Positions 1 to 64,000 of a stretch of DNA of 64,000 nt are shown here, one piece after another. Every line of letters begins with the position of its first letter. Position 1 is the first letter of the stretch. The position numbers were made by a program, and so were the translations under genes. This DNA comes from the human T2T-CHM13v2.0 reference genome, Homo sapiens. Below the pieces are notes generated by a model. It was given only the letters and a program-made list of their open reading frames with translations, made no database searches and was not told the origin of the DNA. Location: NCBI RefSeq assembly GCF_009914755.1, contig NC_060925.1, one strand, 5' to 3'.

Positions 1-211
1 TTTCCTATCAGGGATAACCTTAGTCAGAGGTGATAAAGATGAAGCAAGAGTGACTGTGTCCTGTAATTAACACCCAGAAGTTTGGAACAGGCTTCAGGAA
101 TTCATCTGAAATATCTGGGATCTAGGGACAGATGCAGAATATAAAATATACCACTGGTGCCTTTACTCTGTTCTTCAAAGCTTCTGTGAAACACATCTGA
201 TGAAGCACACC

Positions 212-273
212 TGAAGCATCAATGGCTACCTTCCCTCCTGCGTGAAGCATCAATGGCTCCCTTCCCTCCTGCG
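212..273. repeat. 31-bp tandem duplication, 2 copies
   Basis: tgaagcatcaatggct[a/c]ccttccctcctgcg at 212-242 and 243-273, one mismatch. Confidence 0.95.
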
Positions 274-373
274 TAGGGGAGGGTGTAGGACGGGCTACAC
301 CTCTCCCTGCCTCAAGTCAAGGAAGATCTTTACTTTCATCTCTTGTCACACTCACACACTTAGACTCACTTAC

Positions 374-542
374 CTGTAGGGGTTAGAGTTGGGGGTGATT
401 AGCTCGATGATGTGTACTTCCTCATTCTGGGGCTGGCTGGACATCACACACCCTTCTGCTGCTTTGGGTTGAAGGTACTCAGCAAGGTAATTGAGTGAGA
501 GAAAATTCTTCCCTATGTTGCACTTTGGAGGGAACACTTGAT
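374..542 (-). CDS. TGFBR3: TGFBR3 coding exon (exon 6, 169 nt, phase 1 to 2): (D)QVFPPKCNIGKNFLSLNYLAEYLQPKAAEGCVMSSQPQNEEVHIIELITPNSNPY(S)
   Basis: Translation matches betaglycan orphan domain as I recall it; acceptor ctctttcag|AT at 543/542, donor CAG|gtaagt at 374/373; phase continues from the 184-nt exon. Confidence 0.98.
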
Positions 543-864
543 CTGAAAGAGGCACAGGACAATCTGTCAAACCACTGAGGTACTCGGTAACCAGATTCAA
601 AGGAAGGAGGGTAACAGTGAAACTGAGCAAATGGCAGACACAGGGAACCACGAGCTCAAAGGATGGTTCTTCGTCTGTGAAGTCCGCAACCACTGCCCTG
701 AAATGCATCCTGTTATGGTCACCAGTGACCGCCTATTGACTAGCCCCCAACTAGGGGTCTCTTTTGGCTAAATCTTCTCCTTGCATGTTCTCTGTGATAC
801 TTCCTGTCCTCGTCTGTTTCCTCTGACCTATCTTTCACATCTCTTCCACTGGTTCCTCCTCTGC

Positions 865-982
865 TCAGAATCTGTATAGACCCCAACCCAGAGAATCTGA
901 TTCAGAACACCCAGGCGGGGCCTAGGGAGCTTTCTTTTTTGAAAAGCTCGTAGTAGATTCCAATATAAACCAAGGCTAAGAA
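865..982. mobile_element. MER5-like hAT-Charlie MITE fragment
   Basis: ccccaacccagagaatctgattcag...ggggcctaggga pattern typical of MER5. Confidence 0.6.
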
Positions 983-2873
983 CTTCTCAGCTCCTTCCTC
1001 AATCCCCTTTCTATCTCATTCTTTTTCTAGGTGATCTCAATCACTCCCATGGTTTCAACCTGTACCTAGATCATGACTCCTTTTCTGAGCAGTTGACTTA
1101 TACTGTCATCTGTCTACCAAGCATCTCCTATCTAAAAATCCAATACTTATGTATTTCATGGTCAGCGTATTTAACATTCAATCCATTCTATCCCCAAATG
1201 CACTCCTCCTTGGATATTTGTTATTTCAACTATCAGGAGAAGCAACCACCTAATTAATCCTCCGACACCCCATGTAGAATTAATCTTTCCCTCATATGTA
1301 TTCCTCACAGCACTTTATACTCTGAAGATGAAAGGTAGGAATTTGGGGGAAATAAAGAAGGCAGACTTTCACTCTTTCTCACAATCTGAACACAGACAAC
1401 TCAAGTTTATATGGCACTTTACAGTTTACAAAGTGCTTTCGCAAACATTATCTCACTGTGCTGAGAGTTGCTCACCACCTCCACCCGGGAAAGTGATGCA
1501 AGTACCAGAATCTGAAGACACTCCCACAACGGCACATGCCATTTACACAGCACGGCGGCTGATGGGATTTCCATCCACGGGCTTAAATATTTCAACAGAA
1601 CTTGAAAGAAACTGCTGGCAGTGTGACAGCTGGGACCAGTGTCAAGGAAGTTCTAGGTGTAGCATGCTTTTTTCAGAAGGGATAATTAATCAGAGGCCTG
1701 GCACTACTATAAAACAGACTTCTGCCTTTTCCATTTTGAGGACAGGATGCCAGGGTTCAAGTCCACATGGAAGTCTCACTTTGGAGTAAGGAATCCAACC
1801 AGGGGGTCCCAAGACTGGGTTGATACTGTCCCTCCCCCTCCCCACTTGTGCAACCTCCCTTGTGCTGAGGTCCGCAGCACACACTGGGGCATCATGGCTC
1901 TGGCCACCACAGCACCCCCAGCACCACCCCAGAACAAAGGGGACCAAAGCCTCTGTTTGTCGGCTCGTTGCGAGAGAGCATTGGGTTTGCACTCTGCAGT
2001 CTCCTCTAATTCCCCTCCCCCTCAGAGAGAAAAGCTCAAGGCTCCACTGACTCAGGCTGCTAGAGCAGCCTCCCTCCACATCTGCTGAGGGTTTTGCCAG
2101 ATGAGCAAATGAGGTATGCACACCGTGCAGCTGCAGCCCTGCGGATGCCTCCCCCACATCACAGGATGGAAAATGATATTGGAACGGCAAGGTTGAAATT
2201 TAATTAAGAAAGAGCGTCTATGGGCCAGGGACAGGACAGTCTGGAACTCAAGAGACTAGGGCCCTCCTGGGATTGTGGCCGGCATATCCAGTTCATAGGT
2301 GTGCCTGGCTTGTATCTGGCACATAGTGGGCATATGGTATAGGTTTCCTGAATTAACAAACAATGATGTGAGATTTGAGACAAATAACAAAATATTCACT
2401 CATGTGAAGCCACTAGGAAAGGTCTAATTGTTCAAAAGTTGATGTTATTAAGGGCTCTAGTCCCAGAAGCCATTGTCACTAAGTTGAATAAGCTGACCAC
2501 TTTTGTTGTGTGTGGTTTCTCCCCCGCTCCCCAATGACTTTCCGAATGCCTGGCATCAAAACTTATACCGAGTGCCAAGTAGAAAGGAAACCACAAAGGG
2601 GAATTCCCGGGTAGAAACCTGGCAAGTTTGGGGGCAGGGGGAGTCACATGCTTATTTGTATTTTAGGGAAAGATTGACAAATGACTTTAAGACACAGAAG
2701 GATATACTCTGAGAGCAGGAATGAACCTGGGGGGTAATGCAAACACCTCATTTTCCTGCTGTGGAAACTGAGGCTCTGGTGGTAAGTCAATGTTGCTTGA
2801 AGCCTCGCAGCAAGACCAGCTGGGATAAGAGCAAAACTCTTAAATTCTTTCATTCTGGGTATATAGATGAGAG

Positions 2874-3056
2874 CAGTTCCCAAACGTCAGCAAGCATCAG
2901 ATCTCCTAAAGGGCTGATTGAAACACTGACTGCTGGGTCCCACCCCCAGAGTTCCTGATTCAGTTGGTCTGGGTTGGGCCTGAGAACTGGCATTTCCATC
3001 AAGTCCCCAAGTGATGCGGATGCTGCTGGGGCAAAAACCACACTCTGAGAACTGCT
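2874..3056. mobile_element. MER5A (hAT-Charlie MITE), near full length
   Basis: gctgggtcccacccccagagttcctgattcagttggtctgggttgggcctgagaa...ccacactctgagaac; about 185 bp, palindromic. Confidence 0.8.
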
Positions 3057-3809
3057 CGGGTTAGAGCAACCAGGCCTCATGGCCTGCGATCGCTGGGTAC
3101 AAGAAAGGTAGAGCCAGGTCGGATTCTGGGAAGTGGGGGATGAAGCTTGCTCAGTGCAGTCTGAGCCGTGGTGATAAACATATCACTTTATGGTCCACTG
3201 ACCTCACCAAGGAACCTCCTTTCCCTACTGCTCCTCTCTCCACGGCATGGCCCGGTGACTCATACTCAACTGGTGGCTGGAGTCAAGTTTCAGGGGTTCC
3301 GAAGGTGTTACCAAGGAGTTAACAGTTTTTACTGCACCAGACACAAGGTCCTTTAAGTTGGCTTCCCCTACCCAGTGTGCACAGGCTGAACCAGTTAAGT
3401 GACAACCCGTGGCTCTCAGGGTAAGTGACTACTGTGCTTAGAAAGAAGCTCATGCACTGCCGAGAGAACACAGTCCAACATTCTAAATGTTATTATAACA
3501 AATTTTCTTATTCTAACAAATTCCAAGGGGTAATCAACATTCTTTCATGCTACTAGAATTCTGCTTCAGAAACGCGGCCCGCTGGCCAGGGCTTAGAGTC
3601 TTTATTAAAAGAAATTTTTCATTTTGTCTCAATGGGATTTGACCTCTGTTATTAGCTACCTATCATGAGAGTACAGAAACAAACTTAGACTTTTTGAGCC
3701 CAGCCCTCCTCTAAGTCCCCTTCTCTCTGCCTCAACTAAACAAGGATGTTCATCCAGGTGGACCACTTCCCTTTTTGAGTTATGCTTATTTGGCTAGGAC
3801 TTAAAGTAC

Positions 3810-4010
3810 AGCTCAGGCAACAAGCATTAAACTCAAGAGTCAGGAAGCCTGGGTTTGTGTTCTGGCTTTGTCACTTGTTAGTAACTTGGATGTGAGCAGG
3901 TTCACTTAGCCCTCCACTAAGCCCTCTGTAAAATGGTGGAAATGACATCTTCCTCCTGGGGTTACTGTGGGGTTAAGTGGGATGCACGTGAAGGCCCCTG
4001 AAATGGCTTC
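3810..4010 (+). mobile_element. MIR SINE
   Basis: gagtcaggaagcctgggtttgtgttctggctttgtcactt...ctctgtaaaatgg MIR core. Confidence 0.7.
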
Positions 4011-4263
4011 TGCACGTAGCATCCTCTCCGACGTCCACGTCCACCTTTCCTGCCTCTGTCTCTCACACACTTTAAAGCAGCCCAGATCCAAATAAGAGTT
4101 GGGATCAAGTGTTCACTAACCCACCCTTCCCTGTCTTGTCTATGAGGAGGTGACAGCTGCTGTAGAATTTAACAGAAAGCAGCTGGATGCTGAAGACCTT
4201 AAACGCAGTGTTCACACAATCAGCCAGCTATAACAAGGACCCATTCACAAGAGTTATTTCCTA

Positions 4264-4730
<467 letters not shown>

Positions 4731-5364
4731 AAAAAAGGCTTTCAAAACTGGGTTTCTGGATATTTCTATCCCTTTGCAATGCAAGGAAATTTAAATAGGC
4801 AATCTCTTATCAAGACCCTACACTTCTTTTCTCCAATAATTTGTCCTTGTAATAGTCATTTGTACTAAAAATATATTTAAATACTTTTCCTTTGCTATTG
4901 TCCAAAATGTAACCTATGTCTCAGCACCACAAACTGACACAGGCTTCAAACGTTTGCAGAACACAGGTAAGAGGAAGCCACCTGCTGACCCATTCATTCT
5001 GCCAGCTCTTCCACTCCATCAGTCATCACCTCCTTCCCACACCCTCAGCTTCTCACCTCCACTTACTTTTTTTGACTTCTGTGCATGGGTGTCTTCTAAA
5101 TCCCACACAACAACCTTCTCCTCTCTCCCCCTGCTCCTCCCTATGTTTCACTTGGCCATAACCAGGCCTGCTTCCCCAGGAGGAAAAAAGAAGGGAGGGA
5201 ATATGGGGGGCGGTGGAGAGGCCTGGGGCCAAATGACCCCTCAGGTCCCTTCCAGGTCCAACATTCTGTAATTCTGTGATTCCTTGCCCTAACCACCTGG
5301 TTTCAGAAAAGAAAACAATTGCCTGTCATAAATCAGTCATTAACTGAAGCCACATAAAATTTAC

Positions 5365-5548
5365 CTTCCCCCACTTTAATATAAATGTTTCTTGCTATCT
5401 TGAGTTCGGTGAATGAAGTAACTGCTCCATACTCTTTTCGGGCCCAATTTAACAGATGTTCATTTCCACGGGGGAAGTTCCTTTCTTCTGTTTCTGCTGT
5501 CAAGGAGAAGTTTGCTGATGAAAACTGGACCACAGAACCCTCAGACAC
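5365..5548 (-). CDS. TGFBR3: TGFBR3 coding exon (exon 5, 184 nt, phase 0 to 1): VSEGSVVQFSSANFSLTAETEERNFPRGNEHLLNWARKEYGAVTSFTELKIARNIYIKVGE
   Basis: Recognisable betaglycan sequence; acceptor tctttcctctag|GTG, donor AAG|gtaaat. Confidence 0.98.
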
Positions 5549-6828
5549 CTAGAGGAAAGAGAATTGCGTATTTAACATGGTGCAGTCACCGGAGCTGAAT
5601 CATAATTAGAGAAAGTACTTCTCAGATCGAAGTGCTTGTAAATCGAACCTCTTCCCTTCGTTATATAAGCAGATCAGCGTTTTTAAGCAGCGGATTCAAG
5701 GAATAATCCCAAGCCTAGTCCTCCCAGACAAAGGCAAAACTACCAATGCAGGATGTCCCTCTGAACTCTGAAAGAACCTTGTGATGACGGACTGCATTGC
5801 ACATTGAGTAATCATAAGAATTATCACTGCTATTTCCAAGAAATCTAAATTGAAGACCAATCTTACAATGAATGTATTTCAAGTCAAGTGGGAAGCCTTG
5901 ATGAATGTTCTCGTGGGCTTATAAAAAGCTTCAGGATCAAGACAAGTGATCCCAAAGTCCTGCTAGCAACTGATCACGACTTTCAGGTCTTCCATAGTTG
6001 CAGCATCTGCCAACAGAGTCATCACAATAGGGACACAGCGAGAGTCCTCTTGGTTTATGTTCACCTCAGCACTGAGATAAAAATGGCCAAAGGTTGCCAG
6101 CCTTTCTATCACATTGCTCTATTTCATAAGAGTGAGATGAATGTTTGTAACAGTTTATTGTGTAAGACCCCCAAATTCCCATAGATAATGAAGTCAAGAG
6201 GCTGTTAAACTGATCTAATAAAACTTTCAGGATGACGTATGCAAGTACCTCATTCTTGCTGAATGTATTTAGACCACTGCTGACCTAGCATATCATGGTA
6301 TATGTGTAATTAACACATCCAAAGGAGGAAAATCATCATCTTGTTGCTGTGCTATAATCAAATTTAGTTGCTGGTGAAAATATGCATGCCATTTTTGTTG
6401 GCTAGCATTTATAAAATAACTGATTTTTTCAATGTCAGAGTGAAACCTCAAAATGTGGGCAAGAAGGCTCACAAATTCTCAGGTCATAGAACTATAAATG
6501 TCTTGTATTAAATTTCACATGAACCATTTATTCATAACGAAAAGCATGCAGTTTCTGAAGTAAGACTAAGAAGCAAGTCGAGGGCAGGGATTTTATTAGT
6601 GGTTCTATCACAGCAGCATTTTTAACACACACAAAATTATATTTTCCCAGCTACTGTGCTAGGCATTAATATTTTCTATACAATTATATAAACGTATCTT
6701 CTAAAAACGCTGGCAAAAAAAAGTACTTCACTTAATTGATTCCATGACCTACTAATGTTGCAAGCTGAAAACTAGAATCACCTGAAAAGTTTCTAGATAT
6801 CCTGATGCCCGGGCCACACAGATGGTAC

Positions 6829-7135
6829 AGAGCTACATGTTCCACTCTGGTTTTGTTTATAACTGGCATCAGGACATTCAGAAATGATCGTGACTACACT
6901 TGACAGCACTGATACGTAGTAAGTGTGCAGTCAGTGGTAGCTGTGTAGAACTACACAGGGCTCTGTGGAAGCCCTGAATTAATCACTAATAAACTCGGTG
7001 TAAACCAAAGCTACTCACAACAGCTACCACTGACTGCACACTTACTACGTATCAGTGCTGTCAAGTGTAGTCACGATCATTTCTGAATGTCCTGATGCCA
7101 GTTATAAACAAAACCAGAGGGGAACATGTAGCTCT
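6829..7135. repeat. Long inverted repeat: 116-bp arms (6829-6944 and 7020-7135), 1 mismatch, 75-nt spacer
   Basis: Arm 2 is the reverse complement of arm 1 base by base, except 6844(A) opposite 7120(G). Confidence 0.97.
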
Positions 7136-8442
7136 AACCTTGTTTTGACGTCGCCTGAATAAGAAAAAAATCCTAGGTCATTTTCCTGCCAAAAAATAAC
7201 CATGCCCACCTAAGTGTAACTTCTCTGAGGCTTAGCTACTCATCAACACTGAACTTCCAACAATGTTTATCTAATTTTTTGACTTTTGCACTGTAGTAAA
7301 ATCTTCCTTTCACTTGTACTAAAAAGGCATTTTTATCAAGGCTGTCACCAAAACCCACAACAGTCCAGAGGCCTTTGTCCCACTGCCAGCACAGTTCTGA
7401 ATGTTTAGACGAGAAACCCTGGATGTTCTGCTTCTTGTTTCTCATTCATGTTGTGGCCATAAACTAGAGCAACCCTATATACATTATACACAGAGTACAT
7501 TTTTCAGAGCGGAAAGCGGGATGTCACACTGGTGCATTCCAGAGGCAAGAAAGCAAACAGCACAAATACAGAAGATATCAACGGCAACTCCGAATTGTGT
7601 CCTGAAGTAATTAAAGAGCGATGCCGTGATGAAGCTGGTGATGGGGCTGATTCGTGGAGGAGGAACAACTCCCTCTGCTCCCTCCAGGCATTGTTGTCCT
7701 CACGGGCCAGCAGCAATAAGCTTCATACACTCAGGGCTGAGGAATTTGGAACTGGAGTTAACTGCCACTCCTCAGGCACATTCCAATAAGAAGAAAGCAA
7801 AGCTGCAGTGAGGTGTCCCTGACTGCAGGTCAGTGGAAATTTTCAGCTTCAGCAAGGAGTGAGCTAGCACTCCCCTCCTGACTGCCAGCTCTCCTGACCC
7901 TGACAAGGCTACAGCTGAGTTTTAGAAGGTGTTGTTTTAGAAGGTATTGTTCAGATGTTATTTCCATCTGATTTGCGGAACTGTGAGGCAGGCTACGGTG
8001 ACCTCTACAGCAGAAAAGCGGAAACCTCAGAGAGTCTAATGGCCTACCCAAGGCCAGAGAGTCATGCACCAGGCCCAGACCAGAACTTAAGACTTCTGAC
8101 TCCTGGTCACAGCTGGCCTCTGCTTGCACCCTTCCAGAAAGAAGACCTCACTAGCTCCCAAGACAGCAGATTTCTGTTCTGTTAGATTCATTTTTTATAC
8201 ACTAGTCTGAGCCATGCCTACTAGAACAAAGAATTCCTTCGTCTTTCTTCCATGAGACAAGACTTCAGGTGTTTAAAGGTGTCATCTGACCTCAATCACA
8301 TGTTTGCTTTTTCAGGGCAACACCCCTAGCTTCTTCAGTTCTGCCCCAGATACCCTGGTTGTCAGAGCGTCAACAGGATAGTCTCTGAAAGACGGTGTCG
8401 GGACAAGATTCAAGGTCTCCAGGTATGGTCTGAGAAGCATAC

Positions 8443-8830
8443 TGTGATGGTTCATTTTATGTGTCAACTTGACTGGGCCACAGGTGCCCAGATATTTGGC
8501 CAAACATTATTCTGGGTATTTTGGTGAGGATGCATTTGGATGAGATTTAAATGTTAGTACATTGAGTAGGGCAGATTTCTCTCCCTGACATGTATGGGTT
8601 CATCCAATCAGTTGAAGGCCTGAATAGAACAAAAAGCTGACTCTCTCACAAGTAAGAATTCTACCTGATGGCTTTCAAACTGGAACATCAGCTCTTCCCG
8701 GTGCTACAGCAGCCTACAGGCCTTCGAACTGGAACTGGGGCACTGGCTCTGCAGATTTTGGACTTCTTAGCCTCTATAATTGCATGAGACAATTCCTATA
8801 ATAAATCTCTTTCTCTATATATGTGAACAC
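8443..8830 (+). mobile_element. MLT2-family (ERVL) solo LTR
   Basis: Starts tgtgatggttcattttatgtgtcaacttgactgggcc; ends near aataaatctctttctctatatatg. Confidence 0.85.
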
Positions 8831-8896
8831 TGCATGAAGCATCCACATTAGCTTTGGCATCAGCTGAACCCTGCTATGATCTCATATTTACTAATT

Positions 8897-9322
8897 GATA
8901 TAGTTTGCATATTTGTCCCCACCTAAATCTCATGTTGAATGGTAACCCCCAACGTTTCACATGGGGCCTGGTGGGAGGTGTTTGGATCATGGGGGCAGAT
9001 CCCCCCATGAATGGCTTAGGCCATCCCCTTGGTAATAAGTGAACTCTCGTCTTGAGTTCACGTGAGATCTGCTCATTTAAAAGTGTGTGGCACCTCCCCC
9101 GACACACGTTCTCTCTCTTGCTCCTGCTTTTGCCATGTGTAAGTGCCTGCACCTGCTTCATCTTCCTCCATAAGTAAAAGCATCCTGAGGTCTCCCCAGA
9201 AGCAGATGTTGGTGCTATGCTTCCTGTACAGCTTGCAGAACCATGAGCCAATTAAACCTCTTTTCTTATAAATTGCCCAGTCTCAAGTATTTCTTTTTAG
9301 CAATGCAAGAACAGCCTAATAA
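8897..9322 (+). mobile_element. MST-family (MaLR) solo LTR
   Basis: tgatatagtttg...aaatctcatgttgaat...gagccaattaaacctcttttcttataaattgcccagtctcaagtatttc...agcctaata. Confidence 0.9.
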
Positions 9323-9339
9323 ACTAATCTATGCTTTAA

Positions 9340-9900
9340 ACATAGAGCCAACAAAGATTTATGGAGTGCCTGCCTACTCCATTGTTCTCCATGCTGGAGA
9401 CACAGTGGAGAGACACAGTGGAGAATATGACAGAAAAAATTCCCTGCCCTTATGGAGATTAAAGTCTAGTAAGACAGCCAGAGGAGCACAATAAGGTCAC
9501 TGAGAAGTTAAAGACCTAAAGGAGACGAAAGAACAAACCACACAAACATCAGGGCAAGGAGCATTCACAGTTGAGACGCAGCAAGTGTAAGGTCTGACAT
9601 GGTGAAGGAAGACCAAGGAGGTCAGTGTGGCTGGACACAGGGCTGAGAGGAGGTTGGTAGGACACAGGGCTGAGGCAAGGTTGGTAGGACACAGGTCCCA
9701 GAGGAGACCAGTAGGCCCAACAGGACCTTGTAGACCGTTGTAAGGACTATTGAAACATCTACCAAATGTTTTCGCAGGATGGCTCTGGCTGCTATGTTGA
9801 GTCTAAGGGGAGACAAAAAGCAGGAGATCGTTAGTAGACTTCCGGAATAATTCAGGTGAGAAACAGTGGTCACTCACACCAGGAAGGATGGTAGAGATGA
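9340..9900. mobile_element. L2 LINE fragment
   Basis: atttatggagtgcctgcct..., ccctgcccttatggag..., ctctggctgctatgttgag L2 motifs. Confidence 0.6.
9633..9695. repeat. 27-bp tandem repeat, about 2.3 copies
   Basis: ggacacagggctgagNNNaggttggta twice plus ggacacagg. Confidence 0.9.
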
Positions 9901-10588
9901 TGGTACCTAACCCCCCAAGGTCTTTTCACCAGTTCGAGGCTTTTCTATCCTATCCTTATACCCATAATTCTCCCAAAATAAATGCAAAGTCTTATAGTTA
10001 TTCTTCAGACCCATATTTCAAGTCTGAAGAGACCATGTAAAAATCCTTATTTTATTAGCTATAAATAATTAAATTTTATAGCACACCTTCTGCACTTTCA
10101 TCTAAATCCCTGAGAGGTTGACCAAGACAAGGCTGAAGTCTGTGACTCATACGTACACTCCCACACTAACCTGAGCACATTAGCAGTCCTTGCTGGGGTT
10201 CCAGGTTGTTCAGCCAACTACCAAGGGATCTCACAGAACCTTCCTCATCTTTGTAAGGGCATCATGCTACAACCCGCCAAGAACCCTGCTGCATTAGTCC
10301 ATTCTCACACTGCTATAAAAAAATACCTGGGACTGGGTAATTTACAAAGAAAAGAGGTTTAATTGGCTCATGGTTCCACAGGCTGTACAGGAAGCATGGC
10401 TGGGAGGCCTCAGGAAACTTACAATCATGGTGGAAGGTGAAGAAGAAGCAGGCATGACTTATATGGCAGGAGCAGGAGGAAGAGAGGGAGTGGGTAGGTG
10501 CTACATACTTTTAAATAACCAGATCTCGTGGTAAATCACTCACTATGACGAGAACAGCACAAAAGAGGAAATCTTCCCATCCCCATGA

Positions 10589-11272
<684 letters not shown>

Positions 11273-11538
11273 TGAGATTTGGGCAGGGACATAGACCCAA
11301 ATCATATCATTTGCTGAAATGAAGACAAGATATTTCCAGGTCATTCCTCTAGTCTACCAGTCCATGCTCCAGACACTGCATTAATTTTCATGGCATAGCA
11401 CCCTTATCAGAGTCTGGCTTGTAGAAGAACATAGGATATAAAGAGAATAGCAAAACACATAAGAAATGTAGGGAAAATAATTTTGTCTAATATGAGAAAG
11501 GGTTGCAATCATCACTGCAAGGAAGATAACTGCAAGAG

Positions 11539-12320
11539 TGTATAGGAGAAAAACAACCTATTTTTCTCTATGCTCACACCACTCTCAATAGTTTACTTCT
11601 GACATCGCATGTCTGGGTGTTTTTCCCACACCAACTAATTCTCCAACTCAGAACACCAATTGATGCTGTGTATTTCGATGTAATTCTGATACCATCTACC
11701 TGGAGATAGGTCAGACCGCACAGATTAAGGGCTCAGTCCCACAAGACTGCCCCTCTTCAGATGCTTCTGATAGTGGGGCTATAAATCATAGGTTCCCATG
11801 ACCCTGAGGTTCAATTATTTTCTAGAATGGCTCACAGAACTCAAGGAAATACTTTTAAGTTTATTCATTTATGATAAAGGATACAACTCAAGAACAGCAG
11901 CCAGATGGAAGAGATGCACAGGGCAAGGTACGGGGAAGGGGTGAGGAGCTTCTGTGCCCTCTCGGAGAGCGCCACTCCCCCACGCCCCGGCACCTCCACA
12001 TGCTCACCAACCAGCAGCTCTCCAAACCCTACCCCACAGATCAGGGATTTCTAGGGAGCCTTCATTCCACAGGCATGACTGATAAAACCATTGGTCATGT
12101 ATGATTAAGTCAATCTCCAGCCCTTCTCCCCTCCTTCAGAGGGGTGGGCTGAAAGTTCTAACCTCTAATCACATGGTTGGTTCCCTTGGCAACCAGCCCC
12201 CATCCAGAGGCTATCCAGGAGCCCCAGCCACCAGTCATCTCACCAGCATACAAAAAGGTACTTAACACTTCAGAGATGATGAGGGTTGGAGGAGCTGTGT
12301 GCCAGAGGAGGAGACTATTT
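11539..12320. mobile_element. MER21-family LTR
   Basis: accatctacctggagataggtcagac...ttaagggctcagtcccacaagactgcccc...ggctgaaagttctaacctctaatcacatggttggttccc. Confidence 0.75.
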
Positions 12321-14447
12321 ATTCCATGCCCCATCTTCCACCTTATCCCTGGAGGCTTGCCACAACACTGTCCCATTTTGGGTCCTTATAATCTCAACCA
12401 AACTGTTGCAGTAACTTTCTACCCTCCCAGCCGCTATTCCTGTTCCTTCTACCCCTCCTCCACACTGTCACCTGGGTAATCCTTCTAAAAAGTAAACACA
12501 TGATAAAGCGGAATGGCACCTAAGCATCTTAACATGGCGCATGACTGAAGTGCCTCTGCCCGCCCTCATCTCATGCCACCCTCCCACATACCCAAGAACT
12601 ACTCACAGTTGTAGAACACATCATGCTGCCACACACTCCTGGGTCTTTTTACACCCTGCACCCTGCCTGAACCCGTCTATCCTACCTTGCTCCCATGGCA
12701 AACCGTTCTGTGTCCTCCCAGGAGTATCACCTGCTCTGTGAAGCCTCCCAGGCTCCCTACTCTCCTCACAATGAGCTGCACACAAGTGACTGTACAGACC
12801 TTTAGTCCATCCCTCTCTCACATGGACTGCAACTATTTATCAGCATACCTGCCACCCTCATTTGACAAAGAGCAACACCTCGAGGGCCAAGAAAAAACCT
12901 TGTTCATTCTGAATCCCTTGGGCCTGGCATAGTGCTGGGCATGAAGCAAGGACCCAATAATTGCTTGTTGAATGAAAGCTCAATGTTGTTACCTACAGGA
13001 AAAGATACACCATAATTGATTCATTCCCATTACCCAAACTCATTGCTTCCCTTACTGCCCAGGAAATGAGCTTTTGGCCAAGCTTTAAAGCTAATGATTT
13101 GATTTTTCACCTAATAACTCCACCTAAAAACCAATTATTAAAGCATATTTAGTAATTCCATGTCTTCCCCACAACCCAATGAACTTTCCTCCTGCTTGCT
13201 AATTAAAACCCAATCCTCTAACATTCCCTGACATGACAAATGTCTTCCTGTGGGAATGAACAGAGCACTGGGCTCCAAGGGTCCCAATTCCTAGTAAACG
13301 TTTGTTGAAGGGGAACCATGAAGCACTTTACAGTCAAACAAATCCTGGGATGCTGAGATGCACCCTGGACTCTCCTGAATGCTCCTCCCTACTTGAACCA
13401 TGCACAACATTTGTATTTGAAATTCAGGTTATGCTACCAGACTTTTTTAAAGAGCAGAACATTACTCTATCTGCCAATTGCTGGGAGTTTTATTATAAGA
13501 ACTTACGGCTAGGCAACCACAGCCAAGTTTATTATTTTTTCTGGATCAGGTTCAACAACCTCATCCAAAACTACATGAAAAAAGCCAAAGAGGCAACCAG
13601 CCCTTTGTTTCCACACCTGTCTTTAAGCTTTAACTCTTAAAGTCCTCAGCGGATCCACGGAAGCCTCAAGGTTGATCTCCCAAGCCTGAGTGAAGTGTAC
13701 AAGTCCCAGCTAATGAGCACAGACACCATTTTCCTGGCACTGAGGTTCTTTGCTTTAGCACTTAGCACATCAGCTGACTCACCACCTGGCAGGTTGCATT
13801 GTAGCCTCTCTCTGGGCCTCCCCAACGTTGGTTTAGTCTTCAGTGGTGAGGAGAGGAACTTGCTGTGGATAGTGCCACACATCCCCATCCTCCTGCCTCC
13901 TTGACCCCTACCCCAAAAAGAATGCTCCCAGATGAAGTCTTGAGGAAACTTCAGGCCACCCTAGATCAAAAGTGGATATTAAGTCTCATCTTAAGTTTCA
14001 CCTCAACCTCCTTCAAGTCTATTCAAATGTTACCTTCTCAATGGGCCCATTTAAATTTACAACCCCACCACCCAGCCCCACTCTAGGAATTCTGATTTTC
14101 CCAAACTCACTTTACATTTTATTTCTACAGTACTTGTCACCTTCTAAAATGCCATATAATATGCTTATTGCCCAACTCCTTCCACTAGAAGGTTCCTTCA
14201 GAGGCTGGGATCTTAGTGTGCATTGTCCATGGGTATACCCCAAGTGTTGGGTACAAAAAAGATACTTGTTAAGTATTTGTTTGATAAATAAAACAAATCT
14301 TGATGTCCAATTAACTGGCAGTGCCTGCCTAAGGTTCTGTGCTGAGAAGGATTCTGAGGTCATATTCAGGAGCAGTGGAGAAATGGGAACAAATGCCATG
14401 AGCAACCACGTGTCTGCCAGGGGGTTAGCGAAGGCATCATTGCTCTA

Positions 14448-15065
<618 letters not shown>

Positions 15066-17349
15066 TCTAGAGCCTCCTCCAATTTGACCCTAAGAAAGGA
15101 ACATGTTTATGAACTGATCATGTCCATCCATCTGCTTCTTGGTCTGGTCTCAACATAAATCAATGTCAAGAAAACATCTCAAGCCCAACGCTTCCCAAAG
15201 TCTGATCCTCAGACAGAAGTACGTTAAAATGCAGACTCCAGGGTGGTGGGAGGTAGAAATGTAGGAAACTACATTATAATCCTCCCTCTACCACTCATGA
15301 TTCTGACGCATACTTGAGGAACATTGTTCTAGGCCATAGATATGAATATTATTTAAACTCCAATAATCTTTATAAAGCTCGAATGAGATTGTTTGAAGAA
15401 CGAGCAAGAATCTCTCCTCTGCACTGATGATAAAAAGCCAAGAGGGAGAGTGTAAAGCCAAGTCATGGATGGAGTCATCTCCTTGCACATCTCAAAAGGA
15501 AGAAATGGGCCTTGTGAAATAAGAGAAACCATAGCTCCCCAATGATAATGAAAAAGCCTGTTGAGATCTCAGAGGAAATCTGTTCCAGGAATCTCAAACG
15601 CACGCGTACACACACACACACATCCCCTACAACTCAGCTGTGGTCCATTTGGAACTTGAGTTATCAGCTGGGTGAGTGCCTGCTATTCAGGTTACAGGCC
15701 CTTGGGGCTGCTCTAACTCGCACATCCAACTGCACACATGTCCGTGACTTTGGCATTGGTGGAAGTTCAACACTTACACAATGAAAATAGACTCCTCCCC
15801 CTCTTCTGTCCTGCCCTACTCCCAGCTTTCAGTATTCCTCTTCCCTTTTCCTGACTCCTGCACAAACAAATCTCTTTTTGGAGTTGCCTGCTTAGGAAAA
15901 TAGAAAGAGCAAAACAAGGAAAACAAAGAAAGCAAAGAAAAACACACTGATATTTCAGAAACACCTGCCATGCCAAGAACTTGCTGGCTCAGTTCCAGGG
16001 GGAAAAGACACACGGTAAAGGAGAATAGGTATTCCTCAAGAATCTCAGTTGAGGTTTAAGTGGGATCTACAGATTGGCCCTAGAACTCATCACAGCCCCC
16101 ACACAGAAAGGCATTACAAAGATTATGCTTTTATGTATTTTGGACACACAAAGTCCAGCAAAAACAAACATACTGGAACAGCACTGAAATATTTACCTTC
16201 CAAATGAAGACTGAACCCTGCATTTTAAAAGAGGAAAATCACACGTTCTCCCTACCCAATTCCTGGGAGGACCCCACTTGCCTATTTCCTCTGAAGCCAT
16301 GTGATGTGAAATGCAATCCGAAACATGTTTTCTATTAACATATATCATGACTCAATGCCTTTTAAAAAAGCTTCATTTCAAAGAAATAATAACTTCCATG
16401 CCTGTGAACCTAGGTTCATAATTTGCAAAGCTACATATTCATGAGCCATGTGATGATGGTATCTGCCAATCATGCATTCATGAAACACAAATCCATGCAG
16501 CCATTTAAAAATTCTTGGGTGATTTTATTTAGTACCCCAAACCAGATTACTTTCTTCCAATAAAATGACTTAAAACATATTTGACTATTACTTTTTCTCA
16601 AAACATTCATGATGATCATCCTGTTCTTAATTTTTGCTGAAATATAAAAAAAACCTAAATGACTGAAACCGCCCCATGTTCTTAACACCCTGCATGTTTA
16701 CACACGTCCAAGAGGAAAGCTCTGAGATGCTGCCCTCCAAACACAAACATGCACAAACTTGAACATGAGCCAGTACAAAAGCAATACTCTCATCTCCCAT
16801 GGAAACGTTATCAGAACAACAGTACATGTGAGTGTGTATATACACAAAGAGAAGCAAAAGATGTCTTTCCATCTAAAAAACAAACTAAGTCCCCACAAGT
16901 TACCAAACTGATGAAGCACAAGCTGCTTTCTAATATAGTTTTCCAAAGTAGAGTCCCAGGCCACACAGGAATCCTGTCCAGCTTTACAAAAAATTCTTCA
17001 GACTCCTAACTTTACCCTTCCTCATCTGCCAATGTTAGCCTGATGGAAGAGCTTACCCCCAAATTCAAAGTGCATTTCAATCTAAATGATGTTTTTCACG
17101 AAAAAAAATAAAATGTTGGTATCATTACTATTACTTGCCATATTCCTTTATCTAATTTTGTCCTCCAAATGTGCTCCTGGAGAACCCCACAGGAGGGAAG
17201 ACTCTCTTTTTTTTTCTTCTAAGTTACATCCAATCAGCCAAGTCAAGTTCAAGAGCAAAAACTGATTTTTACAAATGCCTGGCTCCAAACATGTTCCTAG
17301 AATTCTCTTTATAGAGTTTTTTTTTTCATCAAGGCTGATAATCTCAACT

Positions 17350-17480
17350 CCATTTTACAGAGAAGGAAATTGAAGCTGACAGAAGCTAAAGGATCTACCC
17401 AAGGCACACAGCTGGCAGACAACAGGGTTGACAATAGAACCAAAGACCTGGTTTCTCACTCTAGAGCTCTTTCTATTCCA
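17350..17480 (-). mobile_element. MIR fragment
   Basis: ccattttacagagaaggaaattgaagct...cccaaggcacacagct. Confidence 0.7.
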
Positions 17481-18189
17481 TCGCTGTGGAAGAGTCAGCT
17501 ACCAGGCTCAGAAATCAGTAGTGTAGGGTAGACACGCACATCCCTCAGCCTCATGTTAATAAAACACTAGGAAATATGATATTAATCACAAAAGCTCAGG
17601 CTGCACACTTCCTAAGTGCATGTCACATGGATTCTGAATCCTCATATCTGATAGTGGAAACAACTGGGGCTCTGAGCAATTAGATAAAGTGCCAGATTAC
17701 ACACCTTTAGCAAGAAATGAGTGCAGATTCAAACTGTCTGCTGGACTCCAAAAATGATGCTCTTTCCACTGTGGGAAGGTGGACACTCTGCCTGGAAAGG
17801 TCATCTCCCGTTGGTGAGGGAACTGACTGGCTCACAGGTCAGCAAAGACCTGGGTGTCTTAGGGCAAGCTTTCTACCAAGTCTGGGTAGGCAAATACAGA
17901 GGAACATTCTCCAGGCTTAGAGGAGAGTGAAAAGGAAAAGCAGTGAGGCAAAGCAGGGGGCTCCCACCCTTCACTGCTGCTTGCAGAGATTCTCCTGGTG
18001 GGTTATTTCCCTCTCTGTCCCCTCTTCCCCAGCAATCTCAGGAGCTGTGCTGGTCAGAGTGGAGAGGAACGGAATGGAAGGGACAGACAGAAATAGAAAT
18101 GAAACAGTTAAAGCAACGAAATAATTACTTGGCTAGAAGTCAAGTTAGAGTAAACAACAACAAATTGCTCAAGGATCTTAAAAATTTCT

Positions 18190-18590
18190 GTGATGGTCAG
18201 TTTTATATGTCAACGTATCTAGGCCATCTTCCCCAGCTATGCAATCAAACACTCATCTACACGTTACTGTGAGGTATTTTGTAGACGCAATTAAACTCCA
18301 TAATCAGGTGGCACTAAGGAAGGGAGATTGTATCAGATAATCTGGGTGGGCCTGATTCAATCCATTGAAAGCCATTAAGAGCACACCCAAGGCTTCCCTG
18401 AGGAAGAAAAAATTCCACCTGTGGACAGCGGCTTCCGCTCATGCCTGAGCTGCCCTTCCTGAAGGCCTCCCTGCGGACTTTGATTGCCCTGCCTGTCCCC
18501 ACAATGGCATAAGCCAATTCTTTGTAATAAATCTCTTCATATATATATCCCCGACTGGTTCTGTTTCTCTAGATAAATGCTGACTGATAG
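18190..18590 (+). mobile_element. MLT2-family (ERVL) solo LTR
   Basis: tgtgatggtcagttttatatgtcaac...ggtgggcctgattcaatccattgaa...ctggttctgtttctct...ctgactgata. Confidence 0.85.
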
Positions 18591-19307
18591 CTCCTGGGAA
18601 TGGCTGGTGCAAGCCCTAGGAGAAACAGAGCTGCATATTCTGGCCCAGGAACCACAGACCTAACAACAGTTTGGGAAAAAAAGTTCTAAAGGGTATTTCC
18701 TTGGAGGGCAAGAATGGAGGTGAGGCCTCTAGCCCGAAATAACTGTGGTTGGAGCCTCCTTGAGCTTCCTAAAATTAGCTCTGAAGCAAAGGCAGAGCCC
18801 TCTTAAGCAGGCCACACCCATTTTGCAGTCTACATTGAAGTCTCTGAAGATGATCAAGGTGGTCTCCTAGGTCAAAGCAAAGAAGGTTGAACTGCACATA
18901 TTTAGCATCAATTAACAAACGGTCCCCACAGGGTTCAGGATAGATGTAGATATTAGGGCATCCTGGTGGAGCTGATCCAGAAACGCTCCAACTGGGACCC
19001 CAGAGGGAAAGCTCTTGGGAAAGGGGTCAAGAAACAGTTTTAAAATCTTTATTCAAGTGAAATACTGATATGATCTAGATCCCAGTACTGAAATAAGTCA
19101 TGCATAAAACACTTTGCTGAAACAAGAAGTTTGCTCACCTGATGCGATGCCCTGATTTGGCTCTATAGGTTCAATTCTGAAGCCCTGTTCTTGGAACAGT
19201 CATGAGTGGCTCCAGACTGGAGGCCAGAGTTAGAGATAAAATCATAGTCATGCCCTCGAGTCAGCAGTGTGACTGTTCCCAATGAGGTCCCCATTTACCA
19301 TTCTGGA

Positions 19308-19310
<3 letters not shown>

Positions 19311-19338
<28 letters not shown>

Positions 19339-19560
19339 GCTAACATTTACTGAGTACTTACTAAGCACTGTCCCTGGGTTAGAGCCCCCGTTTACTAGCT
19401 ATGGGACCAGGTACATGTTAACCTCTTTGTCTCAGTTTCCTCATCTTAAAACAAAGACAACAAAAGCACCTACTTCACAGGCTTATTATGAAGACTAAGC
19501 TCATACATGTAAGTACTCAGAAGAGTACCTCACACACGGCACACACTAGAAGTGCTTGTT
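19311..19560. mobile_element. (TAT)n microsatellite plus MIR fragments
   Basis: (tat)9, then gctaacatttactgagtacttact and ctcagtttcctcatctt. Confidence 0.7.
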
Positions 19561-22519
19561 AAACATACACATATGTGTGTATGTATCCTCACATTGGGCC
19601 ATGAGATTTGTCTGACAGATGCTGAGGTTGACAGGCCACGAGTCATTCCTCACTACGGCAGGACCATAGCCTTCTTATACAAACTGCAAGAAAAGGATAT
19701 AAAAACCCTGTTTTAATGGATTGGGGCAGGCTTGGCTCCAAACAGCAGCTCTGAACATCACTCTGCCATCTGTATCACCCAGAACCAATAGAATCTCAAG
19801 AACAGGCTCTCTGTGATAAAGATGGAAAGGCCAGAGATCAAATGGACTGTGAGACTTTTGCTAGAGGTGGCAGACGGATGACCCCCTGACTTCCAGGTAT
19901 ACACTGTGTCATTCACCACCTCAGTGGGACAAGGCAGAGGCAAACCAATGGTGACTCCCTAGCACAGTGGCATTAAGGACCCACAGTTGCAACAAAGACC
20001 CTGGGTCATCTAAGGATACAGTGTTAGGAACAAAAGGCAAAAGCAGATCTTGAGAAAAGCAAATTCTATCCTAGACACAGAAATTAGAAGGCTAAAGGGA
20101 CTCCTTCCTCCCCTGCGAAATCAGAAGTAGCTTCCAAGCTAGAGTTAGATAATGTGGACTCGAGGTGCAAGAACCAATTTGCCTCAAATAAACCCAACAA
20201 CCTGTGTCCAGGAAGGAGTTGGACCATCCTGGAGTTGCTTTCTGAGATGGAGAGTGTAGGTCACCTGTGGAGAACCCTTACCAAAGGCATCACTGTCTAT
20301 AATTTATGAGCGGAACAAGGCACAGCCACAGCCTTCAAGTCAGCCTCCCAGAGTCTCCTGGTAGACAGTTGGGGTTTCTTTCCCCTCCTATTACATGGAA
20401 ATAAAATATTCTGCAACCTTCCTTAACAAAACAGTCACTTTTTCTACCGAACAGCTCTCTGGAGGCTGGCCACCACGTCAACAAAGGGCACCAGAGATGT
20501 GACATTTGATACAATTGCCCAACACTTGGGAAGGGCAGATGCATCTGATTACCAGATTAGCCTTAGACAATAAAGCCTTAAAAGACGTTATGGGACTCCA
20601 CACGAAGAAACACCAACCTTGCCTCCTCAGTGAAAGTGAGTTTATTTGACCTCAATTTGTTGAATGAAAGCAAAGCCTTCACAGGGCTGCAACCCATGCC
20701 TGCACACAGACATGACGCAAGTCCAGCCAGAGCCAGGAAAACTCTACACTTGCGTGAACCCTCCTGGACAGTAGGTCTTCCTCAGGAAAAATACACCCAG
20801 GCAAATCTCCCAGGGGCCACGGGCCATTCACTCACTCACAACATTCACCAGCCTTAACCTAGCAAGTTAGAATAAATCCCAGGGAGTCTTTCAAAAACCC
20901 CTTCTGGACCAGGTTTACCAGTTGAAACTGGGCTCTTTCCAATGTTCTAATTGCCATAGTGACATTTAGGAAGAGCTCAATGGCCACAATAGGGCCAAAA
21001 ACTCCTATTCCTAGGAAACAGGAATGACTTGTTTGAACTAGGGTAGTTGACTGACCCTAGTTCATGAGAGGATCAAGACCCATATAATTAAGGCCCTTAA
21101 GGACAAGCCACAAAACCAACAGATGAGCAGACTCCGGAATAAAAATGCATGGTACACAACCACTTGGAATATCCCACAGGACACAATGAGTCATTCCACA
21201 AGAGACATTTAAAAAAAGAAGAAGAACCACCAGCAATCTTGAAACATTTAGTTATTTAATCTCCCTTCAAGAGAGAATTTATCTGGGGAAAGACCTCACT
21301 GCAAAACACAAACTGGTATATCCGGGTCCCTGGAATACAGGGGTAATGCTTCTGGCCGAGCCAAGAGCTGTGTTTGTGTCTGCAACCTTGACCCATTTGC
21401 CACATGCTGTTCTCCAGAGCCAACCTCATGCAGGAAGCTGCCTTGATTGCATTTGGAAGAAGAGAATTCTCATTTTCTCCAATTTCTACTATTCTCATCT
21501 TCTCCAATTTTCACTATTATTTAGCGTAATAGTACTTAGCACACTAAACTGCAATTCCCAATTTTTCAATCAGCTCTCCCACACAATGGGAAGCTCCCTG
21601 ACGACAGGCAATTCACCCCAGTTTTCCCTAGATCCTCCACAGCTAGCACAGTTCACAGTCAGGCACTAAAAACTGTGTGTTGGATGAATGAACAAGCACA
21701 TACATAAACCATCATACCCGGTATGCTAATTCTGTGTTTTTTTCTAAACATGGGGGTGGGGGAACTGCCAAAGAAGGGAAAGAAGGAAATTAGCAAAGAA
21801 AAAAATTATTTCCAGATTTTTAAATGTAACACAATAGAATACAGAATTTTTTTTAAAAAAAGTTCCCTTCTCCACAAGCAAACTTGAATGTCTGAGTTAT
21901 TCTTAGGGCGTTTTTGGACAGACACTACAACCCTCAGTTACACATCACTTGGCTTCATGAAAAGGTAACAGCTGGACATGCACGGTGGTATGGGCTGTGC
22001 GTGTCCCTTCCTAGTGCTGCACTGAGCACACATCTGGGGCTATTTAGCAACTGATTGGAAATTTAGCCTTCTGATTTCCAGTTAAATACTAGGCACAGGA
22101 AAACAAATAGCACTTGTTTTTCACTGAGTCTTGTCAGTCATCCAAACTCCAGTGCAGACCAGAGAACTGCCTGTGGTTTGGTGGCAGAGGCCCAAAATAT
22201 TTGGACCTTTTTTTTTTTAATGCCTCTAGTTTAAGTAAAAGGAATAAACTAGATGTTGGCAGCTCCAGCTTCTTCACCCATCCCTCCCCGCTTCTTGAAA
22301 ATACAAAACTGGTTTTAAATTTATTAATTTACATTTTTCATTAGGATTAAGTTTTGATTTGTTTTTAATCCAAAGCTAATAGCATAGAGTTTAGTTTCTG
22401 TCATTTATTGCAACTGCCCTGCCTTGATATTTACTTGGATTTGCTGAAGAGGCAATGCTCAATTTGCCAGTTTCTGTTCCAAATTAAATTGGGATATAAC
22501 ATCTAGCAGTCGTACTATC

Positions 22520-22705
22520 AAAGAATCACAGAGTTTAAAAGCTGGGAGGAACTTTAGAGATGAGCTAGTACGATCCCCTCATTTTAGAAATGAGGAAACG
22601 AGGTCTGAGTAGTTAAGTGATTTTTTTTCCCGATGATGTATATAACTAGTTAGTGGCAGAGCCAAGACTAGTACTCAGGCCTCCTAACACCCAGGCCAGG
22701 GTGTT
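22520..22705 (-). mobile_element. MIR
   Basis: gaatcacagagttt...cctcattttagaaatgaggaaacgagg...agttagtggcagagcc. Confidence 0.75.
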
Positions 22706-22737
22706 AACTGGAAACAAAAACCTGAATTACCTCCGAG

Positions 22738-22925
22738 TAGAGCTGCCCAATAAAGTACAGGACACCCAGTTAAAGTTGAATTTCAGGTAAACAATGAATA
22801 CTTTTTCAGTATATGTTATGTCCCATATACTACATGGGCACACTAACAAAATGATTTGTTATTTATCTGAAATTCAACTTTAATTGGGCATCCTCTATTT
22901 TTATATGCCAGCTCCAGCAATTGTA
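22738..22925. mobile_element. MER53 palindromic hAT MITE
   Basis: aggacacccagttaaagttgaatttcaggtaaacaa pairs with ttatttatctgaaattcaactttaattgggcatcct. Confidence 0.85.
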
Positions 22926-23325
22926 CCTCAAAGACCAAAATCCCCTTCTATGCCCCATCCCCCACTCAAACATACACACATTCACATACATTTGCTCTCT
23001 GATTTTAATGATAAATGGCTAGAAAAAAATAGATCACAGCACAGTAATATCGAGAGTGAATGAGGTTGGAAGAAGCTGCTTATTTCTTGAAACTTCTAAT
23101 CTTAGATACCCTTTTTTCCTTATGAGCATGCAAAGTGACTAAGCCTGACATAAGTAAGCTGGCCAAGGCCTCTGGACTAGGTATTTTAGGTTATTAAAAG
23201 CCAGGCACTAGGGTCTCATCTTGAAAACGTCTGCTTGTCCTAGGGCTCCAAGTCTACAGACCTTGCAGGAGAGAATGCTCAAGTTTGGAATACAAATAAA
23301 GCAAGATTAAAAAAAAAAAATTAGA

Positions 23326-23640
23326 GGCCGGGCATAGTGGCTCACACCTGTAATCCCAGTACTTTGGGAGGCCAAGGCAGGTGGACGGCTTCAGCCCAAG
23401 AGTTTAAGACCAGCCTGGGCAACAAAGTGAAACCCCATCTTTACAAAAAAAAAAGTCAAAAATTAGCTGGGTGTGGGGGTACATGCCTGTAATCCCAGCT
23501 ACTCGGGAGGCTGAGGTGAGAGGATGGTTTGAGCCCAGGCAGCAGAGGTTACAGTGAGCCGAGATCATGCCACTGAACTCTAGCTTGGGCTACAGAGCCA
23601 GACCCTCTCTCAAAAAAAAAAAGAAAAAAAGAAAAAAAAA
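23326..23640 (+). mobile_element. Alu (old, J/S)
   Basis: Full dimer with A-rich tail. Confidence 0.92.
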
Positions 23641-23688
23641 TCAGGTACATGGAATAAAGTAAAAAGATACATTTAAAAACCTAGTCCC

Positions 23689-24001
<313 letters not shown>

Positions 24002-24009
24002 GTGCTGCA

Positions 24010-24745
24010 GCAAGTTTTTACTAGTTTTATGAAATACAGTCCACATACCATAATATTCAGCCTTTTAAACTGTACAATTCAGTGTTTCTGTGTGTATTCA
24101 CAAGGTGTGGTATATTCACCACTATGTAATTATAGAACATTTTTGTCACCTCCCAAAAGAAATCTCGTATCATTAGTAGTCATTCCCCATTTTCCCCTCC
24201 CATCAGCCCCTGGCAATTACTAATCTACTTTCTGTTTCTATAGATTTGCCCATTCTGGACATTTTATATAAATTGGAATCATACAACTTGTGACAATTAG
24301 CATCTGGCTTCTTTCACTTAGTATAATGTTTTCAAGACCCATCTATGTTGTGGTATGTATCAGAACTTCAATCCTTTTTATGGCTAATATTCCATTATAT
24401 GGATATAGCACTGTTTTCATCCACTCATCTGTTGGTAGACATTTGGGTTGTTTCCACTTTTTGGTTACTGTGAATAATGATGCTTTGGACATTTGTGGAC
24501 AAGTTCTTGGGGACATGTGTTTTGCTCAGTTTTCCACAGAACCATTTTACATTCCCACCAGCAATGTATGCGTGTTCCAATTTCCCTACAGCTTTCACAA
24601 CCCTTGTTATCGCCTTTTTTATTAAAGCCATCCTAGTGTGAAGTGGCATCTCACTGTGGTTTTCATTAGCATGTCCCTAATGACTCATGATATTGAGCAT
24701 CTTTTCATGTGTTTTTTGGCCATTTGTGTCTTTTCTCTAGAAACC
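24010..24745 (-). mobile_element. L1M (L1MB-like) 3' region
   Basis: cagcccctggcaattactaatctactttctgtttctatagatttgcc...ttttacattcccaccagcaatgtatg...ttgagcatcttttcatgtg. Confidence 0.85.
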
Positions 24746-26959
24746 GTGTATTTAAATTGTAGTATGTCCTTAAAGACAACTTCATACTGTGGCTCTCATT
24801 TTAGCAAATTCAGGTTGAAGGTTCAGGCATCATCACCCAGTTAAGTTATCTTACTTTTTTTTTCAGTGTAGAAATGAATGCATAAATAAAAACAGGCTTA
24901 TGTGATCCTTCTAAGAGATTATTTGCAGTTTCAACATGGCACACTGAGAGGGTAAGATGATTTTTATTTCTGATTGTTCTCTGGGCCACCCATACACCCT
25001 GCAAAAGGAAAACTATAAGATTATTACAACTTCATCACGTGTGTGTGTGACTCACACTCAAAGATTCACTACTTGAAACTCAGCCTGAAAGCATCACTCT
25101 TCATCCCACTCATATTTCCTAGGTAACCAGAATAACCAGATAAAGGAGCTGCACCTGCAGAGAAAACCAAATCCCACTTTCTCCCTGCCTGACACGTTCC
25201 CTTCTTGCCTGTGCTGTGAGGGGGTGAGAAGGACTGAAATGATTTGACAGAAAAAGACAGATGCCTTTATTACTAGTATTAAAGTATGTTTTCAGTCACC
25301 CTCAAGGGTGGCTGCGATGTCCTGGGTAACATAAGGCCCTCCTAACTAATTATGAAAGTTTTCCTTTTTTAATTTGGGCAGTCATAACAACACAGACATG
25401 TCCATTTAAATAAAAAGGTCACCCTGATAAATGAGTAGATGCTATTACTTGAACTTTTCTCATTGCCCTATTTAAAAAAAAACAGTTAAAAGTTCTGTAA
25501 CTCTACGTACACAGTAGACAGCTCTGAGACAGAAATGCAAACCATCCAGCAGCATATCAGGAAACAGGCAAGGATACATGCATCGTGGACTGAGAGTCAA
25601 GAGACCCATTCGCTTTCCACAGCTCCTTTAGGCTCCCTGGGTAACCTCGGAGAAGACAGTGATGAAAACGGTGAAGCCTGAATTTCCAGAGATCCCGTGG
25701 GCCCTCTGAAGTGTTTGATGAACACTTTATATAAAATAATTTAGTTATCTTATCCCCAAACTTTAACTCTTAACTATACAAATGGATAAAGAGAACACAC
25801 TACTGGATTTCTATTGATCACCAGACCCTCTGTGGCAAAGGCTATCAAGGAGATGAGGAGAAACTAAAATTCATTTCAGGCCACAGAGAGGAAGGGAAAA
25901 GCCTGCCCAAGGAGAGTGGCCCAGCTTGTGCAAGGACTTGCATCACTCGTTGTCTGCTGATGTGAGAACGTGAATGAACAACAGATGTTCCATCGTCTCT
26001 TCCAGGCCAAGAAGAAATGTGCAGACGGGAAAAAAACCGTTTTCCCTAAAGGAAGCCTGCTGGACAACAAAGCAGAGTTCAGGTGTCCTGGAATTTAAAT
26101 CCTTGACTTCTCCTGATGCTGCCTCCCACGTGTTGGTAATTTTAGGCTCATTACTTGATCTGCAATCTCCTTACATGGGATTGATCCAAATGGGGCTGAC
26201 GTTCAATTGTTTACTAAAGCGGCCACCTTCTTTCATTGTTAGTGTCTAAACTGATGACCAAGAAGCAGTTTTTACAGATTTTAAGCAAAATTAAAGCAAA
26301 TTAATAACTAAGAGTAAGACACTTTCCGTCAAAACCCATGAACTGGCAGACTGAAGAAAGAATCCAGGCAGCGATAAGTACAACTATGACATACGTAGCC
26401 CACACTTTCATCTGGACCTATAGCCCAGAGAAACAGAACCCCTTTTGATCTGGGGCCAGCCAAACTAGATATTTCATAAATACAGATGCAAATTCAACAC
26501 CCGTCCCACATGCTCTTTACTGTGACTAGAAATAAATAAGAGCAGCAACAGCAGGTGATGTCTATAAACATTTTATATGTGATCTCACTTACTCAAGATA
26601 ACAGCCCTATGATGCAGGGCCTGAGAAAAATCCTGCTTAGAGAAATTAATTTGCCCAAGGTCACTGCTTGGATCTAAACCAGGACATGCACTGCCTTTGC
26701 TCATAATGCCTCCATAACCTGCCCACTGTGGTAGCCACTAGCCTCACATAGCTACTAAGCACCTGAAATGTGGCTAAGCAGGACTGAAGAACTGTAATTT
26801 AAGTAGCCACGCACAGCTATTTCCTATAGTATTGGACAGTATAGCTCTACAGTATGAGGGCTAAATGTGCATATGACTTTATGATCAGAGCCATTAGTAT
26901 TACTATCACAAGTAACTTTAATTAGAGGAGACTGACAGTGATTATGAGTACGAAGGCAG

Positions 26960-27200
26960 ACAGTTTAGCATAACAGCTTGTAGAATGGGTCCCATCTAGG
27001 TTTGAGTACCAACTCTGCAAGTAACTAGCCATGTGATTTGGCCCACTACTTAACTTCTCTAAATCTTAGTTCTTCATCTATAAGAAAGGATCTACACTAT
27101 GGTACTGTAGAAGGCTATCGTGAGAATTAAAGTATTAGAGCATTTAGTGACCTGAAATATCCTAAGTGCTAAATAAATGTGCTAGTAATAACAACTAAAT
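26960..27200 (+). mobile_element. MIR
   Basis: ctaggtttgagtacc...acttaacttctctaaatcttagttcttcatctataa. Confidence 0.7.
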
Positions 27201-27319
27201 AATTACTGATTTTTGATTTTTGGCCTTTTTAATATAGAATAAGAGTTGCAATTCCCAGAAAAGGCTACAATAAAGTTATTGTAATGCCCACCTTGTAAAT
27301 ATACCTTTTGAGTTTAAAT

Positions 27320-28280
27320 GTTTTCTTTTGAAATTAATTTAAATTTACAGCAAAGTTGCTAGTACAAAGGACTCTACTATACCCTTTTAACTAGATTCAT
27401 CAGTTTTTAAAACCTTGCCACATTTGCTTTATTCTTCTCTATACAACATGTTTTTTTCCTGAATGATCTGACCTTTTAGCCCTTAATCTTAAAGAGTATT
27501 AAGTATGTTTCCTAAGGATATTCTCTTACATAAAAACAACATAATTATCAAATTCAAGGAATATAACATTGATATAATATTTTAATCTATAGGCTCAATT
27601 ATAATTTATTTATATAAAATACAATCCACTGTCCCCCTAATGTCTTTTATAGCAGCTGCCCCACTCCCTACCCAACAGGATCCAGCTCAGGATCACATGT
27701 GTCTTGTCTTTTTGTCTCCTCTAATCTGGAATGGCTCCCCAGCCTTTCTCTGTCTTTCATGACTGATACTTTTGAAGATTATAGGCCAGTTATCTTATAG
27801 AATGTCGTTCAATTTGGTTTTGTCAGCGTTTCTTCATGATTAGATTCAGGTTATATGCATTTCTGGCAAAAATACCACAAAAGTGATGCTGTGTTCTCTC
27901 TCATTTATAGGCACACAGCGTCCATCTGCCCCACATTGCTGATATGAATTTTAATCACCTGGTTAAGGTATCATGGGATATCCCCAAGGTATATAGTCAC
28001 TATTTTTTATGTGTAATTAATAAGTAATTTGTATGAAAGATATTTTAAGAATATCTAAATATACTACTTCCTGAACTCCCTCCATCTCTGCTAGATTTAG
28101 CATCTGTTGATAATTCTTGCCTGGTCAACTTTTATTATGATGGTTGCAAAATGATCATTTTCTAACTCCTTTGCTCCTTCTAGATTTTCTAGTTGGCATT
28201 TTACTATAAAGATGAGCTTTTCCTTTTCTCCCTTTTATTCATTTATGTACTTATTATAATAATTGTATTGACTATGGATT
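27320..28280 (-). mobile_element. Old L1 (L1MC-like) 3' fragment
   Basis: aaatttacagcaaagttg...ggatattctcttacataa...atgattagattcaggttatatgcatttctggcaaaaatacca. Confidence 0.75.
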
Positions 28281-29195
28281 CTTACATTATTCAACAAGAA
28301 CCTTTGAGTTTTTAGAAGTACTCTTCAAACACAGGGGAAAGAAACTACAGATCTGGATTGAGAGACATTAACTGGGCAAAGTTTATTCATGAGGCAAGAG
28401 GAAAACTATTAACTGGGGACTCCACTTGTTTTGGATGCTTGTGGGCAAGAGAGGTTTAAGGCCTCAGGCACCGCAGTTAGGACATTAGCCTGCAGCTCTC
28501 GTAATAGACAATGTGAGTTACAACTACCAAGTTGCAGTGCTGCTCATCATCAGACATGATATCACACCAAAAAAATTCCATCCAAACAACCCATCGATTT
28601 CTCCACAACTAGCACACTTGAATGTTCTGGCAAACTCAAAGGGACATGATTTACAAATAGTAGGTAATATTTGGATCTTTCGACAAGAGCTGAGTTCCAG
28701 CTTGTTTTTTTAATAAAATACAAATGACTTCATTTTGGAGCTCACTGTGTCACTTTCTCAACAAACAGATCCTCATATCAGGAATTAGGCCTGTGTTATA
28801 TACAAATAGTATGGGTCCGTGCATATTCATTTTGTGGTCAGGGACCACACACCCGGTAGCCAGTTACAATATTTACAGGGCTCCTGATGCCACAAGGGGG
28901 GTTTCAGAGCTGAAACCAAAGCTCAGGCCACACAGAGTATGACGACAGGTCCTGCTCTAATGTGCGCACTAGACCCCAGCCTCTGCCCACAGAAGATGGG
29001 CAGGTGTGTCTGCTTTCTGTGAATGCTTATCTATGTCATCATCCAAATATCACTAAGTGCATCCTCCAAATTTAACACTCTTTGGACTCTGGCATTATTT
29101 CAGTGAAAGTAAGCCTTTATGAAAAGTTTGGCAAAGTTTAAGGACCATTATGTCCTTGTGCTAAGGATCAGTTTGGGGGAGGTTTAAGCACTTAC

Positions 29196-29333
29196 CAAAA
29201 ACAGTCTGGAGACCCCAGTGGCAAGTCTCTCTGTCTTCAGATGCCACACCAGGGGGTGTGGGGAGTTGAGCAGGAACACAACAGACTTGTGGTGGATGTG
29301 GACTGAGGAGATGGGATTCAGGTGAAGTGTGAC
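29196..29333 (-). CDS. TGFBR3: TGFBR3 coding exon (exon 4, 138 nt, phase 0 to 0): VTLHLNPISSVHIHHKSVVFLLNSPHPLVWHLKTERLATGVSRLFL
   Basis: Translated by hand (the ORF track shows a different frame); acceptor ctctttctgttgcttcctag|GTC, donor TTG|gtaagt; joins in frame to VSEGSVV of the next exon. Confidence 0.98.
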
Positions 29334-30789
29334 CTAGGAAGCAACAGAAAGAGGGCAGAAATCTTAGCCCTGGCTTTCCATGAAAATCACTCAGAGCAGC
29401 CTCTGGAATACTTTTTTTGCAACTCACTATCAACAGAAACAAGCTATAATGTAGCTCAGATTCTATGAATAAGATACATTAAGTTGAACCAGATGATATT
29501 GCCAATATTTGACCATTTTTTACTACAAAATGGCTATTTCATATTAGTCAACCACACTAATCTCAACCAAAGCATGATTTAGCTCCCTGCCAAAGAACAA
29601 ATAAACAGAACACATTTTTTCTTTCTAAAAGTCAGCAAAGGTGGAACAAAAGTTACCTTCCCTTAGGCCTGCTTTAAGCTTTAGGTCAAATGACTAAGGT
29701 GAAACTTGGAAAACAAAATCCCCTTGGGGTGGGGTCATCCCTCTGGATCTCCAGAGAAATGACTTTCTTCTCCTCCAGGTAAGCTCCAACCTCTATAAAG
29801 TGAAATGGGTTCTGCCAAAGAAAAGTGCCGAAAGCTGAGAAAAAGCGGCTGCCAAGGGAGGCTGCCAGGGCTTTCATTGTCTCAGCTTTTAGCTTGAAGG
29901 GCTTTTCCAAAGAAATGAAGCACAGAGGACACACAGAATAAAGAGTGATTGTATACAGCCCCTGTCAAAAAAAAAAAAAAAAAAAAAACAGGGAAGAAAA
30001 CCATGGGATGGATACAAAAACTGTAACCAATTTTGACAGCAGATCAAGGACTATTGCAGGTCATCACTGTTGTCATTAACATCACCAAAAAGCACCTGTG
30101 AATGGAGCTGCAAACCATGGACTCAACAAAGTCCTCTTGGCACACATGAGCCCAGGGCAACATGAACATAGGAGAACAAAGGGATATATAAGGAAATATT
30201 GACTAGATACTTTCATACAGTCTGTCTCATACTGGCTTTCCATACAGAGCGGGGAGGCAAGACCCAAGAATCACATATTTAAACAGAGTGAACTCATCAA
30301 ACATAACCATAAAGTAATAAGGGAGGGACAGGACAAAAAAGGACTTAGGCTAGAAAGACACAGACTGAATGATGCACTGGGAATAATAGTACATCTCAGC
30401 TAGAATCCTCATGAGGATGACATGGTCTAGATCCACGATCTGTGTCTATACAACCATCAGGGATACAGCACTAAATGCTGGACTATTTCACATTTTCCCA
30501 ATGGCTGCCAGCCCACTGTGATCTCAACATACTTCTACCTTTTTTTGTAGGGACCACTTATGACCAATGTCACTTATCATAGTATGCTCTCAGGTCATTG
30601 ATAAATAAAACAGTAAACTTTCATTATCTTTCAAAACCCAGGCTTTAGCACATGGTAAGCACTCAGCAAATGTCAAAATAATGTTTTAATTCTCTGCTTT
30701 TCAATGCCACAAAAATATTCTATGAATAACTTGCATCATCTTGTTCACTAGCTTGAGAATGCATGTCTTAATTTCCAAAATGGACTGTA

Positions 30790-31018
30790 GGCCAGGAGCT
30801 TGAGACCAGCCTGGCCAACATGGAAAAACCCCGTCTCTACTAAAAATACAAAAATAAATTAGCCGGGCATAGTAGCAGGCACCTGATACTCAGGTGGCTG
30901 AGACACAAGAATCGCTTGAACCCAGGAAGTGGAGGTTGCAGTGAGCCCAGATCGTGCCACTGCACTCCAGCCTGGGCTACAGAGTGAGACTCTGTTTCAA
31001 AAACAAGCAAACAAAAAA
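30790..31018 (+). mobile_element. 5'-truncated AluS
   Basis: Begins at gccaggagcttgagaccagcc; right arm and (AAAC)-type tail. Confidence 0.9.
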
Positions 31019-31042
31019 CTGTGCTTAACATAGACACGATAA

Positions 31043-31075
31043 TACACTTGATCTTAGCCAAAAGGCCGGGAAGTA
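31043..31075 (-). pseudogene. U2 snRNA 5'-end retro-fragment (3'-truncated, tailless)
   Basis: Reverse complement reads CTTCCCGGCCTTTTGGCTAAGATCAAGTGTA versus U2 CTTCTCGGCCTTTTGGCTAAGATCAAGTGTA (30 of 31 identical). Confidence 0.9.
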
Positions 31076-34000
31076 AACACACACAATAAATATTGACTTA
31101 TCACAGCAAATTCATATATTTATATGTTACCTAAAGGGGAAAAAAAGGTTCAAAGGAATTTAGCTGGCTAATTTGCAAAAAAATACAAAAATAAGCAATA
31201 CTCCAACTGTCATGAGCTATTTCTGCACACAGCTAGGATCATTTTTATATCTGGCATAAGCATAGCACTAAATCAAAGTACTAGATGAACAGTGATGTCA
31301 AGTACAGCTACAGCAAAGTAATGTGCTCCTTGGTTGTAAAGACTCTACCTCACAGCACACTTTGGAGATGCTGTCCGCATCTAGAAATAAACAGATTGAT
31401 AGCCACTGAGAAGAAGAGATGCTATAGAAATAGCAGAAGCAAAGATTCAAACTGTACTGAACAAAGAGACACACACACACTATGGAGAATGAAGGAGGGA
31501 TGAAATCATCATTTGTTCCAGTGTACCTGAAAACTGCAAAGCAACACTCTTTCACTAATAGCATGTATCAGTAAAAGGTTTCTCTATTTATTTATTCAAG
31601 ACTATTTACTGAGTACCATAATGATGCAAAGACTAGTAATGTATATCTGCAGGGGCTGCATCAACCCTTCTTCTGAAGATTTTCTTTGCAGTCCTCAGGC
31701 ATACAATTCTTCTTAGAGCTCATAGATATGCAGAAGTTTCGGTCAAAATATATACTACAAAATACTAGTAAGTATGTATTTCAAATGAACAAGAATTTTT
31801 TATAAAAGCTCATGAAATGAGAAGAAAAAGATCTATGAGACAGATATTGGTGCTCAGGTCCAAAATTTTCCAGATGGTCAAAAGTGCTGAGGCCTGGCTC
31901 ATACAATCAAGGGAAGATTTCTAGGAGCCACAGCTCTCTGAGCTTTCCTGGAAACAGCTCCCTCTTCAATATGTGGCAGTGTCTGGCCAAGATGAATCTC
32001 TGACTCTGGCACACAGGGTCCAGGCAGAGCCCCAAAAGCCATTTGGCAAAGAAGAATTCACACTACAATTGGGAAATTCAAAGAAAAATACCCAATAGTT
32101 TCTTTAAAAGATCATTTGGCAGGGACAATGAGTCCTGCAAGTGCCTGCTCACCTAATCCCTCAGCAACCTGTCTTTTCTATGCTTCCCCCGCTTGAGTAA
32201 ATCTTGCTGAAGGGAAGATAAAGGACAACCAAAACAGCTAACAAAAGAACCATGGTATAAAAGCTTCCAGAAATGTAGAGAGAACACACAGCAATATCTC
32301 AAAGAATTCCTGGCTAAGTTGCTCAATTTCTCCCAGGCTTGGGGGAAAAAAAAAAAGACAAAAGAAAAGAAAAAGAAAATCCTCCTTAGGATCAATTATA
32401 GCTCAGGGTAGACTACAGTTACAAATATAAGAATATCCTGAAGCTTTTTGTGGTTACACTCTCCAGTGCTCATGGTCTAAAGGCCGAGCTGAGGCAGACT
32501 ACAGCAAATAAATATCCCATGAAGAAATGATACAAAGAGTATCCAGAAATCTCCAGCTTGGAAATCCAAACAGTAGTTTAAAGAGTTGACCATCAATCCT
32601 ATGTCAAATTTACACATAAAAATACAGGTTAACAGCTTTGTCTATGGGCTGATAAGTAATAAGGAATTGAACACTGGGACCATGCAAGCTGTGAAGGCTG
32701 GTAGAACCAAAGGGGATGCAGCTCAAAGGAGCAGCAATGACCAGTCTCGAAACCACTGGCTTCTTTGTAAATCTTTGGGAGTCATGGAACATTTGAGAAC
32801 TGAATGCATGTGTGCACCCTCTCCTTACCAAACCAAACCAAACAAAAAACATCCATATCACACAAACTTTTGCAGACAATGTCAGGGAATTACATTCATT
32901 GCAGGGCCCATGAACTCCCCGTTAGGCACCCATTAACCCAGATTAAGAACCCCATCGTAAAAGAGTAAGAAAGTTCTAAGAGCAACAATGGTAACAAAAT
33001 GGATCCATCTAATTAAACTACAAATTACACCGCTGGTCTTAAGATGTCATCCTTTCAGCAGAAGAACTTAATAGATGAAGACTCAGAACTAAAAAAACTT
33101 TCACATGCAGTTTCTCGTGAAACCCGTACTTTGACCACAAACTGGTCCATGAAGCCTAATCCAAGAGTTCCTGTTCTAACCATGCTGGTTTCAAACAGTG
33201 CTGGATATTCGGTATTCCTGATGGTGTGAGAAAATGCAAGCAAATCTGATCTGCCACATCCCTTATGTAACACCATCCCTCATACATTGCTGATTCTTCC
33301 CCTAAATGGAAAAGAGTTAATTGGTCTAACCTGTTCTACAACATCTATTCATACTAGGTCTTCTGCAGTTACCTGTGCAATGCAACAAACATACAATTTT
33401 ATAAAGAAATTCAAAGCAGATCTTCTGAGTGTTTTTCTGGGGAATCTGAACACAACTTTGCCCAAAGTCAAGGACAACTCTAAGGAGCACAAAGCCTCTG
33501 AGTGGAAACACTACCTCCCTATCTCTCACTTGGGAAGAACGTCTTTGCTCACATTATCAGCAGAAAATAACAAGGACAATCTTTTCTGGACCTTGTTATA
33601 GTGAAGGCTTCTGGGTTCTCCAAAGGTTATCTTTGATAAGCAAAAACTATCTATTGTCTCAAACTCTGTAGATTACTTTATGAAAATGAATTACAGGAAG
33701 AGGGGGAAACCCTACTTGCTTTATGGAAAGATTCCTTATGAAAATTGTTTTGAATTTCCCAAGATTCATAATATAGATGCAAGGCATTTCTACCATAGAG
33801 ATTTCAGAATATGAATTAGTTAGACCCCCTACTTCTGGGGTTCATTAAAACGAACGAAAAAGCAAAGTGAGCAAGGCAACTGATATGCTAGTCTAACAGC
33901 TGTCCAATTTTGCTAACGTGTCAGTGAGGTCCATTTCAACATTTCTGATTCTTAGAACAGCCCCTGTGGGCTGTTCATGAAGCAATGAAGTCATCCAAAA

Positions 34001-35531
34001 CACTACCAGGGAAACTCTTATTATCTAAAACCAGACCAAATAATTCTCTGAAATGGATGATTCAATAATCAGTTTACACTAAGATAAGAAAAGAACTCCA
34101 ACAGCGTGCCTACAACCAAGACCCATAAAATCACATGCTGGTCTGTATATAGCCATCATCTGTCCCCTCTTCAGGGGTAAGGAGACATCCCACTTGGCAA
34201 CAATGTTAGTAGTAACTGAAAACATCCTGAATCTGGGTCTCCCAGCACCCACACTTTGCACCCACAAATGGAAAGGCACAAACCTATTTCAGGACACTAG
34301 GGTCCCACTGAACTCAAATTTCACTGACATTTGGGCAATATGACTTTTAGGAACTCAAACCTGACCCCAGATGGATCTAAAATGTGCAACTGACTGCTAG
34401 GGGTGGGAACAGTATTTACTTAGTTGCTGCTGCAGTATTTAAAGTATATTCTGATCTAAGGAACCCCTACAGCTGATATTTTATTCACCATTGCTTGTCC
34501 TTCACCATTTGGGAATTGGCATAAAAAGATTCCCTCAAAATATTTTTAGAGAACTGGGTGTGGAGCTTTAAAATTTTTCCTTTTTATTTTTATATTTCTC
34601 TGAATTTCTAGAAGAATATTAATCAGTTGGTGCTGAATTCAAGAAATCTTGACATACACACACATTCCCCCCCACACACACCCAGGGTCCCCATCCTGAC
34701 CTGGGGCACTCAACTAACCATTCTCCTTGGTCAAATGGTATCAAGCTCTTTCCCAATGGTTTTGTCTTGAAACCACTTAAAGTGCTGAGAGGGGCACTGT
34801 CAGTCTATTTCAAAACTAATCTCCCTTCCCCCCAACAAGGACATGATTCAGGATTCCCTGAGAGCCTCTGAAAATCATCTAATATAACCACAAAAGAGAC
34901 AAAAAAAAAAAAAAAAAAAAAACCTAAAATGAAAGTCTGAAACGGGATGCAGAAATAAGCTCTGCTCCATATTTTGTATGCCCTGGAAAAATACTGGGAA
35001 CTAAATTTGGGTTGGGGGTTGAGGGGCAAGAGCTCATATAAACAGAGGAGTATTTATGAAACTACAGGTCATGACCTTCTAAAGGGGTCCTGGGAGCCGT
35101 TGCAAGGAGATTCCAGAGACCCAGGCCCTTCCTTCCCAGAGCAGCCACAGCTCCCCCGGCTGCGGAGAAGAGAGGCAGGCAAAGCGGAGACCCTGATGTG
35201 TGGGTGGTTCGGGTGGAGGAACGCTGCTAGTGCCCTCAGCAGGCCACTACTGATGCAAGTCTGAGGACACAGACAGGCACTTTTCTATCATTCTTTGGCA
35301 TTAAGATAGGTTGTGTGAATGGGGTACTGTGTACATCACTAACACACCGCAGCCTTGCAGGATTCTGGCCTAAAGTGCACCACAGTGCTCCGGATGGACT
35401 TGTGGGTCCAGCTCACAATGCCATCTCCAGTAAAATCTTTCCCCCTCCCTCAGACAGAGCCAGAGCTCTCTCAGACAGCACTGGTGTTTCTACCTCTGCC
35501 TCTGCCTGGCACTATAATGAACTGCTTAGAT

Positions 35532-35746
35532 CAAGCTTGTCCAACCCACGGCCACATGCTGCCCAGGATGGCTTTGAATGAGGCCCAACACAAATTCGTA
35601 AACTTTCTCAAAACATTATGAGATTTCTTTTGCAATTTTTTTTTCTTTTTCGTTCATGAGTTTTCATTAGCATTCATGTACTTTATGTGTGGCCCGAGAC
35701 AATTCTTCCAATGTGGCCCAGGGAAGCCAAAAGATCGGACGCCCTG
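35532..35746. mobile_element. MER30 (hAT-Charlie)
   Basis: caagcttgtccaaccc...cccaggatggctttgaatgaggcccaacacaaattcgtaaactttct...gggaagccaaaagatcggacgccctg. Confidence 0.88.
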
Positions 35747-36621
35747 GTTTGGATGTTTGTCCCCCCTGTCACAGTATAAATTCCTCAGGTCATTCTTCAA
35801 GGGCAGAAACTGAGTCACACTCATTTCTGCATCCTTAGGCCTAGCACAGGGCAGGACATCTAGTAGGCAGTCCACAAGTTCTCTGAAAGAAGGAATAAAA
35901 GAAGGAACGAACAAAAGTTATTAATGAAATGTGACTAGGATAATAATTACAGAGTCATATTGACCTGTTTTTCTGGCCAGAACAAGGGGGTTGGGGTGTA
36001 TATAGTAAACAGAACATTAACACACAGTCAAGATAAGCAGATTCCAGCTACTGAAACAAATGACGGAGATGCTTCCTGGAAGGTATGCTGGACAGCATGC
36101 CAAGGCCACTCCCAGGCTTTGTAGGACAAGCCACCCTGATCATCATCCTCTCTGTGTGTAAGACAGCGTAGAATGGCACTTGGGCCATCCATGGGAACCA
36201 TAAAAGGCAAAGAAAAGAAAATAGAAAATGTTTGTTATCTTAAACAGTTACGCAAATAAAAACACATAAAATGTAAAAAACCTTTGGAGCGTGTTTTCTT
36301 CCTTAGGGATAGATAACAAAGATAAAATATTTTGAGCAAATATTCCACTATCTTTTAGAGGCATAGAATTTTACACGGGTTTGCATGTAGGCAATTAAGT
36401 GTGTTAGAATGATTAGAAATTAAAATTTTAGACAAACTGAAGAAACTCAATATTTGCAAATTGATTAAAATGGAGGGAAAGTTTGCTTTTTATATATATA
36501 TATTCCCTGTCACATTTAATAAATACATCCATTCAGATCACTTTTTGTTTTTAACACTAATATGTAACCAAAGCCCCATATAACTATGTGCTATACAAAC
36601 GTATTTCCTCTCAAGTTCTCC

Positions 36622-36920
36622 TTTTTTTGAGACAAGATCTCACTCTGTCGCCCAGGCTGGAGTGCAGTTGCACAATCAGAGCTCACCGTAACCTTCAACT
36701 CCTCAAGTAATCTCCTGTCTTGGCCTCCCAAGTAGCTATGGCCACAGGCATAAACCACCATAACCAGCTAAGTTTGTTTTCTTTTTTTTTTTTTTTTTTT
36801 GTAGAGACAGGGTCTTGCTATGTTGTCCAAGCTGATCTCAAATCCTGGTCTCAAGCAATCCTCCCACCTCAGCCTCTCAAAATGCTGGGATTACAGGTGT
36901 GAGCCACACAGTACCTAGCC
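36622..36920 (-). mobile_element. AluJ
   Basis: Reverse Alu with J features (gggtcttgctatgttg, ctcaagcaatcctccc). Confidence 0.9.
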
Positions 36921-37189
36921 TAATTTCTACATTTTATAATGGGCTTCAAATTAGCTTTGCTACATACCTGTTTAGTAAGCCAGTATGCTCACATGTATAT
37001 GTCTTTACCAACAACAGAATGTTAGAATGGCCTGTGCATCAGTACTGTGATGTATCAAACTGCATAATAAAGAGAATCACTAGAGTGATCATTAGAAGCT
37101 GATTTACAAAATAAGCATAGCAGGAACTCAATTCCCACAAAATCTGAGTACTGGAGTAATCATTCCACCTGCTACGTGCAGTCAGAGAT

Positions 37190-37710
37190 TGAAGCTGTCC
37201 TCACTGGGTTAACAAGAATTCCGGACAGAAAATATAATTAAGCATTAACATGCTGCTCTTTGACCTAGTTTCTTGTAACCAAGTCACATAGCACTAGATT
37301 CTCACCATTTGCATCCCCATTGCTCCTATAGATAGATAGGATGTCTGATGTTAGAATCCTAAGGGTTTTGTTTGAGAGTTGCATGAGCAGATCCTGAATT
37401 CCAACGGGACAGCTGACACCAACCAGTTTAAAGACTCCCACAAAGGAACCACCAAATCAGCATGAGAACACAGTTTCTTCATCCCCCTGTCCCACGACTT
37501 TACCCTGCACTCTTCGACCCATCAACAATCTCCATATTTCAGCCCACCCAAAACCCTTAAAAACTCCAACCCCAAACTCCTGTGGGAGATGGATTTGAGT
37601 TTTCCCCCAGTTCAGCAGCTGTACAATTAAACCTCTGTCTCTGCTGCAACCTGGTATCTCAGTGTATTGACTTGCCACGCACGTTGGACAATGAACCTAT
37701 TATGGCTGTA
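37190..37710 (+). mobile_element. ERV1-class (MER4-group-like) solo LTR
   Basis: About 520 bp; ccttaaaaactcc TATA-like segment, gggagatggatttgag, attaaacctct poly(A)-like signal, tctcagtgtattgact; subfamily not resolved. Confidence 0.65.
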
Positions 37711-38347
37711 AGATCTCAATAAGGATTTCTGTTTAAGCAGCATCTTAAAGTTAGTTAATTTGTAATAGCAAAAACAAACAAACAAAACCCCACAAAATGC
37801 AGTTGTAGTCAGGTAGCGATTTAAGATGCTCTCAGCAGCAAAGGATGGCATTTGGATTCCCCTGGGCTAAAGTACAATCTTAGAAAGTATATTAACCTGA
37901 AGCTGGTAAGGAATTCTTTAGGAGTACAGTGTTACCTTGCTAGCAGAAATCAGAAATCCAGAGAGGAGTAATTACTAAGACATGAACATTCAAAAACACC
38001 GCACTTGGATTATTGTTAAAAATCATGGTGGCAGCAGTAGTAATAACCATCATCATCATCATCTCCTAAGGAAAGACAATAGGTAGATCCATGGCTCCTG
38101 TTGAGATTTGCTGCTCTCATCAAAAGGAAGTGCTCTGCGTAATATCTAATTACTCCCATCTTAAAGGTAAAGAAATTGGTGTTCTTGCCAAAGTCATATG
38201 GCTAGAAAATGACAGTGCTGGAAGTAGAATGAATGTCTCTCCCTGTCTGTCTGTCTGTCTCTCCCCCTACCTACCCACCCCCATCTTTAATCTTGGGTGT
38301 TAGTCTTGGGACATAGAGGAGAATGGGAAGCTGCTCTATAGCAGTAA

Positions 38348-38812
<465 letters not shown>

Positions 38813-39033
38813 AGAAGACTTTGTGTCCAGAGGATATTACTGACCTATGTCCTGTTGACCCATCTCTTACAGCATCCAGAATCTGCTGCCTTGTATTAAC
38901 TTTGTACATATAAACTATCTCAGAGCATGGGGTGGGACTTGTATTTTTATCACCTTAGAACCTTGTCCAGTATCTAGCACTTACAGGAATTACATTAATA
39001 TTTGGTAACGAATGAATGACTGAATGAAGAAAT

Positions 39034-39755
<722 letters not shown>

Positions 39756-39889
39756 ATGAATCAACACACACATTTTAAAGCATAATTTCATCTCTTCCAA
39801 GATCTACATTTTCTTCTAAGTTGGCCACATCTCCCGTAACCCAATCCTTTGGGTCACTCTGCCTTCCTTTCTAAATTACAGGCAGTTTG

Positions 39890-40135
39890 ACCTGGTGGTT
39901 AAGAACAGTGACTCAGAGCCAGGCATTAGGTTGGAATCTCAGCTCTCCACCTACCCACCCTAGGGCCTCGAGGATGTTAAGACTCTACTCACATCAGTTT
40001 CATCAATTGTAACATGGGGATAATAATTGTATCTATTCTATCAGATGTCAAAGGGTTAAATCTGTCATTTGTCGAAAGCACTTAGAACAGTGACTGGCAT
40101 CTGGTAAGCACTCTCTAAGTGTTAGCTATTATTAC
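39890..40135 (+). mobile_element. MIR
   Basis: gtggttaagaac...cagtttcatcaattgtaacatggggataataat...aagcacttagaacagtg. Confidence 0.8.
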
Positions 40136-42319
40136 TTCTACCCACTAAAACCACAGCTGCTATTCTCCATTCCCTTGGTTCCTATGGAAGGAAGCTCTTG
40201 TCTATACCATCCTCCATTGAGGCTTCAAGTCAAAACGGGTTTCCTCATAGTCCTCTAAACATCAAGCTGCTGGCATCCTTGGACTCGGCCCACATTCTCC
40301 TCCTAAACCAACTTCTCTCTGGGCACACACGGGCCCTGTTAACCTTCCCCTTTGCCCCCACTCTCTTTCTTCCCCACCTGGCCACCCCACTTCCTGAGTC
40401 ACGCTCCCAAAGCTTACTCACAGCACTATCATGACCAACAACATCTCCAAGGCTCACTTCACTCTAGCCAGACTTGGAGATACTTCAAAGGCCCCACATG
40501 ATTGGAGAGAAGGATAAGGGAGCTGTGTTTTTGTTTTTTTTGTTTTTTTTTTTAATACAACACATCCTGAAGGGGATGCCCTGTTTCCATGTGTGTATTT
40601 TACTCTGACACAAACCGATCACTCTCAGGCTTGAACAAGCTCGGTGAAGACCTCCACCAGATACAAAACCAAAAAGGCCGAGACAGCTGCAAAGGTTTCT
40701 ATTTCCCTAGAGATGGGAGTTTCATGGAAGGCTAAGGATCACCACAGCAACCAGACTACAAAAACAGTCGTGGGCTTCAGCACCGTAACTCTGGTAAAGC
40801 AATTTGTGCTCTGTGAAAGGCTGGGGCACAGAAGTTGAAGAATGATCAAAGTAAACACTGCTCCTCAGGCACCATTTTGTTGTGCTGATTTCAAGACACT
40901 GAGTCTCAGCATCAAAGTTCTGTTATGAAAGATGCGCATCAAGTGCCAAAGATTTGCTAGGCTGGACTGCCTGCCCTGGTGCAAAGGTCTGGAGAGAAAC
41001 TCATAGCACATTTTCCAAAACAACCATTTCAAATTTGCTCTAAGAGCAGACCAGGGTAAAAATGTATGCCATTATATCAAGTTACCCTGCCCATGCTAGA
41101 ACAACTGTTGATCCCAACCCTGGATTAAAAAAAAAAAAAAGAGTGGGTGATTTTTCTCATAAAACCCTAAATAGACTTTATCCCATGCTGAACTTACATA
41201 GACTGATTCCTACAGATTTAAGAAAAAATTACCTAAACTTTATTAAACACCAATTGAAAAAAATCACCTGTTCTAGTCTCTGATCTGCCACCCTAAATCT
41301 ATACTGCAGTTTACATAATAAATAAGAAACTACAGCATACTATTTCTACACTCTATAGAAGCAGCAAATATAGAGTATAGTAACTAAAACAGAAATCTCT
41401 TCATGGATTTATAAGAGGCTTCAATATTTATTAGTATGATTAATTTAATTATTAACTATGTTAACTATAGCTTGAATATATAGGAACTTGTTCTTTTTAA
41501 AGAAACTCAAATTGGTCTACCTGAGTAATCTTACAATATCCTCAAAAATTAGGTTAAAAAATATACAATTCCCATTAGCAAATTTATAGAAAAATCCTTC
41601 AGACCTCTGTTATGTTGGCAGTACACAATGCATTCCTAAAAAACACTTAGTGGTAGTGAGAAATCTGTAACTTAAACTGCCCCAAACAGGAACACTGAGA
41701 AATACAACAACAACCATGTGATGTGTACACATACTTACCACACCCCTTTTCTCTAGGATGTGTCCCATGTATAGTGCGCTGCTTTCTGAATCTTTTGTGG
41801 GGAAGGGGTCCACTTACACAATTTCTGGAGTTTCAGCAGAGGCTCACTCAGTAAGTCAGCAGGGACTCTGCAATCCACAAAATTTATTGTTCCATAGGCC
41901 CCTCTAGCCCAGCAGTTTGCAATGCATAAGAGGTAATTAGTAATATCTAACACCTAAATGCTTCACAGACAGGAATGAATGGCTTGGCTTACGGGCTTGC
42001 TCAGTCTTTTCTAGCTGCACCCTCCTCCTTTTATCTCTAGGTTAATAAGCGTGAAGTTACTAAACTAACAGGGAAAAGAGGTTCTCATGTTATGTTTTGC
42101 GCATTTACTATTCATTCCTCAGAAACTGAATGGCTACTATGTGTAAAGCACTTTACTCAGTCAATCCTTCCCAAAGTGTGGAGATAATAAGAATGTTTTA
42201 AGATATACTTTATGTATATATATTTTTACAGGAATTAAAAACATGATTTCATGTTTAGGAAGTTGAGGATGAAGCTAAAGTCATTTTTTAAGTGAGTAGA
42301 TTTAAGAAAAAATATTATG

Positions 42320-42998
<679 letters not shown>

Positions 42999-43993
42999 TC
43001 ACAATGAGCCTTGAAAGCCAAGCTTAACCAGTTAATGAAAGACGATCATTTGCTTTTCAGAGACATAGACCCTGATTTGCTTCCTGATAGATAATGAGTA
43101 CATTAACTTCTGGCTTAGTAAGTGTCACTTAGTTAACCACATTACTGCACTGATTCACTAAATGAACTTCCATTACCTGACTTACTTGCCCAAAAGAAAA
43201 CATATCATTCATAAATCTAATAACAATTTTAAATCCCATTTTTGTTTAGGATCTAAAGGGTACCTTTAGATTGTTGCTGAATTACCAAGGAATATCTTGC
43301 ATGGTGAGAAAAATCAAACTCTAGCCCTCAACCCTAAATCTCCTAGACTTGAGGAGTTTGTTCCTTGGCTTTGTCCCCAGGTCATAGTCCCTCAATAAAC
43401 ACTTGTTGAGTTTGGGGTATAACCATAAACTATCAATGAATTAAGCAACTGAGCTAGGAGCCTTGAGCATTTCTATAAGGAACAACTTATAGGGCCTGGT
43501 AATTCTGGTCCTGGTTACATTATTTTATGTAAAAGTCTGTAAGTTCTATCCATAATTCTCTACTGTGTAAGAAATGAGCTGAATTAAGCCTCTTATCTAT
43601 CCCTCTACTTTATCATCTCTAAGGTGAAAACAAGTTACCATTGTAGAATGGTGTACAATGTCTTTCTGAGATGCCCTCTTAAATCTTGGCAAGACCTACC
43701 AATACAATATTAGCATCTTCAGTACACATTTCAGACAATTTTAGGTCAGAATCTCTCTCATTCTTTTCAAAGAAGAAAGTAAGTAAATTGTTGGCATGAA
43801 ATTTTAGAACAAAAATAGGATTGTCTGATTTCTAGAAAATAATCATTTGTTGTTTGCCCTCAAGGAGAAAAAAAGTTAATTGTCTGAGAAACAGAGGAAA
43901 TTAACTTTCACTATAAACCACAAACCCCGGTGCTCCCCAATTTTGCCTTCCTCCTAATGTAAGATCCTGACATATCATTCATTTTAAAAAGGG

Positions 43994-44136
43994 GGTTAGG
44001 CACAGTAGCTCAGGCCTGTAATCCCAGCACTCTGGGAGGCTGAGGCGGACAGATCACTTGAGGACAAGAGTTTGAGACCAGCCTGGCCAACATAGTGAAA
44101 CTTTGTCTCTAAAAATAATAAAAATAAATAAATAAA
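43994..44136 (+). mobile_element. Alu left monomer (FLAM-like)
   Basis: Single monomer ending in (AAAT)n. Confidence 0.8.
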
Positions 44137-44295
44137 TGATTTTTTTTTTTTTGGCTTAAGTATCTTACTTTGGGCTTCAGTCTCCCCATAAATGAAAAGG
44201 TTAGACTCTATCTCTATGGCCACCTATAAATCTAGAGCCTATGGTTCTTTCAGCAACTAATAGAGTCAGTAAAAGTCTTCAGGACAGATCTCTAG

Positions 44296-44589
44296 GCCAG
44301 GCACAGTGGCTCATGAGCATTATCCCAGCAATTTGGGAGGCCAAGGCGGGCAGATCACCTGAAGTCAGGAGTTCAAGACCAGCCTGGCCAATATGGTGAA
44401 ACCCCGTCTCTACTAAAAAATACAAAAATTAGTTAGGCTTGGTGGCAGGCGCCTGTAATCTCAGCTAATCAGGAGGCTGAGGCAGGGAGAATTGCATGAA
44501 TGCAGGAGGCAGAGGTTGCGGTGAGCCGAGATCGCGCCACTGCACTCCAGTCTGGGCAACAGAGCAAGACTCCATCTCAAAAAACAAAA
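44296..44589 (+). mobile_element. AluS
   Basis: Full dimer; TSD agatctcta on both sides. Confidence 0.92.
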
Positions 44590-44990
44590 GATCTCTAGAA
44601 ATGAATGTATCTCAATAAATGAGTTGATGTGACTGAATTATCAATTTCATAAATGCCATGTCACACTAAAATGATCTGTGTACTCAATTAAAAGGAACAA
44701 TTTTAAAAAGTTTAGTTTAGCCTGCCAAAGTGAATACTAGAGAACAAAATAGAAGTGCTTTCTCCTTTCAACAAGTGAAAATGTCTTGAAATGCTGGCTT
44801 GAAAAATTAAATAATGTTTGTTTTAGAGAGTTTCTTTGCTTTCCTTAACTTTAATTCTGGGTCAGTGTGCCCACTTAGTCTTTTACATTTGGCAGAAGCA
44901 AAACAAATAATGAAATACTCAAAGCTAATCCTAAGGGTAAACCATGATTTACAGTGCATTTTAAAATAGGAAGTGTTGACATGGTAGTAG

Positions 44991-45332
<342 letters not shown>

Positions 45333-46169
45333 TAGATATACTTTTCAATGAGAGAGTTGTATAATTGATACTGAAAGATGAGCAGGTTTTTTTTATTGAA
45401 ATATAAGTTTCCAATAAATCAAAATATGATTTAAAAAAAAGAGTAAATGCAAACAACAGTATCCCACTGTCAGGTTCTCAAATGCCGTTTTGATGGGATA
45501 AATCCTCCTCAGTAAGGACAATGGCATTTTTTGGTTAAACCCTACATCACTAGTCTGAGAACAAGTCTCGGTCATCACAATCGACTCATGCGGTGATTGG
45601 GAATTCTTTCAGGGCAACAGGCAATGTGTTAAATATGCACTGTTGAGTACACTGTGCAAAGTTATGAAATTCTCTCTTTCCCTCCTGACATTTTTTTTTC
45701 CAAGTACTTCACTGGCTACTCCAGAAGCAAAGGAATAGAGAAAAGAGTGAAATCAGAACTAGTGAGTGGACTTGGTTACTGTAAGATCACTGGTAAAAGT
45801 CTGAAAGAAACAAAAGGATAAAACCAAAAATGAAATTTATATATAATAAAATCATTGACTTCTAGTGAGAAAGGAGATTTTACAGACATTCTACTCCAAA
45901 TGTTTGTTATAGATAAGGAAATTGAAGCCCAAAGAGGTCATGAGTTGCCCAAGTTCTGTAGCTGGTTATGGCATGGTTGGGACTAGAGCCCAAATATCCA
46001 CTCTAGTAATCTAGTTTCTACTTCCCTTGCCAGTGGAACTATTCGCATTTCTCCTTATAGAACCAATTCTCCGTTGTTAGCAAACACGGACTCCCCAAGT
46101 CTTCAGAATTTAGGGTCAGCTCTTTTAATCACTAGATAAGAACACAGAAATGTAAAGAAATGCCAAGAA

Positions 46170-46450
46170 ACAACTTCTTACTCCGCAGGGCCCCACGTGA
46201 TCCAACCCTCAATGACCAATCGCACCTCCCACCACTCTCCCCCTTGCTAACTCCACTCCAGCCATACTGGCCCCTCTCTCATCTCCAACAAGCTGCTTCC
46301 AAGCTGAGGGCCTGGGCCCTTTATTTGGCCTCTTCTTCACCCAGATCTCGGCATAGTTCACGCCTTTTCACCATTCAGGTCTCAGTTCAAGCACGCTTCC
46401 TCTAAGAAGCCCTTCCTAACCACCCTAACAACCAACTCTTCCTGTCACTT
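46170..46450. mobile_element. L2 fragment
   Basis: actccactccagccatactggcc...cattcaggtctcagttcaag...ccttcctaaccaccct. Confidence 0.65.
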
Positions 46451-48464
46451 GAATACCCAGGTAGCTCCACAACTTGGTGCTGGGAAATCCTTTCATTTAC
46501 ATTTTTATAAAATTGAAGGGAAAAGACACAAAGCCTGTTGGCATCTATCCCAAGAATATCTCCTGGGCACTTCTAAGTAAAGGCCACTGCCAGCAAAACA
46601 AAAATAACCAACTTTCAACCTACTCAAGACATGCAAGAATTCAAGACCAAATCAGAATGCATCCCAGAGTTCACCTGATTCTGCCAGCAGGAGCCCTGCA
46701 GTGCTGAATTTCTGGGCATGTGAATGATACATTGTTGTACTGAAACATTCATTTTCCAAGATTCCTTTCCAAATTCAACTCCATGGTCTTTCTTTTGTCT
46801 GTTTTGCTAAAGGGCAAAATACTAACCTGTTTCCAAGCTATTCAGCAATATTTTGGCACAGGTAATCCAGTAAGAGAATTGTTTGTATAGAACAGAGCTG
46901 ATGTTAATAACAGGGTGCCCTAACCTGCCCCTCTTTCTAAGCTCTTCACCTATAGATGACAGCCCAGCTATTCACATTTAACTCTTACCTGATGGCTGTT
47001 TCATTGCAGCTCAAAGACTTACCTGCATATGATTAAGTCAACACGCAACACTGGGTGCAACATCTAAGCCCACATTTAAGCAAAGTAAAGAGCTTGAGAT
47101 CATCTAAATGGGAGCGGGAGCAAGGGAGAACTCACTATCCACTGTGTTTTTGTTACCTTTGGCAAATTCTCAAGGGTAGGGGGTCAGGACTGCCAGTGCC
47201 TGGCACTGTGCCTGACACATTACAAACAGGTGCTTAATAAATAATGATTTCATTATTGAATAAATGCCTAAGCCTTGGGAAAGCCCACCTTGCCCAGAGC
47301 CACTCAGAGTGCATGTCAACTCCATCTATAGGAAGTGTGTTGTGAATTCAAGGTTAGGTTCTACCAATTATTTCCCAGCTCATGACCTTGGGTAGAATAC
47401 TTAACCTCTCTTAGCCTCAATTTCCACACCTGTAAAACAGAGCTAACAGAATCTCCCTTCCAGGGGTGTTGAAAAAAACAAATAAAATGCCAGGTTTTGT
47501 AATTCTCTGGAAAGAAGCCTACCAGCGTTTGACTTTGGCTCTGATCAGTGTAGTGCCATTACCTCCTGCCTACAGGTCCCTGGATTTTCAAGCAGGGTGA
47601 CAAATTGGTGGCAGCTGCATACATGACCCTCCAAACACTTGGCTTCCTCATGAGGAACTAATGGTTGTTCTGTCATTTGTCTGCTTTTCCTTCACCTTTG
47701 GGATTTGGAGCTCATTAAAGACGAGGGCCGAAAGGTAGCACAAACATCAACATCTTTGCTAGTTGTTCCTGTTCAGGCACCACTAACCTGGACAAGCTCA
47801 GGTTTTGCTCCCCAAATCTCACCGTAGTTCTGGAGACTTCTGAATCTAACAAACAAAGGTCCTGGGAAGACCACATTCATTCCACACCTGACCCCAACAC
47901 CACATCTACTCTGAGGTTACCCCAAATCTCTGAACAAAAACTCAATCACCTGTGCTCGCTGCCTTTCCTCCCTGGCAGGTACCTTCCAAAAAAATAGGAA
48001 CATAGGAAGTGCCAAAGCAAGGAACTGCTTCCAAGGCAGCTGACATCACTGGATTGTGAGGTAAAGCTAGAGGTTTCTCCCAATCTGTAGTGGGGAAATC
48101 TGGGGACAAACATTTATCTTCAGAGGCCTGTCTACACTGCCCCTTCCAGTGTCACAGGCTGTCACAATTCACCTGGCTTTGAAGACCTGTGGTGTTCAGC
48201 TGAAGACCATTCTCCCAGCATCAACACCAACAGGCAAAACCATCAGATGAAGCTTTCACAGCTGCCAAGGTACTTGCTGTCCTCAACATATTTCATACTC
48301 AACTCGGCTCTATTTTATTTACCAGTCTCCTCCCCTAGTCTTGGAAAATTCTCCTTTCAGCCCTCTGCCAAACCACATCCCCATTTCAAACCTTTCCAAT
48401 TTCTCACCTCCAAAAAGCAGCACCAGGCAAGCACACCTGGCTCCAATTATTCCAGCAATGCCTT

Positions 48465-48526
48465 CCCCCAGCCCCAGCCCCAACCCCAGCTCTAGCCCCA
48501 GCCCTAGCCCCAGCCCCACATCCCCC
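48465..48526. repeat. (CCCCAG)n degenerate hexamer repeat; (GGGGCT)n on the TGFBR3 sense strand
   Basis: About 10 units visible. Confidence 0.9.
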
Positions 48527-49544
48527 TAACATGCCTGATTACTTAGCACTTAACGTGTTTATCTCAGCCCAGCTGTAGTTGATTACATCTATTTGGTTAA
48601 GTTTCTATCTCGTGTATTTAGGGCGATGAGATGTTTCTACGTCTCCGTACTTTCTGTTACAGGTGTTGCTCTTTGTCCCTGGATGCACGGTGACCGTGAG
48701 CTCCGAGGGCTGCCTGTCTCCTCACTCCTGCAATGCTTTGCACCGGTGCCCAGTTCACAAAGGCAGCTGCAGCTGACTGTCCAACTGCCTGGTTCTAATT
48801 TATGTGGAGAGAGGCCTCCACTCAACAAACTGAAATAATTAGTTCTTCTAATCTTCTGCATTTCAATAAATAAAAGAAAGACAGGGAAAGATTCACATGT
48901 ACTCTGTCCTGACGAAACAGTAGAGCTCTTTGGAAAATCATGAAATTTTTACTGTGCAAGGCAGTAAGATATAAGCAATGAAACTCAAAAGCATTTTCCC
49001 AAGTATTCAGAGACCAGATCTGCCCCCAGATCTGTAAATCCTACTTAATCTAGGTTAAAAAAAAAAAAAAAACACACATAAGAAGACATGAGACACCCTT
49101 AGTTTACATTTCAGCTCTTAGGTGGTTCCTTATTCACTGAATGCTGAGGGTTTCTTTAAGGATATTTTGTAGTTTAACAACTCCAGAAATGCTTTTGACT
49201 CTAATTCTCAATTGGTATTTTGAAATATTAATTTTCTCAATGTCTTTATATTGACAGAAAATAAAAAAAGAAACTGAGATCCAAATGGGTCTACACATTT
49301 GCCCTCAAGTTTAAACAAAAAAGATCACAACAGAGGGAAGACCAAAAAAGAGGGAAGTCTTTTATTAAGACTCACAATCCAGTGCTGTCTTCTATACCTT
49401 GAAGCCTTGGTTTAAGAAACATTACTTTATGCCCAAGCCATACATACCAATATCAATAACTAGATCTTCAAAAAATATAATTAATGAGAAACTTCCATAT
49501 ATAGAATTTCTAGACTTAACCTATTTGCTAAACTGCTACATCAA

Positions 49545-50640
49545 CATACTTATTTATTCATGCAAATGTTTATTTCACAAATGTTTCTTGACTGCTTACT
49601 ATGTAGTGGGCACTGTTCTAATTCCTGGCAATACCAACTAAAGATAAAACATCTATACTGATGATATACTAGCAGAAGAGATAGACAGTGAACATATTTA
49701 AAAATAAATATCAGGTGGTAATATAAGTTACATTTTAAAGTAAAACAGTAAAAGAGAGTGTGTCTGTTGTGGGGTGCTATGACTATTTTAAATGGGGTGG
49801 TCAATGAAGGCCTCTCAGTGGAGGTAATGGCAAAGCAGGGACTGGGTGAAGGCAGCCACATGAGTAACTGGGAGAAGTACTTCAGGCAAAACAAAGAGCC
49901 CATGCCAAGGACAGGAGGCAAGATGTCAGGGCCCACTGCAGCACAGTGAGCAATGGTGAGAGTGCTGGGAGAAGGGGGAAAAGATCATTCAGGGCTCTGG
50001 TGGGGATTGCGCATTTTCATTGAAATGTAAAAAACCATGGCAGGAAGCTGAACTGGTGAACTTCGTGACTGGACGGAAGTCTTTCAAAAGATCATGCTGG
50101 CTGCCACTTAGAGAATAGATCTTAATTGCTAACAATGATAGCAGCTGACATTTATGGAGTGCTGATGATATTCCACGCACTGTTCTAAGCACCAGTCATG
50201 CTTTAATTATTTAATCGTCACAGCAACTCTATGAAGTAGATACTATGATTATGCCCACATGAGGAAAATGAAGCATAAAGAAGTTAACTGACTTGCCCAA
50301 AGCCCCACAGCTCATGAGCAGTGTAGCCAGGCTTCCAACACTGGCGCTCTACCCCAGATCTTGCACTCCTAAGAGGGATGGGCCAGAGGCCCACTGCCTC
50401 TCAAGTAAAAATGTGATGGTGGGTCAGACCGAAGGTGGTGGTCAGAAGTGGGCAGATTCAGAATATGGTCTTAGGGTAGAACAAATAGGATTGGATATGA
50501 CATCTGAGCAAACACAGGAAGTCATGGATAATAATGCCAAGGACTGTGGCCCTGGCAACTGTGTGGTAGCGTCCTTTACAGAGCTGGGGAACACAGGAGT
50601 AAACAAACTGGAGACAGGAGGGAGCATGGAACTCAAACTA
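49545..50640. mobile_element. L2 fragments with an inserted MIR (about 50125-50370)
   Basis: tttcttgactgcttactatgtagtgggcactgttcta..., gtggtcaatgaaggcctctc..., and gcagctgacatttatggagtgct...gaggaaaatgaagc. Confidence 0.7.
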
Positions 50641-50649
50641 ATGTGAGTG

Positions 50650-51124
50650 TGTGCTCATTTCCCATACTGCTGTAACAAATTACCATAAACTGGGTGGCTT
50701 AGAACAACAGAAGGCTATTCTCTCACAGTTCTGGAGGCCAGAAGTCCAAAATCAGCATTGCTAGGCCAAAACCAAGGTGTCAGCAGAGCCACATGCCCTC
50801 CAGAGGCTCCAGGAGAGAACCTGTTCCCAGCCTCTTTCAGGTTCTCGTGGCTGCTGGCATTCTTTGGCTTGTGGGTTCCAGACCACCAATCTCTGCCTGC
50901 ATGGTCACACAGTCTTCCCTTTTGTCTGTGTCATCAAATCCCTGTCTTATAAGGATACATGTGACTGTATTTAGGGGCCACCAGATAATCCAGGATAATC
51001 CTCCATCTCACAATTCTTAATTTAATCACACCTGCTAAGGCTTTTTCTATATAAAGGCAACATTCCCAGGTTTAGGGGTTAGAACGTGGATATATCTTTG
51101 GGGGCCATTATTTAGCCTATCACA
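50650..51124. mobile_element. MLT1-family (MaLR) LTR
   Basis: gctgtaacaaattaccataaactgggtggcttagaacaacagaa...tctcacagttctggaggccagaagtcc...ggggccattatttagcctatcaca. Confidence 0.9.
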
Positions 51125-51417
51125 GTCAGGAATACCACAAATAAAAACAATAAAACGTACAGGTGTGGATAAACAGTGAGCAAAGCTTTTCCCTTTTACA
51201 TGAGAATTTGATCTTCTGTTAACTCTCTCAATTCTGTAACCCTGGTAATCTGGTAAGACAATATGTCAATTATAACACAAGGCAGCTTGCTATTGGGACT
51301 GGAAAATTTTAAGACATCTGATAAGAAGTGACATCTGGGGGCTTCCCTGAGAGCAGTGATTCTTGTAAATGGGGCATATTTATGAGACAGAGTACCATGA
51401 AAACTATTCCTACATAG

Positions 51418-51754
<337 letters not shown>

Positions 51755-51779
51755 TTCCTAAGGCTTTTAAACTAGAGAA

Positions 51780-51781
<2 letters not shown>

Positions 51782-51829
<48 letters not shown>
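51782..51829. repeat. (AC)n microsatellite, about 24 units; (UG)n in TGFBR3 pre-mRNA
   Basis: Directly visible. Confidence 0.97.
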
Positions 51830-51833
<4 letters not shown>

Positions 51834-54800
51834 ATCTCATCTCCTGGCATTTGAGCCATCAGCTGGAGAGCTCTGGATGGCTATGTGAACTGATGAACTG
51901 ATGTGTGAACAGTCACAAGGCACACAACAAGGAGGAATGCCTTGCTGCCATGCCGTAAGCTGTGGTCCTTGTCCTATACCCTTTTAAGTATAATGAAGCC
52001 ACCCATGGCCTATGATAGTCTCATGGGTCTGAATGTTTATTTGGACCCAAGAAGACTCCTTGCCTGAGTTTGTTGCCACATGTAATAATATCGTTTCAGT
52101 TCATTATTTCCATTTCTTCCTCCACCACAGTTACTCAGCAGCAAAAAGGAGTAGAGCATTTGTTTCATCTGTTCATGCTCTTGTGTGGCCTCACTCAAAC
52201 AGCAAAATGGCTAAAAAGGGCAAAGGGAAAGGAAAAGCTAGAGAACAAAAATTAGTAAATTCACAAAAACTGAGCTAACTGTTCCCTCAGGGAGAAGTGA
52301 GTACTGCCTACAAGGAACATGCTGCGCTGCCTGTGCTATGCCTTCCAGAGGCCTCTCCAGCAGAATGAAATGTAAAATCCCTAACCCACAGTTCTGCTGG
52401 AAATGTGCAAGTGGGCTCATTACTCAGAGCCAAGATAAAGGATAAATCTTTATGAGTACCGTAAGTATGAGTCATAAAAAATAGGAAACATATGTAGGAC
52501 GTATACACAGTAATAGCACCAAGCCAGAGAAAGTGTTTAGGAAATGTATTTAAGAACACATGACAAAACAGGACGAAAAATTGCCCTTGTACATTGCTCT
52601 AAAACACATTTAAAAAAAAAACCTCACAGCAAGTCAAGGGCCCATATCACTTTGCTGATCTCTAATAAACATAGATCATTTCCATATTTGGAAATAGGCT
52701 GGCCTTTTTATTTTAAATGCAAATAGGAGAGCTGAATCAAGAAAAAGTAACTTGGAGTAGGCTTTGAAAGATTTTATGATTTGGGAAATTTGAAGAGCTT
52801 CCAAATAAAATACTGGGAATTAGATCTTAACAGCATTAAAAATGAACACAAAAGATTCTTTTAGAAAAATAATTGTTCACAATGGTAATATTACCATTTC
52901 ATTTAGATTCTCACTATCTTAACAACCACTGGAAAAATGAGTGGAATCTTCAAACCTTATGAAAGCAGGAATCAAAAATAAACTGCAACACATGGGCTGA
53001 CAACATACCGAGAGCAATGAAGGGCCTGCGTGAAAGCCCTCACGGGGATGCTGGGCTCAGCAGGAAGAACTCGCAGCAAGGAAGAAGCAGAGCCCCCTGG
53101 CCAAAAGCACCAAGTGACAATCTAGGGGATGAGGGCGTTCAGAATAGAAGGGAGGGTGATCGGCCCCCAGAAGTCTTTTGGGGCCAGATGACTGAGGCAA
53201 AATGTATCATCATTGGAAATTAAGCTCTTCAGTTGCCTTTGATTTTGGAAGATGCCCGAATTTAAGACAGCTTGGCAAGGCTAGGAGACACCTACATGCC
53301 CATGTGCCCAACACGGAATCATGTGTGTCCCAACGGACCTTTGGCTCCCTTGGACCAGGGCTTTCTCCTTTACCTTCAGAAACTGCTGCCTCCCAAGGAA
53401 AGCACTGCTTGCACATCGACTGACCTGAGGTTGAGAGGAGGAGCAGAGGAATGTGGAAAGGATTGTTTTTACCTTCATTAAGTGTTAAATTTACCTAAGA
53501 CTCCCAGAGAGTCAATGCTCTTCAGGAACTATTCTGAGGCAGAAATTTCAATATAACTTCCACCTCATGAAAAAATCCAACTGTAGGTCATTAAAAGACC
53601 CCAGGGGCATGGCGAGGGCTGAGAGGTACGACAGCTCACTTTCGACCTTTTGTTGCTCAGGCCTCTCAGCAGTTGCTATACCTCTCTGCCCCTCTCCCCC
53701 AAGGCACCTCGGTATGTGCTCACATCACTGGTAGTGAGGCCACACCTCACTCTGGGAGGGGGACTCACCTTTTAAGAAGACATCGATGCAGCTTCCACGT
53801 AAACGGGTCCACAGGCATGCAGTCCCTAACCTGTGGCAAGCCCAGTGCTAGGCACAGAGAACCGACAGCCACATCACCGACTTGCTGGAGCAAATTCAAA
53901 ATGGATCAGATGTGTGTACACATGTATCAACAAATAGAAGTTAAGCCATAATGGGCACAAGGGGACACTTCAGCTCCGGGCAAGAGTTAGGCTATGGTAG
54001 TGACCTTGGATCCTAAAGCTGGGCTCTGTCCTTGCTTCACAGTGAGAATCAGTAACACCTCATCTCATTAGCTCTCTTATCTTCAAAAGTATCCAAGTCA
54101 TACCTGTAATTTGCCCCTCATCCTCCAAGAGTTGTACAAATTTCAGGTTCAGCTGAAGGACTCTGTGGTTCAGGTGAAAAAAAAAGCCATAAATACAAAG
54201 CATTATTGTAGGGTGCTTTGGACTAGAACCCTGTCTAATATCTGGGCCTTGATATTTCAGCCTTTCAGACAAGGCCAAGGAGCTCAGAGACAAGGACTCC
54301 TTCAATCAGCCAGCAGTGCCACTGAGGTGCCCCGGCGGGCTGGACAGGAAAGCATGGAGAACATGGCTGCAATGGAAGCCAAAGCAGCAGGTCTTCCAAA
54401 CACAGACTCAGATGCCTGTGTCTTTAAGACCAGACCCTCATAAATGGATTGCTTCTGCTGGACACCACGCTCTAAATAAACAGACTCTTCTGGCCGACAC
54501 ACAACTTCCTGTAGGATTCTGGTGGGTAAAGCTTGAAAAGGCTGCCAAATCCAATGACCAGCAACTTTTGAGCTGACTTAGAAAACAAGCTACAAAGACT
54601 TGAGTCCAGAGTAAACAAAGGAAAAAGCCATATTAAACAGGGAACAAATTACTATATCGGCAGGGATATTTTAAGTACTCACTGAGCAAGAAAACAAAAT
54701 CAAAAAAATCAAGTTATAAGGTATTTAATAATACACGGTAGAGTAAAATGCCCTCTTTCAGTTAGAGGAATCAAAGTTAATTAATTCCAGCAATATTAAG

Positions 54801-55809
54801 AATTGGCTGGAGTCACCCCCTACATCATGAGGACAGATCATTCTCAATGGCCCAACTTCAAACCTGGCTCAGATCAAATGAGCAACCCAAGGGAGCTGCA
54901 TAGAGTTGAAAACCATTTATAGCTTTTTACCCAGCTGACGGAAAGGACTAACTAGTTTACTAGCAGATGACTAAAACCCCTCAGAGTAAAGAAGAATGTA
55001 ACAAAGATTTAGAAATGGGCTAGGGAAAAGACTGAACAAAGATCTGCAGTTTAGAGTAAAAAATAAGATTAATTAAAAGAGATTTAATTAAAAAAGTAAA
55101 TCAAAGCAGTCATACAAAATGGAGGACACCTGCTTAGCTCCAATGTTGAGGGGCCTAGGGACCAAACACTAAGTCCACTAATAGAATGCAAAGCAAATAA
55201 AGATGCACTATGCAAAAGGAAAGTCATTTAAGAAGACTTTCAGTTATACTCTAAATAACATCCTTGGTGCCATGCAATAACCCAATTTGCATAATGCAAA
55301 AAAAGACCCAAGACCTAGTTCCTGCCCGAAAGCAGTCCACTCACCAGCTGAGTGTGCAGAATTAACACACACGATTCAGCAGCAAGTAATACAATAAAAC
55401 ATATAATTCCATACTGTGGGAAGGCACAGGTTGTGGTAGGGGGAAGAAGATTCAGAGCGATGTTTAGAAAAGAAAGAAATGGAGGAGGGTAAAGCAATCA
55501 GGCAAGGGTTTGGTGAAGAGCTAAGACCTAAGCATGGGCTTCCAAAGTGGCAAGAATTGAGAGACTGAAGAAAGAAGTCCAGGTGGAATTAAGAATAAGG
55601 GCGTGGGGCAAGGGGTTTAGCTGGTAAGCCCAGGGGGAGGCTCAGGAATCTATACATCAAGGGATCCGATGCAGGGGCTTCACACAGCACACACACTTTG
55701 AGAAGCCGATCCACAGGATTAAGTCCAAATCCTTACGTGGCCTTTCCAGTCTCATCTTCCACTCAGCCCCAGCCTACCCCCTTCATTGTCTTCATCCTCT
55801 ATTACAGGA

Positions 55810-55980
55810 ATTGCCAAGCTCTTCCTGCAAAGGGCTGAATAGTAACTATTTAAAGCTTTGCAGGCCATGCAGGTCTCTGACACAATACTCAACTCTGCCA
55901 CAGTAGTGAGAAGGCAGCCATAGACAACATATTATCAAATGGGTGTGGCTTTAAAACTAATAAAACTTTAAAAACAGGCA
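55810..55980. mobile_element. MER58-like hAT MITE, apparently split by L1
   Basis: aaagggctgaatagtaactattt...caatactcaactctgcc...gcagccatagacaa...gggtgtggct...aataaaacttt. Confidence 0.8.
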
Positions 55981-56420
55981 TCGGACTGATGAATGCATTA
56001 ACAAAACATGGTATAGCCACACAATGAAAACTACCCAGGAATAAAAAGGAATGAAACAACTGATACATGCTACAACATCGAGGAACCTCAAGTGCTTTAC
56101 GCTAAGTGAAAGAAGCTAGACACAAAAGATACATATTGCATGATCCCATTCATATGAATGTGCAGAACAGATAAATCTAGAAAGTAGATTAGTGGCTACC
56201 TTGGGCTAGTGCCGGGTCGTGGGGGGCACACACAGGGAATGGGAGAGTGACTGTTAATAGATACAAGGTTTCTTCTTAGGGTGATGGAAATGTTGTAAAA
56301 TTAGATTATGGGCCACTGGTTGCACATTTCTATAAATATACTAAAAACCACTGACTTGTACACTTTAAACAGGTAAACTTTATGGTACGTAAATTATATC
56401 TCATTAAAGCTATTTTAAAA
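55981..56420 (+). mobile_element. L1M (L1MB-like) 3' end
   Basis: ctgatacatgctacaac...gctaagtgaaagaagctagacacaaaag...attatatctcattaaagct. Confidence 0.85.
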
Positions 56421-56665
56421 ACACAAACAGGCAGCAGGCAGAATTCAGTCCTGCCTAGCACCCTTGATCTGTCCACCAGCCACACCGTGTAGGTGAAGAA
56501 CTTTCCTCCACACCTGGCGCCCACTCTGTGTATATTGAGTCCTCCCATCCCTTGGCTCAACAACACTAATTTGACTTTTAAGCCCTCCGTCAAATGTTCT
56601 TTCTTCTGGGAATCCTTCCCTCACTTCCAGAGAGAATGAACACACCCTTTGTTGGGCTTCTGTAC

Positions 56666-56960
56666 TTTTTTTTTTTTTTTTTTAGACAGCGTCTCGCTCT
56701 GTCTCCCAGGTTGGAGTGCAGTGGCGCGATCGTGGTTCACTGCAGCCTCAACCTTCGGGCTCAAGTGATCCTCCTGCCTCAGCCTCCCAAATAGCTGGGA
56801 CCACAGGTGCACACTACTATGCCTGGCTGTTTGTATTTTTGATAGAAACAGGGTTTTGCCATATTGCCCAGGCTGGTCTTGAACTCCTAAGCTCAAGCGA
56901 TCTGCCCGCCTCAGCCTCCCAAAGTGCTGAGATTACAGGCGTGAGCCACCACAGCTGGCC
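56666..56960 (-). mobile_element. AluJ
   Basis: Reverse dimer with cactgcagcctcaacc, ctcaagtgatcctcc. Confidence 0.9.
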
Positions 56961-57365
56961 TTCTGCAAATTTTTAAAATATATTAGTCATATTATTTGTC
57001 ATGTTTCATTAAATTCATTCTCTCTCAACTCTAATAGGTGCTAAAGACATAAAAATGAGTAAGAATCTGGCAGAGCACCTACCTAGCACACAGTGGGTTC
57101 TTAATAGTGATTCATTGAACAGGCCTGTGAATGAATAAACAAATTCATTATGAGAGCATTATTTAGAGAAGTTTGGTTTTATGAAGAGGTTCACAAGCTA
57201 GACAGAAAGAATCAGGGTCTAAAGCTGAAGAGGCCAGTCCCAGGAGACCAGTTAAGGAGGCTCCAGGGTAAGTGGAGAAAAACAGAGAAATTCAAGGGCA
57301 ATTGCAGAGGAAATGTCAATAAAATGTGGTGATTGGCCAAATATAGGGTTTAAAGAGAATGGGCA

Positions 57366-57693
<328 letters not shown>

Positions 57694-57917
57694 TCAAAAG
57701 TTCCAAGATGGATGGTACTGGTGACATTGATGGGTCAGGGAAGCCAGATTGAAAAGCCAGCACTAGGGTCAGGAGAACTGGCCTGGGAGGGTTCTTAAAT
57801 TCTATTTTAGAGAGAATAAAAATTACTGTTAGCTAGCAGTTGACTGTACCTATACCGGCCCTAAGTGCCACAGAGACATTTCTCAATGGTCAGTGAACCC
57901 TCTAAAGAAGTGCTACT

Positions 57918-58244
<327 letters not shown>

Positions 58245-58589
58245 TTACAGATGAGGAAACAGGGCTTAGGGAATTAAGTAACTCACCCAGGGTCACACAT
58301 GGGGAGTGGCAGAGCTGAGACTAGCCCTGTATCTAACATGGGAGCGAACCACAGTGACAGCCACTCCTCCAGTCCATATCTGAGGCACCTGGCAGCTCAA
58401 GATGGGACCCAAGAGCCGGGATGCTTCAGCCATCTGACTGTAGTTCCACTGGAGAAGCCCAGGCAGAGTTTTTGGAGTTGTAAGCAAGGAAGTGACAAGC
58501 AAAATCCTAAGACCAGACAAGCCACCTCAGGGAGAGGAGACAGAGGAAAACAGAAAGCCAAGGGCTATGCCTCAGTCAAGAACCCCCGA

Positions 58590-58853
58590 GGTTAGGCACA
58601 CTGGCTCACGCCTGTAAGCTCAGCACTTTGGGAGTCCAAGGCGAGTGGATCACTTGAGCTCAGGAGTTTGAGACCAACATGGTGAAAAAAATACAAAAAT
58701 TAGCCGGGCGTGGTGGTGTGCGCCTATAGTCCCAGCTACTCAAGAGGCTGAGATGGGAGAATCGCTTGAGGTTGCAGTAAGCTGAGATCGCACCACTATA
58801 CTCCAGCCTGGGCGACAGAGCCAGACCCTGTCTCACGGGGAAAAAAAAAAAAA
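58590..58853 (+). mobile_element. Alu with internal deletions
   Basis: Both arms present, but segments are missing after gagacc, after ggtgaaa and after atcgcttga. Confidence 0.85.
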
Positions 58854-59912
58854 CCCCAAGAAGAAAGAGTGAGCAGCTGAGAAAGAAACAGAAAAACAGA
58901 TGGAATGGTAGAATGAGAACCAGGAAACCAAGAGGGAGGTGCCAGAAAGGGAGTGCTTGACAGCACTGGAGGCTTCATAAGCTGGGGAGGAGCAAGAGTG
59001 GGGCAGGCAGATGTGTAGAGGCAGCTCTGCAACAGAAGTTGGTGCCCCGAGGGGCTAGTCCAGTGCTAGCACCAAGTTCTTGGTTAATAGTGAACATGTC
59101 ACCGCTACACCCTCTGGCCTGGTTCCCCTAAGGTATTAGGGCTAGGTGGACCCCAGGGACCCTCTAGTCCTAGCAGCCCTTGAGTTGTTCAAAGGGGCAT
59201 CATCAGGGTCTCCCCAGAGATTAGCTCAGGCCACAGAGAGGGAAGAAGGGAAAGAAGGACGTACAGATGTTCACTCATTCCAGTGGAGCAGGGGAAGGAA
59301 AAGAGAAATAAGCTGACCTGAGGCATCAGAGGGGCCAAGTCATACATGGCCTCTTCATCGTGGAAGAAAGAAAAGTGAAATAATTAAACGTGTCTAAACT
59401 TACACAGAAATATTTAGAAAATACCGTGGAAGGAGTGATTGAAGTCAATGCAATAAATACTTCTGCAGAGTTTAAGTATTTAAATCAGCGATTAGCAGTT
59501 AAGTTTCCTTTTACTCTCAAACAGAATGTCAAGAAGCAGATAAGCAATGGCAAGGAGAAGGCTCAAGCTGGAAAACTGGAGACGCTGCACACGCATGCAC
59601 TGGGCCTTTGCCCAATCAGCACATCTGCATCTCAGATTTGCAGAGCTGCTCCTGACTTGGGTCTATTGCTTTTTTTTAATACTCTCCCAAAAGTTCTAAG
59701 AGCAAAATGTCACATTTTTAAATGCAGAGAGTGCTCTTGTAAAAACATTGTCTAACAACACTTTCAGGAAATTATATAATTCTTTTTTTAAAGCCAAGGG
59801 CAGTTACCATGGCAACAGTAGTACAGGTCAGGGTTCTAACCCTAACCTCCATAAAGACAAAACACCATACTGGTTGGAAAATGCTGCTGCTGGACAAATT
59901 TTAAAAGGGGTC

Positions 59913-60212
<300 letters not shown>

Positions 60213-61019
60213 GGGGGTGTCAAGGCAGTCTCTATCTGGGGGAAGAGGCAATAATGACAGGTTTTTACAATCTGTCCAGCCAGCATAGAACATAAATCGG
60301 CATTACCTCATTCTAAAAAGGCCGAGTCCAACCAGGCTCAGTCCCTCTGCCGGGGCAGGGGCTGTACTTTCCTGGGGCAACTTTACAGCATCTGGATATT
60401 ACTGTGACGAATGACAGGATTTAAGTGACGTGACCAACCTGCATCTTGGTAGGAACGTTTTAACTTCTTAGCTTAGCCTTGTGTCCTGGTTTGTTTCCTA
60501 AACCCCGGTGTTTGCTATTACCTCTCTGATTTCTGCTTTCACTTTTTCTAAAAGTCCAAGACTGCATTTTTGGAGAGTTCCTATTGGAGAGTTAGCTGGA
60601 ATTTTAGATTGAACATCTTGCCCCAAAGTGTTAGACATCATCCTTGACTAGTGTGACCAGTGCCAGCTCTCGCTTGCATTGTCCTCTGTTGTGACAGCTA
60701 GCAGATGCATTGCCTTGCTGTCCCTAACCCTGCTCCCCTTTCCAGGCCTGGACTGGCACCTTCACACGACCTAGCAGGGTGTCATTGTTTAAATTGCATT
60801 GAGTGTCTTCAAGTAAAGGAGTAACTCTTTTTATATAATATGAGTGTCCTATTCATTCAGGCCCTCCAATCCTATGTGGACAGACAGATTCAGTTGCCTT
60901 TGTAGGTAATGAAATGATTTCTATAGTAATACTCAAATAAATGGGGAAGGGAAGAAAGGAGAGAGGAAATGGGCAGGTGGGGAGAGACAGAGAAAAAAGA
61001 GAGAGAGAGAGAAATAGTA

Positions 61020-61366
61020 CAGGCATGGGCCACATAACAATGTTTCAATCAACAAGGGACCACATATACAACGGTGGTCTCATAAGATTATAGTACCATA
61101 ATTTTCCTGTACCTTTTTGACATTTAGGCATGTTTAGGTACACAAATTCTTACCATTGTGTTACAATTGCCTACAATATTCAGCATAGTAACATGCTGTG
61201 CACATTTGTAGCCTAGTAGCCATGGGCTATATATACCATATGGCCGAGGTGCGTAGTAGGACATACCATCTAGGTTTGTGTACCTACACTATGATGTTTG
61301 CACAACACAATCCCCTAACAACACATTTCTCTGAATGTGTCTCTGTCATGAAGCAATGCATGACAG
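61020..61366. mobile_element. Tigger3a/MER7-like TcMar-Tigger MITE
   Basis: TA|caggcatg...catgacag|TA termini; ggaccacatatacaacggtggtctcataagattata. Confidence 0.85.
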
Positions 61367-64000
61367 TATCTGTTAAGGACTGGTGGAAAACTAAATGACC
61401 ATTTCAGAGGTAATCTTCCCTGTCAAGCTGGGTGATTTCCAGAACAGCTTCCTTTTAAACAAACACCAGGCAGTGCTTATATGCGGAATGTATTTGTTTA
61501 GAAACCAAATTTCACTGATATACAGTGTCTGTGTGTGAGGGGTTTCCTTTGACACTTGCTTAGTACATACCACATAAAAGGTATCTCAAACATAAATAGC
61601 CCTGGGTTTTTTGTTTTTTCTGCATATGCACAGGACTGCATTAGGAAGTCATTTATGAATAGCAGCAGGGTAAAAAATGCCCCAGATAGAGAAAAGAATG
61701 TAGCTAGTTTAATGTTTTTGCTCTCACATATGTACTCTCCCAAAACCCAGCCTTGAGATTTTGTATCAGTTCTTTTAGTGGTGTTGGGCAAGGCACACCC
61801 ACTCCTCCCCAAGCACTGTATTATCTGAATCTCGATAATCGAGGGGGAAAAAGAGAAAAGGTGTTCGTGTATTAATATTGTGGAAATGGGGAAGGATTAC
61901 ATATAGATAGGTAGGTAGGTAGATAAAGATCTCCAAAATGGTCAATCTTTGAATTGCCAAATTCCCCAATGTAAGCAAAAAGATGTCAAATCAGATGGCG
62001 AAGTCTGAATACTGAAGCTCTTGCATATCATTCTTAGCAAGAAGAGTCAGTTAATATGCTAGTTCTCTCTTACCACACAGTTAAAACAAGTTTGGATACA
62101 AGACGTAGTAAATTATAAGCAGAGGACAGGTGAGCTATTTGTGTGAACACAGCTGAAGGCCTGGGGGTGGGGGGAATGTTTAACTATGAAAACAGACAAG
62201 AACATAAAAGGCCCCTTGGTGGTGCCATTTAGCATGGGGATTAGCAGCCACATAGAGCACAATGGCTCCTGAGCTCAGCCCTGCATTTTATAATTACTGA
62301 CATGTGGTGTGATAATCCTAAACCATGAAAGGGAAAAAAAGAGACACTGCCACACACAGACCAACTTAATACTGCCCCAAAGCTGCAAGGAAGGGAATCA
62401 AAAAGGACTCCAAGCACTGCAAAGAGTTATTACAAACCTATGCACAGAACCCAAACCCTCACTAACAGACCTACTTGCTGGCTGTCTAACAAAGCAGACT
62501 CAGCAGACTAGCAGGTTCTGTAGCCCAGAACCAAGTAAGAGCTAAAAGGAAAGGACAACTAGCTGGAGTATGGGAAAAGCTTGCAGCTTGCACTGTAGAA
62601 TCCAACAGACACAACTCGGGGGCTGGCTCCACAACTCACCATCTGGTTGTATAACCTCCCTAAGCCCAAGCATCCTCTTCTGCAAAAACAGTGACCACCA
62701 AGCCTCCCTTTCAGGCTGACGACAAGACTGGCAGAACCAAACAAGTGCCTGGCAGGTGGCTGGCCCACAGGAGACACGCAGTCTTCACCACTACGGCTGC
62801 TAGTATTGTCATTTGGGGGATGTGAGAGCTGTTAAGAGGCAAGTCGAGCAGTTAGCACTTGACAGTGTTTACTTCCTTCTCTTTCTCCCCACTGTGGTCT
62901 TTCCTGCCCTCAAAAAGAACCAAAAAAGGGACAGCTTTATGCCAATCCTCAGAGAAGGTACAAAGTAAAAGTGACTTGGAGCCACATGTGTGATTAACCA
63001 CACATCCCATTTGTCTGTGCCTGCCAAAAAGCCTGGAGCCAAATTTCAAACACAATCATACCAACCACATAAACCCAAATGGCTCGCAAGCTGCACCCTT
63101 CTTTTTCCCTTGGTCCTCATTCTGTATTTCTGCTTACACTGTTGGTATGCCTGTTGCTGGAGGCTCATCCCAAATCCTCTTTTGGAATGAGGCAGAGAAG
63201 CTCATAGGGTTATGAGCTTTTTGACGGGTGAAGTTATTAAACCTGGCCCCTTTCCCATGGTAATGGAGCCTCCTGATCCCCACTCCACCCCTACAGCCAG
63301 GCACTGGCACGCCCATTGCTCCTTTAATGTCAAAACAAATGCATAAATTTAAATGTCCATATCTTTTCTACACATATGTAATGGCTAACTTGGGACTTAT
63401 CCTCAGCAGCTTTTCATAATAAGCAAGCAATTAGATAGGTCAGAAATAGAAAAGACACACCACCACATAAAAGCAGGTCACAAGTAAAAATTAGATGATA
63501 GGAAACAAAATTGTTGCCATTCCAGCAACTAATGAAAGTATGTTACTGTAAACAAGCCTCTAATGGTGCTGTAACCCCTCTCAGGAATCAGGAAACGCCC
63601 TGAGCAATTAAACTCGGGAGTCCGACACAAGGGGGCGGCTGCATTTTACTTCAAAGTCAGAGGGTACTAGGAGCTGGTTTTCATGGGGATGGAAACCATG
63701 ACACTGGTCCTCACTTGCTCTAAAAGATAAATCTGATCTCTCAGCATTGTTTATGCTCTTCTGCTGTCCTCTGTTGCCAGAAAGTCATTTTCCAGTTTCC
63801 TGTTCGCTTCCAAGGCTGTTGTTTCCGAAACCAATGATTACAAATGAGAGGTGTGTTCTCAGATGAAAAATACAATAGGTCTACTCTGACCCGAGGAGAA
63901 CCCAGCAGGGAGGCCGATGACAAAACATTGCTTTGGTACTGAGGGCTTTTTATGTACTGTTGTAACAAGTGTGTTTCTGATACAAATTCTCTGCTGGCCT

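What the first reader, a model, noticed from the sequence alone, without database searches (positions are those of the whole stretch)
6829..7135. Near-perfect 116-bp non-Alu inverted repeat: a long dsRNA hairpin in TGFBR3 intron 4
Seen: 6829-6944 and 7020-7135 are exact reverse complements except one position (6844/7120), with a 75-nt spacer; CpGs are retained in both arms. The arms are not Alu or a palindromic MITE; only part resembles an old MIR/L2 tail. Known: near-perfect duplexes this long are substrates for ADAR, Dicer (hairpin endo-siRNA) and PKR, and close inverted repeats promote fold-back structures and spacer inversion. Inference: 1/116 divergence implies a very recent duplication or ongoing arm homogenisation. 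The hairpin lies about 1.28 kb upstream of the exon 5 acceptor and could be an undescribed editing hub, small-RNA source or splicing modulator.
Basis: partly seen in the sequence, partly recalled or inferred. Interest (0 to 1): 0.8.

Follow-up and report, generated by a model that had tools for sequence, protein, structure and literature searches.

The report
Recent inverted duplication in TGFBR3 intron
A 116-base stretch deep inside a TGFBR3 intron is present a second time, backwards, 75 bases away; this was probably caused by a copying slip during DNA replication, and the resulting long hairpin is real but most likely harmless.

Summary
6829-6944 and 7020-7135 are reverse complements with one mismatch (6844/7120) and a 75-nt spacer. 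The TGFBR3-sense RNA folds to -256 kcal/mol, z = -29. The sequence is single-copy in the 3.1-Gb genome. It matches nothing else in the window or in 200 kb of neighbouring DNA, so it is neither Alu nor a young transposon family. Identity falls to chance level exactly at all four arm ends, which points to one templated copying event. The best-fitting mechanism is a replication template switch or local inverted duplication. At 116 nt the tract is longer than the examples I read (28 and up to 83 nt, PMC10710096). One difference in 116 gives about 9 My, with a 95% range of 0.2-48 My, so "very recent" is not required. The left flank 6735-6822 is an older copy at roughly 65% identity, so the locus may have been hit twice. 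No Rfam family reaches threshold, and no paper found mentions this hairpin. The functional claims (editing hub, siRNA source, splicing modulator) could not be tested here. Deep-intronic position makes neutrality the default. It is a new member of a known kind, of modest interest.

The parts
6829..6944 (.). Arm 1 of the inverted repeat (116 nt). It is the 3' strand of the stem in TGFBR3-sense (minus-strand) RNA.
   Evidence: 115 of 116 positions are complementary to 7020-7135, with the mismatch at 6844; the only other genomic copy is arm 2.
6945..7019 (.). Spacer (75 nt), which forms the apical loop region. It holds its own small stems: 6941-6948/6951-6958, which straddles the arm border, and 6956-6962/6970-6976.
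   Evidence: sequence and folds. The spacer shows no complementarity about the repeat axis beyond chance: 12 of 37 positions, and a local score of 10 against 9.0 +/- 2.2 for shuffles.
7020..7135 (.). Arm 2 of the inverted repeat (116 nt). It is the 5' strand of the stem in TGFBR3-sense RNA.
   Evidence: The mismatch is at 7120.
6735..6822 (+). Older, degenerate third copy. It is direct with respect to arm 2 (7029-7112) and inverted with respect to arm 1 (6852-6935), at roughly 65% identity. With arm 1 it forms a decayed palindrome centred near 6837.
   Evidence: score 19 against 9.3 +/- 1.8 for shuffles; 0 of 1000, 0 of 1000 and 5 of 1000 dinucleotide shuffles reach the observed score under three scoring schemes; alignment A1; the fold of 6725-6945 has z = -3.1.
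5365..5548 (-). Downstream TGFBR3 exon (context only). Its acceptor lies 1280 nt from arm 1.
   Evidence: The hub's gene table; distance, and AG acceptor and GT donor at the stated borders.

Best explanation
This is a local inverted duplication made in one step by templated copying. During replication or break repair the growing strand switched to the complementary strand (or folded back on itself), copied 116 nt in reverse-complement orientation, and returned. In the four-point template-switch model this is type 3-2-1-4 or its mirror 1-4-3-2, the types that create an inverted repeat. The event happened in the primate lineage: maximum-likelihood age about 9 My, 95% range 0.2-48 My. Which arm is the copy cannot be told without an outgroup. 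An older, decayed inverted copy in the left flank suggests the same spot was hit before. In the TGFBR3 pre-mRNA the repeat folds into a 116-bp stem with 100 bp perfect. By established knowledge (recalled) of ADAR specificity for long perfect duplexes, the stem is probably edited promiscuously in the nucleus and then degraded with the 23.6-kb intron. It is most likely selectively neutral. What is shown: the anatomy, the single-copy status, the sharp borders and the folding energy. What is inferred: the mechanism, the date, the editing and the neutrality.
For: Exact anatomy. Sharp borders: outside the arms, complementarity is 12 of 40 (outer) and 12 of 37 (inner) positions; the gapped outer-flank score is 13 against 12.2 +/- 1.7 for shuffles. 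Single-copy status: three whole-genome DNA searches return only the locus. A 30-nt piece of the arm with up to 3 mismatches finds 1 forward and 1 reverse place, against 0 and 0 for the reversed control. Sensitive blastn and a sequence profile find nothing else in the window plus 200 kb. The mechanism is described in print. Loytynoja & Goldman 2017 (PMC5453318, passages read) report that type 1-4-3-2/3-2-1-4 creates an inverted repeat and makes up 31% of their high-confidence human-chimp events. Monttinen et al. 2023 (PMC10710096, abstract and first part of Results read) report more than 6,000 template-switch hairpins in primates, enriched in introns, with some loci hit twice. Date. Older copy. 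Tolerance of intronic duplexes: Barak et al. 2020 (PMC7006430, passages read) find depletion of near-perfect duplexes strong in mRNA and much weaker in pre-mRNA.
Against: No outgroup or second human assembly could be consulted, so the before-and-after comparison that defines a template-switch event is missing. The 116-nt tract is longer than the template-switch tracts I saw quoted (28 and up to 83 nt). The older copy at 6735-6822 shows that similar sequence existed here earlier, so a pre-existing diverged repeat that was later homogenised cannot be excluded. Microhomology at the switch points is weak. AGCTAC at 7009-7014 is complementary to 6937-6942, and ACA occurs at both 7017-7019 and 7020-7022; either could be chance. 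Neutrality is a default position, not a result.
Confidence: 0.62

Rival explanations
1. An old inverted repeat whose arms are kept alike by repeated gene conversion or classical (Ripley-type) template switching between pre-existing near-identical arms.
For: A third, roughly 65%-identical copy lies in the left flank, so this sequence has been repeated locally for a long time. The classical mechanism that perfects imperfect inverted repeats is described in PMC5453318.
Against: There is no decayed homology beyond either end of the arms or into the spacer. An old repeat with a conversion tract inside it should leave such shoulders. The 99% tract also extends 9 and 23 nt beyond the part that resembles the older copy, so at least those ends were newly copied.
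Confidence: 0.15
2. A functional RNA element, whatever its origin. In this reading the hairpin has been co-opted as an ADAR editing hub, a Dicer-dependent hairpin siRNA or miRNA-like source, or a structure that modulates splicing of the downstream exon.
For: The duplex is extremely stable in the transcribed sense. Intronic template-switch hairpins have given rise to at least 18 human miRNA genes (PMC10710096). There is a sub-threshold Rfam miRNA-model hit.
Against: The Rfam hits are far below threshold: 49.9 bits against a cut-off of 90, and 24.9 against 87. The better hit needs a 112-nt loop where the model has 17. The stem is 116 bp, whereas pri-miRNAs prefer about 35 bp (PMC10710096 introduction). 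The site is 1280 nt from the acceptor and 22,060 nt from the donor. No paper or supplementary table that I searched links TGFBR3 with such an element. One substitution has already been tolerated in the stem.
Confidence: 0.07
3. A palindromic non-autonomous DNA transposon (MITE) inserted as one unit spanning 6829-7135.
For: The long terminal inverted structure has that look. The outermost bases read CAGAG on the left (6828-6832) and TAGAG on the right in reverse complement, which resembles hAT-type ends; that motif is recalled, not tested.
Against: The genome holds no other copy. The flanks show no target-site duplication...gatggtac on the left, aaccttgt... on the right. Arms this alike would require a very young element, and no DNA transposon is known to have been active that recently in the human lineage (recalled).
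Confidence: 0.03
4. An assembly artefact, or a variant private to the CHM13 haplotype.
For: Only one assembly could be examined. Fold-back chimeric reads do exist in long-read data.
Against: A 75-nt unique spacer and one arm mismatch are not what a fold-back read chimera gives. The region is ordinary unique intronic sequence. None of this is a test.
Confidence: 0.05

Closest known systems
Template-switch mutations (four-point model) that create hairpins de novo in primate genomes (Loytynoja & Goldman 2017; Monttinen et al. 2022, 2023)
   Same: A fragment is the exact reverse complement of nearby sequence. The borders are sharp, the location is intronic, the result is a perfect stem made in one step, and a second, older event may have occurred at the same locus.
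   Different: The 116-nt tract is longer than the examples I read (28 and up to 83 nt). The ancestral state was not seen, so membership rests on anatomy alone.
Inverted-repeat Alu pairs, the usual intronic dsRNA substrates of ADAR
   Same: Both are intramolecular long duplexes in a pre-mRNA intron and expected substrates for nuclear A-to-I editing.
   Different: The arms here are unique sequence, not Alu. They are 99% paired, whereas the Alu-type pairs in this same window are 72-90% paired. The arms are also shorter (116 nt against about 300 nt) and closer together.
Hairpin-RNA (hpRNA) endo-siRNA loci of Drosophila and mouse oocytes (recalled)
   Same: Both are long, near-perfect, single-locus inverted repeats transcribed as one RNA.
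   Different: No small-RNA evidence exists here. Human somatic Dicer handles long duplexes poorly (recalled). This hairpin is intronic and has no promoter of its own.
Rfam RF03980 mir-2012 precursor
   Same: Both are hairpins. 18 of 33 letters on the 5' side coincide with the model consensus.
   Different: The score is 49.9 bits against a gathering score of 90. The loop is 112 nt against 17 nt in the model. The match covers only the inner third of the stem.

Membership tests
Template-switch mutation (four-point model) | A fragment that is the reverse complement of sequence close by on the same chromosome | tested here: met
   115 of 116 positions are complementary, 75 nt apart.
Template-switch mutation (four-point model) | Similarity ends abruptly at the switch points, with flanks unrelated | tested here: met
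   12 of 40 outer and 12 of 37 inner positions are complementary. Flank scores equal those of shuffles.
Template-switch mutation (four-point model) | A parent or outgroup sequence lacks the inverted fragment, and the change appears as one mutation cluster on one branch | not testable with these tools
   No primate or second human assembly is held. A supplement search of PMC7954356 for recalled hg38 coordinates and for TGFBR3 found nothing, and those coordinates are unreliable.
Template-switch mutation (four-point model) | Tract length within the range described | tested here: inconclusive
   The papers set lower bounds of 10-15 nt. The examples I read are 28 and up to 83 nt. This tract is 116 nt, and I found no stated upper limit.
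Palindromic MITE / DNA transposon | Many dispersed copies in the genome | tested here: not met
   Only the locus itself is found by whole-genome DNA searches and by a 30-nt pattern with up to 3 mismatches. Caveat: the tool warns that counts are lower bounds, and very old families would escape.
Palindromic MITE / DNA transposon | Target-site duplication flanking the element | tested here: not met
   The flanks gatggtac and aaccttgt share no direct repeat (printout).
Inverted-repeat Alu dsRNA | Arms are Alu elements | tested here: not met
   blastn of 6400-7600 against the rest of the window, which holds many Alus, gives no hit with E below 0.2.
Rfam mir-2012 / mir-744 | Score at or above the family gathering score | tested here: not met
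   49.9 bits against 90, and 24.9 against 87.
Canonical pri-miRNA hairpin | Stem of about 35 bp with an apical loop of 10 nt or more (as stated in PMC10710096) | tested here: not met
   The stem is 116 bp and the loop region is 75 nt.
ADAR hyper-editing substrate | Clustered A-to-I changes in RNA from the locus | not testable with these tools
   No RNA-seq data are available. The structure qualifies: 100 perfect bp, with 30 and 35 adenosines in the two RNA arms.

The most novel reading that the evidence does not exclude
The hairpin is an ape- or human-specific RNA gene born by template switching inside TGFBR3. It would be co-transcribed with its host, hyper-edited by ADAR1 and/or diced into endo-siRNAs. 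Its 100-bp perfect duplex would make it one of the few non-repeat long dsRNAs in a well-expressed human gene, with possible effects on local splicing or, when the intron is retained, on innate dsRNA sensing.
Probability: 0.07. Interest if true: 0.6.

Novelty: new member of a known kind. Interest (0 to 1): 0.3.

Why it matters
If the origin is confirmed, this would be an unusually long (116-nt) single-step template-switch product in unique human sequence. It would be a clean example of how replication errors create ready-made long RNA hairpins in introns. It could also serve as a natural test substrate, being non-repetitive and uniquely mappable, for ADAR, Dicer and dsRNA-sensor studies that are normally confounded by Alu multi-mapping. 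At the DNA level it is a close inverted repeat that could promote spacer inversion or deletion. Nothing so far suggests that it affects TGFBR3.

Tried and rejected
1. Repeat-family origin. blastn (word size 7) of 6400-7600 against the rest of the window gave no hit with E below 0.2. Adding 200 kb upstream, L005-L024, also gave nothing. Six weak hits piled on 6765-6818. Two of them were related to each other, and their sequence looks like fragments of the L1 3' end (my recognition from recall). Their overlap with the query was only 26-30 nt, so I judged them chance.

2. A sequence-only profile of the three local copies (R1) found only its own three training sequences in 264 kb.

3. MITE reading: rejected, as set out under rival explanations.

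4. Known RNA family: rejected.

5. Polarity (which arm is the copy). I looked for homology of the older copy extending past an arm border, but the alignment ends inside the arms, so this stays undecided.

6. Literature on this locus. Searches for TGFBR3 with inverted repeat/intron/dsRNA (listing read, only one listed paper held TGFBR3 and it concerns circRNAs), with hyper-editing/A-to-I (0 papers) and with host gene/intronic miRNA (8 papers, none about this from the listing). Supplement searches for TGFBR3 in PMC12695637 (0 of 2 files), PMC7006430 (0 of 3 files) and PMC7954356 (0 of 2 files). Barak's table covers only repeats over 300 bp, so absence there means little.

8. The exon/intron number could not be verified.

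Full report
OBSERVATION. The repeat finder reports arms 6829-6944 and 7020-7135, 116 nt, 99% complementary, with 75 nt between them. A base-by-base check finds one mismatch, 6844 A against C on the reverse complement of 7120, and 2 CpGs per arm at 43% G+C. The stem is therefore 15 bp, one mismatch (C opposite U in the TGFBR3 sense) and then 100 perfect bp. Chance expectation for such a pair in the window is about 10^-59. The minus-strand (TGFBR3-sense) RNA 6800-7165 folds to -256.2 kcal/mol against -101.3 +/- 5.3 for shuffles, z = -29. As single-stranded DNA the plus strand gives -156.7 against -41.7 +/- 4.3. The hub's exon borders carry AG acceptors and GT donors. The hairpin lies 1280 nt from the acceptor at 5548 and 22,060 nt from the upstream donor, in a 23,647-nt intron. 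I could not verify that this is 'intron 4'.

WHAT IT IS NOT. Every other inverted pair of 30 nt or more within 2 kb in the window is 72-93% complementary, and most are Alu-type. This pair is the only one at 99%. The arms have no significant match to the rest of the window (best E 0.23) or to a further 200 kb upstream. A few weak hits stacked on 6765-6818 turned out to be chance overlaps of 26-30 nt with what looks like L1 3'-end fragments, recognised from recall. Three whole-genome DNA searches of the 3.1-Gb assembly return only the locus: the arm alone, the arm with its left flank, and the spacer with arm 2 and its right flank. A 30-nt piece of the arm, allowing 3 mismatches, matches once on each strand genome-wide, namely the two arms, with 0 and 0 for the reversed control. 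The tool warns that its counts are lower bounds, and very old families (MIR/L2 age) would escape all of these tests. A young or sizeable palindromic transposon family is nevertheless excluded. The flanks show no target-site duplication. Rfam gives only sub-threshold hairpin hits: mir-2012 at 49.9 bits against a cut-off of 90, needing a 112-nt loop where the model has 17, and mir-744 at 24.9 against 87. A perfect inverted repeat is rewarded by any hairpin model, so the small E-values are not meaningful; that last point is inference.

ANATOMY THAT BEARS ON ORIGIN. Complementarity stops dead at all four arm ends. It is 12 of 40 positions outward and 12 of 37 inward, close to the 25% expected by chance. 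Gapped comparisons of the outer flanks, and of the spacer with itself, score no better than shuffles. That pattern fits one templated copying tract. It does not fit an old repeat with a converted core, which should leave decayed shoulders. The left flank 6735-6822 does resemble arm 2 in direct orientation (7029-7112), and so resembles arm 1 in inverted orientation, at roughly 65% identity. Under three scoring schemes, 0 of 1000, 0 of 1000 and 5 of 1000 dinucleotide shuffles reach the observed score (alignment). This was one of six comparisons tried. With arm 1 it forms a decayed palindrome centred near 6837 (fold z = -3.1). The 99% tract overshoots this older homology by 9 and 23 nt. The locus therefore seems to carry two layers: an old inverted copy and a recent one. 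The spacer/arm 2 border carries small repeats. AGCTAC occurs at 7009-7014 and again at 7022-7027, and it is complementary to 6937-6942. ACA occurs at both 7017-7019 and 7020-7022. An 8-bp mini-palindrome at 6941-6958 straddles the arm 1 border. These could be switch-point microhomologies, but they could equally be chance.

MECHANISM. The best fit is a replication template switch. In the four-point model of Loytynoja & Goldman (PMC5453318; passages read), copying a fragment from the complementary strand and returning gives an inverted repeat when the switch points are ordered 3-2-1-4 or 1-4-3-2. That type makes up 31% of their high-confidence human-chimp events. Monttinen et al. (PMC10710096; abstract and first part of Results read) report more than 6,000 such hairpins arising in primates, enrichment in introns, at least 18 human miRNA genes born this way, and loci hit twice. 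The tracts they quote are 28 and up to 83 nt, so 116 nt is long for the class. I found no stated upper limit. Which arm is the copy cannot be decided here.

AGE. One difference in 116 nt between two arms, at a recalled rate of 0.5e-9 per site per year, gives 8.6 My with an exact Poisson 95% range of 0.2-48 My. Rates from 0.4e-9 to 1e-9 move the estimate to between 10.8 and 4.3 My. The event is recent on a primate scale. It need not be human-specific, and retention of two CpGs per arm adds little.

LIKELY BEHAVIOUR. This paragraph is inferred from recalled general knowledge of the pathways. A 100-bp perfect duplex in a nuclear pre-mRNA is a textbook promiscuous ADAR substrate, and the two RNA arms hold 30 and 35 adenosines. 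The duplex sits in a 23.6-kb intron that is spliced out and degraded, so cytoplasmic sensors (PKR, MDA5) and Dicer would rarely meet it. Barak et al. (PMC7006430; passages read) find long near-perfect duplexes almost absent from mRNAs but much less depleted in pre-mRNAs, consistent with such intronic hairpins being tolerated. At the DNA level, the T2T non-B DNA survey annotates inverted repeats with loops up to 100 nt. It notes that folding with spacers above about 15 nt is debated (PMC11661062; passages read). This repeat would meet its criteria for automatic listing, which I did not check. A 75-nt spacer argues for modest fragility.

PRIOR DESCRIPTION. None of my searches found this hairpin in print. 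They were: TGFBR3 with inverted repeat/intron/dsRNA, with hyper-editing/A-to-I (0 papers) and with host gene/intronic miRNA (8 papers, none relevant from the listing). TGFBR3 is absent from the supplements held for PMC12695637, PMC7006430 and PMC7954356. Genome-wide dsRNA predictions such as dsRNAscan (PMC11838218; passages read) predict over five million putative dsRNAs. My search of its main text found no mention of TGFBR3, and I did not see its supplements.

VERDICT. This is a real, striking but probably neutral structural mutation. It is a new and unusually long member of the known class of template-switch or inverted-duplication hairpins. The decisive data are ape and pangenome alignments and RNA evidence from TGFBR3-expressing cells.

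Noticed in passing
window 6735-6822: An older, roughly 65%-identical copy of the arm sequence. It is inverted relative to arm 1 with about 29 nt between them. It suggests an earlier inverted duplication, or an ancient palindromic element, at the same spot.
   Followed up: partly
window 6941-6958 and 6956-6976: Two mini-palindromes at and just inside the arm 1/spacer border: CTGTGTAG-AA-CTACACAG, and CAGGGCT with a 7-nt loop then AGCCCTG. AGCTAC is also repeated at 7009-7014 and 7022-7027 across the spacer/arm 2 border.
   Followed up: no
window 22752-22805 / 22848-22901: A 54-nt inverted repeat, 80% complementary with a 42-nt spacer. It looks like an old palindromic MITE-type element.
   Followed up: no
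window 9214-9267 / 10347-10400: A 54-nt inverted pair, 93% complementary, 1079 nt apart in the same intron. The second arm lies in a stretch that the hub lists as repeat-masked.
   Followed up: no
window 38634-38777 / 39419-39562 and 56830-56961 / 57365-57496: Ordinary inverted pairs at 82-83% complementarity in stretches the hub lists as repeat-masked, taken here to be Alu. These are the usual kind of intronic dsRNA in this gene and a useful contrast with the 99% pair.
   Followed up: no
window 6893-7071: The sub-threshold Rfam mir-2012 alignment shares 18 of 33 letters with the model's 5' arm, more than base pairing alone needs. I judged it coincidental after a search of 4227 families.
   Followed up: partly
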